Program-made: the position numbers and the translations under genes | The notes under the pieces: generated by a model | What the model was told of the DNA's origin: nothing | Seen by the model: the letters and a program-made list of their open reading frames with translations, nothing else | The model's database searches: none | Part shown: positions 1 through 64,000 of the stretch, in pieces | How the letters are laid out: every line of letters starts with the position of its first letter | How positions within the stretch are numbered: position 1 is the stretch's first letter | Source: Bacteroidia bacterium | GTDB lineage: Bacteria; Bacteroidota; Bacteroidia; CAILMK01; JBBDIG01 | Direction of reading: 5' to 3' | Length of the DNA stretch: 64,000 bases | NCBI GenBank assembly: GCA_040880525.1 | Contig: JBBDIG010000045.1 | Span: forward strand, 9,266-73,265

Positions 1-559
1 ACAAATCGACCAGAGTAGACATAAATATTTGAAGTTTTTTACTTACCAATTGTTCTCTATTGACATTAAGATAAGCATTTCGTCTATCAAATATGGTTAA
101 TATTTTCTCATAAATATTATTTTCTTCCTTTATAGAAATATTAAATGAATTGAGATGTTTTTTTGCTAACCCTTCCCATTTTTTCCAGTCTACCAGTGTT
201 GTGTAAATGTTTTCACTGTATGGATGAAATGAAAAACCTATATTTAATAGCTCATCCTGCGTTATTAGCCCATCCATAAATTTTTGGGAAAGTTCATTGC
301 CAGTTGCAATTTCTTTCGTCCTCTCCAAAAATGTACCGTGGCTACCCAAGATATAGCCTGTTTGCTGATCTTCATCAAGCTTTATAAAGAGAGTTGCTAT
401 CAATCTTTGTTTGGCCTCTTGATAGAGATCAGGTAAGGATTTCCTTATATCCTCCTTCCATTCATAAAAAGAGAGTAACCTTAGCACCTCTGAATTGATA
501 GTATTAATTATATCAATTTCATCATTGGAAAGGCCCGATTCGTCAGAATAAAGTATCAT
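1..559 (-). CDS. hypothetical protein (start codon at 559-557; 3' end runs off the window edge)
   Basis: Reverse-strand ORF from ATG at 559 (MILYSDESGLSNDEIDIINTINSEVLRLLSFYEWKEDIRKSLPDLYQEAKQRL...) with no stop through position 1; no recognisable family. Confidence 0.45.
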   Translation of the reverse strand, partial: MILYSDESGLSNDEIDIINTINSEVLRLLSFYEWKEDIRKSLPDLYQEAKQRLIATLFIKLDEDQQTGYILGSHGTFLERTKEIATGNELSQKFMDGLITQDELLNIGFSFHPYSENIYTTLVDWKKWEGLAKKHLNSFNISIKEENNIYEKILTIFDRRNAYLNVNREQLVSKKLQIFMSTLVDL

Positions 560-940
560 TTGGTGGTTTTATATGTAGTAGGGTTATGATTCAAAATTTT
601 ATTTTGTTGGCTTAGACTGCACCAACCTGACGCGAGCATTTGCTCGTGCCTTCCACGCCTGATTGGTAAAACAGCTATTCAGCGAAAATGGCCAACTTCC
701 CTACCTTTCAGCGATGAGACAAAAATACAAAGTTCTGAATCAGGAAGGATTGCATTTGATCAGCTTAGCAGTAGTTCATTGGATAGATGTATTCATTAGA
801 GACGAGTACAGGAACCTGTTGTTGGTAAGCTGGCGCTACTGCATGAAAGAAAAGGGCTTGGAGGTGTGGGATGCAATTCTGTGAACTTAAAACTTGGTAC
901 CCTATGTTAGAGATATGAACTCCAAAAGAAATTTTCAGGT

Positions 941-1114
941 ATGATTAGGAAGAAGGTAAAAACCGTAAAGGGTTTGGTGAAACAATTGCGATCCATTAGG
1001 GACAAGATGAACGCTGAACTCGCAGACATGACCCCTGAACAGCGCACTGAATATTTTCGCAAAATGCGGGAAAGAAGTAGTGCCGCGACCAGCCCATTAG
1101 GTATTGCCAAGTGA
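941..1114 (+). CDS. small hypothetical protein (57 aa), uncertain
   Basis: ORF MIRKKVKTVKGLVKQLRSIRDKMNAELADMTPEQRTEYFRKMRERSSAATSPLGIAK, below the 60-aa track cut-off. It lies in an otherwise ORF-poor 770-bp region; natural-looking composition only. Confidence 0.2.
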   Translation: MIRKKVKTVKGLVKQLRSIRDKMNAELADMTPEQRTEYFRKMRERSSAATSPLGIAK

Positions 1115-1328
1115 TGGTTACTCTCTTCACATTTGACCGTAGCTTACGCTGTTGAGGCTATAACCTTGGGCAAACTGCCGCGAAAGGTAGTCGTCACCCG
1201 GCACAGGGGGCGACTGGGTAGAGACTGCACCTCAGCAAGGAAAAACTCTACTCTTTGTTAAGAAATCGCAATTAGAAAAGGTGATATTTTTTATGCCTTA
1301 TTAAGACCATTCAATGTTCTATTAACCA

Positions 1329-2555
1329 TCAATTTAATTTCTTAAAAGTCTGCCACCATCGTTCCGGCATTTCATCATTGCAGGCGTGCTGGTAATCCGT
1401 GTAGGTACATGGAATAACATGCTTGTTCGGCAATTCCCTATTATTATGGTTGTCCAGGGGAATCTCCATCCACCAGCGCCCGGTGCGGTTGCTTTTGTAA
1501 AAAATGATTTCGCAGGCTTCCTTATGGATGGTGGTGATAAAGCGGGTGAAACCGGGATCCCCGCTGATGGGCTCTTCCCTGATGTGATTTAGCGTGCCGT
1601 CTGCGAAATACCAAATCATCTGTGCAAGCAGGTGGGCAGTTTGCTGCCGGTTTTTGTGCAATAGATCCACACCTCCGAAACTGATGCAGCGCAGCGAATC
1701 GCTGAGGCCCGCATAGCGTGCAAGAGCACAAGCCTCCTCTCCGGTAAACCCATTGGGGCTGGGAAATATACCGGCCGGGCTATCTGACTGCCGTACAGCG
1801 GACACGTTGAAGCTCATAAAATCAGCAGCACGGATCACCGGCTCAATTTCTTTGAGGTCAGCGCGTACATTTCCCAGGCGGTAATGGTCAAAATAAAGTT
1901 TCTCCAGCGCTTCAAGAGCAGGAGCATCTACAAAGTAACCCTGATAGCCCAGAATGCTGAAATTAAAAATATAGGGGTTAGCGCTAAAAGTCATGCGCTG
2001 CAGGTAATTTTCATCGGTAATCGTTCCTGCTTCTTCCGGCTCAAAGGCAAACCGGTTATCAAAGCAAACAAGATTTGCAAACTCTTTCATGTATTGAAAG
2101 GCCAGGTACTGGCCATACACCAGATATTGCGGGCCGCCAATAAGGACGGGCATTATGTTTTTCAGCAGCAGTTCGCTGATTACGTATCCCAGGCTCTGGC
2201 AGTTTTTCTCGCGGTCATCATCCAGCAGCAGATCGCCTGCATCCAGCATGGTGGCTGCATAGCTTTTCCTTCTGAGGCGATAAAGCCATTTGCGCACCTG
2301 CATTGAGAAAGGATCTTCCTCCTCCGTCATCCTGATGCCAACGAGTGCGATGGTGCATCCTTCCAGTTCGGGAAACCCGTTGTCATGAACCTTTAGCTGC
2401 GTGCCCCATTCATCTGGCTGGAAAGGCCGGCCGTCTGCTATTTCCTCTTTTGAAACAGGGACAAAAAAAGTATCTAAATCCATTGTGTCTTTTTGGTGCG
2501 GCCAAATATAATGAGAAGCAGCCAAGACAGCGGCTACATCATCCGCTACTTGCAC
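1329..2555 (-). CDS. arginase/formiminoglutamase-fold-like protein (tentative), with ~140-aa C-terminal extension
   Basis: 408-aa ORF. Motif spacing resembles the ureohydrolase fold, but the canonical Mn ligands appear replaced: VLIGGPQYL in the GGDHS position, VCFDNRFAF in the DAHxD position, SFNVSAVRQSDSP in the SxDxDxxDP position. Family assignment is inference. Confidence 0.4.
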   Translation of the reverse strand: MQVADDVAAVLAASHYIWPHQKDTMDLDTFFVPVSKEEIADGRPFQPDEWGTQLKVHDNGFPELEGCTIALVGIRMTEEEDPFSMQVRKWLYRLRRKSYAATMLDAGDLLLDDDREKNCQSLGYVISELLLKNIMPVLIGGPQYLVYGQYLAFQYMKEFANLVCFDNRFAFEPEEAGTITDENYLQRMTFSANPYIFNFSILGYQGYFVDAPALEALEKLYFDHYRLGNVRADLKEIEPVIRAADFMSFNVSAVRQSDSPAGIFPSPNGFTGEEACALARYAGLSDSLRCISFGGVDLLHKNRQQTAHLLAQMIWYFADGTLNHIREEPISGDPGFTRFITTIHKEACEIIFYKSNRTGRWWMEIPLDNHNNRELPNKHVIPCTYTDYQHACNDEMPERWWQTFKKLN

Positions 2556-2589
2556 AGATATGGTTAGTTTTGAATTTTAATTCAATCAC

Positions 2590-3612
2590 ATGATTTTCGT
2601 TACCGGAGGCACCGGGTTTATCGGCTCCTATCTTCTCTACTATCTCACTTTCAGCACGGAAAAAATTGTAGCCATAAGGCGGGCTTCAAGTTCGATGGAG
2701 CAGGTGAAGAATGTATTTCGCTTTCTGGATGAGCTCGGAGAGGGCAATCAGCAGCAGAAGTTGGAGAATATTGAATGGCGGCAAGCGGATATCCTGGATG
2801 CTGCGGAACTCGAAGAGGCCATGCAGGGCGCTGAACAGGTATATCACGTAGCGGCTTTGGTATCCTTCAACCGCAGGCGGAAAGACGCGATCATTGAAAC
2901 CAATGTGAACGGAACGGCCAATGTAGTAGATGCTGCAATGGCCAATAACGTGAAAAAGCTTGGCTACGTAAGTTCCATTGGAGCGCTATACAAGCGGCCC
3001 GGCCAAATGCTGGACGAAGAAAGCCATATTGAGAATTTCATTTTTCCTTCCCGGTATTCTGAAAGCAAGTATTTTGGCGAAATGGAAGCGTGGCGTGGAG
3101 CGGCTGAAGGATTGCCCTGCGCCATCGTCAATCCGGGTGTGGTGCTCGCTCCGGGCGATTTCAGTCACGGACCGCCCAAGCTTTTCAGTTCTGTAGCCAA
3201 TGGCCTGAAATTCTATACCCCTGGCGCCACCGGATTTGTTGATGCAAGGGATGTTGCCCGTGCTTTGATTGGCCTTATGAATTCAGAGATAAAAAATGAA
3301 CGATATGTACTCGTCTCGGAAAATTGGAAGTTTTTGGACCTTTTTAATTCCATCGCTGAATGCTTAAATGTTCCGGCTCCGCGAATAAAAGCCAACCGCC
3401 TGATGAGCGAATTGGTATGGCGTGCGGAAAGCATTCGCAGCCTCCTCACAGGCAGCGAGCCCTTTATTACCAGGGAACTGGCGCAGGCTGCACAATTATC
3501 CTACTTCTTTAAGAATGAAAAAATAAAGAATGCGCTGAATTTTGATTTTATTCCATTAAAGAAAACAATTGAGGATACCTGCCGGATATATTTAAATGAA
3601 CAGGAACTGTGA
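2590..3612 (+). CDS. NAD-dependent epimerase/dehydratase (SDR family)
   Basis: N-terminal Rossmann motif MIFVTGGTGFIGSYL; 340 aa typical of the family. Confidence 0.9.
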   Translation: MIFVTGGTGFIGSYLLYYLTFSTEKIVAIRRASSSMEQVKNVFRFLDELGEGNQQQKLENIEWRQADILDAAELEEAMQGAEQVYHVAALVSFNRRRKDAIIETNVNGTANVVDAAMANNVKKLGYVSSIGALYKRPGQMLDEESHIENFIFPSRYSESKYFGEMEAWRGAAEGLPCAIVNPGVVLAPGDFSHGPPKLFSSVANGLKFYTPGATGFVDARDVARALIGLMNSEIKNERYVLVSENWKFLDLFNSIAECLNVPAPRIKANRLMSELVWRAESIRSLLTGSEPFITRELAQAAQLSYFFKNEKIKNALNFDFIPLKKTIEDTCRIYLNEQEL

Positions 3613-3759
3613 ACCCGATTGAAGGAAATATTATTAGAGTCATTCCGCCACGGGCGTCAAAACATAAAGGCATAGCCGGCTCTTAAAAATTACATGATAG
3701 CTCCCCATTAAAAAATGACAGAACGTTTTAATATTTTTATATTATTAAATTTTAAATAA

Positions 3760-4908
3760 ATGAAAATAGGAATAAATGCACGGCTCCTGGTGGATGGAAA
3801 AATGGATGGAATTGGATGGTTTGCCTACGAAACCCTGAGACGCATCGTGGAATTGCACCCTGAGCATCAGTTCATTTATTTTTTTGACCGCCTTTTCCAT
3901 GATAAATTCATTACCTCAAATAATATTACACCAGTGGTTTTGCAGCCGCAGGCTCGCCATCCGCTGCTTTGGTACTTGTTCTTTGAATTTTCCATTCCGC
4001 GGGCATTGAATAAATACAGGCCGGATCTCTTTTTTTCGCCTGACGGATTTCTTTCATTAAATACCCGCGTCCCTTCCGTTTCTGTATTGCACGATCTGGC
4101 GTATGAACATTTCCCGGAGCAGGTGCCGTACCTGGGGAGGAAATTTTATCGCTACTACATGCCGCGCTATGCCAGAAAGGCGGTGAGGCTCGGAACGGTA
4201 TCAGAATATTCAAAGCAGGAAATTGCCCGCCACTATCATATTGACCCGGCAAAAATTGATGTGGTGTACAACGGGGCCAACAAGGCATACGGACCGGTAG
4301 CTGCGGAAGTGCAGGAAATGACGCGCAAAAAATATACACGGGGCGCTCCGTATTTTATTTTTATTGGCGGAATGTATCCACGTAAAAATCTGAAGCGTTT
4401 GCTCCTGGGATTTAATGAATTTAAACAGCACGATGAACAAGGAATAAAGCTTTTGGTAATTGGCCGTGCAGCTTACAAAAGTGATGAGATAATGGTAACG
4501 CATGAGGCGATCCATCACAAAGAGGACGTATATTTTCTGGGCCGGATAAACGGGGAAGAAGAGGTTCGGAATCTCCTGGCTTCGGCTATGGCAATGACCT
4601 ACGTATCGCTTTTTGAAGGATTTGGAATACCGGTGCTGGAAGCGATGAGAAGCGGAGTTCCCGTCATTACTTCACGCTCAAGCTCGCTGCCCGAAGTGGC
4701 CGGAGAAGCCGCAGTTTATTGCGATCCTTTTTCTATAAACGATATTGCAGCAGCCATGCAAAAAGTAGCAGAAGATCCTGAACTGCGGCAGAAAATGTCG
4801 AAGATGGGTTTTGAGCAGGAGCAGAAATTCTCCTGGGACCGGTCGGCCCGGCTGTTATGGCAGTGCATCGAAAAATCCTTTAGCGGCTTACCAAACCTTC
4901 AGACATGA
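3760..4908 (+). CDS. glycosyltransferase family 4 (GT1-type)
   Basis: 382 aa. MKIGINARLL start and C-terminal EGFGIPVLEAMRSGVPVITS motif typical of GT4 retaining glycosyltransferases. Confidence 0.9.
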   Translation: MKIGINARLLVDGKMDGIGWFAYETLRRIVELHPEHQFIYFFDRLFHDKFITSNNITPVVLQPQARHPLLWYLFFEFSIPRALNKYRPDLFFSPDGFLSLNTRVPSVSVLHDLAYEHFPEQVPYLGRKFYRYYMPRYARKAVRLGTVSEYSKQEIARHYHIDPAKIDVVYNGANKAYGPVAAEVQEMTRKKYTRGAPYFIFIGGMYPRKNLKRLLLGFNEFKQHDEQGIKLLVIGRAAYKSDEIMVTHEAIHHKEDVYFLGRINGEEEVRNLLASAMAMTYVSLFEGFGIPVLEAMRSGVPVITSRSSSLPEVAGEAAVYCDPFSINDIAAAMQKVAEDPELRQKMSKMGFEQEQKFSWDRSARLLWQCIEKSFSGLPNLQT

Positions 4909-4987
4909 TAAATATTCCGCTACCAAGCTGTGCCGCCTGCCAACGGCTGATTTATTTTTGGAACTTCGATTCAGTTAACCGACATAC

Positions 4988-6220
4988 TTGAAAAAAATAT
5001 TTCCTTACATCGGGCCGGCTGGCGCAACGTTATTTCTCCTGGGGCTTTCCCTTTCGCGGGTGCTGATTACTGCCGGCCTCGTACTCATGCTGCTCCACCC
5101 GCTACTGAATGATGACTTCGCCACCTTCCGCAGGCAACTTTTCAGGAATAAAGCTGCTTTGCTCCTGCTCCTGCTTTTCTGTATCATACTGTTTAATGGC
5201 ATTTTTACGGATAATCAATCCGGCTTTGTTGATTCTGTCATTATCAGGCTGCCACTGCTGTTTATGCCTTTTGCCCTTGCCTCGCCCACTTATTATAAAC
5301 GGAAGAACCTGCTGTTTTTTGTGCTGGTTTTTATTGCGGGCATTGGCACGGCAGGGGTGTTCACGCTGAGCTATTTCCTGCTGCATTATGAGGAAGTAAT
5401 GCGGGATATTCAGGCGCATCAGCCGGTGATCATTATAGGCGGTTTAAATCATATCTATTATAGTGTGATGCTCGCCTTTGCTTTATTAGCCTCATTTGTC
5501 CTGCTTTGGCAAAAATGGATTGCTCAGGTATGGCTGAGAAGGGCGCTTTACTTATTTATTGTGCTGGGCCTGATCTTTTTGCATTCGCTCTCCGCACGCA
5601 CCGGGATGCTTGCATTTTATGGTTCCCTCCTGCTCATCGTGCTATACATCGCCTTTATGAAAAAGAGGTATCTTACCGGCATTGCCTCAGTCGCAGCGCT
5701 TGGCGGAATGCTGTTACTTGCGTTCTGGTTCGTTAAACCGTTTCAAGCCAGAGTTCAACAATCTATGCAGGATATTAGTGTATTTGTAAAAGGAGAAGAC
5801 ATCAACCAGTACTCAATCTCCATGAGGCTGGCGGCATGGGAAGTATCCGGCAGGTTGTTCCTGGAGCATCCGGTATTTGGCACCGGCATAGCCGATCTCA
5901 GAACTGAGATGGAAGATGGTTTTGATACCTATTATCCCGCGCTCGCCCCGAATAGCCGCCATTTGCCACACAACCAATTCCTCATCTTCCTGGCGGGTGC
6001 CGGACTTACAGGTTTTCTGGTTTTTGTTGGCGTCTATTTCTTTCCGCTCTTCCTCAGGCACACCAGCCATAATTTTCTTTTTCTCACCTTGTGGCTAGTC
6101 CTATTTTTTGCGCTGATGGCCGAGGCAATGCTGGAACGGCAGGTGGGCGTGTCATTCTTTGCTTTCTTCTGGATCCTGCTTTCAGGCTCTCCATTAAAAA
6201 ATGAAGCAGTTAAAATTTGA
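4988..6220 (+). CDS. O-antigen ligase/polymerase family membrane protein (Wzy_C-like)
   Basis: 410 aa, ~10 predicted TM segments, TTG start. Periplasmic loop with RSARTGMLAF-type motif as in WaaL/O-antigen ligases. Confidence 0.75.
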   Translation: MKKIFPYIGPAGATLFLLGLSLSRVLITAGLVLMLLHPLLNDDFATFRRQLFRNKAALLLLLLFCIILFNGIFTDNQSGFVDSVIIRLPLLFMPFALASPTYYKRKNLLFFVLVFIAGIGTAGVFTLSYFLLHYEEVMRDIQAHQPVIIIGGLNHIYYSVMLAFALLASFVLLWQKWIAQVWLRRALYLFIVLGLIFLHSLSARTGMLAFYGSLLLIVLYIAFMKKRYLTGIASVAALGGMLLLAFWFVKPFQARVQQSMQDISVFVKGEDINQYSISMRLAAWEVSGRLFLEHPVFGTGIADLRTEMEDGFDTYYPALAPNSRHLPHNQFLIFLAGAGLTGFLVFVGVYFFPLFLRHTSHNFLFLTLWLVLFFALMAEAMLERQVGVSFFAFFWILLSGSPLKNEAVKI

Positions 6221-6260
6221 ATGATTTTGATCAAATGAAACGAGAGGCCACAAATCCACA

Positions 6261-6995
6261 ATGCCTGCAATCTTTGCCTCAGCTCAAGACTTTTCTCCCC
6301 TGACTTGTCCTCCGCGCATATCGGTTATTATTCCTGCTTTCAATGAGTGTAATTCTATTGGAAAGGTGATCGGGGATATCCCACAGTCCCTGGTAAAGGA
6401 AGTAGTGGTGGTGAACAACGCTTCTACGGATGATACCGTGGCGAAAGCCGAAGCAGCAGGTGCCACGGTTTTACATGAACAAAGGCGCGGATACGGTTTT
6501 GCATGCCTCAAGGGCATCGCATATCTGAAGCAACAACCTCTGCCGCCAGAGATCGTGGTATTCCTGGATGCCGACTATTCTGACCATCCTGAAGAAATGC
6601 CTTTGCTCGTACAGAAAATTCTGGAGGATGATTGCGATCTCGTGATTGGCTCACGCGCACTAGGAAGCCGCGAATCTGGCGCCATGCTCCCGCAACAAGT
6701 GTTTGGCAACTGGCTGGCTACCCGGCTCATTCGCATTTTGCACAACCACCGCTACACTGATCTTGGTCCTTTCCGCGCTATAAAATGGAACAGCCTGATG
6801 AATATCAACATGCAGGACACCACCTTCGGGTGGACAGTGGAGATGCAGGTGAAAGCCGCTAAGCTGAAAATGAAGACCTGCGAAGTACCCGTGAGCTACC
6901 GGAAGCGGATCGGGGTTTCGAAAATCACAGGAACGGTTAAGGGTACGGTGCTGGCCGGGTACAAGATCATTTACACCATTTTGCGGCACCTGTAA
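6261..6995 (+). CDS. glycosyltransferase family 2 (polyprenol-phosphate sugar transferase-like)
   Basis: ISVIIPAFNE...VVVNNASTDDT...FLDADYSDHPEE motifs (DXD) of GT2 enzymes of the DPM1/ArnC type. Confidence 0.85.
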   Translation: MPAIFASAQDFSPLTCPPRISVIIPAFNECNSIGKVIGDIPQSLVKEVVVVNNASTDDTVAKAEAAGATVLHEQRRGYGFACLKGIAYLKQQPLPPEIVVFLDADYSDHPEEMPLLVQKILEDDCDLVIGSRALGSRESGAMLPQQVFGNWLATRLIRILHNHRYTDLGPFRAIKWNSLMNINMQDTTFGWTVEMQVKAAKLKMKTCEVPVSYRKRIGVSKITGTVKGTVLAGYKIIYTILRHL

Positions 6996-7046
6996 AAAAA
7001 CAGGTAACACAACCAGGATCATTTGGCTCCGCCTGAAAGAGTAAGG

Positions 7047-7478
7047 CTACATCAGCACATCCCAGGTATCCTCACTGCCCGTCCAGTCGCGGAATTTCTC
7101 CTTGCCACCACGGATTTCCCAATCGGAATCAATTGTGAGGCGGGAGCTGATGCCTCCGCGCGGATTGCAGATCATGACCAGCCGCAGGCGTTCGGGTTCA
7201 TAAACCTCCATCATTTGTTCATAAAAAATATTGATGAGTCGTTCGTACGATACGATGACATCCCGGAGCTGATACATGTATTGCTTCATGGACCGGAGTT
7301 CGATGATCTTTTTCTTAGGATAGAAAGTGATGTAGAGAGTCGCGAAATCCGGTTGCTCCTGCACTCCCAGAAATGTGAGTTCCGGAACCTTGATCTTTAT
7401 TTCGTAAGCGCCATTGGAGGGATTGGGAATCGCCTTCAGGATCTTTGGATCAATACGGTCAAATAGCTTTTTTTCCAT
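7047..7478 (-). CDS. QueF-family (NADPH-dependent 7-cyano-7-deazaguanine reductase, T-fold) homolog lacking the catalytic cysteine
   Basis: 143 aa. Aligns clearly with B. subtilis QueF: [23 protein letters not shown] vs [38 protein letters not shown] vs [22 protein letters not shown] vs TPRGGISI. The thioimide-forming Cys is Gly here, and the E-x-K motif is E-L-R. Confidence 0.8.
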   Translation of the reverse strand: [143 protein letters not shown]

Positions 7479-7544
7479 GCTTTTATTAAATGGGTATATA
7501 ATTTTTTTGAAGGGGCGAATTTAGGAGAGAAATACCGGCTTACG

Positions 7545-7578
7545 AAAAAAGCCTTCCAGCGGGCGCTGAAAGGCTTTT
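7545..7578 (-). terminator. rho-independent terminator downstream of the small lipoprotein gene (minus strand)
   Basis: On the minus strand: aaaagcctttcagcgcccgctggaaggctttttt, a GC-rich stem followed by a T6 run. A second hairpin (aatcgcccgttgcaggcgatt) lies immediately adjacent at ~7584-7604. Confidence 0.55.
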
Positions 7579-7725
7579 AATCGAATCGCCCGTTGCAGGC
7601 GATTTAAAACCATGAAAAAACTAACGTTGACTCCAGGTGAGCCTCTCTCACTTTCCCACCTGAGGTTGCCTTCCTTCTTGCGAAAGAATTGCCAAACTGT
7701 TTCAGTCCATTCATTTTTTTTATAT

Positions 7726-7932
7726 TTAATACTGAATCTCTTTTCCAGGCAAAGTAGCGTCTGCCTGAGCATCAGTATTTTCAATTGTGCTATAGGCCGG
7801 ATCTGCCGGTAAAGGATTATAAAACTGTTCAGATGCTGAACAAGAGCTAAACAGAATCAGCATCCAACATATCCCGTACAGGATGACCAAGGCTTTAAAG
7901 AAATTCCCGTGTTTCTTGGCTAAATTTTTCAT
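7726..7932 (-). CDS. small putative lipoprotein (68 aa)
   Basis: Signal peptide with lipobox-like LILFSSCSAS, followed by a short soluble tail. A terminator hairpin lies downstream. Confidence 0.5.
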   Translation of the reverse strand: MKNLAKKHGNFFKALVILYGICWMLILFSSCSASEQFYNPLPADPAYSTIENTDAQADATLPGKEIQY

Positions 7933-8200
7933 GGCGAATATATTTTTGTGTTGCGAAACATTTATACTAATAAGACAAACTACATAAGTAAATGTTCATT
8001 TTTATTCAGTATAAATACCTATATTAAAAGATATTCAATTGAAGTAAACCATTATCCTATATCAAGAAGGAGTTCGTCCCCGCCACAAATATACGTATTA
8101 ATTACTACCAAATATTAATGATCTACAACCAGGGTCATATTTAATTTTATGCTGGTCCAGGGGTTTCTGCCCCATTCTGTTCTTTCTGTAATTCTACCGC

Positions 8201-8566
8201 TTACTTTTCATCACGTTTCTGCTTTAGCAACTCCGTCTTTTCTCCAAACTCGCGGGCAAACTTTCGTATCTCCACGCTCATCTCCGAGTTATTAGTGGCT
8301 CGCTCATACGATTCAGCCATCGTCATCATCGTCTCAAAAAAGAAAATATTCATTTCATCAACCCGCATCTCCTTGTTCCAAAGATCAAGGCGCAATGCAT
8401 GGTTCTCCTTGTCGTCCCAAATTGAGAGCATAAAAGCCTTGCATTCCTTTGTGCTCAGTTGTCCACCTTCAGTAGAACTCCACTGAATTTTTTCAGGAAC
8501 ATTATCCTCATCCAGTTGCACATTAAATCTAAGTTCGGTAGTGTTCCCTTTCTTTTCTTCCGGCAT
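8201..8566 (-). CDS. gldC: gliding motility-associated protein GldC
   Basis: 121 aa. TELRFNVQLDEDNVPEKIQWSSTEGG...KAFMLSIWDDKENHALRLDLWNKEMRVDEMNIFF closely matches the Flavobacterium johnsoniae GldC pattern (IKF.V.LDENRVPE.I.WSA..GG....KA.MLSVWD......LRIDLWTKDM.VDEM). Confidence 0.8.
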   Translation of the reverse strand: MPEEKKGNTTELRFNVQLDEDNVPEKIQWSSTEGGQLSTKECKAFMLSIWDDKENHALRLDLWNKEMRVDEMNIFFFETMMTMAESYERATNNSEMSVEIRKFAREFGEKTELLKQKRDEK

Positions 8567-8644
8567 TTTTTTAATTCTGTTTGTATCGTGAGTAAAAAGC
8601 TAATCAATTTTAAGCCGACAAAATTAAGCAACGCTATGTAGCTC

Positions 8645-10036
8645 TCATTGCCTTACTAATGCAGAAAGGCGGGCTGGTCTTGCAAGTTCGTATGTGAGCC
8701 AACCGGCCACGATCATATATTCTAACAATATCAAAAAATAATTTTCCTGATACGGATACGTAGAATAGGCAATGTAAGTGAGCGGGATCAAAGCGCTCCA
8801 TACCACCGGAAAGCGCAATGACGTAAGGCTGCAAAATGCGAGGAGCGAAGCAAGATACCACGGATGCACCGTGCTGGCAGTGAAATAATAAAAGGACATC
8901 ACCCAGAGCATGGCCAGTGGCAAATAGCGTAACCCCTTTGGCCGGTCGTTCATTAAAAGCAAAAGATAGCGTGCGTAAACCATGATCAGTCCGGCAAGCA
9001 GCGCAATATTCATCACAAGCGTAGCAGCAGTTCGGTCACCTCCTGATTTATACGCCAGCTCTTTCGCCACCAGGTACAGGCCGGGATTGAACTCAAAAGA
9101 TTCATAGTACAGGCGAATGCTACTCCAGATTGCGGTGTACGGACTGAACCCGCCCATAGTCCAGCCTATAAGCAACAGCACTGATATAAAGACTAGCAGA
9201 TTCAGGACTGATTTCTTGTACCGCCAGTTTTTAGGATTTTTTGTATTGGAAATGAGAACTGTACCCAGGAGCAGGGGCAGAAAGAAAATTGGCAGCAGTT
9301 TTACCGCAACAGCAAACGCGAGTGCTACAGCCGCAGAAAGTGTTCTTCCCTTTATCAAAAGCCAAATCATAAGCAATGAAAAAAAGATCATCAGCGCCTC
9401 AAAATGCAGATTGCCCATCAGCTCTATTATGATCAGCGGACTCAACGCATACCACAGCACTTGTTTTTGCGGAAGATTAAAGATCCGTGCAAGCTTCAGC
9501 AGCAGTATAATGCTTCCGCACTCCGCCAGCAGGATGAATCCTTTCATCACCACCACAGGCTCCCACAACTGCCCTGGAAAGAGCCAGGCCGAAAGCGCAA
9601 ATATCCACTGGTTAACAGGTGGATATACTGAAAAGTACTCCGGGGAATTGAGTAATGGATACAACCGGTTGGGGAATGCACCTTCTCCTCCCGCAGTCAA
9701 TTCCTGCAGCATTTGTGAGGGCAGGGCGCTATAGGCATTTATACCGTTTGCCCACAAATTTCCATCCCACAGAAACCGGTAGAAATCATCAGACAGGCCA
9801 GGCAGCGAAAACAACAGTACCAGCCGCATCAGCACGGCAAATACCAAAAGTAGCTTCACAATTCTGTCCTGAGACGCGGTCGCCATCATTCCCGCATATA
9901 ATAGGAACAGCAATGCGTACTGGCCAATGACAGCCGGAAAGAGCGTCCGATCTGTAAAATAGCAAAGGCTGATGGTTGTAAAAAGGCTTCCCGCCATCAT
10001 CAACAAAAGAAACCACAAGCGCCTGTTCATATCCAT
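8645..10036 (-). CDS. polytopic integral membrane protein, probable GT-C-fold glycosyltransferase (DUF2029/mannosyltransferase-like)
   Basis: 463 aa, ~11-12 hydrophobic segments. Same strand as gldC and the GT2 gene, with short gaps; no catalytic motif can be verified by eye. Confidence 0.6.
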   Translation of the reverse strand: MDMNRRLWFLLLMMAGSLFTTISLCYFTDRTLFPAVIGQYALLFLLYAGMMATASQDRIVKLLLVFAVLMRLVLLFSLPGLSDDFYRFLWDGNLWANGINAYSALPSQMLQELTAGGEGAFPNRLYPLLNSPEYFSVYPPVNQWIFALSAWLFPGQLWEPVVVMKGFILLAECGSIILLLKLARIFNLPQKQVLWYALSPLIIIELMGNLHFEALMIFFSLLMIWLLIKGRTLSAAVALAFAVAVKLLPIFFLPLLLGTVLISNTKNPKNWRYKKSVLNLLVFISVLLLIGWTMGGFSPYTAIWSSIRLYYESFEFNPGLYLVAKELAYKSGGDRTAATLVMNIALLAGLIMVYARYLLLLMNDRPKGLRYLPLAMLWVMSFYYFTASTVHPWYLASLLAFCSLTSLRFPVVWSALIPLTYIAYSTYPYQENYFLILLEYMIVAGWLTYELARPARLSALVRQ

Positions 10037-10086
10037 TCAAATTTCAGGGTTCTCAGGCGGAAGGCGGAAATTGAACAGGTTAGGCA

Positions 10087-11643
10087 TCAGTCAAGAAAAG
10101 GTGAGGTTTTGCGGTTGTGCTGCACCGTCATCCAGGCGAGGCTGCCGAAGCCAATGGTGAGGAGAAGGAAGAACGGTGTGATCAAAAATTCTCCTGTGAA
10201 GCAAGTGCCTATAAGGCCGCCAAAGAAATAAAGCGCGAGCAACCCTTCCCAAAAGGAACGGTGAAATGATGAGCGTTTTACATAGCGGTTCCTGCTCGGC
10301 ATTTGTGCGTTCTCAAGAACATTAAATTTAGGTGTCCTCACAAATTCTGACCGGTAACCCAACCATGCCCGCAATACGGCCAGTGAATTGAAAAAAGAAA
10401 AGGCCATCGAGAAAGCAATAAATACCGGGAAATGGAGCAGAAAATAGGTGATAGCAGCTTTCCACCCCTTCTTTTTGATTAAACATGAAATAAAAAAATA
10501 GAAACAGAGATTTATAAAACATAATATAAATACGGTCAGGAAATCAATATTCAGCGTGGCCTGTAATTGTAATTTTATTAATGAAAAAGGTACACTTATT
10601 AATACGAGTATAAAGCTGAAAACGAAGAGCGTACTGTTGAATACATGAAAAAGAGCGTGGAGCTTTTTGCGAAATGGAATCTTTGCCCGGAGGATCATGG
10701 CCCAGAGTTTCAGGCCGGTTTCTGCAGAACCCTTAGCCCAGCGATACTGCTGACTTTTCACCGCATTTATTTCCACCGGCAGTTCTGAAGGTGCTTCAAG
10801 GTCTTCGAGAAAATTAAATTGCCATCCCCGCAATTGGGCACGGTAGCTAAGGTCCAGGTCTTCGGTGATGGTGTCGTGCTCCCAGCCGCCCGCATCCGTA
10901 ATGGCGTTTTTTCGCCATACGCCCGCAGTTCCGTTAAAGTTAAAAAAGAGCCGGCCATTGTGACGTCCGCGCTGCTCTACCAGAAAGTGGGCATCCAGGA
11001 AAAAAGCCTGGATACGCGTGAGCCAGGAATATTGCTCATTCAGGTAGGTCCACCTGGCCTGCACCATTCCTGTCTTCTCAGAGGTAAATCCCCGCATCGC
11101 CCTGCGCAAAAAATCCGGAGCCGGCAGAAAGTCTGCATCGAAAATGGCAATGAACTCGCCTTGCGCCTGCTCAAGGCCAAATTGCAGCGCTCCGGCTTTG
11201 TAGCCCTTTCTGCCATCGCGCTGCAGGTGCCGGATATTGCAGCCCTTGTTCTTCCAAAAGTTTACTCTTTCCGATATTATTGCAGAGGTCTCGTCAGTAG
11301 AATCATCCAGCACCTGTATTTCCAGGCGCGCAGCGGGATAGTCAAATGCGGCAACAGCATCTATAAGCCGTCCCACCACATAGTATTCATTATATACAGG
11401 CAACTGCACGGTGACGGCTGGAAGCTCAACAGCTTCGGGAAGCGGCTCACCCGACCGTTTGCCGCTCAGGGCCAGCAGGGTAACATGGCATTGCGCCAGG
11501 CTGAAGATCAGCAGCACCATCAACAACACACAATAAACTGAAAGAAGCGTTAACGCAACCATTTTGCAAAGATGAAAAATCCGCACGGGGCTCGTGCTTT
11601 CAGCCTTATGGAACAAAGCCCTGAATGGCGCCTGCGGAACCAA
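10087..11643 (-). CDS. processive family-2 glycosyltransferase (cellulose/chitin/hyaluronan-synthase-like)
   Basis: 518 aa. N-terminal TM, then QVLDDSTDETS (DxD), FDADF, and the QQYRW (QxxRW) motif of processive beta-glycan synthases. Four C-terminal TM helices. Confidence 0.85.
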   Translation of the reverse strand: MVPQAPFRALFHKAESTSPVRIFHLCKMVALTLLSVYCVLLMVLLIFSLAQCHVTLLALSGKRSGEPLPEAVELPAVTVQLPVYNEYYVVGRLIDAVAAFDYPAARLEIQVLDDSTDETSAIISERVNFWKNKGCNIRHLQRDGRKGYKAGALQFGLEQAQGEFIAIFDADFLPAPDFLRRAMRGFTSEKTGMVQARWTYLNEQYSWLTRIQAFFLDAHFLVEQRGRHNGRLFFNFNGTAGVWRKNAITDAGGWEHDTITEDLDLSYRAQLRGWQFNFLEDLEAPSELPVEINAVKSQQYRWAKGSAETGLKLWAMILRAKIPFRKKLHALFHVFNSTLFVFSFILVLISVPFSLIKLQLQATLNIDFLTVFILCFINLCFYFFISCLIKKKGWKAAITYFLLHFPVFIAFSMAFSFFNSLAVLRAWLGYRSEFVRTPKFNVLENAQMPSRNRYVKRSSFHRSFWEGLLALYFFGGLIGTCFTGEFLITPFFLLLTIGFGSLAWMTVQHNRKTSPFLD

Positions 11644-12486
11644 TTTTAATAAATTGTGAAGGATCGTAATTTTATCATATCTCTTGCAACTATTTTCCCC
11701 TGCTATAAGTCTTTAGAGTATGATTTTGCCTTCTCCCTTCTTTTCGTTTTATGCAATGAAATATACATTGATTAAAATAGCAATATGTGTTGCAGGCTTG
11801 TTGGTCTTTGGCATCCTGTATTGGTACTGAATATATTAACTTTCTTCATCTGCCGAAGTAATTTTATTTTCCTGCACTCGTCATTCCTATCCACAGAATC
11901 CATTCATTTCAAAATCATTTCTACCTCCTCCTGCCCCGTAGCATTTGACTACGATAAATCTGCTTATTTGCACAAATAGAGTTTGCATTGCTCCTGTAAG
12001 AGTATGGCCGGTTCAAGCCCGGTTTGCGAGAATGGCCCCTTTACTTTTGTATCGGAAAGCAAGTACTGTTAGGAAAAGGGAAAATGCCTGAACCTGAAAG
12101 CACGCAGAAAGTAGTTGGATAAGTGAAGTTGGGATAAAAACCGGAGGAGTCTTTTGGGAAAATTCTCTCCTTCCGGTTTTTGACGAACGTGTTTTCAAGG
12201 GAAGGTTGCTTCCCTTTTCTTTTTTACTGCCGGTGCTCCCGCCTCGTGGATCTTCATCCGTGCCTTTCTAATCAGGCAAGCGGGGAACTCTCCTGACATC
12301 GCCTCAATCATTTACGATTAACCCTTTATTAATTTTCGGGTAAGGATGCCTTTATGCTTAACAGGCATCTTTGCATCGTAATAAAAAAAGCAAACTTCAT
12401 CTTCGGCTTCCGAACAGGTTGAACCTGAGCATACGTAAAAGACTATCCTTTTCATTACCATCTTTTTTAAGTATCTATTCCAGTCA

Positions 12487-12530
12487 GCGAAGGAGGAGCA
12501 AGCAGTTCCTCCTTCGCTATTTTATGATTT
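12487..12530 (+). terminator. terminator-like hairpin in the 5' leader of the ABC permease operon (possible attenuator)
   Basis: agcgaaggagga-gcaagcagt-tcctccttcgct is a perfect 12-bp stem followed by attttatgattttt. It sits 65 nt upstream of the 12595 start and at the end of a ~950-bp ORF-free region. Confidence 0.4.
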
Positions 12531-12594
12531 TTGAATTCTTAATAAAATCAGTCATTCCCACCGCTTAATCATAAATTAGTAGGAGTTTTGGCTC

Positions 12595-14043
12595 ATGACA
12601 ATGTACTTCGTCAGGCGCCTTCTGCTATTTATTCCGTCTTTGTTTATCATCTCGCTGCTGGCTTTTGCCATCAGTGCGAGTGCCCCTGGCGATCCGGTGA
12701 GTCGTCTGGCGAAAGGTGGAAATGAAGGGCCGCTGCAATCGTCATCTTCCACATTGAGGGCACAACAACAGATGCGGGAACGGCTGGGTCTCAACTTGCC
12801 CTTATTCTATTTCAGCGTTGCCAGTATTGCCACGCCTGATACGCTCCACCGTATCCCTGAAAAAAGTCATCGCCAGGCACTGGAGCGGCTGGTAGCAGCG
12901 CATGGAAACTGGAATGCCGTCAAAAAATATTACCTGCAACTGAAAACTGCCTACACGTTGAATGAACAACTTTTAAGGCAAAATCCCAAAGATCCCGAGT
13001 TGCTCCAAACCTCGCTGATCCATATTCAATCGCTGCTTCAAAGCTGGGATCCTGTACTGATCCGGGAACGCTTGCAGCTACTGAAAAATATTGCATCGCA
13101 GACAGAAATATCGGTACTGTACCAGTCATTGGATCAATCGGCTGTTGCTTTTGAAAGTGTTCTGGAAAATGAGAAACGCTGGCAAGTCCTCGTTCCCATG
13201 CTTCACTGGCATGGCTTCCGGAATCAATATCACCGCTGGATGTTTGGCGATGGGCAAACCGCACAGGGAATTGTCCGGGGCGATTTCGGCATTTCTTACC
13301 GGGATCATCGGGAGATCAGCAGCCGCCTGCCTGAACGATTTTGGTGGTCATTCATCCTGGCCTTTTTTGCCGTTGTACTTGCCTACAGCGTAAGCCTTCC
13401 TGCGGGGATGTTTGCAGCGTACTATCGTGACCGGTTTGCTGATCGCGGCCTGTCTATGCTTTTCTTCGGACTTTATTCCCTTCCCAATTTTTTTGCAGGA
13501 ACGCTGCTCCTGGTGCTTTTTGCTAATCCGGAGGTTTTTGACTGGTTCCCGGTTTCCGGGGTTAACAACCCTGTGGTGTTTGATTCCGGCTGGCCGCTTT
13601 GGAAGCGCGCCTTGCACAGCGCGCCCTATCTTGTGCTGCCTGTCATCACTTATGCCTACGGTTCCTTTGCATTTCTGAGCAGGCAAATGCGGGCCGCAAT
13701 GGTGGATACCCTGCAGCAGGAGTACATTATAACCGCCCGCGCTAAGGGTCTGAACGAATGGAAGGTGGTAACGAAACACGCGCTTAAAAACTCACTGCTG
13801 CCAATCATTACGCTTTTCGCCAATGTCTTTCCGGCTGCCATTGCAGGTTCCGTTATTGTTGAAACCATCTTTTCCATTCCCGGAATGGGCCTGGAGATAT
13901 ATCAATCCATCCTGAACCACGACTACCCGATGGTGGTGGCCATATTTACCCTGACCGGCTTCCTCACCCTTTCGGGCTACCTGCTGGCGGATATCCTTTA
14001 TGTCCTGGCTGATCCCCGCATTTCGTATTCCAATCCGCGTTAG
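12595..14043 (+). CDS. ABC transporter permease, DppB/OppB family, with ~170-aa periplasmic insertion
   Basis: Conserved PGDP N-terminus, GDFGISY, and EYIITARAKGLNEWKVVTKHALKNSLLPIIT (EAA loop) motifs. The extra segment between TM1 and the core (residues ~35-215) is not found in canonical 310-340-aa DppB. Confidence 0.9.
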   Translation: MTMYFVRRLLLFIPSLFIISLLAFAISASAPGDPVSRLAKGGNEGPLQSSSSTLRAQQQMRERLGLNLPLFYFSVASIATPDTLHRIPEKSHRQALERLVAAHGNWNAVKKYYLQLKTAYTLNEQLLRQNPKDPELLQTSLIHIQSLLQSWDPVLIRERLQLLKNIASQTEISVLYQSLDQSAVAFESVLENEKRWQVLVPMLHWHGFRNQYHRWMFGDGQTAQGIVRGDFGISYRDHREISSRLPERFWWSFILAFFAVVLAYSVSLPAGMFAAYYRDRFADRGLSMLFFGLYSLPNFFAGTLLLVLFANPEVFDWFPVSGVNNPVVFDSGWPLWKRALHSAPYLVLPVITYAYGSFAFLSRQMRAAMVDTLQQEYIITARAKGLNEWKVVTKHALKNSLLPIITLFANVFPAAIAGSVIVETIFSIPGMGLEIYQSILNHDYPMVVAIFTLTGFLTLSGYLLADILYVLADPRISYSNPR

Positions 14044-14048
14044 CTCCC

Positions 14049-15368
14049 ATGAAGAAAACCCGCCATCCCTCACCCCGAAAGGCTGCCTGGGCCAGGTTCA
14101 GGAAAAATCGCGCTGCCCTGCTTTCGCTCTGGCTTGTGGGCCTTCTGTTGCTCATCGCTTTGCTCAAAGACCTTCTCGCCACTGATCTGCCGCTGTATGC
14201 GCGCTTTCACGGCCAGTCCTTCTATCCGGCTTTTGCAGCCATAACGGAAGTGGCAGCAACAGATTCCTTTCAGGATCCGGCAACTGGGAAATGGGAGCGG
14301 CTGCAATATGACATCGTAAATTGGAAGCAACTGAATTTCGAAGCTGTCTGGTGGGCACCCATTCCCTGGTCGCCCCACAGGCCTGACCGGCTGAACAGTA
14401 ATTACGTGGGGCCTGCGGAGCAGCAGCATATTCTTTCACAGGAAGGAAAGCTTGCCGAGATGCCGCTCAGATTTCGTCATTTTCTGGGAACTAACGCAAT
14501 TGGACAGGACGTTGCAGCCGGTATTGTTCATGGTGCTGCCGTCTCGCTGCAAGTTGGATTGCTGGCTGCCGCCATTGGCACCTTCATTGGAATTTTGCTG
14601 GGCGCTTTTGCAGGATTTTCAGGTAACGACCGCCTGCAAATGGGAACTGCTGATTTTTGGGCTGCCCTTGTCGGCATCTGCCTCGGATTCTTCTATGGGT
14701 TTTCGGTCAGGCGTTTTATCATTTCTGATGCTTTTGCAAAAGGAATAGTACCCGGAATGTTTCAGCTTTTTGCCGGCATCGTCATCGCTTCTGTATTCGT
14801 TTTAATTTTAATTTTAATTTCCAAATTAATATTTAAAAATAAAAAAAGTAAAATACCCGTGCCGGTGGATACGGTGGTAATGAAAATCATAGAAATACTC
14901 AATTCATTGCCGCGTCTTTTACTCATCCTTACCATAGCGGCAATAGCAGGGCGAAGCATCGCGATGATAATTCTGGTGATCGGATTCACCATGTGGACGG
15001 GCATTGCGCGAATCACTCGTGCGGAAATGCTAAGGTTGCGCCACCTCGGTTTTATTGAAGCATCTCATGCGCTGGGTTTCCAGCAGCGGAGGATCATTTG
15101 GGTTCACGCCTTGCCAAATGCTCTTGGGCCAGTATTCGTTTCCGTGGCCTTTGCTGTGGCAGCCGCCATTCTGCTGGAGTCTGCGCTCAGCTTTTTGGGG
15201 ATTGGCTTGCCTGCGGAGACGGTTTCCTGGGGATCGCTGCTAAGTGCGGGCAGGCAACAATTTCAGGCCTGGTGGCTGGTGATATTTCCGGGGCTGGCCG
15301 TATTTTTTACTGTTACTGCTTTTAATTTAATAGGCGAAGGATTGCGGGACGCCATTGATCCGAAATAG
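14049..15368 (+). CDS. ABC transporter permease, DppC/OppC family, extended
   Basis: ITRAEMLRLRHLGFIEASHALGFQQRRIIWVHALPNALGPV EAA-loop region. 439 aa versus ~300 typical: ~100-aa N-terminal periplasmic extension and an internal hydrophobic insertion (~14760-14880). Confidence 0.9.
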   Translation: MKKTRHPSPRKAAWARFRKNRAALLSLWLVGLLLLIALLKDLLATDLPLYARFHGQSFYPAFAAITEVAATDSFQDPATGKWERLQYDIVNWKQLNFEAVWWAPIPWSPHRPDRLNSNYVGPAEQQHILSQEGKLAEMPLRFRHFLGTNAIGQDVAAGIVHGAAVSLQVGLLAAAIGTFIGILLGAFAGFSGNDRLQMGTADFWAALVGICLGFFYGFSVRRFIISDAFAKGIVPGMFQLFAGIVIASVFVLILILISKLIFKNKKSKIPVPVDTVVMKIIEILNSLPRLLLILTIAAIAGRSIAMIILVIGFTMWTGIARITRAEMLRLRHLGFIEASHALGFQQRRIIWVHALPNALGPVFVSVAFAVAAAILLESALSFLGIGLPAETVSWGSLLSAGRQQFQAWWLVIFPGLAVFFTVTAFNLIGEGLRDAIDPK

Positions 15369-15537
15369 TCATAAAAAGAAATTGGCAGTTTACAGATGAC
15401 AGTATACCACGGGTAATGTGGCATGCAGCAAAAGGACATTAGAACGCTTAAATAGAAAAGCTTCCAACTATAATTCTATAGTACTCTTTGTCGCGATATA
15501 ATTGTTTATTTTATTCGGCTGATATATTTAAGTAAAG

Positions 15538-16602
15538 CTAAAACTCTTTAATAAAACGAAGAGTCCGTTCATCAAATGAAACCTCTTTATGCTCGTGAAA
15601 TTTATAAGTAATTGGAAGGTAGAAGAGCGGATGATTCTTGATAAGGCTAAAATGTTTCATCGTTTCCAGCCTCCGCAGATCCTTCTCAGTTGTAATAAGT
15701 ATTTTATTAGGATTATACATTTCCTTGTACCGAACAAGAATTTTTTCCAGATCCTTTTCTGAAAAGCGGTGGTGATCCTGGAATTCCATCAGGAAAACTT
15801 CCTTGCATTTGCGCTCCAGAAAAAATTTCATGGGAACAGGATTGGCAATTCCGGTAAACAGGAGAACACTGGTCCGGCTCAGTTCACGGGTTTCAGGAGG
15901 ATCAGTGGCGGGATCGGTGGCGTGCTGCAGTTCTTCATATTTAATAAATGAAAAATAAACCGGCTGGTGTGGGTACGGTTTCAAACGATCCAGCAATCGT
16001 CTTTCCTCAAAGGGCGAAAGCACGATCGGGTTTTTGGTGACAACTATAATGTCTGCTCTTTTGCGGCTGCCTCTTGGCTCACGGAGTCGTCCTGCCGGAA
16101 GCAGGAAACCTTCAAAAAATGGAAGGGAATAATCCGTCAGCAGAATATTGAGGCCCGGCTCTACCGCCCGGTGCTGGAATGAATCATCAAGAATTACCAC
16201 TTGCGTATCCTTCACTTCCTTCTTTAGCCGTTGGATGCCTGCCACCCGGTTTTCTGAAACTGCCACAGCAAGCTCAGGAAATTTCCGCTTGAGCTGATAA
16301 GGTTCGTCACCGGCATTCTGTGCGGTCGCTTTTTTATCTAAAAGATAATAGCCTTTTGTATTGCGCTTATATCCGCGGCTAATGACAGCGGGTTTGATTT
16401 TATTAGCATAACACAGTTTTACCAGGTATTCAACTGTGGGGGTTTTGCCCGTTCCTCCCACTGAAAGATTTCCTATACCTATCACAGGAAAGTCGAAGCG
16501 CGTACTTTTGAGAATTTTCCAGTCATACAGCTTGTTACGGCACCAAATGGCAATGCCATAAAAAAGTGAAAATGGAAGGAGAAGTAATTTTAGTATTTTC
16601 AC
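15538..16602 (-). CDS. lpxK: tetraacyldisaccharide 4'-kinase
   Basis: N-terminus ...FDFPVIGIGNLSVGGTGKTP (P-loop) and length of 354 aa are characteristic of LpxK. Confidence 0.9.
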   Translation of the reverse strand: MKILKLLLLPFSLFYGIAIWCRNKLYDWKILKSTRFDFPVIGIGNLSVGGTGKTPTVEYLVKLCYANKIKPAVISRGYKRNTKGYYLLDKKATAQNAGDEPYQLKRKFPELAVAVSENRVAGIQRLKKEVKDTQVVILDDSFQHRAVEPGLNILLTDYSLPFFEGFLLPAGRLREPRGSRKRADIIVVTKNPIVLSPFEERRLLDRLKPYPHQPVYFSFIKYEELQHATDPATDPPETRELSRTSVLLFTGIANPVPMKFFLERKCKEVFLMEFQDHHRFSEKDLEKILVRYKEMYNPNKILITTEKDLRRLETMKHFSLIKNHPLFYLPITYKFHEHKEVSFDERTLRFIKEF

Positions 16603-16636
16603 GCGCTAAAATTACAAATATTCATTCTACCCGGCT

Positions 16637-17761
16637 ATGAGCGCAGCTTTTCAGGACATCGTAACATTTCTTAACTCCGTAGCACCTCCTGCGCTTCAGG
16701 AGCAATATGACAATTCGGGATTACTCACCGGTAATCCGGGGACCAGGGTAAAAGGAGTCTTAATCGCCCTGGATGTTACCGAGGACATAATAGATGAAGC
16801 CATTGAAAAGAAATGCAATTTAATAGTGGCGCACCATCCCCTTATATTTAAAGGTATAAAAAGTCTGACAGGGCGAGACTGGGTGGAACGCACGGTCATT
16901 AAAGCAATAAAGAATGACATAGGAATATTGGCCGTACATACAAACCTGGACAATATTTTCAACGGAGTGAATGCCCGAATTTGCGAGCGGCTGGGAATCC
17001 GGGAGCGTGAAATACTTGCACCCAAAAATGGCGGTCTCATAAAGATCGTTACGTTTTGTCCCTCAGGCGCTGACGAAGATGGCAATTCCATTCCGCAAAA
17101 AGTTCGGGAAGCCATGTTTGCTGCAGGTGCCGGCCATATTGGCAATTATGATCACTGCAGCTACATCCTATCGGGCACAGGAACATTCAGAGCGGGCAAA
17201 GGTGCAGATCCTTTTGTTGGCGATCTGGAAAAGGAGCACCACGAGCAGGAGGAGCGAATTGAAACCATTGCTCCGCGCTACCTGCAACGGCAAATCATAC
17301 AGGCAATGATTGAGGCTCATCCTTATGAGGAAGTGGCGTATGATATTTATCCCCTGGAGAACGAGCATCCTCGTACCGGAGCTGGCATGATTGGAAATCT
17401 GGAAGCCCCGATTCCGGAGCATGACTTTATGCAGTGGCTGAAAGACCGGATGAATGTGAAAGTGATAAGGCATACGCAGCTCAGAGGCACTGATATCCAA
17501 AGGGTGGCAGTATGCGGAGGGTCAGGAAGTTTCCTGCTAGAGAAAGCCATCAGTGCCGGTGCGGATGTTTTTATAACCGGAGATTTTAAATACCACCAGT
17601 TTTTTGATGGGGAAGGAAATATCCTCATAGCAGATATTGGCCATTATGAAAGTGAGCAGTACACTATCCACCTATTGCACGAACTTTTAACTGAGAAATT
17701 CACTACTTTTGCACTCCGAAAAACGGAGCTTATCACTAATCCCGTAAACTATTTCTATTAA
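16637..17761 (+). CDS. Nif3-like dinuclear metal-centre protein (YqfO/GTP cyclohydrolase 1 type 2 family)
   Basis: 374 aa. N-terminal NIF3 half (LIVAHHPLIF, HTNLD), a PII-like insert, and C-terminal NIF3 half (GDFKYHQF, IADIGHYESE). Confidence 0.9.
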   Translation: MSAAFQDIVTFLNSVAPPALQEQYDNSGLLTGNPGTRVKGVLIALDVTEDIIDEAIEKKCNLIVAHHPLIFKGIKSLTGRDWVERTVIKAIKNDIGILAVHTNLDNIFNGVNARICERLGIREREILAPKNGGLIKIVTFCPSGADEDGNSIPQKVREAMFAAGAGHIGNYDHCSYILSGTGTFRAGKGADPFVGDLEKEHHEQEERIETIAPRYLQRQIIQAMIEAHPYEEVAYDIYPLENEHPRTGAGMIGNLEAPIPEHDFMQWLKDRMNVKVIRHTQLRGTDIQRVAVCGGSGSFLLEKAISAGADVFITGDFKYHQFFDGEGNILIADIGHYESEQYTIHLLHELLTEKFTTFALRKTELITNPVNYFY

Positions 17762-18513
17762 TGGACGCATCAGTTGAGAATAAACTGCAAGCGCTTTATC
17801 ACCTGCAACTTATTGACACCGAATTGGACAGGATCAAAAACATCCGTGGCGAATTGCCAATGGAAGTGAGCGATCTGGAAGACACAATTGAAGGATTGCA
17901 GACGCGCGTTGAGAAATTGCAGAATGATATTAACGATCTGACAAAAACCATTGAAGATCGTAAAAGCGGAATCAAAGAAAGTAAAAACCTCATTCAGAAG
18001 TACGAAGAGCAGCAGAATGATGTTAAGAACAACCGCGAATTCCTGGCGCTGACCAAAGAGGTTGAATTGCAAAAACTGGAGATCATGGCTTCTGAAAAGA
18101 AGATCAAGGAACACCAGCAGGATATTGAGGCCAAGGAACTGCTGCTCACCAAAACCAAATCTGAATTAGAAGATCGCAGCCGCGAGCTTGAAGGTAAGAA
18201 AGGTGAACTTGGAAGTATAATAGAAGATACTGAAAAGGAAACTTCAAGCCTGATAGCCAAGCGTGAGAAAGCATTGGCGGCTATTGACGACCGGCTTGAA
18301 GCCGCTTATGTGCGAATTCGCTCCAACGTAGTGAATGGCCAGGCAGTGGTTACTATTGAGCGTGAAGCATGCGGTGGTTGTTTCAGCCAAATCCCACCAC
18401 AGCGCCAGCTTGATATTCGCCAGCGCAAAAAAATAATTGTCTGCGAAAACTGCGGACGTATTTTCGTTGACAAGGATATGGCGATAGAAGTGGCTGACGA
18501 TGTGAAAGCATAA
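17761..18513 (+). CDS. coiled-coil protein with C-terminal C4 zinc-ribbon (COG1579-like, conserved Nif3 neighbour)
   Basis: Long heptad-rich region, then CGGCFSQIP...CENCGRIF. Start codon overlaps the stop of the Nif3 gene (ATGG at 17761). Confidence 0.8.
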   Translation: MDASVENKLQALYHLQLIDTELDRIKNIRGELPMEVSDLEDTIEGLQTRVEKLQNDINDLTKTIEDRKSGIKESKNLIQKYEEQQNDVKNNREFLALTKEVELQKLEIMASEKKIKEHQQDIEAKELLLTKTKSELEDRSRELEGKKGELGSIIEDTEKETSSLIAKREKALAAIDDRLEAAYVRIRSNVVNGQAVVTIEREACGGCFSQIPPQRQLDIRQRKKIIVCENCGRIFVDKDMAIEVADDVKA

Positions 18514-18544
18514 TTGTCCAGCCCGTCATTAATCCATAGAAAAA

Positions 18545-18567
18545 GCCCGTAATTCACGGGCTTTTTT
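18545..18567 (+). terminator. rho-independent terminator after the zinc-ribbon gene
   Basis: gcccgt-aattc-acgggc followed by tttttt, 30 nt downstream of the stop at 18513. Confidence 0.65.
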
Positions 18568-18601
18568 ACTTTGTGGTTATATAAACCGGCAGCAATCAGT
18601 C

Positions 18602-20086
18602 ATGAGGCATAGCGGCATCTTAATCTTATTCTTATGTATTGCCTGGGCTGCGTCTGCACAAAAAGCCGGTTTTGATTTTAATCAGAATTGCCGTGATGCC
18701 TACCGTGCAGTGCTGAGATATGACCTGGAAACCGCAGACCGCCTGACGAAGCAGGAATATGCCCAAAATCCCCTCAATGCCTTTCCTCTCTACCTGGAAA
18801 ATTATGGCCATTTTCTGAAGGCAATGGTTCGGGATGAAAAGAAGGTGCTGGATGAGTATAGCAGCGCCTCAGAGTTGAGGCTGGAACGGCTGAAGGAATC
18901 TGATGATAATTCTCCCTATTACCGCTTCTGCCTGGCGGAGATACACATTCAAAATGCCATGCTGCTCATCAAGCAAGGCAGCTTTCTTCAGGGCGCTATT
19001 CAGTTGCGGCAGTGCTACCGGCATTTGGAAGCAAATATGAAAGCACATCCAAATTTTCTGCTCACCGGAAAAACCCTTTATCCGCTCAGGGCGCTTATCG
19101 GTGCAGTACCATCCAACTACAGGTGGCTGCTGAGCCTTTTGGGATACGAAGCCGATTTAACCGAGGCAATCCGGAAATGCGAAAATCTCCGGCAAGACAT
19201 CAGAGAGAATGATACACTGGCTATTTATTACAGGGAATCAACCATCATTCTTTGCTTTTTGCAATTAAATCTGATGAACAATAGTGATGAAGCCTGGCGG
19301 CTGGGGAAGGAGGCCACGCCAGACCATGCCCGGAATGAATTGAGCGCGTTTGTTCGGGGAAACATTGCCATCAACCTGAAGAAGAATGAGGAAGCCCTTG
19401 CAATCCTGCGCCCGCACGTTCAGTCGGCCCCGGCCATCCCGCACCTTGACTACCTGATGGGGAATGCCACCCTGCAAAAGCTCCAACCTCAGGCACGCAC
19501 CTATTTTTTGCGATATACCAAAAAGTATAAGGGTGGTAATTATATTAAGGACAGCTATCTCAGGATTGGCTGGAGCTATCTCCTGGAGCAGGACACGGCC
19601 AGCTACCGCAAATTCATGCTGATCACGGAGCGCGAAGGTTCCGGAGTGAGGGATGAAGACAAACAGGCGATGAAGGAAATTTCAATGGATTATGTGGCTG
19701 TGCCCTACCTGTTGAAATCGAGGCTCCTCTTTGACGGTGGATATTACGCCCTGGCGCTGAAGGAACTGGAAGCAACCTCACCGGCACAGGCAGAGGAGCA
19801 TGGAAAGCTGAGCGAATACTATTACCGGAGGGCCAGGATCTATCATCATTCAGGAAAGGCCGAGCAGGCTCTGCACAACTATAAGCGAGTGATCAATACC
19901 AGCAAAAACTCGAATACCTATTTCGCACCGGCTTCATGTTATTTTTCAGGACTTATCTATGAAGAACAGGGCAACGCAGAAAAGGCCGCAGCCATGTTCA
20001 ATGCATGCCTCGCCTATGACAATTATTCGTATAAAAAGTCATTTGACCAAAAAGCTACGGCTGCATTAAAGCGAATACAGCCATGA
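18602..20086 (+). CDS. secreted TPR-like repeat protein
   Basis: Signal peptide MRHSGILILFLCIAWAASAQ. Remainder helical-repeat-like (TPR-type) by composition; 494 aa. Confidence 0.65.
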   Translation: MRHSGILILFLCIAWAASAQKAGFDFNQNCRDAYRAVLRYDLETADRLTKQEYAQNPLNAFPLYLENYGHFLKAMVRDEKKVLDEYSSASELRLERLKESDDNSPYYRFCLAEIHIQNAMLLIKQGSFLQGAIQLRQCYRHLEANMKAHPNFLLTGKTLYPLRALIGAVPSNYRWLLSLLGYEADLTEAIRKCENLRQDIRENDTLAIYYRESTIILCFLQLNLMNNSDEAWRLGKEATPDHARNELSAFVRGNIAINLKKNEEALAILRPHVQSAPAIPHLDYLMGNATLQKLQPQARTYFLRYTKKYKGGNYIKDSYLRIGWSYLLEQDTASYRKFMLITEREGSGVRDEDKQAMKEISMDYVAVPYLLKSRLLFDGGYYALALKELEATSPAQAEEHGKLSEYYYRRARIYHHSGKAEQALHNYKRVINTSKNSNTYFAPASCYFSGLIYEEQGNAEKAAAMFNACLAYDNYSYKKSFDQKATAALKRIQP

Positions 20087-20093
20087 TAACAGA

Positions 20094-21236
20094 TCATTCT
20101 CTGTTACGGGAACTGCCAGAGAATATTCGCTTGATCTTTCGCCAGGTGCCGGATAGCGAAACGGAATGCTCATCTGAGCCTTCCGTGCCCATCAGGTAGC
20201 CATAAGGTTTCAGCTCTTCCACATTATCAAGGATTACTTTCAGCATCCCCAGCATAGGAACGCTGATGATCATACCGGGAATGCCCCAGATTGCACCCCC
20301 AATGATGAGTGCAAGGATGGCCGCAAAAGGATTGATGCTGACTTTGCTTCCCACTACATTTGGCGTGATAAAATTTCCTTCAAGAAATTGAATGACGGTA
20401 AAAAGAATAAATACCGCTAAAGGGTAGACCAGGGAATCTTTTGTGAGCAGCGCCATGAGAATAGGAAGTGCAGAACCGATAAAGATCCCAATATATGGGA
20501 TTACGGTCAGCAAGGCCGCCATCACTCCAAAGAACAGCGCATACCGTATTCCAATGATGGTCAGTCCTACCGTATTCAGGATCGCAAGAATGATAATTAC
20601 AATGAGCAAACCTGCTATGTAGCTCTGTACCACATTCTTTATTTTGCCCATTATCATCTTGGCTTTCTCATGTTTTTCATTGGGAGAAACCTTGTAAACA
20701 AAGTTTTTAAATTTATCCCTGTAAAAGAGAAAGAAGAAGATATAAATAGGAAGAAGGCCCAGGACAGCGAAAGTATTGGTAGTGGCAAAAAGCGTAGACT
20801 GGAGCATTGATCCACCGCTTGCCAGCAAATTTTCGGTTTGCTTGCGCAACCAATCCATCTGGCCTTCGGGTGATACATTGAACCATCTTGAAAAATGATC
20901 CTGTATATCATTGAACTTCTTAGAGACGGATTCAAGCAGTTGCGGTAATTCATTCGTAAACCGGATCACCTGCGTAGAGAGCAGAAAAATGATCCCTCCC
21001 AGGACAATGAAGATAAGAATGATGCAAATTATTATCGCCAATATTCTGTGTATACCCCACTTTTCCAGCCGCTGGCACAAAGGAAACAACAGAATTGAGA
21101 TTAACCCCGCCAGAGCCAGCGGAATGAAAATGTTGCTGCCGAAATAAATGCCCGCCACAAACAGGGATATACCAAGAAGGATCATGGTGGCCTTAAAATA
21201 AAAAGGAGGAGTCTTCTCCTTAAATTCCTGGATCAT
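20094..21236 (-). CDS. AI-2E family transporter (PerM/UPF0118)
   Basis: 380 aa, 8 TM segments, with the conserved GIPGMIISVP segment typical of the AI-2E/YhhT family. Confidence 0.8.
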   Translation of the reverse strand: MIQEFKEKTPPFYFKATMILLGISLFVAGIYFGSNIFIPLALAGLISILLFPLCQRLEKWGIHRILAIIICIILIFIVLGGIIFLLSTQVIRFTNELPQLLESVSKKFNDIQDHFSRWFNVSPEGQMDWLRKQTENLLASGGSMLQSTLFATTNTFAVLGLLPIYIFFFLFYRDKFKNFVYKVSPNEKHEKAKMIMGKIKNVVQSYIAGLLIVIIILAILNTVGLTIIGIRYALFFGVMAALLTVIPYIGIFIGSALPILMALLTKDSLVYPLAVFILFTVIQFLEGNFITPNVVGSKVSINPFAAILALIIGGAIWGIPGMIISVPMLGMLKVILDNVEELKPYGYLMGTEGSDEHSVSLSGTWRKIKRIFSGSSRNRE

Positions 21237-21434
21237 ATAGGTTGCCGGTTAGATTAGTTTTCCCTTCAAATATCTAAATAACCCTTTTGGTTTTACTATT
21301 CTTCAACATTTAATTTTTGATCAGAACAAACGGATGTTGATCAACAAAATAGCGTCCGGCAGCAATACTAAACAATAACGTGGCTCAGGCATTTGTATAC
21401 CTTTGGAAAAATTAACTAACAAAAAGTTTGAGCC

Positions 21435-21857
21435 ATGAAAAAGAAATTCTTATTGTTCTCATTTGTAGCTACTTTGGCCCTTTTCTTCGCAACTGCCTGT
21501 GATGAATCAGCCAGAAATGATGATGAAGGAGAAGTGGAATTGCAAGCCGGAGACCAGGAAGCGGAAGTAGAATGGGAGAGAGAGAAAGATGACTGGACAA
21601 CTGAAATGCAGAACAAAGTGAATGAATGGGAAAATGAACTGCAGGCGGAGAAAGCCGAAATGGAAGCTCTGGAAGGTGATGAAAGGGCAGAGGCCGAAGA
21701 AGATTATAACGAAGCACGGACTGAGCTTGACAACCTGAAGGCTAAACTCAACGAAGCAAAAGACAAGTCTGCCGAAGAATGGGAGGAATTTAAGTCTGAC
21801 GTTAGGGCCAGCATGGATAAGCTGGAAGCCGAAATGCAGGATGAAACTGAAGGGTAA
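21435..21857 (+). CDS. acidic coiled-coil lipoprotein (hypothetical)
   Basis: Signal peptide with lipobox LFFATAC, then an E/A/K-rich helical sequence. 140 aa. Confidence 0.6.
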   Translation: MKKKFLLFSFVATLALFFATACDESARNDDEGEVELQAGDQEAEVEWEREKDDWTTEMQNKVNEWENELQAEKAEMEALEGDERAEAEEDYNEARTELDNLKAKLNEAKDKSAEEWEEFKSDVRASMDKLEAEMQDETEG

Positions 21858-21876
21858 TCCTTTTCAATTCTCTGCG

Positions 21877-21925
21877 AAGAAAGATCCCTGTTTTTATATA
21901 ATAGAAGCAGGGATCTTTCTTTTTA
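21877..21925 (+). terminator. hairpin terminator after the lipoprotein gene
   Basis: aagaaagatccctg ... cagggatctttctt is a 14-bp inverted repeat followed by a T-run (tttttaat). Confidence 0.5.
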
Positions 21926-21938
21926 ATCCATATTTACC

Positions 21939-23027
21939 TTGCGTATTATGATCAATCCGCGAAAAATATTTGCCCCTGCAAAGAAGCCCGGCCTTCCGCC
22001 TGGCTCGTTGGTTTATACCGGAAAGGAAGAAGCACGGGAGCCGCATATCCTTTTAATGGATTATGATAAGAATACCCTCAGGGAAGAAGACATTACAAAT
22101 CTTGCGGATTATCTCGAACTGCGTGAACTTCCTTCCACCACCTGGATACATGTGCAGGGGCTGCATGATGCCTCCCTTATAGGAAAAATCGGAGAAGGAT
22201 TTTCCATCCATCCGTTGTGCCTGGAAGATATAATGAACAGCGGACAGCGGCCCAAAGTGGAGGAGTGGGATGGATATCTTTACTTAGTAATGAAAATGCT
22301 TCGTACCAAGCGTGTTGGCGGTCAACTGCGCCTGGAGGAGGAGCAGGTAAGCCTCATCGTCAGCAGGCTTTTTCTTATTTCTTTTCAGGAAAAACCCGAG
22401 GATATATTTCCGATGGTGCGCGAGCGCATCAGGATTGGTAAACCCAGGATCAGGGAAGGAGGCACCGACTATCTCGGCTATGCATTATTGGATCTTATCG
22501 TTGATAATTATTTTGTGATCCTGGAGGAAATAGGAAATGAACTACAGGAAATGGAAGAGCGGGCGCTCAACGATCCGGCAAGAGAAACCGTGGAGGAGAT
22601 AAACACAATGAGACGCCAACTTGCCCACATGAAGCGCTCCGTCTGGCCTGTTCGTGAAATCCTTAATCAACTGGTGCGAATGGAATCGCATAAACTCATC
22701 CGGCCGCCTGCCATCGTTTATTTCCGTGATGTATTCGATCATACCATCCATGTAATTGAATTGCTGGAAAATCATCGTGAGTTCGTCAGCAGCATTATGG
22801 ATCTTTACCTTTCCAGCCTTAGCAATAAGATGAACGAAGTAATGAAGGTGCTCACTATTATTGCCACCATTTTTATTCCCCTCACTTTTCTGTCCGGCCT
22901 GTACGGGATGAACTTCGAGAATATGCCGGAGCTTGGGTTCCGCTACGGCTATTTTGTGGTATTAGGAATCATGGCGCTGACCACTATCGGAATGCTTATT
23001 TATTTTAAAAGGAAAGATTGGTGGTAA
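21939..23027 (+). CDS. corA: magnesium/cobalt transporter CorA
   Basis: 362 aa. Cytoplasmic domain plus two C-terminal TM helices with the signature YGMNFENMPEL (GMN motif) and terminal KRKDWW. Confidence 0.9.
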   Translation: MRIMINPRKIFAPAKKPGLPPGSLVYTGKEEAREPHILLMDYDKNTLREEDITNLADYLELRELPSTTWIHVQGLHDASLIGKIGEGFSIHPLCLEDIMNSGQRPKVEEWDGYLYLVMKMLRTKRVGGQLRLEEEQVSLIVSRLFLISFQEKPEDIFPMVRERIRIGKPRIREGGTDYLGYALLDLIVDNYFVILEEIGNELQEMEERALNDPARETVEEINTMRRQLAHMKRSVWPVREILNQLVRMESHKLIRPPAIVYFRDVFDHTIHVIELLENHREFVSSIMDLYLSSLSNKMNEVMKVLTIIATIFIPLTFLSGLYGMNFENMPELGFRYGYFVVLGIMALTTIGMLIYFKRKDWW

Positions 23028-23217
23028 TATTTAGTTCGTCAGATATAATAATCATATCCGTTACAGGTTTATTATCGTAGATTAAACCCTCCCATTTCGT
23101 AAAATTTAAGACAAAACTCTATATTTGATTTGCAATTTGTCGGGGGATTAATAATGGCGTTTTTGCCAAATAATGATGCCCCGACTGCTTAGCACCGAAC
23201 CTGTAAAAACAATAACC

Positions 23218-24135
23218 ATGAAAACAAGATGCATCCTGACCCTTTCATTTTTATTGGCCTCAATCGCAGCTTTCGCACAACATGCTCCTCAAGAAAACCA
23301 TCAAAACTCAGGATACCACCCGGATTGGATTTTAGTGGAAAATGACGGCCTTTTAGGATTTATCACGCAAGACGGAGAGGTGGTATTTGAACCCACCTAT
23401 GATAAAATTTCCTATTTCGGAGAATATCACACAGACTGGGCGATGGTGGAAAAGGATGAGCTGCTTGGATTCATTACCACAAAAGGTGATGAAATAATTG
23501 AGCCTACCTACGACCGAATATCTTATTTCGGAGAATATCACACAGACTGGGCGATGGTGGAAAAGGATAATCTGCTCGGATTCATTACCTCAGAGGGCGA
23601 TGAAATAATTGAGCCCACCTACGACCGAATTTCTTATTTCGGAGAATATCACTCGGACTGGGCGATGGTGGAGAAGGGTAATCTGCTCGGATTCATTACC
23701 TCAGAGGGCGATGAAATAATTGAGCCTACCTACGACCGAATATCTTATTTCGGAGAATATCACTCGGACTGGGCGATGGTGGAAAAAGATGAGCTGCTTG
23801 GATTCATTACCACAGAAGGCGATGAAGTCATTGAGCCCACCTACGACCGAATTTCTTATTTCGGAGAATATCACACAGACTGGGCGATGGTGGAAAAGGA
23901 TAATCTGCTCGGATTTATTAACTCAGAAGGTGATGAAATCATTGAGTCTACCTACGACCGAATTTCATATTTCGGAGAATATCACTCGGACTGGGCGATG
24001 GTGAAGAAGGATGGCCTTTTCGGATTCATCAATTCCGAAGGGGATGAGATCATAACTCCGCAGTATAACCGAATTAAGGAAGGGAACGGAATCAAAGGAA
24101 TTAAGAATGGAAAAGAAGAAGATATCCGGAAATGA
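23218..24135 (+). CDS. WG-repeat (KWG-type) protein with signal peptide
   Basis: Signal peptide MKTRCILTLSFLLASIAAFAQ, then six near-identical 37-aa units EPTYDRISYFGEYH(T/S)DWAMVEKDNLLGFITSEGDEII. An alternative upstream ATG at 23173 is less likely. Confidence 0.8.
   Translation: MKTRCILTLSFLLASIAAFAQHAPQENHQNSGYHPDWILVENDGLLGFITQDGEVVFEPTYDKISYFGEYHTDWAMVEKDELLGFITTKGDEIIEPTYDRISYFGEYHTDWAMVEKDNLLGFITSEGDEIIEPTYDRISYFGEYHSDWAMVEKGNLLGFITSEGDEIIEPTYDRISYFGEYHSDWAMVEKDELLGFITTEGDEVIEPTYDRISYFGEYHTDWAMVEKDNLLGFINSEGDEIIESTYDRISYFGEYHSDWAMVKKDGLFGFINSEGDEIITPQYNRIKEGNGIKGIKNGKEEDIRK
23389..24054 (+). repeat. 6 x 111-bp near-identical tandem direct repeats (coding)
   Basis: Unit start spacing is 23500 -> 23611 -> 23722..., with >90% nucleotide identity between units. 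Degenerate half-units flank each end. Confidence 0.9.
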
Positions 24136-24176
24136 ACACATAATCTGAGGAGTTATCTGAACAGGCGTATGCTTGG

Positions 24177-25157
24177 TTAAGGATGAACTTGCAAAGTTGG
24201 AGGATAGGTGATATAATGCAGTCGTCCCTCTTTTGGTGAATTAATTATTTTATTGAATTCCACAGACAATATTTCAGCTCCTTTGCTATTTATATGATCG
24301 TAATCCCCGTAATGTGAATCTGGAAAGCGCCATTTGCTATAGTCAAAAATTCTGACGTGTTCATACTCCGCAAGCTGATTGATAATTTCCCCCAAAACCT
24401 CATTATATAGTTCAGGGATCATATTTTCATAATAAGGATGAACGGGTGATTTAAAGAGGTAAAGATCAATATTTTGCCTCTGAGTGAGCGCCACCATAGA
24501 ATCCAAGCTACTTCGTGATATTTGAGAAATTCCGGCAATCTGGCCATTTTTATAAAAGTGCCTTGAGATAGTGGAGTCATTCTTGGCTCTCCTGCCAATC
24601 AGGGAATAATCTGAACTGTAAAATTTGCCAATGTAAGGATACCCATGCGGTTCCTTTCCTTTTACCTTTTCAATCCAATTCCGCACAAATGCAGGATTGG
24701 GCAATATGACCTGGTTTAAATAAAGCATATACCACGCGGTATGGTGATATTCCAGTCCTTCCAGATCGCTTCTTTTCATAAGCAGATTATACCGGTTGAA
24801 AAGTTTTCGGGAAATTTTATCATCCTTAAATTTAGAATCGCTGTAGCCTGAGATATTATGTTGAGAAAATCCCAGAACTATCTGCTGTATATTAGGATTG
24901 TCCTCTATTACTTTTTTCAGTTTTAAATAGGTGGCGATATACGGTTCTCCGCTCATGCTTATGTTGACGGAATTTGGGAGCAGTTCAGGATTAAGCGCTG
25001 TCTGCATGCGCGAATCACCTAATATAAGCGTATGAACATTTGATGGGATCAAATATGGATCATTACTTATGAGCCTCTTATTCAGTTCATAAGACCCTAA
25101 TGAAAGCAGCGCAATGAGTCCTGAAAAAAGAAGAATATTTAATACAAATTTTTTCAT
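24177..25157 (-). CDS. membrane-anchored partner of the MBOAT acyltransferase (DltD/AlgX-like SGNH-type, tentative)
   Basis: N-terminal TM anchor then extracytoplasmic domain (HTLILGDSRMQ resembles an SGNH block I GDS motif). Immediately downstream of the MBOAT gene, same strand, 5-nt gap. Confidence 0.55.
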   Translation of the reverse strand: MKKFVLNILLFSGLIALLSLGSYELNKRLISNDPYLIPSNVHTLILGDSRMQTALNPELLPNSVNISMSGEPYIATYLKLKKVIEDNPNIQQIVLGFSQHNISGYSDSKFKDDKISRKLFNRYNLLMKRSDLEGLEYHHTAWYMLYLNQVILPNPAFVRNWIEKVKGKEPHGYPYIGKFYSSDYSLIGRRAKNDSTISRHFYKNGQIAGISQISRSSLDSMVALTQRQNIDLYLFKSPVHPYYENMIPELYNEVLGEIINQLAEYEHVRIFDYSKWRFPDSHYGDYDHINSKGAEILSVEFNKIINSPKEGRLHYITYPPTLQVHP

Positions 25158-25162
25158 AAATC

Positions 25163-26584
25163 CTAAAATTGATAATAAATGAAACTACCGGGGGCCGTCT
25201 CTCTGTGATAAATAATTAAAATAAAAACAACAATATAAGCCACCCACCGCGCAATAAATGGCCAGCGGCTTATTTCCAAGGCATAAGGTTTTTCACGCTG
25301 CAGCCATTCAAATGCAATTAATAGAAGCAATAAGAAAGAGAGATATTTTATTTCCGGAAGCGAAAACAGGCTGAGACTAAAAATATGGCTTATGAAGCTA
25401 AAGGCATGGTGAATATCAATGGACCTGAAAAATATCCAGGCGAAGCATGTTAGAGAGAATGTAAAGATCATAGCGATAAAATCCCGGAACGAAGGAAATA
25501 ATTGGCCTGCTGCTATAGTACCTGTATTCCGATGATTGACTTTTGCCAGCATTAGTGGAATAAAGTAGAGTCCATTTAATGTCCCCCATACCACAAAAGT
25601 CCAGTTGGCTCCGTGCCAGAACCCACTCACCACGAATACGATCATCACGTTGAACAAAGTGGCGGCCCTGGTACCCTGACTGCCGCCCAGAGGTATATAT
25701 AAATAATCCCGAAACCAGGTGCTGAGGGAAATATGCCACCTTCGCCAGAACTCCGCAATATCACGCGAGAAATAGGGATATGAGAAGTTGCGCATCAGAT
25801 TGAAGCCGAAAAGCTTAGCAGTACCGATCGCAATATCCGAATAACCTGAAAAGTCCCCATAGATCTGAAATGCAAAATATACGATACCAAGTACAAGCAT
25901 ACTTGCGGGCATCGTTTGGTATTCACTGAATACCTCATTTACTACCATAGCGCAATGATCCGCTATGACCACCTTTTTGAATAATCCCCACAGGATCTGG
26001 CGCATTCCATCAGCAGCAAGCGCATAGGAAAACTTCCTGCTTTTAAAAAATTGAGGCAGAAGCTGTGTAGCCCTTTCAATAGGACCCGCCACCAACTGCG
26101 GAAAGAAGCTGACATAGGTCATGAAAACTACTAAATTTCGGGTAGGCGGTAATTTGTTCCGGTACACGTCAATAGTATAGCTCAGGGTTTGGAAAGTATA
26201 AAAGCTGATACCAACCGGTAAAATAATGGAAAGAGAGAATGAATTTAAACTGATGCCAATGGACTCAAAGGCTGCAATGAATGATTCTATAAAAAAGCCA
26301 AAATATTTGAAATAGGCCAGCATTCCCAGGTTTACGAGCAGGCTGATTGCCAATAAAAGCTTTTTCCTTTGAGGATATTGCTGCATGAACAGCGCGGCTA
26401 GATAATCCACCACAGAACTAAAAATGATGAGAGACAGAAATCGCCAGTCCCACCACGCATAGAAAGTATAGCTCGCCACCAGCAGCAAGCCGTTTTGCAA
26501 CTTCAGGGAATGCTTAAAGACGAACCAATAAAGGATAAAGACTATTGGCAGGAAAACAAAATAGTCCAGCGTGTGGAACAACAT
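25163..26584 (-). CDS. MBOAT family membrane O-acyltransferase (AlgI/DltB-like)
   Basis: 473 aa polytopic protein with a conserved His-containing block (WRRWHISLSTWFRDYLYIPLGG) diagnostic of MBOAT. Confidence 0.9.
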   Translation of the reverse strand: MLFHTLDYFVFLPIVFILYWFVFKHSLKLQNGLLLVASYTFYAWWDWRFLSLIIFSSVVDYLAALFMQQYPQRKKLLLAISLLVNLGMLAYFKYFGFFIESFIAAFESIGISLNSFSLSIILPVGISFYTFQTLSYTIDVYRNKLPPTRNLVVFMTYVSFFPQLVAGPIERATQLLPQFFKSRKFSYALAADGMRQILWGLFKKVVIADHCAMVVNEVFSEYQTMPASMLVLGIVYFAFQIYGDFSGYSDIAIGTAKLFGFNLMRNFSYPYFSRDIAEFWRRWHISLSTWFRDYLYIPLGGSQGTRAATLFNVMIVFVVSGFWHGANWTFVVWGTLNGLYFIPLMLAKVNHRNTGTIAAGQLFPSFRDFIAMIFTFSLTCFAWIFFRSIDIHHAFSFISHIFSLSLFSLPEIKYLSFLLLLLIAFEWLQREKPYALEISRWPFIARWVAYIVVFILIIYHRETAPGSFIYYQF

Positions 26585-26828
26585 AGGCTGTCAAAGAAAT
26601 ACTATGGTCCGGCTGAAGAAAATATTTCCAGCCCGGATAAGTGGGATTCATTAACTTTTTGAAAAACGGTAAAAAAGGGGGAGGGAAGGTTGCTTCTTTA
26701 CAAAAATACTAATTATGCCTTGAAATTCAGGATTTAGAGACCGAGACTTAATTATGAAAAATATCTTGTTGAATTACAAAAATTAATGAATCGTTTACTT
26801 GATGGGAAATTGCGGGAGAAAAAAAGAA

Positions 26829-28856
26829 TTAGTCAAATTTTTCACGTTTTAGGAGCTCCATTGCCTGCATTTCGTCACGAAGCCTGGCAGCTTCAACAAA
26901 GTCCATTTCCTTTGCAGCCCTCATCATTTTCTTGCGTGTATCTTCAATTGACTTCTCCATTTGAGGCTTGGTCATGTAAGCCACGACAGGATCATAAAGG
27001 ATAGCCGGCCCCTGCTCTATTTCGTAAACCGGCTCTGCCGCCCTGCGTGAGTCAGCCACGGAAGTTTGCCGCATGATCTGGTCGCGTGTCTTTGTGATGC
27101 TCATTGGCGTAATGCCATGCTCTGCGTTATACTCAATTTGCTTTTCTCTACGTCTGGTGGTCTCATCAATCGTACGTTGCATCGAATTCGTAACCGAATC
27201 TGCATACATGATCACTTTCCCGTTCACGTTCCGGGCAGCCCGTCCGGAAATCTGGGTAAGGGAAGTTTCGCTGCGCAGGAATCCCTCTTTGTCAGCATCA
27301 AGAATTGCTACAAGGCTCACTTCGGGCAAGTCCAGCCCTTCTCGCAACAGGTTAATTCCTACCAATACATCAAACTTCCCCAGCCGCAAATCCCGCAGGA
27401 TCTCCACCCGCTCCAGCGTATCAATTTCGCTGTGGATGTAGCGGCAACGGATTCGGAATTTGGTCATATATTTCGTCAGTTCCTCAGCCATTCGCTTAGT
27501 AAGGGTAGTGACCAGCACACGTTCAGACACCTTAGTGCGTTCATCAATTTCCTCCAGCAAGTCATCTACCTGGTTCAGGCACGGCCGCACCTCAATCACC
27601 GGATCCAGCAGCCCCGTTGGCCTTACTAACTGCTCCACCACCACGCCTTCTGTTTGCTCCAACTCAAATTGTGTGGGCGTGGCGCTCACGTAGATGGTTT
27701 GCGGGATAATGCTTTCAAATTCCTGATAGGTAAGCGGCCGATTGTCGAGCGCTGCCGGCAGCCGGAATCCATAATCCACCAGCGAAGATTTGCGGGCGCG
27801 GTCACCGGCATACATCGCTCTCACCTGTGGAAGCGTAACATGGCTTTCATCCACGAAAAGCAGGAAATCGTCCGGGAAATAATCCAGCAGGCAGAAGGGC
27901 CGTTGCCCTGCTTCCCGCCTGTCGAAATAACGACTGTAATTTTCTATACCTGAACAATAACCGAGTTCGCGGATCATCTCCAGATCAAAGGTCACGCGCT
28001 CCTCCAGCCGCTTGGCTTCTATATATTTTTCTATCTCCTCAAAATATTGCACCTGCGCCACCATATCGTCCTGTATTTCATGGATGGCAACTTTTGCCAC
28101 ATCGCGGGAGGTTACAAACAGGTTTGCCGGGAAAACCGAGATCTGCTCACGCTCCTCCACCTTTTTGCCATCTTCAGGATTGATCACCTCAAGGCTTTCA
28201 ATCTCATCTCCCCACAGGTTCACCCTGAAAGCAAAGTCAGCGTATGGGGGCCATACATCCACAATGTCGCCCTGTACGCGGAAAGTGCCCCGTTGCAGGG
28301 CCGTGGTGGTGCGATTAAACAATGCCTCCACAAACTGAAACAGCAATTTATTTCGGGTTATGATCTCCCCCACCTTGAGCCTTACTGTCATTTTCTCGAA
28401 CGACATCGGATTGCCCATACCGTAAATGCAGCTTACTGAAGCCACCACCAGTACATCCCTTCTGCCGGAAAGCAGCGAAGTTGTGGTTCGCATCCGCAGG
28501 CGCTCTATCTGCTCATTGATGCTGAGATCTTTTTCAATATAAAGATCGGTGGAAGCAATATAGGCTTCGGGCTGATAATAGTCGTAGTACGACACAAAAT
28601 ACTCCACGGCATTATCAGGAAAAAACTGCATGAATTCCCCATAGAGCTGGGCTACCAGCGTTTTGTTATGGCTCAGCACCAGGGTAGGTTTCTGCACCTC
28701 CTGGATCACGTTGGCCATCGTGTAGGTTTTGCCAGATCCGGTAACGCCCAGTAATACCTGGTACGGATCGTTACGCTTCACCCCTTCCGTAAGCTGCCTG
28801 ATCGCTTCCGGCTGGTCTCCCTTCGGTTCGTAGTCTGATTTAAGTTTAAATGCCAT
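26829..28856 (-). CDS. uvrB: excinuclease ABC subunit B
   Basis: 675 aa. N-terminus MAFKLKSDYEPKGDQPEAIRQL...LLGVTGSGKTYTMANVI, helicase motifs, beta-hairpin, and C-terminal UvrC-interacting helix (DFVEAARLRDE). Confidence 0.95.
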   Translation of the reverse strand: MAFKLKSDYEPKGDQPEAIRQLTEGVKRNDPYQVLLGVTGSGKTYTMANVIQEVQKPTLVLSHNKTLVAQLYGEFMQFFPDNAVEYFVSYYDYYQPEAYIASTDLYIEKDLSINEQIERLRMRTTTSLLSGRRDVLVVASVSCIYGMGNPMSFEKMTVRLKVGEIITRNKLLFQFVEALFNRTTTALQRGTFRVQGDIVDVWPPYADFAFRVNLWGDEIESLEVINPEDGKKVEEREQISVFPANLFVTSRDVAKVAIHEIQDDMVAQVQYFEEIEKYIEAKRLEERVTFDLEMIRELGYCSGIENYSRYFDRREAGQRPFCLLDYFPDDFLLFVDESHVTLPQVRAMYAGDRARKSSLVDYGFRLPAALDNRPLTYQEFESIIPQTIYVSATPTQFELEQTEGVVVEQLVRPTGLLDPVIEVRPCLNQVDDLLEEIDERTKVSERVLVTTLTKRMAEELTKYMTKFRIRCRYIHSEIDTLERVEILRDLRLGKFDVLVGINLLREGLDLPEVSLVAILDADKEGFLRSETSLTQISGRAARNVNGKVIMYADSVTNSMQRTIDETTRRREKQIEYNAEHGITPMSITKTRDQIMRQTSVADSRRAAEPVYEIEQGPAILYDPVVAYMTKPQMEKSIEDTRKKMMRAAKEMDFVEAARLRDEMQAMELLKREKFD

Positions 28857-29083
28857 AATTGCAGGTACAAAAATGAGAAATATTTCAGCAGGATTCAGTT
28901 TTTGAATCTTACTTTATTTTTTAATTAAAAAAATACTTACTGAGTCAATTTTTACTTCTCAATAAAAAAAGAATTATGATTTACCGTTTTACGAAAAATT
29001 TAAAATAATAATAAAAATTCCTACTTTAATAAAACCCGGAGTTTGATTTAAATTCAAAGTTTTAATACATATAAAACCTATTG

Positions 29084-30610
29084 CTATTTTCTACCGGGAA
29101 TTTTCTTTGGAAGAGTAAAAATAAACGCAGCTCCCTTTTCTTCCTCAGAATCAACAATGATTTCTCCGCCATAGAACTCAACGATCTTTTTTACTACCGT
29201 AAGGCCAATTCCTGTGCTTTCTGTATCCTCATCAGGCTGCAGCGTCTGGAACATCTCGAAGATCCTTTCATGATATTTTGGGTCAATGCCTGGTCCGTTG
29301 TCGCTTACGGTAAACTGATGCCTATCACCCAAATCGCTGTATTTAATCCTGACCTCTCCCTTTTCTTTATCATTATATTTAACCGCATTGCCTACCAAAT
29401 TCAGAAAAATCTGGTTAATGTGGGTTACTTCCATTTCCAGTACCGGAAGATCTTTATTAATAATTAATTCAATATTTTTCGGGATCGTAAGCAACTTAGG
29501 CAACTCACTCAAAACAACATTCACATCCGTTTCTTCAATTGATTCCCGCATTCGTCCTATGCGGCTGTATTGCAATATTCCCTCAATAAGGCGGTGCATC
29601 CGCTTAGCGCGCTCCTGCAATAAAATCAGGCTGCTCCTGCCCTCCTCTCCCAGCTTTTCCCCATAATCTTCGAGGAGCCACTGAGAAAGTGTGCTGATGC
29701 CACGCAGCGGAGCCTTCAGATCATGAGACGCTATATATGCGAATTGCTGCAGTTCCTTATTGCTGGCTTTCAGTTCTTCATTCTTTTGCCGCAACTCTTC
29801 CTCCACCATTTTCCGGGCAGTAATATCATTCAGCACTGCCAGGCCCCCAATGATCTCTGCGTGATCATCATACACGGGCACGAAACTCACATCAAACCAC
29901 ATTTCAGTAAAGGTAGATTTTACTTCTACTCCGGTAGTGCTCACACCTCCTAAAACTTCTTTGATCAATTTCCCAAATGGTGAATTATGGAGTTCCGGAA
30001 ATGCCTCGAAAATATTCCGGTTTATCACTTCGCTCTTGGTCACATTCCGCCATTGCTCCAGCGCAGGGTTCCACTCCGTGATTTTATATTCTGTATCAAA
30101 AGCATAAATCCCCGAAGTAGATGTAGCCATCAGGTATTCAATATATTTTCTTGATTGGCGTTCCCGCATCTCGGCATCCTTCCTGAGCTTAACTTCCTTC
30201 TCCAGATCCTCATTCTTGCTTTTCAATTGCTCCGGTGAGGGAAGCTTTAATATCTTGGGAAGCAGCGGATATAGCGACACAGCCGTAATAAGTGATACCG
30301 CAGCCGTTCCTGCCTTTATCCATGCCTCAAGCCGGTAAATCGGATCCCACACGGTGATGATGCCAAACACGTGAGTGGTTCCGCACATCACGATGAAAAG
30401 GCCAAACATCACCAACATATAGCCATAGCGAATATCTTTACGTTTAGAACTGATATAAATCAGCGCAAACGGGATAAGAAAGTATGACAGCGCAATAAAG
30501 CTGTCAGAAATGACATGCATATAAAGCACGTCCTCCTCCCACAAATAGCAATGGCCATGTGGCATAAAACCGGATTTGTCAAAAATATCAAATTGATTAT
30601 GACCTTCCAT
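29084..30610 (-). CDS. membrane sensor histidine kinase with PAS domain
   Basis: N-terminal TM helices, PAS-like region, HisKA (IASHDLKAPLRGISTL), HATPase_c (VSDNGPGIDP...GTGIGL). Confidence 0.85.
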   Translation of the reverse strand: MEGHNQFDIFDKSGFMPHGHCYLWEEDVLYMHVISDSFIALSYFLIPFALIYISSKRKDIRYGYMLVMFGLFIVMCGTTHVFGIITVWDPIYRLEAWIKAGTAAVSLITAVSLYPLLPKILKLPSPEQLKSKNEDLEKEVKLRKDAEMRERQSRKYIEYLMATSTSGIYAFDTEYKITEWNPALEQWRNVTKSEVINRNIFEAFPELHNSPFGKLIKEVLGGVSTTGVEVKSTFTEMWFDVSFVPVYDDHAEIIGGLAVLNDITARKMVEEELRQKNEELKASNKELQQFAYIASHDLKAPLRGISTLSQWLLEDYGEKLGEEGRSSLILLQERAKRMHRLIEGILQYSRIGRMRESIEETDVNVVLSELPKLLTIPKNIELIINKDLPVLEMEVTHINQIFLNLVGNAVKYNDKEKGEVRIKYSDLGDRHQFTVSDNGPGIDPKYHERIFEMFQTLQPDEDTESTGIGLTVVKKIVEFYGGEIIVDSEEEKGAAFIFTLPKKIPGRK

Positions 30611-30705
30611 TGTAGCTTTTCGTTTTTAAGTTTTCATTAAATATTAAGAACCTTTAATTTGAAATATTTATTAACGTTGCTATTTATACTAAATATATTT
30701 CATTA

Positions 30706-31515
30706 TTAAATAGTTAAATCTTTTTTTCTGAATACCAGGAAACTGGCTGCGAAAAAACCGATTGCCGGAAAAAACAACAGGCAAAACCGCCACAATTCCA
30801 TTTTGTAGCCGGCAGCAGCCGCGTTGAAATCGGCATAATGAAAGGGGCTGATGCTGCCCAGCCATTCTGTGGAAGGCGAAATCCGGGAAAGGGCATCAAC
30901 CACGTATGTGCCCAGCAGAATACCTATGGCCAGCGCGGTAACCTGGCGGCCCCGGTAACTTGTAAGAGAGAGCAAAAGCGACAACCCTCCAAACAAAAAA
31001 ATAATGAGCATGCCATATAAATTAACCGTAAAAAACCGCTGCCACTGAATATGCTCATCCGCGAATAAGCGCATTCCTGTTAAAGCTGCCAGCGCCTGGA
31101 AAAAGATAAATATGAACATCCACGAAAAATATGCGGCTACTTTGCCAGACCATACATCCCAACGAGTGAGCGGGCGGGTTATGAGAAATTCAGCCGTTCC
31201 CTCTCTTTCTTCTTTGGAAATGATACTTCCGGCCAGCATGACCGAGTAAATATTGGAGAGGATCATCACATGCAGGCTATAGTCTGTACTGTAGTATCCT
31301 ATTACGCTTCCCCATGCGGCAAAGTCGAAACCGATAATGCGCATCATCGGAACCGGGAAGGATTGCATCAGCACGGTGAGTTGGGCCATCATACCTGAAA
31401 CCGTAGGATAAAGCGAGAGAATAAACATAACCAGCACCATGATAAGCAACGTCCACACAATGCCGGCTTTCCGGTTACGCTTCATTTCTTTCAGGTACAA
31501 ATGTCGATTGATCAT
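30706..31515 (-). CDS. ABC-2 type transporter permease
   Basis: 269 aa, 6 TM segments. Immediately downstream of the ABC ATPase gene on the same strand. Confidence 0.7.
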   Translation of the reverse strand: MINRHLYLKEMKRNRKAGIVWTLLIMVLVMFILSLYPTVSGMMAQLTVLMQSFPVPMMRIIGFDFAAWGSVIGYYSTDYSLHVMILSNIYSVMLAGSIISKEEREGTAEFLITRPLTRWDVWSGKVAAYFSWMFIFIFFQALAALTGMRLFADEHIQWQRFFTVNLYGMLIIFLFGGLSLLLSLTSYRGRQVTALAIGILLGTYVVDALSRISPSTEWLGSISPFHYADFNAAAAGYKMELWRFCLLFFPAIGFFAASFLVFRKKDLTI

Positions 31516-31524
31516 TGTCCGTAT

Positions 31525-32430
31525 TTATTCATTATAGTAATGCATAAAAACTTCTTCGAGAGGGGGATCTTCAATCGTAATGTCAATGATCTTGTACGGT
31601 TGAAGCATTGCCAGCAGGCTGTTGAATTCCCCGCTATAGGTAAAGGAACTGTGTCCGTTCTTTCTTTCTGCATTTTCAATTCCGGCCAACCGAAAGAACC
31701 CCTCCGGCAGGGGCTGCTCCGTTTCGAGGCGGCAACGCTTCAGGCGCTGCGTATTGAGCGCTTCGACCGTTTGCACTGTTTCAACTTCTCCGTTGCGGAT
31801 AATGGCCACCCGTCCGCACAGGCGCTGAACTTCGCTCAGCACATGCGAAGAGAAAAAGATCGTGGTTCCTTTCCCGTTCAGCCTTTGCAAAAGCTCGAAA
31901 AACTGCCCCTGCATTTTAGGATCCAGGCCGGTTGTAGGTTCGTCCAGAATGAGCAGCCGCGGCCGGTGAAGCAGACATTGAAGCAGTGCTACTTTCTTTT
32001 TGTTGCCCATCGAAAGATCGCTGATGTCCCGCTTCAGGTTAAGATCGAATTCATTTGCCAGTTGATAGAATTCCTGCTCCACCTTTACGCCATAGAATGA
32101 GGCCGAATAGCGCAACAGCTCATCCCCGCTCATATTATCGTAGTAGTGTACTTCGCTGGGGACATAGCCAATAAGCCTTTTCATCTTCTTCGGCTCCTGC
32201 TGCACGTCCAGCCCAAAAATGCTTGCCCGACCGGAGGTAGGAAACAGCAGCGTAACCAGCGTACGTATCAGGGTAGACTTTCCTGCACCATTTGGACCGA
32301 TAAATCCAAATATCTCACCCTCCTGCACCTCAAAGTTCACATTGTCTATTCCCTTTACTTTTCCGTAGTATTTGGTGAGTTGGAATGTTTCAATTGCTGC
32401 CGGCATAGGGGATTTTCGTAATGGCAGCAA
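31525..32430 (-). CDS. ABC transporter ATP-binding protein
   Basis: Walker A GPNGAGKST, signature LSMGNKKKVAL, Walker B LLILDEPTTGLD. Confidence 0.9.
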   Translation of the reverse strand: MLPLRKSPMPAAIETFQLTKYYGKVKGIDNVNFEVQEGEIFGFIGPNGAGKSTLIRTLVTLLFPTSGRASIFGLDVQQEPKKMKRLIGYVPSEVHYYDNMSGDELLRYSASFYGVKVEQEFYQLANEFDLNLKRDISDLSMGNKKKVALLQCLLHRPRLLILDEPTTGLDPKMQGQFFELLQRLNGKGTTIFFSSHVLSEVQRLCGRVAIIRNGEVETVQTVEALNTQRLKRCRLETEQPLPEGFFRLAGIENAERKNGHSSFTYSGEFNSLLAMLQPYKIIDITIEDPPLEEVFMHYYNE

Positions 32431-32592
32431 AGGTATGAGGATGACCGTTTACCCCTCGCCTGTCTTGGAATTTTTCAGAAGTACCTGCCTCCGGGCTATC
32501 TTGCGCAGGAAACGGGAAACCACTGGAATTTGTCCGGAATTACCCGTAAAACATTCATTAACACCAATACCTGTTTTGTGATCCAGGGCAAA

Positions 32593-34224
32593 ATGTATTA
32601 TTGGATTTTAAAAAGGAAATACCCTTTACTCCTCGTTGGGATTTCCCTCTTTGGTGTTGTTTCCCACTTTTACTTCGGTCTGGGCATTGACCTCTATGAC
32701 CCGGCTTACTATTTCAAACATGCCTGGGAAATTGCGAACGGCACTTTCGAAATAAACGGCAGTGTATTCTGGAACCGCTTCGGGATGTTGGTGCCGCTTA
32801 GCCTGCTTATCAAACTATTTGGAATATCCTACTGGGCCGCACTTCTGTGGCCGCTGCTCTGCTACCTTTTGCTGCTTTTTGGCATTTACCGCCTGCTCTA
32901 TTCTTATAGTGCCCCTGCGGCATTTTTCTGTGCTGCACTAGTTGGGCTCAGTTATACCTTCATCTGGTTCAATGCCCTCATTATGCCAGATACCATTATG
33001 ACGGGCTTTGCCTTCCTCGCCATGCTGCTGCTCTGGAAAATGAACCATAAACCTGCAAATGAAGCCCGCAATGGGTTGCTTTTCTCTTTGCTCCTGTTTG
33101 CCGCCTTTGTCACCAAGCTCACCATCATATTCCTGCTGCCATTTATCCTTTTTGTGTGGTTTCAGAATTTTCGGGATAAAAAGCTAACGCGGTTCTGGAT
33201 ATGGGCTGCCGGCCCGGGAGTGCTCATCCTGCTGCTATACCATTTGGGTTACCAGATTTTTGCCGATGATTTTCTGCTGCGTTACAGTGGGATTGAGAAT
33301 GACCACAACGTGAGCGAGTGGAGCTACTATACTGCAAGCACCCAGGAAATTATCGAACGGATTACCTATGCCCCTATCCTGCTCCTGTTTAGCGACCTCA
33401 CATTTTCACTGCCTTTGCTGCTGGCGGTGCCTTCGCTAAGGTTGCGGGTGCGCCAGTTCCACCGGCTCGAAGTATTTTTCACAATTCTCCTTTTCATTTT
33501 GATGGTGCTATACTGGTGGGGCAGCAGTTCTTTTAAAAGCTATAATCCAATTCCAATTAATTACAGAATGTGGCTGTTGCTGATTATTCCATTAAACGTC
33601 CTTGCCGCACTCACGCTTTTCCGCTTCGGGCAATGGCAGGCCCAGAAGAAGCAACTGGTGCTATGGCTGTCTGCCGGGCTGGCTTTTGTGGTGGCTGCCC
33701 TCGTATCTGGTTATGATTCCATACTACTGCTAACCATCGTCTGCGGCTGTATTGCCGCCACACATTTGCCCGTTTTTCAGCCTTACCGGCAATACCTTCC
33801 TGCGATAGTGATTTTGCTGCCCGCTATCTATATGGCATTCCAATACTGGCAGCACCCCCGGTCGGAACGGGTATATTTTTTCGAAAAAGAATTTTATAAT
33901 GAAATAAAAACTGAGGACAACGTTCTGATTTTAACGGACCACACTTATAATGTACATGAAATTTATTTTGATTTTAAAACCCCGAAGAATGTACACATTG
34001 ATTCATGGTTTAATTTAGAAACCCTGGATTTAAATAAGTATAATGAATTTTATATTCTTTTTTCTAATTACAGGCATACCAGATTTTCCAGGCAATTTCC
34101 AGGATATGACATACCACGCTGGCTCCACCTGTTAATGCAAGAACAAAAGGGGGAGCAGAAAGGAGAAAAAGTCACGATCTATAAAATAGACCGGGAGACG
34201 TTGCAGCACTATAGAAATATCTGA
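32593..34224 (+). CDS. GT-C glycosyltransferase family 39-like (ArnT/PMT-type) membrane protein
   Basis: Polytopic N-terminal domain with a loop-1 Asp/Glu region (GLGIDLYDPAYYFKHAWE) and a C-terminal soluble domain. Start assigned to the internal ATG at 32593 (MYYWILKRK...), since the upstream 21 codons overlap the divergent promoter region. Confidence 0.7.
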   Translation: MYYWILKRKYPLLLVGISLFGVVSHFYFGLGIDLYDPAYYFKHAWEIANGTFEINGSVFWNRFGMLVPLSLLIKLFGISYWAALLWPLLCYLLLLFGIYRLLYSYSAPAAFFCAALVGLSYTFIWFNALIMPDTIMTGFAFLAMLLLWKMNHKPANEARNGLLFSLLLFAAFVTKLTIIFLLPFILFVWFQNFRDKKLTRFWIWAAGPGVLILLLYHLGYQIFADDFLLRYSGIENDHNVSEWSYYTASTQEIIERITYAPILLLFSDLTFSLPLLLAVPSLRLRVRQFHRLEVFFTILLFILMVLYWWGSSSFKSYNPIPINYRMWLLLIIPLNVLAALTLFRFGQWQAQKKQLVLWLSAGLAFVVAALVSGYDSILLLTIVCGCIAATHLPVFQPYRQYLPAIVILLPAIYMAFQYWQHPRSERVYFFEKEFYNEIKTEDNVLILTDHTYNVHEIYFDFKTPKNVHIDSWFNLETLDLNKYNEFYILFSNYRHTRFSRQFPGYDIPRWLHLLMQEQKGEQKGEKVTIYKIDRETLQHYRNI

Positions 34225-34338
34225 ATTCAAAGTGGAAGATAACTGCAAACTCACAGGATTAGAATCTTTAAAGGTCTTAGGAATTAAACTGATTGGCGAT
34301 TAATTCCATGTGTAGACCAAAGATGCCTGATACCAAGG

Positions 34339-34965
34339 CTAATAGGTAAGGAATTGGCTCCTGCTCCATTCATCTTGCTGTATTACGCCAACACCGTTCG
34401 CATCGTTACTTCTTCTCTTATATGTCGCTCTCGTGTAGTGCATTATATTTATTGGGATGGTCAGCCTTATATCAATATTTCGCCCCACTCTAAAATTATT
34501 ACCCACAGCTATAGCAAAATCTACTGTTTGTGCTGTTTTCTTTTCATAAATTGAAGGACCGGCATTGTCTCTGAGTTTGTCCCGGTGTGCCATACCAGCC
34601 AGTGAAGTTGCGAAAATCGGGTTGAAGAATTTTGAATTCCTTTTATCGAATGGCAAAATACTCAACTGATATTTCAATCCCAGCCGCTGCTCATTACCAA
34701 AATCTCCATGTTGTGAATTCCTCACAATGTATCTCTCATAGCCAAAATCCGTAAGTTCCAATTGGTGGAACAGGAGTCCTTTTTCAATGCCTACAGCTAC
34801 TGTAGGCATCCCAATTTTTTCCCTGGCATTAAAGAAAGCCGGACTGGTCTGACCATAAGAAAAGTTCACCATAACCATGAATTTAGAGGTGTCCTGAGCA
34901 TGTAAAAAGCCATAACCAAGACCGGTAATCAGTACCGTTAAAAGTAACTTATTCATATTGTGCAA
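34339..34965 (-). CDS. outer-membrane beta-barrel protein (hypothetical)
   Basis: Signal peptide MHNMNKLLLTVLITGLGYGFLHAQ. Alternating hydrophobic beta-strand pattern, C-terminal aromatic (…SQFLTY). Confidence 0.55.
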   Translation of the reverse strand: MHNMNKLLLTVLITGLGYGFLHAQDTSKFMVMVNFSYGQTSPAFFNAREKIGMPTVAVGIEKGLLFHQLELTDFGYERYIVRNSQHGDFGNEQRLGLKYQLSILPFDKRNSKFFNPIFATSLAGMAHRDKLRDNAGPSIYEKKTAQTVDFAIAVGNNFRVGRNIDIRLTIPINIMHYTRATYKRRSNDANGVGVIQQDEWSRSQFLTY

Positions 34966-35195
34966 TTAAAAAAATCAAAAGAAAATACTAAAACAACAAT
35001 AGGGTTTACAAAATAAAACTTCCGGGCAAAGATATTCTATTCGTGAAGCAACCGCCTCAAAAGTAATTTTAAGGAACTTCTACAGCCCTGCTTCCCGATC
35101 AATTGTAAGCAAGCCACTCATATTGATTCTATCTTTGCCCCCAGATTGAAAAATTTGCCAGTGATGAATTGCCACCAAACAACCCTTGCTGAACT

Positions 35196-36080
35196 ATGAC
35201 GGTACTCGAAACGCAAAACCTTTCCAAGCGCTATGGCCGGATCACGGCTGTAGACAATCTTTCACTGAGCATTTCCAGCGGTGGAGTGCATGGCATACTT
35301 GGTCCAAATGGCAGCGGCAAAACCACTACCCTGAGCATGGTGCTGGGCGTGGTGGAGCCTGACAAGGGGACTTTCCGCTGGTTTGGCGAGGAGCCGCAGG
35401 CCAGGCATCGGTTGCGCATCGGGGCGCTATGGGCCAATCCCAACATGTATCCGTACCTCACCGCAGTGCAAAACCTGAAAGTGGTGTGCGACATAAAAGG
35501 TGTTCCTTATTCGCGCATTGACGAATCATTGAAATTTGTAAAGCTTTACGACCGCAGAAGCAGCCGTTACAGCGGTTTCAGCACCGGAATGAAACAACGG
35601 CTACAGATTGCCTCCACGCTGCTGAACGACCCTGAAGTGCTGATACTGGACGAACCGACCAACGGCCTGGATCCGCAGGGAATTGCGGAGGTTCGGGAAC
35701 TGATCCGCGAACTGGGGCAGGGCAACCGCACCATCATCCTGGCCAGCCACCTGCTTGATGAAGTGGAGAAAGTCTGCACCCACGTCTCCATCCTGAAACA
35801 GGGAAAGCTCATGGCATCCGGCAGTGTGGATGAACTGCTGGGACAAAAACAAACGGTGGAACTGGCTGCCGAAGACATGGGAATGCTGGAACATACGCTC
35901 AACGAAATATCCGCCACCGATGCGCTGCGGAAGGAAGGATCGGTAATGATTGCCAGCATGAAAAAAGATATGACGACCGCTCAGTTGAACAAACTGCTGT
36001 TTGACCGCGGCATTGTACTCACCCACCTGGTAATGCGCAAAACGCGCCTGGAAGAGCAATTCATTGAACTTACCCGCTAA
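35196..36080 (+). CDS. ABC transporter ATP-binding protein
   Basis: Walker A GPNGSGKTT, signature FSTGMKQRLQIA, Walker B VLILDEPTNGLD. Confidence 0.9.
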   Translation: MTVLETQNLSKRYGRITAVDNLSLSISSGGVHGILGPNGSGKTTTLSMVLGVVEPDKGTFRWFGEEPQARHRLRIGALWANPNMYPYLTAVQNLKVVCDIKGVPYSRIDESLKFVKLYDRRSSRYSGFSTGMKQRLQIASTLLNDPEVLILDEPTNGLDPQGIAEVRELIRELGQGNRTIILASHLLDEVEKVCTHVSILKQGKLMASGSVDELLGQKQTVELAAEDMGMLEHTLNEISATDALRKEGSVMIASMKKDMTTAQLNKLLFDRGIVLTHLVMRKTRLEEQFIELTR

Positions 36081-36894
36081 GCCCAACTTTAACATGAAAC
36101 AACATTACCTGAAGGCAGAACTGCATAAGCTTTTACCTTATAAAACTTTCTGGATCATATTGGGGCTGTTCCTGATAATTATCCCCTTGGCATTCTATGC
36201 TACCTCGGATTTTATTTCGGGATTTTCCGATGAAAAAATCCCACTTATGGATCACGATAGCATTTATTACTTCCCGAACGTTTGGCACTTCGCCACCTAT
36301 CTAGCCAGCTTTTTTGTAATGCTGTTGAGCATTCTTCTGGTCATTGTTACTGCTAACGAGTACAGCTATGGCACCTTCAGGCAAAATATGATTGATGGTC
36401 TTTCCCGCAACCAGCTATTTTTGGCGAAAGCAATTTTGGCTCTGGTTTTAGCTGTAATTGCTACGGTGTCTGTGTTCATTCTGGGAGCAACTTTCGGAAC
36501 AATTTACACCCCCTCATCCACCGATACTTTTCTTGGAGATAAGATCATTTTTATCTTTTACTACTTTCTCCATGCCTGTGGTTACCTCTCTTTTGGATTA
36601 ATGCTGGCGGTTCTCATTAAAAAAAGCGGGCTTGCCATCCTGCTTTTTCTGCTCTACATCATAATTATAGAGCCGATAGGAGCCTTAATAGCGCCTATAG
36701 AGTACCGGCTCTATCTACCTTTCCAGAATATGTCTGCCCTCATCCCTTTTCCATTGGAACTTCTGCTAATGCAGGCTGGAGAAGATGGAATGCCAATTCC
36801 TGAAATTACTGGCAAGGAACCTTTTATTGCGATTGGCTACATCCTTCTTTTCAGCGGAATAAGTTGGTGGAGGTTGAAGAAGAAGGACCTGTAA
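36064..36894 (+). CDS. ABC-2 type transporter permease
   Basis: 6 TM segments. Start is either 36064 (17-nt overlap with the ATPase gene) or ATG at 36094 (MKQHYLK...). Confidence 0.75.
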   Translation: MNLPAKPNFNMKQHYLKAELHKLLPYKTFWIILGLFLIIIPLAFYATSDFISGFSDEKIPLMDHDSIYYFPNVWHFATYLASFFVMLLSILLVIVTANEYSYGTFRQNMIDGLSRNQLFLAKAILALVLAVIATVSVFILGATFGTIYTPSSTDTFLGDKIIFIFYYFLHACGYLSFGLMLAVLIKKSGLAILLFLLYIIIIEPIGALIAPIEYRLYLPFQNMSALIPFPLELLLMQAGEDGMPIPEITGKEPFIAIGYILLFSGISWWRLKKKDL

Positions 36895-36912
36895 TTTGAC
36901 TTTATTGGCTGC

Positions 36913-38055
36913 TTATCTTCGGCTCCCTGCATACAGATCATACCGGCAAAAGCGGCACTCAATGCTTCCGTTATACAGCGGAATTTTCCGGGAGGGTTTC
37001 AGCCCAATGAACTTCAGCGCTTCCATATTCCCGCTGAGGATCAAGGCGGTATGGCCGGCAAACTTCTGCTTCAGTTGGTCCCCGATCATCTTGTAAAACC
37101 CTTCGATGTCTTCCTCTTTCAACCGCTCGCCATAGGGAGGATTTATGATGACCGTCCCTCCATCCGTCTCGGGGACAAAGTGCTCAAAAGAAGATTTCTT
37201 CAGCGCCACTTCGCGCGCGAGATGCGCCCGCTTCAGATTATCTCCGGCCTTTTGCAGCGCCATACCGGAAATATCTGCACCGGTAATTTCAGGCCCATCC
37301 TCTTTAACCTGGAGCAGCGCTTCCTTAAATAGCGTGTCCCATAATTCCGGCTCATAATCCCGCCACCGCTGAAAGCCAAACTCAGCGCGCAGCGTTCCGG
37401 GCGCAATATTATAAGCAAGCATAGCGGCTTCCGTGAGGATGGTGCCGGAACCGCACATCGGATCAGCGAAAGGTGTTGTGGCATCCCAACCGCTCAAAAG
37501 CACCAGTCCGGCTGCCAGCACCTCATTCAGCGGGGCCGGGTTCATATCCAGCCGGTAACCACGCCTGTGCAACGAGTCGCCAGAACTGTCAAGCGATACA
37601 TTGCAATGGTTTTCCTGGATATGAATATTGATCCGGACGGTTGGAGATTTAATATCCACGGAAGGACGGGTTCCTTTCATGTCGCGGATCTGGTCTACAA
37701 TCGCATCTTTAGTCTTCAGTGCCACATATTTGGAATGGGTAAACTCTCTAGAGTGTACTGCAGCATCCACTGCCAGCGTATCATCAGGGCCAAGGTGCCG
37801 AAGCCAGTTGAACTCCCGGATGCCCTTATAAAGTTGTTCCTCATTGTTGGCAATGAACGATCCTATTGGAACCAGAATGCGAAGAGCCGTCCGCAAGTGG
37901 AGGTTTGCTTTATACAGCATTGCCGTGTCTCCGGTAAAGGAAACTGCACGATTCTGCTGCACGATATCCTTAGCTCCGAGTTGCTCCAGTTCCTGCGCCA
38001 GCACAGGTTCGAGGCCAAACATTGTCTTTACCAGAAAGGGATCATTAGCCGCCAT
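36913..38055 (-). CDS. THUMP-domain class I SAM-dependent RNA methyltransferase (RlmL/COG0116-like)
   Basis: MAANDPFLVKTMFGLEPVLAQELEQLGA (THUMP-type N-terminus), then a methyltransferase core (DPMCGSGTIL, NPPYGERL). Start at the second ATG (38055). Confidence 0.85.
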   Translation of the reverse strand: MAANDPFLVKTMFGLEPVLAQELEQLGAKDIVQQNRAVSFTGDTAMLYKANLHLRTALRILVPIGSFIANNEEQLYKGIREFNWLRHLGPDDTLAVDAAVHSREFTHSKYVALKTKDAIVDQIRDMKGTRPSVDIKSPTVRINIHIQENHCNVSLDSSGDSLHRRGYRLDMNPAPLNEVLAAGLVLLSGWDATTPFADPMCGSGTILTEAAMLAYNIAPGTLRAEFGFQRWRDYEPELWDTLFKEALLQVKEDGPEITGADISGMALQKAGDNLKRAHLAREVALKKSSFEHFVPETDGGTVIINPPYGERLKEEDIEGFYKMIGDQLKQKFAGHTALILSGNMEALKFIGLKPSRKIPLYNGSIECRFCRYDLYAGSRR

Positions 38056-38280
38056 TTTGCATTTTATTTTTGAAATATAAAATCCGGGCAAAGATGGAAA
38101 TATGCAAGCCAAACCCTGATAACCGCCCAGCGCTTATTCTCACCGCTATTTGCAGGTAGGGTTTTTGTAAAATAGGGGTTGCGGAAATTCCTTCTCCTTT
38201 TAGTTAAAAGGTGTTAAAGAGGAAACATCATCACTATGATTCCGTATTTTACGTTACTCATTATTTGAGATCATAATCCT

Positions 38281-41200
38281 ATGAAAGATAATTATCAACT
38301 CCTGATAGAGAAGCTGGATCGCTTCATCAGAAAATATTACCTGAACCAGATCATTAAAGGCGCCATCTATGTGCTGGGCATTTCGGTGCTGCTATTCCTG
38401 CTGGTAGCCGCATTCGAATATTTCGGAGAATATTCCACTGCCGTTCGTACCGGCCTGTTTTACAGCTATCTTCTGGTGAATATCGCGATCCTTGTAAAAT
38501 ATGTGGCAATCCCCGCAGCGCACTGGATGCACTTGGGAAAAGTCCTGAGCCACGACCAGGCAGCCGCCATTGTAGGAAAGCATTTTGCGGAAGTAAAAGA
38601 TAAGCTGCTGAATACGCTGCAGTTGAAGCATCAGGCGGAGACCTTGCACGATCCTTCGCAGCAGTCTTTGATCAATGCCAGCATTGCCCAGCGGACGCGT
38701 GAGTTGCAGCCCGTTCCATTCACCAATGCCATTGACCTCCGCGGAAATACCCGCTACCTGAAATATGCCTTGATTCCTGTGGTGGCGCTACTGGCCATCC
38801 TGATAACATCCCGGAATATGCTCCTGGAGAGTACCACGCGGCTCATTAATCACCAAACCTATTATGAGCCGGTCGCTCCCTTTGAATTTGTCCTAGCCAA
38901 CGATTCCATGCAGGCGCTTCGCCAGGAGAACTTCACGGTGAAGTTGCGCCTCAAAGGCAAAGAAATTCCCAACCAGAGTTACATCGTACTTAATGGAAAC
39001 CAGTTCCGCATGACCCGCGTGGACAAGATGAATTTTGAATTTGTACTAAAAAACCTTCAGGAAGACCAAGAATTTCAGTTTGGCGCAGACGGTTTTATTT
39101 CCAGGCCGTACCAGTTAAAAGTACTGCCGAAACCTCTGCTACAGGGATTTACCCTGAGCCTGGATTACCCGGATTATGTAGGAAAAAAGGATGAGCAACT
39201 AAAAAATGTGGGAGACCTGAACATTCCTGCGGGAACCAGCGTGAGATGGGAGTTCAACACAGCATTTACCAACAACCTGAGCCTTATTTTCAGCGATACT
39301 GCCCTGGCCACCAAACGCACAGGCGAAAACGAATTCCGGTTTGATAAACGCTTTTTGAGGAATGACCAATATTTTGTGAAAGCCGATAATGAATACCTTC
39401 AAAGCAGCGATTCCATTTTATATCATGTAAATGTAATTCCGGATGCATATCCTGCTATCAATGTGCAGCAGGAGCAGGATTCATTGAGCAACAGGCAACT
39501 CTTCTTTTCCGGAGAGATTTCGGACGACTACGGCCTCACGGCCCTGCGCTTTTATTACCGCATTTTCCGTGAAGGTGATAAAGACAGCGAGCCAGAACTG
39601 CAAAGCCGCGACATCAGCTTTTCAGCCAACAAAACCATCCAGGCATTTCATCATTTCTGGGATCTGAATGAATTCGCAATAAAAGCCGGAGATGAAATAG
39701 AATACTTTTTCCAGGTATGGGATAATGATCAGGTGAATGGACGCAAATCGAGCCGGAGTACAATGATGCGCTACCAGGCCCCTACCAAAAAAGAGCTTGA
39801 GCAGAAAATGGATGAAACGAATCAGGAGATAAAAGATAAAATGCAGGCTGCCGTGCGCCAGGTTACGCAATTGCAAAAAGAAATGCAGGATGCCCGGGAG
39901 AAACTCATTAATAAAAAGAACCTGAATTGGGAAGATAAAAAGATGCTGGAGGACATCATGAAGAAGCAGGAAGAGATGCAGAAAACGATGGAAGACCTTC
40001 AGGAGCAATACAAAGAGAACACAAAGGAACAGTCCGACTATCGAGAGATGGATGAGGACCTGATGCAGAAGCATCAGCAGCTTCAGGAAATGTTTGACCA
40101 GGTGATGACAGACGAAATGAAGGAACTCTTCAGGAAGATGGAGGAACTCATGGATAAAAACATGAAGGACCAGATACAGCAGGAACTGGAAAAAATGAAC
40201 CTTCAGGATAAGGATATGGAGAAGGAACTGGACCGGATGCTGGAACTTTTCAAGGAACTGGAACTCGATCAGAAAATGCAGGATGCCATTGACAAGCTCG
40301 AAGAACTGGCCGAAAAGCAGGAGAAACTGGCTGAAGAAACTGAGAAGGCCGGAAATGAAAAGGACGATGAGAAAACGGAGGAGTTGCAAAAGGAGCAGGA
40401 GCAACTGAAAGAAGAATTTGAGGACCTGCAGGAAGACCTGAAGGAAATGAAGGAGATGAACGAGGAACTGGAACGGCCCCGCGATATGGACGATACTGAG
40501 CAGCAGGAGGACGAAATAAAACAGGAAATGCAGGAAGGCAGTGAAAAGATGGAGAAAAAGCAAAACAGCAAGGCTTCAGAAAATCAGAAGAATGCGGCTC
40601 AGAAGATGAAGAAAATGAAGGAGCAGATGGAGAGCTCGCAAAGCAGTATGGAGATGGAGGGCATGCAGGAGGATTACGAATCGCTTCGGCAAATTTTGGA
40701 GAACCTCATCAATCTGAGCATGGAGCAGGAAGGTCTGATGGAAGAGCTTGGACAGATAAGGAGATACAATCCCCAGTTTGTGGAGTTGAGCAAAAAGCAG
40801 AGCAAGCTTAAGGATGATGCCCGCCTGATAGAAGACAGCCTCCTTTCATTGAGCAAACGCGTTTTCCAGATCCAAACATTTGTGAATAAGGAAATAGGGC
40901 TGGTCAATTATAATATGGATAAAACATTGGCGGCTCTCTCGGAGCGCCAGATCCCTTCTGCCCGGAATCACCAGCAATATGTTATGACCTCGGCAAACAA
41001 TCTGGCAGTAATGCTGAGCGAAGTAATGGATCAGATGCAGCAGCAAATGGCCAGCATGATGGAAGGCAGCCAACAGTGTCAGAATCCGAAGAACATGGGT
41101 GAGGGAGGAAAACCTAAGAAAGCTGGAGGCCCCAGCATGAGCAAGATGAAACAACTGCAGGAGCAGCTTAATCAGCAATTGCAGGAGATGAAGGATGGAA

Positions 41201-41643
41201 AGACTCCGGGAGGGCAGCGTGGCATGAGCGAACAACTGGCGCGCATGGCTGCAATGCAGGAGGCAATCAGGAATGAGATCCGCAAAATGAACGAGAAAAA
41301 GGGCAAGGATGGAAAGCCCGGCAGCGAACTTCAGGAATTGCAAAAGATGATGGAAGAAACGGAAAAAGATCTGGTAAATAAACGCCTTAGCAATGAGATG
41401 CTGAACCGCCAGAAAGACATCATGGTGAAACTTCTGGATGCTGAAAAGGCCGAACGCCAGCAGGAATTTGAGGAAAAGCGTGAATCAAAAACGGCAGACC
41501 AGATTGCACAAACCCAGCAACGCGCTCTCGAGGAATACAAGCAGCGCAAACTCAGGGAGGTGGAACTTCTTCAAACCGTACCGCCTGCGCTCAATGGCTA
41601 TTATCGGCTGAAGGTGCGGGAGTATTTCCAGGAGATTAAGTAA
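38281..41643 (+). CDS. giant inner-membrane-anchored protein with ~530-residue charged coiled-coil (TolA-like architecture); uncharacterised
   Basis: 1120 aa. Three hydrophobic segments in the first 180 residues. A ~320-residue beta-rich domain follows, then a K/E/D/Q/M-rich low-complexity helical region (…KEQSDYREMDEDLMQKHQQLQEMFDQVMTDEMKELFRKMEELMDKNMKDQIQQELEKMNLQDKDMEKELDRM…), then Gly/Pro/Lys linkers and a conserved-looking C-terminal 60 residues. Confidence 0.8.
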   Translation: MKDNYQLLIEKLDRFIRKYYLNQIIKGAIYVLGISVLLFLLVAAFEYFGEYSTAVRTGLFYSYLLVNIAILVKYVAIPAAHWMHLGKVLSHDQAAAIVGKHFAEVKDKLLNTLQLKHQAETLHDPSQQSLINASIAQRTRELQPVPFTNAIDLRGNTRYLKYALIPVVALLAILITSRNMLLESTTRLINHQTYYEPVAPFEFVLANDSMQALRQENFTVKLRLKGKEIPNQSYIVLNGNQFRMTRVDKMNFEFVLKNLQEDQEFQFGADGFISRPYQLKVLPKPLLQGFTLSLDYPDYVGKKDEQLKNVGDLNIPAGTSVRWEFNTAFTNNLSLIFSDTALATKRTGENEFRFDKRFLRNDQYFVKADNEYLQSSDSILYHVNVIPDAYPAINVQQEQDSLSNRQLFFSGEISDDYGLTALRFYYRIFREGDKDSEPELQSRDISFSANKTIQAFHHFWDLNEFAIKAGDEIEYFFQVWDNDQVNGRKSSRSTMMRYQAPTKKELEQKMDETNQEIKDKMQAAVRQVTQLQKEMQDAREKLINKKNLNWEDKKMLEDIMKKQEEMQKTMEDLQEQYKENTKEQSDYREMDEDLMQKHQQLQEMFDQVMTDEMKELFRKMEELMDKNMKDQIQQELEKMNLQDKDMEKELDRMLELFKELELDQKMQDAIDKLEELAEKQEKLAEETEKAGNEKDDEKTEELQKEQEQLKEEFEDLQEDLKEMKEMNEELERPRDMDDTEQQEDEIKQEMQEGSEKMEKKQNSKASENQKNAAQKMKKMKEQMESSQSSMEMEGMQEDYESLRQILENLINLSMEQEGLMEELGQIRRYNPQFVELSKKQSKLKDDARLIEDSLLSLSKRVFQIQTFVNKEIGLVNYNMDKTLAALSERQIPSARNHQQYVMTSANNLAVMLSEVMDQMQQQMASMMEGSQQCQNPKNMGEGGKPKKAGGPSMSKMKQLQEQLNQQLQEMKDGKTPGGQRGMSEQLARMAAMQEAIRNEIRKMNEKKGKDGKPGSELQELQKMMEETEKDLVNKRLSNEMLNRQKDIMVKLLDAEKAERQQEFEEKRESKTADQIAQTQQRALEEYKQRKLREVELLQTVPPALNGYYRLKVREYFQEIK
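39781..41400 (+). repeat. low-complexity K/E/M/Q-rich coding region (degenerate heptad-like repeats)
   Basis: Strong purine (aag/gag/atg/cag) codon bias over ~1.6 kb. It also generates long spurious antisense ORFs on the minus strand. Confidence 0.7.
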
Positions 41644-41777
41644 TAAGATAATTCCCGTAATTGACGAAAACAGAGAATTCGGACGGGCCGTATTCCCCAG
41701 TTTATAAAAAATTAAGTTAATCCGGATTTAATCCCTGAATATTTAAATTTTAATATTAACCGGACACCCGCGCATTT

Positions 41778-43988
41778 GTGCCACCTTGCACCTGCTGCAC
41801 CTTCATTGAATATCTAAAAGAATATGGCAAATTTGCCGTTCTACCCATTTTTCACAATCCAGCTCACATCTCCTTGGACTTCAGCCTGAAATTAGAATAC
41901 CCTGCTTACTTCATCATTTTCTGCTTAATAGCCGGGGCGGGGATTGCTTTCCTAACTTATCACAATAGCCAGTTCAGCAAAAATGGCATGTGGAAATATC
42001 CCACCTTCCTGCTGATCCTGTTGCGCTTCCTCAGCGTAACGATGCTGACCATATTCCTTCTTTCGCCTTTTATCAGAACCGCCTTCAAGAGTGTTGAGGA
42101 ACCTGTAATTGCGGTGGCAATAGACAACAGCCAATCCATTCTGCTGAATAAGGATTCACTGGAATACAAGCAACAATTGAGGCAGCGTATCACCGAAGTG
42201 GCCGGGGCATTGGGGCAAGACTACAAGGTGGATATCTATACTTTCGGAGACCGGGCCACTCCGGGCGATGACCTTGACTTTTCCGAACCGGCCACCAATT
42301 ATTCGCAATTGTTCCGGGAAATGCAGGACCGCTATACCAATCAGAATTTGGGTGCGGTAATACTCGCCACGGACGGCATCTATAATCAAGGTGTGAATCC
42401 GCTTTTTTCATCCCGGCCCAACGTGCCCATTTATACGCTGGCACTTGGCGATACAATTCCTCCGCGCGATCTCGTGCTCCGCGATGTGCGGCACAATGAC
42501 ATTGTTTACCAGGGAAATGAATTTCCGATCCAGATCGAAACAGGGGCCACGGAACTGGCTGGAGCCAACGCTACGCTCACCATTACGCACGAGGGCAAAA
42601 CAGTCCACAGCAGCCAATTTGAAATAGAAGATGATGATTTCAGAATAGAAGAAAATGTCTTTCTTCAGGCAAATGAGCCGGGCGTGCAGAAATACACCCT
42701 GAGGTTGACACCACAGGAAGGTGAGATCAGTTTGCGCAACAATAGCCAGGATATCTTCATAGAAGTGCTGGACAGCCGGAAAGCCATCCTGTTGCTGGCC
42801 GCTGCACCGCATCCTGACATTGCAGCGCTCAGAAAACTCATAGCCGTGAATGAGCGCTATGAAGTGGAAACTGCGGTGCTGCGCGATTTTATGCAGGCGG
42901 GGCCAGTCTCGGCTGAATCGCTGGGGAAATACCACATGGTAATCCTTCACCAGCTTCCTGACGGAGGCGCAGAAGGCCAGCGCCTTATCTCCATGCTGAA
43001 TGAAGAGAAGGTTCCTATGCTGCTCGTACTCGGTACAAAAACGAATTTCGGACAGTTGAATAATCTCGATCTCGGAATAGAAATATCGCCAGGCGGACGA
43101 AGCACCAACGAAGTTTTGCCCAGAATAAATGATGATTTCGATCTGTTTATGCTGTCAAGAGAATCGGTTTCCTTAATCCGGGACATGCCTCCCCTCATCA
43201 GCACGTATGGTAATTATCGCTTTACAGGAGATAACCAGGTGTTGCTGCATCAGCAAATTGGCCAGGTGGAAACAGCCTTGCCTTTAATGGCGTTTATGCC
43301 GGCAGGGACAGCAAAGACAGGCGTTATTGCGGGTGAAGGAATATGGCGCTGGTATCTTCATAATTTTCTGGAAACAGGCAATCATAAAGCGATGGAGGAA
43401 TTGCTGAGCAAAACCATCCAATATCTTTCGCTGAGAGCTGATAAACGCTTCTTCAGGTTACAACCCGCGAAGAATATATTCTTTGAGAATGAAGCCGTGC
43501 GGTTTGAAGCCGAGGTTTACAATCAATCCTATGAGCCTGTTCAGGATGCCCAGGTGAGGTTGACACTCCGCGACACTGCCGGTAATGAATACAATTATGC
43601 ATTTGTCCCTGCCCGGAACCGCTATTCCCTGAATGCGGGTTATCTGCCTGCAGGAAGTTATGATTATACAGGTTCAGTCAATGTTGGGAATCAGAGCTAT
43701 AGCCTGAGTGGACAGATCGTGGTAAAATCAACAGGGCTGGAATATCTGCAAACCGTAGCCAACCACCGGCTCCTCTTTGGCCTTTCTGAAGAAAGCGGAG
43801 GTAACATATTCTGGCCGGGGCAGGAGCAGCAATTGCTGGAAGCGATTCAACAGCGCGAAGACCTAGCAGCCATCAGCTATGTACAGTTCGACCTGCGGGA
43901 GCTCATCAACCTCAAGGTATTCTTCTTTATTCTCCTCCTGCTATTGGCTGCTGAATGGTTTCTCAGGAAGTATTATGGAAGCTATTAA
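41778..43988 (+). CDS. double-TM N-terminal + von Willebrand factor A (MIDAS) domain protein with C-terminal TM anchor (BatA-like N-terminus, extended)
   Basis: Two N-terminal TM helices (YFIIFCLIAGAGIAFLTY, TFLLILLRFLSVTMLTIFLLSPF), then AVAIDNSQSIL (DxSxS MIDAS motif). A ~450-residue region of unknown fold follows, then a C-terminal hydrophobic anchor VFFFILLLLLAAEWFL. The true start may be an internal ATG. Confidence 0.8.
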   Translation: MPPCTCCTFIEYLKEYGKFAVLPIFHNPAHISLDFSLKLEYPAYFIIFCLIAGAGIAFLTYHNSQFSKNGMWKYPTFLLILLRFLSVTMLTIFLLSPFIRTAFKSVEEPVIAVAIDNSQSILLNKDSLEYKQQLRQRITEVAGALGQDYKVDIYTFGDRATPGDDLDFSEPATNYSQLFREMQDRYTNQNLGAVILATDGIYNQGVNPLFSSRPNVPIYTLALGDTIPPRDLVLRDVRHNDIVYQGNEFPIQIETGATELAGANATLTITHEGKTVHSSQFEIEDDDFRIEENVFLQANEPGVQKYTLRLTPQEGEISLRNNSQDIFIEVLDSRKAILLLAAAPHPDIAALRKLIAVNERYEVETAVLRDFMQAGPVSAESLGKYHMVILHQLPDGGAEGQRLISMLNEEKVPMLLVLGTKTNFGQLNNLDLGIEISPGGRSTNEVLPRINDDFDLFMLSRESVSLIRDMPPLISTYGNYRFTGDNQVLLHQQIGQVETALPLMAFMPAGTAKTGVIAGEGIWRWYLHNFLETGNHKAMEELLSKTIQYLSLRADKRFFRLQPAKNIFFENEAVRFEAEVYNQSYEPVQDAQVRLTLRDTAGNEYNYAFVPARNRYSLNAGYLPAGSYDYTGSVNVGNQSYSLSGQIVVKSTGLEYLQTVANHRLLFGLSEESGGNIFWPGQEQQLLEAIQQREDLAAISYVQFDLRELINLKVFFFILLLLLAAEWFLRKYYGSY

Positions 43989-46900
43989 GCCAAAAAAATA
44001 TGATAGCCGGGTTTTACATGAATCCCTGAAAACACGGATCCGGCAAGGCAACCTGAGCCTTATTTTTACGCTTCGTCTGTTCCTCTTTCCGCTTGCGGTA
44101 TTACTTCCTGTAACTGCCTGGTCACAAATTGCCAATTCCGTATTCGAAAAAAACCGGCTGCAATACAAGCAACTGGAATGGAACTTCTTGCCAGGCGAGC
44201 GATTTGATATTTACTTTACAGAAGGGGGCGAGCACCTGGCCAAATATGCAATGCAGGAAGTTCCTGTTCAATTGGAAGAAGCGCAAGTACTATTCGATTA
44301 TCGCACGGTGAATAAGTTCCGGATTCTTATTTATAATTCCTATGCTGAATTTGAGCAAACCAATCTTTTTCCAAGATGGGAAGATGACAACATAGGCGGA
44401 TACATTGATATGGAAGTGCTGAAAGGCGTGGTTTACTTTACCGGAAATCATGAAGAATTCAGAATACAACTCAAGGCTGTAGTAGCGCGTATGGTGCTGA
44501 ACGACTGGCTTTATGGCGGCAGCATTCAGGATATTCTGCAGAATTCCACGCTCATTAATCTGCCGGATTGGTATGTGAACGGGCTGGTACAATTTGCTGC
44601 GGAAGGCTGGCCGGTTCAAAAGGATGTGCAGTTGAAAGAAGGCATCCTGTCAGGCAGATTCAAGGATTTCAATAGGTTGCGGCCGCACGAGCAGGACCTT
44701 GTGGGCCAGTCTCTTTGGAACTATCTGGCGCAGCAGTACGGCCTGCAGCAAGTAGCCGGCATCCTTTATTATATGAGGACGAATAAGAATATGGAAGCCG
44801 GTTTTGTCTTTGAAATAGGAAAACGACTTGAATCCCTTTACAACGAATGGTACCTGCACAATCAATGGCAATACCGGAAATATCCTGAGATAGAAATGCC
44901 ACGGGAAACGGCTCTTCCCCAGCGCTTCAATAAACTGAATGTAGAAGCAGTGCGGGCTCATCCCACAGAAGAAGTGGTAGCATTTACAGTCAACCATCAT
45001 GGCGCGCTGGAAGTGTGGCTTATGGACTTCAGGATGCGCCATTTTGAACGAATATTTAAAAGCGGCTTCAGGATTAAGTCCAGCTATGAACCGGCCGTTT
45101 TACCGGCCATGGATTGGAACCCGGACGGATCAAGGCTATCAATCACATACCTGGAAAAAGGGAAACCCGCCCTGGTTAATTATGATTTCACTCAAAAAAA
45201 ATTACAAAAGGATAAAGAAGCGCTGACAGGGCTGGATCAGGTCCTTTCTGTTTGTTACCTGCCGGCTGGCGACCAACTGATGATGAGCGCCATCAGCCAG
45301 GGACAGAGCGACCTGTTTATCTATGACATGGCTTTCAGGGAATTGACGCGGATCACCAACGATATTTATGATGATCTCCAGCCTGCTGTGAATTCTGACG
45401 GGCGGGTGCTCTTTTTATCGAATCGTAAAGAAGAGCAATCTGCGGAAGGTGAAGATTCGCTTCAGTTTACAGCGCTGAATATTTTTGAGCTTTTAGTAAA
45501 TGATGAAGAACCGGAAATTCACCGGGTAGCTTTTCACGGACCGCAAGACGTGCAACAGCTTCGCTGGATCTCCGATTCTACGGTGGCGTATATTACGAGT
45601 GAAAGCGGAATCAGGAATCGCAACATTGCCATTCTCCCGTCCTTCGGCAGTACAGCGGATACGGCTGCCATCATCCGGCAAACCAACTACAGCAGCAACA
45701 TCAAGAACCATGATGTGGATGAAAGCAATCAGGTTTTCTACGACCTGTGGCGCAACGATGCCGGATATTACATCTCTTCCTCGCAGGTGCCTGAGTTTCC
45801 TTTGCAAACCACCATCAGGCGAAAGTTGACCCCACTTGCCTCAGAACCGGTTTCTCCTGAGCAATTTATGCCGGAAAAAACAGTATTAGACAGCGGCATT
45901 ATTGATTCCTCCGCGATTGATACGCCTGCCGCTGCTTCGGACGTCTATTTTCAAACCCGGTTTCTCTGGACAGAACAACAATGGAAGGAATACATGCGGC
46001 AAAGGGCAGAAAATCCCAGGCAGGAAACCCCGCCTGTTCCTATGGGAACAACTGATTATTCGCTGACTTTCTCGCCTCTTTATTTGCTTTTGCAGGTAAA
46101 TAACAGCGTCTTCTACAACCGGTACATCACTTTTCTGGGCAGGCGGGACTTCCTGTATGACCGGCCATGGGATATGCTGATGGAATTTGCGCTCACTGAT
46201 GTTCCCGGCAACCACCGCATTGCCGGAGGTGTGCGCATCGCGGCTGATTTTAATGAACTGGATTATTTTATGGATTATGCCTACCTCAAGGGCCGGCTTG
46301 ACAAAACCCTGAGTTTTCTCAGAAAAACCGAAAAGCTGGCCACACAGGAATTGGCAACCAAAGAAACCCTGCAGGAACTCCGCCTGACGCTGGACTATCC
46401 GCTCAACAGGATCATGAATTTACAGGCCGCTCCTTTTTTCCGTCTGGATCGTACCATTCCAAGAACTACCGGACCAGCCTCTGCGGAAGCTCCTATCGTG
46501 TCCCGCGCTTTTGCCGGAACCCGTTTTCAGTTTGCCTATAATAATGCTTATCCCCGCGCCCTGAATTTATATGAAGGTATACGATTCAGGGCATGGACCG
46601 ATATTTTTCAAGGACTGAATGCGGACAACGGTATTTTGGCAGTGCCGGGTTTTGAAGTAAGAACTTATTTCACACTTCCGGCCAGCATATCCTGGGCATC
46701 GCGGCTTACAATGGAAACTTCGCTGGGCAGGCAGCGGGTGGCATTTTACCTGGGAGGTATAGATAACTGGCTCTATCCGAGTTTTAATAGAGACATCGGA
46801 ACGGATGAAGACGAGGAATATCTTTTTAAAGTCCTGGCCCCCACTCTGCGGGGTTTTGAGCAAAACATCAGGAACGGAAGCTCCTATGGTGTATTAAATA

Positions 46901-47238
46901 CCGAGTTGCGATTTCCGGTTTTTAAGATGCTCAATGCCAAACCCATCCGGTCAGAGTTTACGGAGAATTTTCAGGTGGTACTTTTTGGAGATGCGGGTAC
47001 AGCATGGTCCGGGGATGAAATATTGCGCGGCAGCTACCTGGTTCCATTGCCTTCTCTCGATTTGCCTCCGCTCTACGCCACAGTAGATGCTATTCGACAG
47101 CCCATCGTGCAGGGAGTGGGTTTCGGTTTTCGCAGTATTTTGCTCGGCTACTTCGTAAAAGCTGATCTCGCATGGGGTATAGAAGACGGACTTTTCCAGG
47201 AAAGGATTTTATATATTTCGCTGGGCCTGGATTTTTAG
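43975..47238 (+). CDS. secreted/outer-membrane protein with TolB-like beta-propeller repeats and C-terminal beta-barrel signature; uncharacterised
   Basis: Start at ATG 43975 (MEAIKPKKYD...) overlapping the upstream stop. Signal-peptide-like LFLFPLAVLLPVTAWSQ. WD40/TolB-like segments (NPDGSRLSITYLEKGKPALVNYDF; SDLFIYDMAFRELTRITNDIYDDLQPAVNSDGRVLFLSNR). C-terminal …ILYISLGLDF ending in Phe, as in Omp85/OMP barrels. Confidence 0.75.
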   Translation: MEAIKPKKYDSRVLHESLKTRIRQGNLSLIFTLRLFLFPLAVLLPVTAWSQIANSVFEKNRLQYKQLEWNFLPGERFDIYFTEGGEHLAKYAMQEVPVQLEEAQVLFDYRTVNKFRILIYNSYAEFEQTNLFPRWEDDNIGGYIDMEVLKGVVYFTGNHEEFRIQLKAVVARMVLNDWLYGGSIQDILQNSTLINLPDWYVNGLVQFAAEGWPVQKDVQLKEGILSGRFKDFNRLRPHEQDLVGQSLWNYLAQQYGLQQVAGILYYMRTNKNMEAGFVFEIGKRLESLYNEWYLHNQWQYRKYPEIEMPRETALPQRFNKLNVEAVRAHPTEEVVAFTVNHHGALEVWLMDFRMRHFERIFKSGFRIKSSYEPAVLPAMDWNPDGSRLSITYLEKGKPALVNYDFTQKKLQKDKEALTGLDQVLSVCYLPAGDQLMMSAISQGQSDLFIYDMAFRELTRITNDIYDDLQPAVNSDGRVLFLSNRKEEQSAEGEDSLQFTALNIFELLVNDEEPEIHRVAFHGPQDVQQLRWISDSTVAYITSESGIRNRNIAILPSFGSTADTAAIIRQTNYSSNIKNHDVDESNQVFYDLWRNDAGYYISSSQVPEFPLQTTIRRKLTPLASEPVSPEQFMPEKTVLDSGIIDSSAIDTPAAASDVYFQTRFLWTEQQWKEYMRQRAENPRQETPPVPMGTTDYSLTFSPLYLLLQVNNSVFYNRYITFLGRRDFLYDRPWDMLMEFALTDVPGNHRIAGGVRIAADFNELDYFMDYAYLKGRLDKTLSFLRKTEKLATQELATKETLQELRLTLDYPLNRIMNLQAAPFFRLDRTIPRTTGPASAEAPIVSRAFAGTRFQFAYNNAYPRALNLYEGIRFRAWTDIFQGLNADNGILAVPGFEVRTYFTLPASISWASRLTMETSLGRQRVAFYLGGIDNWLYPSFNRDIGTDEDEEYLFKVLAPTLRGFEQNIRNGSSYGVLNTELRFPVFKMLNAKPIRSEFTENFQVVLFGDAGTAWSGDEILRGSYLVPLPSLDLPPLYATVDAIRQPIVQGVGFGFRSILLGYFVKADLAWGIEDGLFQERILYISLGLDF

Positions 47239-47278
47239 GAAGAAAGAAATTTGGGGTTACAGCCACTTTGGGGCTGCC

Positions 47279-47809
47279 TTAAAATTTTGAAAATCCCAGT
47301 TGCCCGCCCTGCTTGGGCGTAGACAGTTCTTCTTTCAACTGTAACATTTGCAGAGCCGCCAAAGCAGCTTCCTCGCCTTTGTTGCCGTGCTTCCCGCCTG
47401 CCCGCTCTGTCGCCTGCTCCATAGTATCTACCGTCAGGACGCCAAAAATAAACGGCTTGTTGTGGACACTGCTGAGTTGCATTATGTGATTGGCGACAGC
47501 ATCGCAGATATAGTGGAAATGAGGCGTTTCGCCTTTAACGACACAGCCAATGCAGATCACTGCATCAGCCTTCGCAAATTTGGAAAGATAATACGCTCCG
47601 AGCGGAAGCTCAAAAGAACCGGGTACACTTCTTTTCGTGATATTGGCTTCAGGAATGCCAAATTCGGAAAGGATTTTTTCCGCTCCCGTAACCAGGGAAT
47701 TAATGATTTCCTCGTGCCATTGAGCGTAGACGATCCCGAATTTTTTTTCCTTTATTTTCGGAAGTAAACCAGAAGGAGAGAAAGAGCCGGATTGTCCTGC
47801 AGTACTCAT
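47279..47809 (-). CDS. ribH: 6,7-dimethyl-8-ribityllumazine synthase
   Basis: 176 aa. FGIVYAQWHEEIINSL...AVICIGCVVKGETPHFHYICDAV...GVLTVDTMEQATERAG matches the lumazine synthase core. Confidence 0.9.
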   Translation of the reverse strand: MSTAGQSGSFSPSGLLPKIKEKKFGIVYAQWHEEIINSLVTGAEKILSEFGIPEANITKRSVPGSFELPLGAYYLSKFAKADAVICIGCVVKGETPHFHYICDAVANHIMQLSSVHNKPFIFGVLTVDTMEQATERAGGKHGNKGEEAALAALQMLQLKEELSTPKQGGQLGFSKF

Positions 47810-48525
47810 TTTCTTTCTACGAAAAGTTGGGCTTCCATTTGGGAAATATACTTTTCAATATCTCCGGCTTCATTGGATTCGGGGTAATCATTTTTAATTC
47901 TTTCATACGCCTCAAGGGCTTTCTGATGTTCTCCCATTTGCACCCGCAGCAGGCCAAGTTTCTTGAGAAACATTGGGGCTGTATAACTATTCTCATCGGC
48001 TTCAACTGCTTCCTCGTAGCTGCTCACAGCTTTGTCATGATCGCCTAACTGAACATGCGCATCACCGATCAAACCATACTTGAAAGCGGATATTACCTTG
48101 CTGTCTGAGCTAAAATCTTCGAGGTAGTCCAGGGCAACCTCATACTGGCCCTGCCTCATGTAAATGATCCCTGCATAGTAGCTGGCAAGGTTTCCCGTTT
48201 TGGTATTGCTATATTTATCAGCAATGTCAACGAACCCCATATTCTGGCCATCACCGTTTAGCGCCAGGTTCAACGAATCTCTTGCAAAATAATCCTGCGC
48301 CATGAAGATATTACTTTGCGCCTCTTTCTGTGCAGGTTTTTGTATAAACTGCTGATAGCCTAAGAATCCCAGAATTCCAGCGAGGATCACAGCACCTGCA
48401 ATCATCAGCACCTGGGAATTTTCTTCTACAAACCTTTCAAACCCTGACCTTTCTTCTACCACATTCTGATGGGCTGCTTCAGGTTTTTCCTTAGTCGTTT
48501 TTGCCATTCTGATATTTAGCTTCAA
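47806..48525 (-). CDS. membrane-anchored tetratricopeptide-repeat protein
   Basis: One TM helix (VLMIAGAVILAGILGFLGY), then TPR-like repeats (…YYAGIIYMRQGQYEVALDYLE…). Stop overlaps the ribH start (ATGA). Confidence 0.75.
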   Translation of the reverse strand: MKLNIRMAKTTKEKPEAAHQNVVEERSGFERFVEENSQVLMIAGAVILAGILGFLGYQQFIQKPAQKEAQSNIFMAQDYFARDSLNLALNGDGQNMGFVDIADKYSNTKTGNLASYYAGIIYMRQGQYEVALDYLEDFSSDSKVISAFKYGLIGDAHVQLGDHDKAVSSYEEAVEADENSYTAPMFLKKLGLLRVQMGEHQKALEAYERIKNDYPESNEAGDIEKYISQMEAQLFVERK

Positions 48526-48587
48526 TAATTATAAAGAGTGCAAAAGTAGAATTTTATGCAATGATTACTCCTGCTGATTTGTAGTGT

Positions 48588-49601
48588 CTAATCTTTAAGG
48601 AAAGGATAATCCTCCTGGGCATATACGTCTTCATAAATCTGATCTGCCGAAGGATATTCAGACTCTTCGGCAAATTTTACTGCCTCCGTAATCTCCTCCT
48701 TTATCTGGCTGTCAATCTTTTCCAGGTCCGCCTCCTTTGCATATTTCTTCTCGAGGATCGTTTGCCGTATCCGCTCAATCGGATCGCGTTCCTCATACTC
48801 CTTTACTTCGTCCTTTGTACGATACTTCGCAGGATCGCTCATTGAGTGGCCTTTATAGCGGTAAGTCACAAATTCAATTAAAGTGGGACCTTCTCCTTTT
48901 CTCGCTCTGTCAACCGCTTCTTTAACGGCACCATGCACTTCCTCGCAGCTCATTCCATCCTTTTGCACTGAAGGCATTTCATAAGCACTTCCCAGTTTAT
49001 ACAGGTCCGTGACGTTGCTCACACGCTGCACAGAAGTGCCCATTGCATATTTGTTATTTTCAATAATGAATACTACCGGCAGTTTCCAGAACATCGCCAT
49101 GTTCAGCGTTTCATGAAAACTTCCCTGGCGAACGGCACCATCGCCCATATAGCAGAGGCAAACATTCTTAGTGCCTCTATACTGCTCTGCGAAGGCAATG
49201 CCTGCTCCCAACGGGATCTGAGCGCCCACAATCCCATGCCCGCCAAAGAAATTGCCTTCCTTGCTGAACATGTGCATGGATCCGCCCTTTCCTTTAGTGC
49301 ATCCTGTTACTTTCCCAAAAAGCTCTGCCATTACTGAAGCCGGTGTGAGGCCGGCAGCCAGTGCATGGCCGTGATCCCGGTAGGCGGTGATCATGGGATC
49401 GTCCTTGGTTGAAGCCGTCATAGCTCCCGCTATCAAGGCCTCCTGCCCCATATATAAATGAAGGAATCCCCGTATTTTCTGCTGGCCGTAGAGTTGGCTG
49501 CATTTATATTCGAACTTGCGGATCAACTGCATCATTTCGTACCAATACAGGTATTCCTCCTTGCCGGGTTTTTTCTTTGCTTTGAATTCAGGACGCTCCA
49601 T
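48588..49601 (-). CDS. pdhA: pyruvate dehydrogenase (acetyl-transferring) E1 component alpha subunit
   Basis: Thiamine-diphosphate motif GDGAVRQGSFHETLNMA and the YR.KGHSMSDP phosphorylation-loop region. Start at ATG 49601 (MERPEFKAKKK), giving the typical ~337 aa. Confidence 0.9.
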   Translation of the reverse strand: MERPEFKAKKKPGKEEYLYWYEMMQLIRKFEYKCSQLYGQQKIRGFLHLYMGQEALIAGAMTASTKDDPMITAYRDHGHALAAGLTPASVMAELFGKVTGCTKGKGGSMHMFSKEGNFFGGHGIVGAQIPLGAGIAFAEQYRGTKNVCLCYMGDGAVRQGSFHETLNMAMFWKLPVVFIIENNKYAMGTSVQRVSNVTDLYKLGSAYEMPSVQKDGMSCEEVHGAVKEAVDRARKGEGPTLIEFVTYRYKGHSMSDPAKYRTKDEVKEYEERDPIERIRQTILEKKYAKEADLEKIDSQIKEEITEAVKFAEESEYPSADQIYEDVYAQEDYPFLKD

Positions 49602-49911
49602 AAGGCTGTTAAAATTTAGCGGCAAAATTAGGAAAAGCATCGGACTGTAAGGGTAAGTACAAAAGCCGGAAACATGATTCCGGTAATACTGATTTTAAGG
49701 AGAAATATGGCACGTACAGTAAAGAGGCTTTATGAACGCAGGAGAGAATTGAAAGATTTACAATTCTCCTGCAGGAATATATTTAACAATTTTAAGATTT
49801 GAATTATTATGAATTTCAATATTCTGAGTTGTTCAAAAAAAGTATTGTCATCCTCTTAAAAATTTAAACATTGCCGTTTTTTTAAATCATAACAATTAAC
49901 TCAAATTTTAT

Positions 49912-50298
49912 TTAACTAAAATATTCTATAAAGTATTTACTGCGGAACAGCAGGAGTAAAATCAAAGCGTAAGTAAAAAATTCCGCACCCATTGCCAGGT
50001 ATTTCATTTTGCTTGTCATAAAGCCAAATGTTTCAATTACGCAAACCACTGCCATCATGCTATAAGCAATTGCCATGATCGCGGGTGTTTTGTCCCAGTG
50101 GGTAAAATATCCGTAAAGAAAACTTACCGAAGCAAACAAAACGGAGCTCCAATGAATGATCAGGACCCATGCCGGGAATTCGGGATTTGTAAAGGGTCTC
50201 CATGGCACCTTGTGCAGGATCATTTCGAGGAACCCGCCTACTGACCACAGCAACAAAATGCCATGCACAATGATCAAAATATAACCAATATATGCCAC
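49912..50298 (-). CDS. small integral membrane protein (4 TM, hypothetical)
   Basis: 128 aa with four hydrophobic helices; no recognisable family. Confidence 0.55.
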   Translation of the reverse strand: MAYIGYILIIVHGILLLWSVGGFLEMILHKVPWRPFTNPEFPAWVLIIHWSSVLFASVSFLYGYFTHWDKTPAIMAIAYSMMAVVCVIETFGFMTSKMKYLAMGAEFFTYALILLLLFRSKYFIEYFS

Positions 50299-50346
50299 TT
50301 CTCTTATTATTTTATCCGTTCAAATTTTGATACCAATAATAATCAT

Positions 50347-51630
50347 TTAAGTCTGAATTCCTAATATTTTGTCCATCAGGAATCGCTTTTCTTTATTGGA
50401 AAGCGTTAGCTCCTTTGCTTTTCTGAATGCAATTATTGCTTTTTCTTCCTCGCCCAGCCTTGAGTAAATTTCTCCTACTGTCGCATAATACAAATAGTAT
50501 TTTTCTAATATCTTGTCAATTTTTAATTCATTTAAGCTTTCCAACGCGGTCTCAGGTCCTTTTGCTTCCATTAAAGCAATGCAGCGGTTAAGCGAAAGAA
50601 TGGGATCAGGATATTTAAAAAGCAATGCATCATAATAATATACGATGGATTCCCAATTAGTTGACCGGTAGTTGGGAGCTATGCAATGTTCGTAAGCAAT
50701 AGCTGCCTCCAGATGATAATTTGAGATGAAACTTCCAACCGCAGCCTTGTTCAGATAGTTGTTCCCTGCATTTATCAATTCTCTGTTCCAGCTTGACCGA
50801 TCTTGTTTTTCCAAAGGAATAAGGTCTCCCTCGGCCGAAACTCTTGCTGCGCTTCTTGAGCCATGCAAACACATTAATGCCATAAGTGCGTGGGCTTCGG
50901 GCAGGTGCGTTTTGTCATTTTCGATTAAGGATTTGCACAATAACATAGATTGCGCAATCAGGTCCTCCCTGATCAAGTTATCTGAATGCGTGGAGTTATA
51001 CCCCTCATTAAAAAGCATATAGATTGTTTCCAGAACAACGCTGGTCCGGGATGATAATTCATTTTTCGAAGGAATCCGGGGTTTTATCTTTGATTTTCTG
51101 AAGTATTCTTTGGTGCGGTACAACCGCTTGGATATCGTCTGTTCCTCCGTCAAAAATGCTCTCGCAATTTCCTTTGTACTAAATCCGCAAAGAGATTTGA
51201 GAATGAAGGTTTTTTGATTTTCCTCTGAAATAGCAGGATGGCAACAGGCGTACATCATCCCAAGAAAATCGTCTTTTATATTGCTCTCCTGCCAATGATT
51301 ATTCATCGCTTCAGAAAGCGTATATTCAGATGTCAATAATTTTCTTTCCGGATCGGCAAAATCAATAATTTGATTGTGCTTATCTCTTCTGATTATGTCA
51401 ATCGCTTTATTCTTTGCAGTTCTGTATAGCCATGCCTTTGGATTATCCGGAATGCCTCTGAATTTCCAGGTTTCCATAGCAGAAAGCAAAGCATCCTGCA
51501 CTACATCTTCGGCCAATCCAAAATTTTCAGATCCGAAAATTTTTACTAAAACAGAAACCATCTTTCCGGACTCATGTCTGAAAAGATGGTTTACTGTAAG
51601 TTCAATATCGGGTGAAATTTTCAAATTCAA
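50347..51630 (-). CDS. RNA polymerase sigma-70 family factor, long form (sigma2/sigma4 plus ~230-aa C-terminal helical extension)
   Basis: EDVVQDALLSAMETWKFRGIPDNPKAWLYRTAKNKAIDIIRRDK (region 2) and GFSTKEIARAFLTEEQTISKRLYRTKEYFRK (region 4), followed by a TPR-like tail. Architecture matches the YciI/DGPF-associated sigma factors. Confidence 0.85.
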   Translation of the reverse strand: MNLKISPDIELTVNHLFRHESGKMVSVLVKIFGSENFGLAEDVVQDALLSAMETWKFRGIPDNPKAWLYRTAKNKAIDIIRRDKHNQIIDFADPERKLLTSEYTLSEAMNNHWQESNIKDDFLGMMYACCHPAISEENQKTFILKSLCGFSTKEIARAFLTEEQTISKRLYRTKEYFRKSKIKPRIPSKNELSSRTSVVLETIYMLFNEGYNSTHSDNLIREDLIAQSMLLCKSLIENDKTHLPEAHALMALMCLHGSRSAARVSAEGDLIPLEKQDRSSWNRELINAGNNYLNKAAVGSFISNYHLEAAIAYEHCIAPNYRSTNWESIVYYYDALLFKYPDPILSLNRCIALMEAKGPETALESLNELKIDKILEKYYLYYATVGEIYSRLGEEEKAIIAFRKAKELTLSNKEKRFLMDKILGIQT

Positions 51631-51971
51631 TCCATTGGTCTTATTTCCCGAATTTCAAGTGTGCAATTATGCTCAAGACCTGGACAACCTTTGGCCAATT
51701 CGGTGGCTTCGTTCAGCGATTCAGCCTTCAGGATAATGTAGCCGGCAACCAATTCTTTGCCTTCTGCAAGCGGACGGTCAATTACCCGCTTCCCGGCCTC
51801 AACTAATGATTTGCCTTCATTCATGAGGGGTTGGCCGGCCACGAATTTTCCATTTTCAGCCAGTCCCCCCATCCATTTTTGCCATTCTTGCATATGTCTT
51901 TGCATTTCCTCCGGAGATTTAAGCGAAGATACATCCTCACCACCTCGAATAATTATCAGATATTCATTCAT
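51627..51971 (-). CDS. YciI-like (DGPF/Dabb-fold) protein
   Basis: 114 aa. MNEYLIIIRGGE...GKFVAGQPL...GYIILKAESLNEATELAKGCP pattern of the YCII-related family. Overlaps the sigma factor start by 4 nt. Confidence 0.7.
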   Translation of the reverse strand: MNEYLIIIRGGEDVSSLKSPEEMQRHMQEWQKWMGGLAENGKFVAGQPLMNEGKSLVEAGKRVIDRPLAEGKELVAGYIILKAESLNEATELAKGCPGLEHNCTLEIREIRPMD

Positions 51972-51973
51972 GA

Positions 51974-52384
51974 TTATGCGTCTTTAGTTTCCATTGCACC
52001 AATTTGAGACATGATGCTCAACGGGTTCATTTCAAAATATTCGTTTGCTACTTTTCCATCCACGATTTCAAAAAGATCCATCCATGAAAAAGTAAGATCA
52101 TTGCCGGTAGCAGGAACTCCGTTGAATTCCCCAACATGTTTTCCTGACCAGTGTCCTCTGGCTACAACATGGTTTCCGTCTTCAATTAACTGGTCAATGT
52201 GATGTTTTCCCTCAAAGGCTGAAGTCATCATTTGCATCATGCCAATGTGTTCTTCCACTTCAATGGGCTGAGGACTCATTGGATTGTGAAATTTGTGGTT
52301 AGGTGCCATAAGCTTCTTTACACCCTCAAAGTTCCTGGAGTCAATACCGTTGAACCATGCCTTCGCAATTGCTTTTGCTGTCAT
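51974..52384 (-). CDS. SnoaL-like/NTF2-fold ester cyclase family protein
   Basis: 136 aa. MTAKAIAKAWFNGIDSRNFEGVKKLMAPNHKFHNP... typical of SnoaL-like polyketide-cyclase-fold proteins. Confidence 0.7.
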   Translation of the reverse strand: MTAKAIAKAWFNGIDSRNFEGVKKLMAPNHKFHNPMSPQPIEVEEHIGMMQMMTSAFEGKHHIDQLIEDGNHVVARGHWSGKHVGEFNGVPATGNDLTFSWMDLFEIVDGKVANEYFEMNPLSIMSQIGAMETKDA

Positions 52385-52916
52385 TTTTTTACTTTTTTAA
52401 TGATTAAATAAATTGTTTCAACACAGGTAAGACGAACTCCCCTTTCAAATTTAGACATTCCCATCAAAATATTTTTTCCCATTTTTCTTAAGGTCCATTG
52501 TAATTTAAAGATAGCCAGGAATTGTGAAGCACGAGGGGAAAACACAGGTTACCCGATCATACTAATGCCGGGTAACTCAGCCCGAAAAATGAATGAATAA
52601 TTTAACCTGTTGCAGCTCCCGGAAAAATACGCCTCTGCAAACGCAATTCGATACCCGGGGTGGTTTCCTAATTTATTCCTTCTTTCCTTATGACGGCTCA
52701 TCAGGAAATGCAGGTACATATCTTTTTTAAAGATCCAGTAAGAACAGGATATCGGACTGATGTGTATGCCAACCCGTTTCAGTATCCACCTTATTTCTGA
52801 AAATGTTTGTTATCGCCAGTTCGCCATTATCGGCATCATAGCAGCGGTAATATTTGATTATATTATTGATGGTGCTCATTCTGGACAAAGAAGGAAAAAT
52901 TCCCTGAAACCAGATT

Positions 52917-54074
52917 CTATTTCGAAACCAGGTCCACTACTTTCATCCACGGCACTAAATCCCCATGCCCAGTCCTCATCTGCTGCTCACCAGCGTAAAC
53001 CACCTTCGAAGTTTCAGCCGACTCACTGGTTAACTCCTGCCAATACTTTAGCCCTTTCAGGTAATTGAGCGATGGATTTTTTCCCGATTTTATTTCCACT
53101 GCAGTTATTGTTGCGCCCTGATCTATCAATAGGTCCACTTCATGGCCATGACTGTCGCGCCAGAAATAGAGGTGCGGCATTTCCCCTGCATTCAGCAATG
53201 ACTTGCGGATTTCCGTTATGACCAGGCTCTCGAAAATTTGTACGCGGGCAAAGTGATTGAGTAACTCCTCAGGCTTATTGATGAGCAACAGGCGACAGGC
53301 AAGGCCGGTATCATAGAAATAAAGTTTTGGAGATTTGGTTATCCGCTTGTTAAAATTCTTGTGATACGGCTGCAAGAGGTAGATAACATAGCTTGCCTCC
53401 AGCACAGAGAGCCAGTGTTTGATCGTATTCACGCTGGTACCGGTTTCGGTAGCCAGGGCGTTCATGTTGAGCAATTGCCCAATCCTTCCGGCACAAAGAC
53501 CAAGGAACCTGCGGAAGGTAGCAAGGTCGCCAATATTGCGGATGCTGCGTACATCCCGCTCCACATAGGTATTCAGATAGCCGTTGTAGAAAGCCTTAGG
53601 GTCAATATTTTGATCGTAGATTCTGGGATAGCTACCTTTCCAAAGATAGGTTTCCAGAGCAGGGAGCTTGCCCACATACGCCAGTTCATCCATCGAAAAG
53701 GGCAGAAGCTGGAGTATACCTGTTCTGCCCGCCAGCGATTGCGTAATTTTTTCCAGCATCAGGAAATTCTGCGACCCCGTTAGCAGAAATTTCCGCTGGG
53801 GATTTTCATCCACAATGAGTTGGATGTGCGAAAAAAGTTCGGGAACATGCTGCGCTTCATCAATAATGGCTTTTTCGCCCAATTGCGCCAGAAAAAGGGC
53901 GGGTTCATTTGTCGCCAGGTTTCTTTGGTCAGGATCTTCAAGGTTCACATAGCTCCAGCCCACAAGTGTTTTCTCCAGTGTTGATTTTCCCGATTGGCGT
54001 GGACCGGTGAGAAAAATAACAGGGAACTGGGAAACGTAATCATTAAGAACCGGATGGAGAAGCCGTGCTATCAT
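52917..54074 (-). CDS. AAA+ ATPase with C-terminal DUF4143 domain
   Basis: Walker A FLTGPRQSGKSTL near the N-terminus; 385 aa, the typical length and layout of the ATP-binding/DUF4143 family. Confidence 0.85.
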   Translation of the reverse strand: MIARLLHPVLNDYVSQFPVIFLTGPRQSGKSTLEKTLVGWSYVNLEDPDQRNLATNEPALFLAQLGEKAIIDEAQHVPELFSHIQLIVDENPQRKFLLTGSQNFLMLEKITQSLAGRTGILQLLPFSMDELAYVGKLPALETYLWKGSYPRIYDQNIDPKAFYNGYLNTYVERDVRSIRNIGDLATFRRFLGLCAGRIGQLLNMNALATETGTSVNTIKHWLSVLEASYVIYLLQPYHKNFNKRITKSPKLYFYDTGLACRLLLINKPEELLNHFARVQIFESLVITEIRKSLLNAGEMPHLYFWRDSHGHEVDLLIDQGATITAVEIKSGKNPSLNYLKGLKYWQELTSESAETSKVVYAGEQQMRTGHGDLVPWMKVVDLVSK

Positions 54075-54106
54075 AATGCAAATTTACACACTTATCCGGA
54101 AATTTT

Positions 54107-54361
54107 TCAATTCAAATGCAAATTTGCACAGGATTCCCTATCATAGCTGATCCAGGCGTTCAGTACTTCCTCCAATTTATCTTCTAAAGATGAAGCATCG
54201 CTGAAGTGATTGCTTATAAAAGCCATTGCCTTCCAAAGCTGAAGGTGCTGATCCAGGGAAATTGAAGCTGCCTGGAAATATTGATTGGCTGGTCTTAGGC
54301 TTATATTCTTTTTGTTAAGGCCAAGGCGGCCAATGTGTAGCGCATCTTTGGTTTGCGCCAT
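54107..54361 (-). CDS. possible four-helix-bundle (23S rRNA IVS-type) protein, short/possibly degraded
   Basis: 84-aa ORF from the internal ATG (MAQTKDALHIGRLGL...ISLDQHLQLWKAMAFISNHFSDASSLEDKLEEVLNAW). Only weak resemblance; the upstream in-frame 48 codons look non-coding. Confidence 0.3.
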   Translation of the reverse strand: MAQTKDALHIGRLGLNKKNISLRPANQYFQAASISLDQHLQLWKAMAFISNHFSDASSLEDKLEEVLNAWISYDRESCANLHLN

Positions 54362-54576
54362 ATAGATTTTTTCTCGTGCAGTTCGTTCAGCGAATACGCG
54401 CTGAGCCGCACCAAATTTTGACGGTAACTTTGTCAAATACTTTGAGCTGACGAGCGAACTGGAACAGGAAAACTGGATGCCTCGAGGAAGAATAAAAAGG
54501 AGCACAGGCCGATCCTTTGCTCTGGCAGAGTTTGAGTGGCCGAGCGAGGGATTAACGAGAACTGATTACTGAAAAT

Positions 54577-55035
54577 TTGATTCAGATTAAAAAAACGATG
54601 CTAAACCAAAAAGACATACGTTGGATTCAGCGCTTCAGCAAATACAAGAAGGCGCTTAGTCAACTTGAGAAGTTCATTGACAAAGGCACCCTGAACGAAC
54701 TGGAGCAACAAGGGCTGATCCAGGCATTTGAGTACACATTCGAGCTTGCCTGGAATACCATCAAAGATTTCTATGAATACCAGGGTGAGGAAGGCATCCA
54801 GGGAAGTCGGGATGCTTTTCGAATGGCTTTTAGGCGAGAGTTGATTGCAAACGGAGATGCCTGGATGGAAATGATCAAGAGCCGCCAGCTTACCGTACAC
54901 AGTTACAATGAAGAAACGGCCAATGAAATTGCTGAGCAGGTGCAGGATTCATACATTCACGAGTTCATGAAATTGAGATCAAGCTTTGAGGAAATCATTA
55001 AGAAACAAATCAGGAAGGAGAATAAGGAACAATGA
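54577..55035 (+). CDS. nucleotidyltransferase substrate-binding protein, HI0074 family (HEPN)
   Basis: 152 aa. DIRWIQRFSKYKKALSQLEKFI...IQAFEYTFELAWNTIKDFYEYQG matches the HI0074 family. Confidence 0.85.
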   Translation: MIQIKKTMLNQKDIRWIQRFSKYKKALSQLEKFIDKGTLNELEQQGLIQAFEYTFELAWNTIKDFYEYQGEEGIQGSRDAFRMAFRRELIANGDAWMEMIKSRQLTVHSYNEETANEIAEQVQDSYIHEFMKLRSSFEEIIKKQIRKENKEQ

Positions 55036-55340
55036 AATTTGGGTTGCCAGAGAAAGCATTGAAGCGGATAATCGAGGTATTCAAAAAGCATCCACAGGTG
55101 GACCAAGTGCTGCTGTACGGTTCACGTGCCAAGGGCAACTTTAAGCCTTCATCCGACATTGACCTAACCGTAATTGCCCCTGAACTGAAGTGGAAGGACA
55201 TCAACCGGATTTCGCTGGAGTTGGATGATCTCCTCCTGCCTTACTCCATTGATATTTCACTTTACCACCATATCAGCGACCCTGATGTGCTGGACCATAT
55301 TAAGCGCGTGGGGAAGAATTTTTACCAGAAAAATGGATAA
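55032..55340 (+). CDS. nucleotidyltransferase domain protein (MNT, HI0073-like)
   Basis: LYGSRAKGNFKPSSDIDLTV (GSx10DxD minimal nucleotidyltransferase motif). Overlaps the HEPN gene by 4 nt. Confidence 0.85.
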   Translation: MKFGLPEKALKRIIEVFKKHPQVDQVLLYGSRAKGNFKPSSDIDLTVIAPELKWKDINRISLELDDLLLPYSIDISLYHHISDPDVLDHIKRVGKNFYQKNG

Positions 55341-55472
55341 GAAAAGGAACGGTAATTAAACATGGCAAATGTGCGATGTTTCAAAAATCATTTTTGCATA
55401 AAATAAATGTGGAGAAACCCGTTTCACTCAAGAAAAGGACAAAAGAGCCTGTAAATTCAAATCAGACTTCAC

Positions 55473-56174
55473 CTATTCCTCAATCTCCCCATTCACAATC
55501 ATCTTGTATCCCACGCCATGCACGTTCAGCAGTTCCAGTGAGGGGTCATCCTTTATCAATTTCCGGATGCGGGTGAGATATACATCCATGCTCTTGGAGG
55601 TGAAGAAGTCATCGTCACCCCAAACGCGTTTCAGGATCTGTTGCCGCGAGATCAGGCGGTTTTTGTTCTCCTGGAATACCTGTAGCAATTCCGCCTCCTT
55701 GGCGCTTAGCTTTTTTTCTTTGCTGCCATTTTTCAGGCTACGCATATTATAATTGAAAATCAAATTTCCCATGCGGCTGTCCCAATGATACGAATTTTCT
55801 GAAACTCCTGTCCTGCTCAGCACGGCTTTAATGCGGCAAAGGAGTTCATGGAAGCTGAAAGGTTTTGTCATGTAATCATCCGCGCCAAGATCGAATCCTT
55901 TTAATTTATCATCAATCATATTTTTGGCTGTGAGAAAAATGACGGGGATATGGTGGTCTTGCTTTCTTATTTGCTTTGCCAGCGTAAATCCATCCATTTT
56001 TGGCATCATCACATCCAGGATGCAAAGCTGGAAAAGTTCCGCCCGGAATGAACGCAAACCGCTTTCTCCATCCCTGCAGATGGTAGCTTCATAACCGGCC
56101 GTCATCAGGTTCTCATTAAGGAGAAACGTCAGATTTTCATCATCATCAACCAGAAGTATTTTAGTTTTAGTCAT
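55473..56174 (-). CDS. OmpR-family response regulator
   Basis: Receiver domain (ILLVDDDENL, …LDVMMPKMDG…) plus winged-helix trans_reg_C (…YLTRIRKLI…GVGYKM). Confidence 0.9.
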   Translation of the reverse strand: MTKTKILLVDDDENLTFLLNENLMTAGYEATICRDGESGLRSFRAELFQLCILDVMMPKMDGFTLAKQIRKQDHHIPVIFLTAKNMIDDKLKGFDLGADDYMTKPFSFHELLCRIKAVLSRTGVSENSYHWDSRMGNLIFNYNMRSLKNGSKEKKLSAKEAELLQVFQENKNRLISRQQILKRVWGDDDFFTSKSMDVYLTRIRKLIKDDPSLELLNVHGVGYKMIVNGEIEE

Positions 56175-57751
56175 AAATTCAATCTATGCAGGTTTATCCG
56201 GGAGCTTCGCTTTACTTCTTTCGTTTCAATGGGCAGGCGCACAGAGAATACGGATCCTCCTCCTTTCCTGCTATTTAGCTGAACATCACCCCGATGACTT
56301 TCAATTATATTCTTTACATAACTCAATCCCAGGCCAAAACCTTTTACATCATGTTTATTGCCAGTGGAAACCCGGTAGAAGCTATCAAATATTGGTTTCT
56401 GGTGTTCCTGATTTATTCCAATACCATTATCAGAAAATTCAATTTTAATAAGATCATTTTCTTCAATAACAGAAATATTTACTTCAGGGGTTTTATCATT
56501 ATATTTTATAGCATTGTCAATCAGATTATAAAAAACATTTGAAATATGCACCGCATCGCAATTCACCATTACAACTGGCTTATAGCTTTTTACGGTAATA
56601 TTGCCATGCCTTTCACGGATCATGAGGTCAAATAAAGGTACCACCTGCCGAACAATATTATTCAGGTTACAGGGCTTCATGTTCAGCTTTACTTCAGTGC
56701 GCTCCATCATGGAAATCTCCATAATTTTTTCCACGTTTTCATCCATGCGTATATTTTCACTATTAATAATGGATAAGTATTGTCGCAATCCATTATTCCC
56801 ATTAACCAAAGACGAATTTTCTATAGTTTCAAGCGCAAGTGAAATATTGCAAATCGGGGTTTTAAATTCGTGAGTCATATTATTAATAAAGTCATTCTTT
56901 ATTACTGCAAGTTTCTTTTGCCTCAGCAAAGTACGGACGATGAGCAACACTACGGCACCCAGCAGAACCAGCACCAGAAATGAGCCCACCATTACGAACC
57001 CCATGCGCCCCAGCAGAATTTTGTTTTGGGCGGGGATCCATAGCTGCAGCTCCTGCGGGGAAAAAAACCGGCTACCCTGGTAAAATGATGATGTGAAAGG
57101 CATGGCACCGGCAAGGAGTACTTCATCCTCAAAATTCCTGAATAGAATGGAATCGTTTTGTTTGTCCTTTAATTGAAACCGGAAATCTGAAGAAATGCCC
57201 TGGTTGGATAAATTGATGGTTAAAACGGAATCAATGTAATCCAGGAAATATTTCTCGCCATTGGCATAGGTGAGGGTGACATTGCCTCGGAAAAATTGCT
57301 CCTGTTGCTTCTTCGTCATTCCCTTCAATGAATTATGCGGGTTGTCAAATTGCGTTATATGGGAATAACTGCGTGGAAAGTAATGGTATTTCACAAGGAT
57401 CTCAGCAGTGGCGGTCAGGGGAGAAGAAAAGGAATTGGTTGAAAAAAGGCTATCGCCTGTATAGGCTGCGGCAAACTGGCGGATGGTATCCATAGAAACC
57501 CCATCCGCATTTCGTTTAAGGATGAGGATATTCTCTCGCTGTTTCAGATTTATTTTATTAAAACTTTCAAGGCATGTGTAGTTGTCCTCAATTTGCGAAG
57601 TGGTGTTCTGAAGCGCCACCAATGCATCACGCCTGAAGTTTTCCTCCTGTAGTGTATATGCGTTGAAAATCCAGTAGAGCTGCGCAGAAACCACAGCGCC
57701 TACCGCGACAACCATAAGGATAAACAGAAACTGAAGTGGTTGCTTTCGCAT
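56171..57751 (-). CDS. sensor histidine kinase (periplasmic sensing domain)
   Basis: Two TM helices flanking a ~240-aa periplasmic domain. HisKA NMTHEFKTPICNISLALE, HATPase_c (FSDNGIGI…GFGLGLSYV). Overlaps the RR gene by 4 nt. Confidence 0.85.
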   Translation of the reverse strand: MRKQPLQFLFILMVVAVGAVVSAQLYWIFNAYTLQEENFRRDALVALQNTTSQIEDNYTCLESFNKINLKQRENILILKRNADGVSMDTIRQFAAAYTGDSLFSTNSFSSPLTATAEILVKYHYFPRSYSHITQFDNPHNSLKGMTKKQQEQFFRGNVTLTYANGEKYFLDYIDSVLTINLSNQGISSDFRFQLKDKQNDSILFRNFEDEVLLAGAMPFTSSFYQGSRFFSPQELQLWIPAQNKILLGRMGFVMVGSFLVLVLLGAVVLLIVRTLLRQKKLAVIKNDFINNMTHEFKTPICNISLALETIENSSLVNGNNGLRQYLSIINSENIRMDENVEKIMEISMMERTEVKLNMKPCNLNNIVRQVVPLFDLMIRERHGNITVKSYKPVVMVNCDAVHISNVFYNLIDNAIKYNDKTPEVNISVIEENDLIKIEFSDNGIGINQEHQKPIFDSFYRVSTGNKHDVKGFGLGLSYVKNIIESHRGDVQLNSRKGGGSVFSVRLPIETKEVKRSSRINLHRLNL

Positions 57752-57865
57752 ACCTCAAATATAGTTTCCAAACCGGCAATATGACTGACCAGCCCCGGAT
57801 TTTTAAGTATTTTTAAGTATTTTTTAATAGCTGTTAACCCGCAGTGCCTGCAGGTCCGGATAAAT

Positions 57866-59062
57866 TTGAAGAAAAAAATTATGAAAAAGATATTCCTCAT
57901 TCTGATACAAATTTCCTGGTCGGCCCTCGTTTTTGGGCAATGGACTCAGATGAATGATTTCCCATCAACCCCTACAGACGGAGCTTTTAGTTTTGTGCTG
58001 GATAATAAAGGCTATGTAGGTGGCGGACTTGCGGGGAACGAGGTTTTTAGCTTCGATGCTTCGAATGGTGAATGGACCGAAAAGGCGCCAATCCCCAGCC
58101 CTGGCGATCACCTTGCATGGGCCTTTAGCTTTGTAATCAATGGCAAAGCGTACGTTGGTGGTGGCTCTTTCGAGACCGCATCAGACCTCACCGATAAGAT
58201 GTACGAATATGATCCGCAAATGGATACTTGGACGGAAAAGGCACCTTATCCCGCAGGTGAACGTGATGGCTGCTTTTCTTTTTCTGTTAATGGAAAAGGC
58301 TATGTGGGCGGAGGTTTCGATGGGCAGTATATGCTATTCGACTTCTATGAATATAATCCTGCTACTGATCAGTGGCGAAGTTTGCCCGATTATCCGGGAG
58401 GACCGGTTCTCTTTGCAGTTTCCTTTGTGATAGATGGGAAAGCCTATGCAGGCACAGGCGCTCAGGGAACTATGGAAATTGATGATATCTGGGAATTTGA
58501 TCCTACAACAGAAAGCTGGAATCAGGTGGCATCATTTCCCGGAGAATCGCGCCAGGCAGCGGTGGGATATGCCGTTGGCGGCAAAGGCTACATAGCAGGT
58601 GGAATGTCTGACTATACAACCATTCGTAGCGACCTTTGGGAATATGACCCTGCTGCGGATAACTGGCAGAAAATAGAAGACAACTTGCCGACTGATCAAC
58701 TTGCATGGTCAACCGCATTTGTACTAGGAAATGATGCGTTCATTGGCCTCGGAGTGAATTTACCAGACTTCGAATTTTCCAACTCATTCTATAAATACAG
58801 TCACGTCTCTACTGGTATTTATCAGAAAACGCCTGCTGCGCTAGAAGTATATCCGAATCCGGCTTCATCTGTCCTGAATATTAAAAACCCGCAAGCAGGG
58901 CTAAATGCACAGGGCTATATGCTGGATGCAACAGGAAAGACCGTGAAGAAATGGAAGCCGGATGAAAGCGAAATCAATATCGAAGATCTTGCAGAAGGAA
59001 TCTATCTGCTGAGATTAATTGTGGAGGGAGAAATATTTCAGCAAAAAATATTGGTTCAATAA
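57866..59062 (+). CDS. Kelch-repeat protein with T9SS (Por) C-terminal sorting domain
   Basis: Signal peptide, six Kelch-like blades (…KGYVGGG…), and C-terminal LEVYPNPASSVLNIKN…GIYLLRLIVEGEIFQQKILVQ, typical of the Por_Secre_tail domain. Confidence 0.8.
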   Translation: MKKKIMKKIFLILIQISWSALVFGQWTQMNDFPSTPTDGAFSFVLDNKGYVGGGLAGNEVFSFDASNGEWTEKAPIPSPGDHLAWAFSFVINGKAYVGGGSFETASDLTDKMYEYDPQMDTWTEKAPYPAGERDGCFSFSVNGKGYVGGGFDGQYMLFDFYEYNPATDQWRSLPDYPGGPVLFAVSFVIDGKAYAGTGAQGTMEIDDIWEFDPTTESWNQVASFPGESRQAAVGYAVGGKGYIAGGMSDYTTIRSDLWEYDPAADNWQKIEDNLPTDQLAWSTAFVLGNDAFIGLGVNLPDFEFSNSFYKYSHVSTGIYQKTPAALEVYPNPASSVLNIKNPQAGLNAQGYMLDATGKTVKKWKPDESEINIEDLAEGIYLLRLIVEGEIFQQKILVQ

Positions 59063-59077
59063 ACGAACTGGGTTTTG

Positions 59078-59368
59078 CTATTGACTTATTTCTGCCGGCT
59101 CACGGAAATATTTGCGGTCGCTATAAAAGGTGCCAAATGGAACAAATGCCGAGGCGAAGCTCACCAGGATAGGCCGGGCTTTCCATTTGTGCTGAATGGC
59201 TATAACAGCCAGCCATAATGAGTACCCTATAAAAAGTACACCATGCGCCATTCCCACATGACGCACCATTTCAGGTTCGTCATAGAAATATTTCAAGGGC
59301 ATTGCAATGAACAGCAACACCAGCAGCGAAACGCCTTCGAGCAGCGCCAGGATCCTCAATAATTTCAT
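59078..59368 (-). CDS. DUF3817-like small membrane protein
   Basis: 96 aa, two to three TM helices (LRILALLEGVSLLVLLFIAMP…). Confidence 0.55.
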   Translation of the reverse strand: MKLLRILALLEGVSLLVLLFIAMPLKYFYDEPEMVRHVGMAHGVLFIGYSLWLAVIAIQHKWKARPILVSFASAFVPFGTFYSDRKYFREPAEISQ

Positions 59369-59579
59369 GCTCAGTTCACTTCATTTATTTGGCCGGCAAA
59401 AATAGGGTATCCAAAGGTGCCTGATGTCTGAATTGTCATCCTGTTTTGAAAGAGGTTTGTTCGGTATTATTCCTGGTTTTAATTAAAAAAATAAAATGTT
59501 TTAAAATTTCCGGAAATTCATTCCCAAACATTATTTAAAAACATAAATTAATTTTTTAATAAGAAATTGAGACTGGCTA

Positions 59580-60518
59580 TCATTTAATCAGCACAACTTT
59601 TTCAAAATGGATCACAGCATCATTGGCAATAAGTTGCAACAGGTAGGTTCCATTTGCGAGACCGGTAACGTCCAAAGCATGAACGTCAGTCAGCAGCCAT
59701 TCCTTTTTTACAATGCGGCCGGTAGCGTCCGTAAGTACGGCCTCTATCCTTTTCGTTTGTGGCGTACCAGGCCGTTCAATCATCAGCGCTCCGGATGCCG
59801 GAATAGGATAAACCTTCATCTTAGCTGCTTCTGCCTTACCGTCAATCGAAACCGAAACATTGCGAAAGCAACGAATTGCCAATCCTGCCTCCGGAGCAAT
59901 AGGGCCTGAACCTGAGCTTTCGAGCGACCAGCTTACCCACTTGAAGAGTACACCTGAACCGGGCGTGGTAACAAACCAACCGGCACGCTGTCCCCTGTAG
60001 TTGAAAGTTCCATCCGCATGGCTTCTGAAGCCGCCTGGCAGCGCGGTAAACCCGCTGTTATTGGTTGCTCCTGTATTAGGCTCCTCCCAATGTTCCGTGC
60101 CGGCTTGTTTCAGCTTTCCACCTGCCATGCTGGCGCCTCCCAAAGAACTGATCATTTTATCCCAATCCTGCTCTGAAGGGACACTCCAGCCTGCAGGACA
60201 AATGTCGGGGTCCATCGCCACGTAGCCATTATATATTCTTCCATAGAGAAAGTGGTGCGTAGCAGAATCATTATCATACCAGCACATGCCAGGTTCTGTA
60301 AGCGTTGGCCAGACAGCGTTGTCCTCCTCTTCTAAAATCGAATCGCCATTATTAAATCGGGAAGTGCGAAGATTTTCGGCCATCCATTCCTGGCTGCCAA
60401 TTCTTACTGTAGGGTAGGTGTTGCCATCCACATCAGCAACCTGTGCCAGAACAGGCGCTGAAGTCAGGCTGGTTAACCACAATAAAATTATCTTTAGGGT
60501 AGCCGGGAAGTTCTTCAT
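59580..60518 (-). CDS. Fibrobacter succinogenes major paralogous (FISUMP) domain protein with T9SS C-terminal domain
   Basis: Signal peptide. DVDGNTYPTVRIGSQEWMAENL (FISUMP, TIGR02145 pattern). C-terminal VYPIPASGALMIE…GTYLLQLIANDAVIHFEKVVLIK matches the Por sorting domain. Confidence 0.75.
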   Translation of the reverse strand: MKNFPATLKIILLWLTSLTSAPVLAQVADVDGNTYPTVRIGSQEWMAENLRTSRFNNGDSILEEEDNAVWPTLTEPGMCWYDNDSATHHFLYGRIYNGYVAMDPDICPAGWSVPSEQDWDKMISSLGGASMAGGKLKQAGTEHWEEPNTGATNNSGFTALPGGFRSHADGTFNYRGQRAGWFVTTPGSGVLFKWVSWSLESSGSGPIAPEAGLAIRCFRNVSVSIDGKAEAAKMKVYPIPASGALMIERPGTPQTKRIEAVLTDATGRIVKKEWLLTDVHALDVTGLANGTYLLQLIANDAVIHFEKVVLIK

Positions 60519-60642
60519 GCTATTGTCATTTGGTTCGTGCTGCTATCAAGACTTTTTCGATCAGACGAAATTCATTTCTCATGTGGCTGATCATTATAGG
60601 TGCCTCAATTTAAGATCATTTCATGGAAATATATCTTTTTGC

Positions 60643-61029
60643 CTACGAAAGTTTCATCAGGCCCTCTGACAAAGAAGCAACAAAATTGACTTGCCTGCCC
60701 CGGTTGCTTTCAGTAATAAAATCATTAAGTTTCGTTCCCTGATATTTCTTAAAATCACCCACAATGGCAAGCCTTACCCGGTAGGTAGAAAACTTCTGAA
60801 GAATTTCTCCTGCCATTCCATTTTTCAGATCAAAAAACTCAGGTGTTATATTGCTTTCATAAATAATAATCCGGTCAAAGCCCTGGTAATATAAATTTCC
60901 TAAGAGATCCAATCCATCTTCAGCAGAGGTAATAACCATTTGGCCGGAAGATATTTCAGCAATCTTTGTATTACCGGATGCGTGAGCCTCAATTTTCATT
61001 TTATCAGTGGGTAATTCCATTAAGATCAA
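60643..61029 (-). CDS. DUF4180 domain protein
   Basis: 128 aa with the …AEDGLDLLGNLYYQGFDRIIIYESNITPEFFDLKNGMAGEILQKF… pattern of DUF4180. Confidence 0.55.
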   Translation of the reverse strand: MILMELPTDKMKIEAHASGNTKIAEISSGQMVITSAEDGLDLLGNLYYQGFDRIIIYESNITPEFFDLKNGMAGEILQKFSTYRVRLAIVGDFKKYQGTKLNDFITESNRGRQVNFVASLSEGLMKLS

Positions 61030-61236
61030 AAATCCGGTAATCTATTTTGATCAAGCTACACTTCTATTAGAATTTGTTTTTAATTTTAATATATAAGTAA
61101 TTTTCGAAAGAATTAATTCAATTGAAAATAGTGCTCAAAAACAACGGATTCTTCACCTATATGGATTTCTTACCGGAAAGGCACCGGTGGAATGGATAAT
61201 CAGAAAAACCTGGTCACAAAACTGAACCGCATTCCA

Positions 61237-62214
61237 TTACGAAACTACCTGAGCGGTTTCGTGCTCTTTCATTACTAAAAAGCGCTCTGCATCCAGGGCG
61301 GCCATACAGCCGGTGCCTGCGGCTGTTACTGCCTGGCGGTAAACTTTATCCTGGGCATCACCACTGGCGAAAACACCTTCCACATTTGTATGCGTGGTGC
61401 CTTTCACTACTTTAATGTATCCGGTTTCATCCAGTTCCAGATAATCCTTAAAAATATCAGTATTAGGTTTATGGCCGATGGCGATAAACAGGCCGGTTAC
61501 TTTCAGTTCCCGCTCATCACCGGTTTGATTATTCACCACGTGTACGGCAGTTACCTCTTTTTCGCCAATCACTTCCCTGACTTCATGATGGTATAGTATC
61601 TCAATATTCTTAGTATTTCGCACCCGCTCCTCCATAATCTTTGATGCACGGAATTCATCCTTTCGCACCAGCATATAGACTTTTTTGCAAAGCTTTGCCA
61701 GGTAGGATGCTTCTTCGCAGGCAGTATCTCCGCCCCCCACAATTGCTACTTCCTCTCCCCGGAAAAAATAGCCATCACAAACCGCACAGGCAGAAACTCC
61801 GTGCCCGTTGAGCCGCTGCTCCGATTCTATGCCCAGCCATTTTGCTGAAGCTCCGGTAGCAATGATCACTGCCTCCGCCTCAATAGTCTTCGACTCATCA
61901 ACGGTAACCTTGTGCGGGTAGCCTGAAAAATCCACAGAGGAGACCAGGCCATATCGAATGTCTGTGCCGAAGCGCTCCGCCTGTTTGCGGAACAGCTCCA
62001 TCATTTGAGGCCCCTGGATCCCTTCCGGATAGCCGGGATAATTCTCTACATCAGTGGTAATCATCAACTGTCCACCGGGTTGTATGCCGGCATACATCAT
62101 AGGATTCAGCTCTGCCCGTGCTGCATAAATGGCAGCCGTATATCCTGCCGGGCCGGAGCCTATGATCAGTAATTTTACCTTTTCTATTTCTTCTGTTCCG
62201 TTTGTGCGGTTCAT
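61237..62214 (-). CDS. trxB: thioredoxin-disulfide reductase
   Basis: FAD motif LIIGSGPAGYTAAIY, redox-active CAVCDG, NADPH motif VAIVGGGDTACEEA. 325 aa. Confidence 0.95.
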   Translation of the reverse strand: MNRTNGTEEIEKVKLLIIGSGPAGYTAAIYAARAELNPMMYAGIQPGGQLMITTDVENYPGYPEGIQGPQMMELFRKQAERFGTDIRYGLVSSVDFSGYPHKVTVDESKTIEAEAVIIATGASAKWLGIESEQRLNGHGVSACAVCDGYFFRGEEVAIVGGGDTACEEASYLAKLCKKVYMLVRKDEFRASKIMEERVRNTKNIEILYHHEVREVIGEKEVTAVHVVNNQTGDERELKVTGLFIAIGHKPNTDIFKDYLELDETGYIKVVKGTTHTNVEGVFASGDAQDKVYRQAVTAAGTGCMAALDAERFLVMKEHETAQVVS

Positions 62215-62391
62215 AAATTTAACTTTTTAATACAGGTGCAAATTTAAGAATTAACAAAATGCTTTCCCTTTGGGTGGATGATTTCAAATACAGGATGATC
62301 CTTAATTTAATTTTCCTGACCTGAAGGAATCAACGAATGGATTTACCTTTTTTATGAAATAATCCAAAACCGAAAATGAACATTCCTGTGG

Positions 62392-62613
62392 CTAAAAATC
62401 CCAGATAGGATTTCTGCGCCTGCGCCTGATGTAGTTGCGCATATTCAGCAAAAAAGCAAATGCCAGATATACCAGGATCGGTGAACCGAGCGTGAGAAAG
62501 GTGGAATACACAAAAAACATCCTGATGTGGGAAGTCCGGATGCCCAGCTTCTCTCCCAAATAGGAGCAGACACCAAAAAACTTCACTTCCATAAAATCTC
62601 TGATTCTTTTCAT
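62392..62613 (-). CDS. PspC-domain small membrane protein
   Basis: 73 aa. …FGVCSYLGEKLGIRTSHIRMFFVYSTFLTLGSPILVYLAFAFLL… matches the PspC N-terminal domain. Confidence 0.55.
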   Translation of the reverse strand: MKRIRDFMEVKFFGVCSYLGEKLGIRTSHIRMFFVYSTFLTLGSPILVYLAFAFLLNMRNYIRRRRRNPIWDF

Positions 62614-62679
62614 TTCTTATTGCAAAAGAAGTTGTTACAATAGTTCCAAATATTGCTTAACAGGCAGCAAATTACAAAA

Positions 62680-63969
62680 TTATCCGGTCGCCTCATTTAT
62701 ACTTAAATGAAGAAGTTTATTGCCGATAGCGCATTGGAGGCAGCGCACCTTATCGCAATATTCCTTTTTCAGATGCAGCAGAGCCTGCGAATCCGATGCC
62801 GTCCCATTAGGAACACCCAGTTCCTCAAACTTTCTTAAAATTCGATTGCCTTCCGGCTTCATGTGCTCCAAAAGAGACAGCGCCCGTTCCCTGTGTTCGA
62901 GCGACTTTTTGGCATTGCCATGCGCAAAAAGAAAAGGAGCTATAGTATTGATGATTATGGTTTTGACGGCTGTATCCCCCGTTTTCTTCTTCGTCTTGCG
63001 CGCTGAAGGATTGCCAAAACTGTAGTGAGTATCCCAATATTCAGAAGCTGCAACCTTGAAATGCTGCATTACCTCTTTGGGTTCCTTTACCTCCAGGATT
63101 TTGGTAAACAGGTGCGTAGACTGGCTCACTACCTGGGCAAACTGAGCAATGCGGATGGTCGGAAAATTAGCAGGACGCATTCGCATCATCTTCCACATTT
63201 GTCCGGGAAGTGGCTGTAGTCCATACTTCTGTTTCAGGAACTGATATTCCTTGCGCAGCTTTTGGGGATATTCATCCTGATATTCAGGCTTCAGGAGGCC
63301 AGCCTGGCCATATAGCAGCGCTTCCAACTGAAACAGGTTGTTTTTGTGTTTGCCCAGCACCCTGAGCGATAAACTGCGGGCAAGCTGCTCAAAGGCGAAG
63401 GCATTTACATTAAAGCCAAAATTCCGCGCCAGTTGCTGATAAAAGGTTTCGCTCCAGTCGTAGCGGTTTTGCCTGAGAACTGAAAGAATGTACCCGGCCT
63501 TTTCCTCTACCCGCTCCATGGCCATGCGCCCTGCCCAATGCGTGAGGGTGAATTCGTTTACCTGGCCGATCATATTCTCGCATGGAATAAAATCTTCATT
63601 GGATCGGAGATAGTCATATCGCTTCAGCAGGTGCGGAGAAATTCTTCGCTTCAGTTCCAAGGCAGGAATCTTCCCCACTCCGGTGTCTCCCAAATAGTCA
63701 TGATTATACACTACATGAAGCACCACGTTATCGAAAGCCTTGTCGAGGTGATGCTGGTGCCGGTGCCAATCGGAACTATTGACGTGGATTTCCACATTTC
63801 CGGCCCAGGTGGTTGTGCCGATGCGAATGCGGGCATTAAAAAAGTCCGGACCCGAATCGTTATTGCGCTGACCAGGGTGAAGCACCTGTAGCCGCTCAGC
63901 ACCTATGCGCAATTTGTCGTGGTCAAAAAGCTGGTACTTCCAGATGTGGTAAAGCAGTTCTTCATTCAT
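62680..63969 (-). CDS. DUF2851 family protein
   Basis: 429 aa. N-terminus MNEELLYHIWKYQLF… and a His-rich core (HVNSSDWHRHQHH) characteristic of DUF2851. Confidence 0.65.
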   Translation of the reverse strand: MNEELLYHIWKYQLFDHDKLRIGAERLQVLHPGQRNNDSGPDFFNARIRIGTTTWAGNVEIHVNSSDWHRHQHHLDKAFDNVVLHVVYNHDYLGDTGVGKIPALELKRRISPHLLKRYDYLRSNEDFIPCENMIGQVNEFTLTHWAGRMAMERVEEKAGYILSVLRQNRYDWSETFYQQLARNFGFNVNAFAFEQLARSLSLRVLGKHKNNLFQLEALLYGQAGLLKPEYQDEYPQKLRKEYQFLKQKYGLQPLPGQMWKMMRMRPANFPTIRIAQFAQVVSQSTHLFTKILEVKEPKEVMQHFKVAASEYWDTHYSFGNPSARKTKKKTGDTAVKTIIINTIAPFLFAHGNAKKSLEHRERALSLLEHMKPEGNRILRKFEELGVPNGTASDSQALLHLKKEYCDKVRCLQCAIGNKLLHLSINEATG

Positions 63970-64000
63970 TTCCCTGGAGGATTAAAAAAAGCGAATGGCT

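What the first reader, a model, noticed from the sequence alone, without database searches (positions are those of the whole stretch)
7047..7478. QueF (preQ0 reductase) homolog with catalytic Cys replaced by Gly
The ORF aligns residue-by-residue with unimodular QueF across the substrate pocket and the NADPH-binding E-x-K-x-x-K motif region. However, the thioimide-forming Cys of the SLCP(K/V)TGQPD block reads FLGVQEQPD, and the motif Lys is Arg (ELRSMK). A Cys-less QueF cannot carry out canonical nitrile reduction. It may be a 7-deazaguanine-binding pseudoenzyme or a neofunctionalised paralog. It sits among polysaccharide-synthesis genes rather than queuosine genes.
Basis: partly seen in the sequence, partly recalled or inferred. 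Interest (0 to 1): 0.6.

Follow-up and report, generated by a model that had tools for sequence, protein, structure and literature searches.

The report
Cysteine-less QueF paralog tied to methionine cycle
This small gene looks like the queuosine enzyme QueF but belongs to a large, uncharacterised cysteine-less sister family. In other bacteria and in many phages that family sits with the methionine/SAM-cycle genes, so it probably acts on a folate rather than on a queuosine precursor.

Summary
Window 7047-7478 (-) encodes a 143-aa unimodular QueF homolog in which the thioimide-forming Cys loop reads [10 protein letters not shown]. Gly38 (GGA) or a one-residue deletion takes the place of Cys55. 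This is not an error. All 120 closest homologs have TFLGV, synonymous sites are saturated while pN is 0.14-0.18, and the protein falls in a broad Cys-less clade with its own signature (TFxG, QPD, ELKSLK, SYER, PRGG). The anchoring Glu, the acid Asp and the NADPH motif are kept.

No queuosine gene lies near any of 177 related loci. In 39 of 80 bacterial loci the gene adjoins B12-dependent methionine synthase. In 27 of these it lies between the two halves of a split metH, with a SAM-I riboswitch upstream of the cluster (10 of 11 tested). Elsewhere it adjoins thyX or thyA-folA. At least 195 viral contigs carry it, often beside SAM synthetase, SAH hydrolase or SAH nucleosidase, and once as MetK-X-MetH-AhcY.

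Best reading: a neofunctionalised NADPH-dependent T-fold enzyme of folate/methyl-cycle metabolism. It may reduce the N5-bound one-carbon unit of tetrahydrofolate, like a methylenetetrahydrofolate reductase (MTHFR). The exact reaction is unproven. I found no published description.

The parts
7047..7478 (-). CDS of the Cys-less QueF-like protein ('X'), 143 aa, ATG start, TAG stop
   Evidence: ORF. (Pfam QueF, E 8.5e-17). (TIGR03139 83.2 bits, below the cutoff of 86.9). (closest structure is B. subtilis QueF). (exact match P0001, plus 2348 homologs).
7365..7367 (-). Gly38 codon GGA, at the place of the QueF thioimide-forming Cys55 (loop [10 protein letters not shown], one residue shorter than [10 protein letters not shown])
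   Evidence: TFLGV is present in all 120 closest homologs. G38 is invariant in 34 diverse family members.
7347..7355 (-). Q42-P43-D44 (QPD). D44 corresponds to the QueF general acid Asp62.
   Evidence: alignment. Q42 and D44 are invariant in A2. D is present in 65 of 74 non-Cys representatives.
7284..7301 (-). E60-L-R62-S-M-K65: QueF (NADPH-binding) motif E(S/L)K(S/A)hK, with K->R at the third position in this sequence
   Evidence: The motif definition is in PMC5372742. Among non-Cys representatives: E 65 of 74; K 53 or R 10; K 64 of 74.
7239..7250 (-). S77-Y78-E79-R80 (SYER), in place of QueF F95-H96-E97-D98. E79 is the T-fold substrate-anchoring Glu. R80 is specific to the Cys-less clade.
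   Evidence: S77, Y78, E79 invariant; R80 at least 90%. (R in 53 of 74 non-Cys representatives, against D/A/E/K in Cys-type QueFs).
7152..7160 (-). R107-G108-G109 (PRGG), shared with QueF (TPRGGIS)
   Evidence: invariant.
7479..8200 (-). Upstream non-coding gap before the gldC-like gene. It holds no known riboswitch. It contains a 68-aa lipoprotein-like ORF (7726-7932) and two terminator-like hairpins.
   Evidence: no Rfam family at gathering score; the best hits have E 0.68. (hairpins 7843-7825 and 7553-7537)..

Best explanation
The gene encodes a real, strongly constrained member of a large Cys-less sister clade of unimodular QueF. I call the protein X.

X keeps the T-fold, the Glu that anchors the 2-amino-4-oxo-pyrimidine edge of a purine or pterin, the acid Asp and the NADPH-binding QueF motif. 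It has lost both QueF cysteines, so it cannot form the thioimide and is not a preQ0 nitrile reductase.

Shown by genomic association: the clade belongs to folate-dependent methionine/SAM (activated-methyl-cycle) metabolism, not to queuosine synthesis.

Inferred mechanism: X binds a tetrahydrofolate in the old preQ0 pocket. NADPH delivers a hydride to the one-carbon unit on N5. That carbon is topologically equivalent to the exocyclic carbon on C7 of 7-deazaguanine, which QueF reduces. The most likely reaction is 5,10-methylene-THF (as its 5-iminium) to 5-methyl-THF. This would be a flavin-free MTHFR-like reaction that feeds methionine synthase. An iminium needs no covalent Cys activation.

My probabilities: about 0.8 that X is a folate or methyl-cycle protein and not a queuosine enzyme; about 0.3 for the specific MTHFR-like reaction.
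For: Conservation:
- TFLGV is present in 120 of 120 close homologs.
- Mean identity is 77% across phyla.
- pS is 0.8-1.0 against pN 0.14-0.18.

Clade:
- 34 diverse members share invariant G38, Q42, D44, K65, S77, Y78, E79, R107, G108, G109.
- Cys-type QueFs form a separate clade that contains no G-type member.
- E78, K83, D62, E97 and R125 equivalents are kept in 63-65 of 74 non-Cys representatives.

Fold: the AF2 model (pLDDT 71.5) is closest to B. subtilis QueF 4fgc/4f8b, TM 0.70-0.72.

Bacterial context:
- 39 of 80 loci are next to metH.
- 27 lie between metH-N (S-methyl_trans) and metH-C (Pterin_bind + B12 + activation domain), on the same strand, overlapping by up to about 35 nt or with gaps of up to about 160 nt.
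- 12 are next to a metH on the opposite strand, in Kangiellaceae/Pleionea and in Chitinophagales.
- A SAM-I riboswitch lies directly upstream of metH-N in 10 of 11 split-metH loci tested, and upstream of the divergent metH in L002 and L013.
- metF follows in 4 loci.
- thyX is upstream in 4 deltaproteobacterial loci.
- thyA-folA is divergent from a 47%-identical member.

Phage context:
- 195 IMG/VR contigs carry the family.
- In the 80 loci kept, MetK occurs in 17, AhcY in 9, Pfs-like in 11 and APRT in 10, mostly immediately adjacent.
- L101 has contiguous MetK-X-MetH-AhcY.
- A 45%-identical member lies in X-HNH-MetH.
- In 80 AhcY-centred viral loci, X is present in 11 and sits directly upstream of AhcY wherever the intervening sequence is available (10 loci; L212 is cut by the contig end).
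- Phage hallmark genes are nearby.

No queC/D/E/tgt homolog occurs in 2.55 Mb of these loci.

Precedents:
- T-fold proteins bind pterins as well as purines (PMC5699537).
- Flavin-free MTHFR (Mfr) transfers hydride directly from NADH (PMC11094777 abstract).
Against: - No biochemical data exist, and no docking was done. The N5/C7 equivalence is a chemical-topology argument only.
- X co-occurs with a bona fide MetF in one operon (L035, L045, L062, L066; TIGR00676 above cutoff). An MTHFR role would be redundant there.
- No case was found where MetF replaces X in situ (0 MetF in 160 viral loci).
- About half of the bacterial loci, including this window, show no methionine or folate neighbour.
- One phage group places X between DNA polymerase and prohead protease.
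- The thyX and thyA-folA contexts fit a methylene-THF-producing enzyme, or a general folate reductase, at least as well.
- The AF2 model is only of moderate confidence, and the active site lies at a subunit interface that was not modelled.
Confidence: 0.5

Rival explanations
1. X is another folate/pterin NADPH-reductase, not an MTHFR. Candidates: 5,10-methenyl-THF to 5,10-methylene-THF (like the FolD dehydrogenase run in reverse); a repair reductase for oxidised 5-methyl-THF or quinonoid dihydrofolate; or a DHFR-like enzyme.
For: - The conserved pocket and NADPH features are the same.
- These roles explain the thyX and thyA-folA neighbours, which use methylene-THF.
- They avoid redundancy in the metH-N/X/metH-C/metF operon, which would then encode consecutive steps.
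Against: - FolD and FolA are near-universal, and FolA sits right next to X in L173, so redundancy remains.
- The commonest neighbours by far are methyl-cycle genes (metH, metK, ahcY), not thymidylate genes.
- A repair enzyme seems a weak payload for a phage.
Confidence: 0.2
2. X is a reductive methionine synthase. Homocysteine's own thiol replaces the lost enzyme Cys and adds to the 5-iminium of methylene-THF. NADPH then reduces the S-CH2 adduct to give methionine + THF. This would be a B12- and Zn-independent analogue of thymidylate-synthase chemistry.
For: - The phage blocks X-MetK-AhcY (L113, L117, L128, L132, L135) would then form a complete SAH->Hcy->Met->SAM cycle.
- Cys->Gly plus a shortened loop opens space exactly where QueF's thiol attacks.
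- X directly precedes AhcY, the homocysteine producer, wherever the junction is intact (10 of the 11 AhcY-centred viral loci that have X).
Against: - Compact phage contigs carry X right beside MetH (L101, L168-171). In 27 bacterial loci X is co-transcribed inside metH. Two isofunctional enzymes side by side are unlikely.
- There is no precedent, and no conserved thiol-activating metal ligands (no invariant Cys or His).
- The family is rare: 357 of 185,579 species genomes for the close subfamily. That is odd for so useful an enzyme.
Confidence: 0.07
3. X is a non-catalytic partner. It binds folate and/or NADPH as a scaffold, regulator or substrate-handing subunit for methionine synthase or SAH hydrolase. 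One example would be bridging the two halves of split MetH.
For: - The gene sits exactly at the Hcy-domain/pterin-domain break of split metH.
- Cross-phylum identity is very high (70-78%), as expected for a protein with many interaction surfaces (T-fold decamer).
- The catalytic Cys is lost.
Against: - X also accompanies full-length MetH (Gammaproteobacteria, L101).
- X occurs in phages that have AhcY or MetK but no MetH.
- The acid Asp, the anchoring Glu and the NADPH-motif Glu/Lys are kept across 30-60%-identical members. That is the pattern of an active site.
Confidence: 0.1
4. One reading: X is a 7-deazaguanine (preQ0/preQ1)-binding pseudoenzyme, or a paralog that still works in queuosine or 7-deazaguanine metabolism.
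For: - The closest characterised homolog is QueF.
- The preQ0-anchoring Glu and the Asp are retained.
- Phages do use QueF family proteins for 7-deazaguanine DNA modification (PMC10516641).
Against: - No queC, queD, queE or tgt/dpdA homolog lies in 2.55 Mb around 177 loci plus the window. In contrast, the canonical QueF of phage Dp-1 sits in queF-queC-queD-queE-folE-queT-tgt.
- Cultured phages hold only canonical QueFs, 27-35% identical to X.
- F95->Ser, H96->Tyr, D98->Arg and the shortened loop remodel the pocket.
Confidence: 0.06
5. Sequencing error, pseudogene or chance ORF.
For: None beyond the missing Cys.
Against: - GGA differs from TGY at two positions.
- The sequence is identical in a public MAG record (P0001).
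- 120 of 120 homologs share the motif.
- Purifying selection is strong.
Confidence: 0.01

Closest known systems
[quoted passage not shown]
   Same: - Same T-fold domain, about 31-34% identity, TM 0.70-0.72.
- Keeps Asp62, Glu97, Glu78/Lys83 of the QueF motif, and PRGG.
   Different: - No Cys55 (Gly or deletion) and no Cys99.
- F95-H96-E97-D98 becomes S-Y-E-R, and the loop is one residue shorter.
- A different, conserved C-terminal tail (DSDW..RGG.E.F.DW).
- Below the TIGR03139 cutoff.
- Never found next to que genes.
QueF-L (crenarchaeal archaeosine synthase, 5JYX)
   Same: A QueF paralog that abandoned nitrile reduction, with a T-fold decamer type fold (Foldseek E 1e-4).
   Different: QueF-L keeps the Cys (thioimide) and has lost the NADPH site (PMC5699537). 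X shows the opposite pattern: the Cys is lost and the NADPH motif is kept. Identity is 11-12%.
GTP cyclohydrolase I (FolE)
   Same: Sister T-fold family that binds a purine/pterin in the equivalent pocket.
   Different: 13-16% identity. X has no invariant Cys or His that could form the FolE zinc site. X carries the QueF NADPH motif.
MetF, and flavin-independent Mfr (methylene-THF reductases)
   Same: The proposed reaction and pathway position are the same: supplying 5-methyl-THF to MetH. Like metF, X is found in metH operons behind SAM riboswitches. Mfr shows that the reaction can run by direct NAD(P)H hydride transfer without flavin.
   Different: There is no homology. MetF and Mfr are (beta/alpha)8 barrels of about 300 aa, whereas X is a 143-aa T-fold. 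X coexists with MetF in some operons. The activity of X is untested.
YitJ-type bifunctional homocysteine S-methyltransferase/MTHFR (NF006396)
   Same: Same gene order and logic. In YitJ a homocysteine-binding S-methyl_trans module is followed directly by an MTHFR module. In 27 loci metH-N (S-methyl_trans) is followed directly by X.
   Different: YitJ is a fusion with a MetF-type barrel. X is a separate T-fold gene and is followed by the pterin/B12/activation part of MetH.

Membership tests
QueF (preQ0 reductase) | Homology to the QueF T-fold domain | tested here: met
   Pfam PF14489, E 8.5e-17. PDB QueF, E about 1e-15. Foldseek best hits 4fgc/4f8b.
QueF (preQ0 reductase) | Catalytic Cys55 (B. 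subtilis numbering) that forms the thioimide | tested here: not met
   Gly38 or a gap lies at that column. There is no Cys in residues 1-103. The Cys is absent in all 120 close homologs. PMC5372742 excludes such sequences as non-QueF.
QueF (preQ0 reductase) | Asp62 and Glu97 | tested here: met
   D44 and E79 align to them. Both are invariant in the clade.
QueF (preQ0 reductase) | QueF motif E(S/L)K(S/A)hK(L/Y)(Y/F/W) | tested here: inconclusive
   The window protein reads [8 protein letters not shown]. E, L, S, h, K and the final Y fit; the third position is K->R and the seventh is Q. Most relatives read ELKSLKxY. NADPH binding itself was not tested.
QueF (preQ0 reductase) | Reaches the curated equivalog score (TIGR03139 QueF-II) | tested here: not met
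   83.2 bits against a cutoff of 86.9.
QueF (preQ0 reductase) | Genomic association with queC/queD/queE/folE/tgt | tested here: not met
   tblastn with the Dp-1 QueC, QueD, QueE and TGT proteins found nothing in 2.55 Mb (177 loci + window), and only one FolE, 6 kb away in L063. 30 window ORFs have no que domain. Whole genomes could not be checked.
QueF (preQ0 reductase) | NADPH-dependent reduction of preQ0 to preQ1 | not testable with these tools
   Needs an enzyme assay or queF complementation.
QueF-L (archaeosine synthase) | Retains the thioimide Cys and lacks the NADPH-binding QueF motif | tested here: not met
   X shows the opposite pattern. The definition comes from PMC5699537.
GTP cyclohydrolase I (FolE) | Zinc-binding Cys/His residues | tested here: not met
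   No Cys or His is among the invariant or nearly invariant columns of 34 family members. Foldseek identity to FolE is 12-16%.
MetF/Mfr methylene-THF reductases | Homology to the MTHFR (beta/alpha)8 barrel (PF02219 / TIGR00676) | tested here: not met
   X hits only QueF in Pfam and NCBIfam. The true MetF in L035 scores 306 bits on TIGR00676. X could be at most a functional analogue.
MetF/Mfr methylene-THF reductases | Catalyses 5,10-CH2-THF + NAD(P)H -> 5-CH3-THF | not testable with these tools
   Inferred only from context and from chemical analogy.

The most novel reading that the evidence does not exclude
X is a minimal, cofactor-free reductive methionine synthase. Homocysteine's thiol takes the place of the lost QueF cysteine and adds to the N5-iminium of methylene-THF. 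NADPH then reduces the adduct to methionine + THF. The three-gene phage blocks X-MetK-AhcY would then be self-sufficient methyl cycles that need neither B12, nor MetE, nor MetF.
Probability: 0.07. Interest if true: 0.97.

Novelty: new variant of a known kind. Interest (0 to 1): 0.72.

Why it matters
- Databases name these proteins 'preQ(1) synthase' or '7-cyano-7-deazaguanine reductase'. That name is almost certainly wrong for a clade of hundreds of 50%-identity clusters.
- The clade appears to be an unrecognised component of the methionine/SAM cycle. It is co-directional with split metH downstream of a SAM riboswitch, and it travels with MetK, AhcY and MetH in marine-type phages.
- If it is a T-fold, flavin-free folate C1 reductase, it adds a third unrelated solution to the MTHFR step (or a new folate reaction). 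It would also explain what phages gain from these 'QueF' auxiliary genes.
- It would give a clean example of a covalent-catalysis enzyme re-tooled by deleting its nucleophile.
- The prediction can be tested directly with one small recombinant protein and E. coli metF/metE-metH/queF mutants.

Tried and rejected
- **Sequencing error or shifted Cys:** rejected (no Cys in residues 1-103).
- **Riboswitch or RNA element upstream of the window gene:** none. The window copy also has no metH, metF, thyX or canonical queF within 64 kb, and no que/fol/met domains in the 30 ORFs checked.
- **Cultured phage genomes (INPHARED):** only canonical QueFs at 27-35% identity.
- **PHROGs:** only a generic 'GTP cyclohydrolase' family.
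- **Domain fusions as Rosetta stones:** only a Lar fusion, plus a FliM fusion that looks like an assembly chimera.
- **In-situ replacement of X by MetF in phage AhcY/MetK modules:** no MetF in 160 viral loci, so this test was uninformative.
- **A2 alignment for a viral scan:** too divergent, gave an error.
- **Literature:** eight full-text searches and five papers read found no description of a Cys-less QueF paralog linked to MetH or MetK. The GapMind 2026 preprint and the MetJ-regulon paper do not mention it.
- **Simple replacement of MetF or FolA:** rejected as a general rule, because X coexists with each.
Full report
**1. Observation.**
Window 7047-7478 (-) is a 143-aa ORF. It matches Pfam QueF (PF14489, E 8.5e-17). 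It matches NCBIfam TIGR03139 'QueF-II' at 83.2 bits, just under the curated cutoff of 86.9. It also matches the three B. subtilis QueF crystal structures at E about 1e-15.

In the HMMER alignment [14 protein letters not shown] lies against [15 protein letters not shown]. Gly38 is opposite the thioimide-forming Cys55, and the loop is one residue shorter. MAFFT instead puts the gap on the Cys column, so the Cys is either replaced or deleted.

Other active-site positions compare as follows (QueF -> this protein):

| QueF residue | This protein |
|---|---|
| Asp62 | D44 |
| Glu97 | E79 |
| Glu78 / Lys80 / Lys83 | E60 / R62 / K65 |
| Phe95-His96 | S77-Y78 |
| Asp98 | R80 |
| Cys99 (protective) | L81 |

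The Gly codon is GGA at 7367-7365, two changes away from TGY. The only Cys in the protein is C104.

**2. Not an artefact.**
The identical protein is in a public Bacteroidia MAG (P0001), and 2348 homologs were found. All 120 best homologs (70-83% identity) read TFLGV...QPD. A 24-sequence alignment has 77% mean column identity. Against ten orthologs, synonymous sites are saturated (pS 0.8-1.0) while pN is 0.14-0.18. That indicates strong purifying selection.

**3. The family.**
An exhaustive HMMER search of 1.84 billion cluster representatives gave 1026 clusters at E<=1e-3. Among the best 150, the full-length members split into two groups.
- Cys-type QueFs read FTSLCPxTGQPDF...FHE.
- A larger Cys-less group reads E-x-TF-x-G-xxx-QPD[FY], ELKSLKxY, R....SYER, PRGG.

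In 34 diverse Cys-less members (30-61% identity to the window protein) the invariant residues are G38, Q42, D44, L61, K65, S77, Y78, E79, P95, R107, G108 and G109. In a neighbour-joining tree all Cys-type tips fall in one clade that contains no Gly-type tip. The motif Lys80 is Lys in 53 and Arg in 10 of 74 non-Cys representatives. The Arg in this window is therefore a minority variant.

The QueF specialists define the family by Cys55 + Asp62 + Glu97 + the QueF motif, and they discard sequences lacking any of these as non-QueF (PMC5372742 section 3.4). By that rule this clade is not QueF.

**4. Structure.**
AlphaFold2 gives a T-fold (beta-beta-alpha-alpha-beta-beta) with mean pLDDT 71.5. The C-terminal 23 residues are unreliable. 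Foldseek ranks B. subtilis QueF first (E 1e-9, TM 0.70-0.72), then GTP cyclohydrolase I, bimodular QueF and QueF-L.

**5. The window.**
The neighbours are an NAD-epimerase, GT4, Wzy_C, GT2 (convergent with X), a GldC-like protein and further GT2s.

There is no metH, metF, thyX or second queF in the 64 kb. No que, fol or met domain occurs in 30 ORFs surveyed. There is no Rfam family and no riboswitch in the 720-bp upstream gap. The window alone says nothing about function.

**6. Bacterial relatives.**
A scan of one genome per species found 357 genomes with a close relative, and 80 loci were kept. They include:
- Bacteroidota: Chitinophagales, Cytophagales, Crocinitomicaceae/Flavobacteriales, Bacteroidales.
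- Gammaproteobacteria: Kangiellaceae, Pleionea.
- Deltaproteobacteria: Syntrophorhabdus.
- 'Bacillota' MAGs.

All are 69-79% identical to the window protein.

I called ORFs in these loci and clustered them. The only widely recurrent neighbour is B12-dependent methionine synthase, in 39 of 80 loci.
- In 27 loci X lies between a about 335-aa metH-N (Pfam S-methyl_trans) and a about 890-aa metH-C (Pterin_bind, B12-binding_2, B12-binding, Met_synt_B12). All three genes are on one strand, overlapping by up to about 35 nt or separated by gaps of up to about 160 nt.
- In 12 loci X is next to a metH on the opposite strand (full-length, about 1225 aa, in most; split in L002 and L008).

Rfam finds a SAM-I riboswitch (62-89 bits; gathering score 44.4) immediately upstream of metH-N in 10 of 11 split-metH loci tested. 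It also finds one upstream of the divergent metH in L002 and L013. A bona fide metF (TIGR00676, 306 bits) follows metH-C in four loci. In four deltaproteobacterial loci thyX (TIGR02170) is the upstream gene.

More distant Cys-less members give similar contexts:
- P0133 (47% identity) is divergent from thyA-folA.
- P0142 (45%) lies in X-HNH-MetH on phage-like contigs.
- P0175 (39%) overlaps a ThrC-like gene after dapB-dapA-dapD.

**7. Phages.**
IMG/VR holds at least 195 contigs with a relative, and 80 loci were kept. Clustering and Pfam gave these neighbours:

| Neighbour | Loci (of 80) |
|---|---|
| SAM synthetase (MetK) | 17 |
| SAH hydrolase (AhcY) | 9 |
| PNP_UDP_1 MTA/SAH-nucleosidase-like protein | 11 |
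| Adenine-type phosphoribosyltransferase (APRT) | 10 |
| Small 4Fe-4S ferredoxin | 5 |
| DUF2452 protein | 14 |

Most of these are directly adjacent to X. Typical orders are GT2-APRT-MetK-X-Pfs-NT5C-epimerase and X-MetK-AhcY.

On a 273-kb contig (L101) MetK, X, a full-length five-domain MetH and AhcY are contiguous. Hallmark phage genes lie nearby: DNA polymerase, prohead protease, exonuclease, PhoH, ribonucleotide reductase and endolysin.

I ran a reciprocal survey centred on viral AhcY (257 contigs, 80 kept). X is present in 11 loci, eight of them on contigs not seen before. Where the intervening sequence is available (10 loci; L212 is cut by the contig end), X ends about 20-60 nt before AhcY, or has a ferredoxin in between. 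MetK is present in 7 loci and MetF in none.

As a control, phage Dp-1 shows what a real QueF context looks like: queF-queC-queD-queE-folE-queT-tgt. With those proteins as queries, 2.55 Mb around 177 X loci plus the window contain no QueC, QueD, QueE or TGT. They contain a single FolE, 6 kb from X.

**8. Interpretation.**

*Shown:*
- X is a conserved Cys-less QueF paralog.
- It keeps the substrate-anchoring Glu, the acid Asp and the NADPH motif.
- It is genomically coupled, across phyla and in phages, to the activated methyl cycle (MetH, MetK, AhcY/Pfs) and to other folate C1 enzymes (ThyX, ThyA-FolA). It is not coupled to 7-deazaguanine synthesis.
- In Cytophagales and Crocinitomicaceae it lies, co-directionally, between the metH halves downstream of a SAM riboswitch.

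*Established knowledge:*
- T-fold enzymes bind pterins as well as purines through this Glu.
- In the GTP cyclohydrolase I reaction, N7 of guanine becomes N5 of the pterin. C7 of 7-deazaguanine therefore corresponds to N5 of a folate.

*Inferred:*
- A tetrahydrofolate sits in the old preQ0 pocket. NADPH delivers a hydride to the carbon attached to N5, which is the position of QueF's nitrile/imine carbon.
- The 5-iminium form of 5,10-methylene-THF is already electrophilic. No covalent Cys is needed, and the product would be 5-methyl-THF, the substrate of MetH.
- Direct NAD(P)H-to-methylene-folate hydride transfer without flavin has a precedent in Mfr (PMC11094777).
- The gene order metH-N then X mirrors YitJ-type fusions of a homocysteine-binding domain with MTHFR (NF006396).
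- In L101 the four contiguous genes would be four different steps if X supplies 5-methyl-THF.
- The clade-specific Arg80 could bind the folate's carboxylates. This is speculative.

I give about 0.8 to 'folate/methyl-cycle enzyme, not queuosine' and about 0.3 to the MTHFR-like reaction.

**9. Against, and rivals.**
- X shares an operon with MetF in four loci and neighbours FolA in another. It is therefore not merely a replacement for either.
- A methenyl-to-methylene reductase, or a reductase that repairs oxidised folate, would fit the thyX/thyA contexts and would avoid redundancy with MetF (0.2).
- A reductive methionine synthase, in which homocysteine supplies the thiol, would make X-MetK-AhcY a closed cycle. 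However, it is hard to reconcile with X sitting beside MetH in compact phage contigs and inside metH operons (0.07).
- A non-catalytic MetH/AhcY partner is possible, but the conserved catalytic-type residues argue against it (0.1).
- The 7-deazaguanine pseudoenzyme reading has no contextual support (0.06).
- About half of the bacterial loci, this window included, and one phage group (DNA polymerase-X-prohead protease) give no functional hint.

**10. Novelty.**
Sources annotate these proteins as preQ(1) synthase or 7-cyano-7-deazaguanine reductase. Eight full-text searches and five papers read turned up no description of a Cys-less QueF clade, or of its link to MetH, MetK or AhcY. The library lacks most subscription journals, so absence is not proof.

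I class X as a new variant of a known kind: a T-fold NADPH enzyme with a new, still unproven substrate.

**11. Limits.**
- No whole-genome co-occurrence could be computed.
- The AF2 model is monomeric and of moderate confidence.
- Neighbour names not checked by a profile (ferritin-like, LepA, RibE, Tpx, GNAT, ArgG) rest on my reading of the sequences.
- Some IMG/VR contigs may be cellular.

Noticed in passing
window 7726-7932 (-), and hairpins at 7843-7825 and 7553-7537 (-): A 68-aa ORF with a lipoprotein-like signal peptide (…LILFSSC…) lies in the 720-bp gap between X and the gldC-like gene. It has no NCBIfam match. Two terminator-like hairpins lie in the same gap, so X probably has its own promoter downstream of 7537.
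   Followed up: partly
L101 8938-15226 (the same contig as L178; IMG/VR UViG_3300020442_000005, 273 kb): A contiguous MetK - X - full-length MetH - AhcY block sits on a giant viral contig. It is a phage-borne activated methyl cycle.
   Followed up: partly
L168-L171 (e.g. L168 4321-7672): Phage-like contigs carry X, an HNH endonuclease and an 848-aa MetH that lacks the AdoMet reactivation domain.
   Followed up: partly
L088 5899-6318, and 13 other viral loci (cluster c8): A about 140-aa DUF2452 protein lies directly downstream of X in many phage loci. Its function is unknown, and no homolog occurs in the bacterial X loci.
   Followed up: partly
L028-L079 (27 loci), e.g. L029 6830-11171: In Cytophagales, Crocinitomicaceae and Parvicellaceae, metH is split exactly between the homocysteine-binding and pterin-binding domains. 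A SAM-I riboswitch lies in front, and X occupies the split.
   Followed up: yes
L130, L134, L137, L138, L159, L179, L185: A 78-109-aa single-cluster 4Fe-4S ferredoxin (Fer4_13) sits immediately after X in several phages, in some cases between X and AhcY. It hints at a redox partner, but the role is unexplained.
   Followed up: no
L014, L023, L029, L039, L044 versus the window: X is 70-78% identical across Bacteroidota, Gammaproteobacteria, Deltaproteobacteria and 'Bacillota' MAGs, although synonymous sites are saturated. This suggests lateral transfer (perhaps by phage) together with very tight constraint.
   Followed up: partly
window 15538-18513 and 47279-47809: LpxK, a NIF3/DUF34 gene followed by a zinc-ribbon gene, and lumazine synthase (RibH) are present. 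They are ordinary housekeeping genes. In six of the Flavobacteriales loci a riboflavin-synthase-like gene lies immediately downstream of X on the opposite strand; I read that from the sequence and did not check it with a profile.
   Followed up: no
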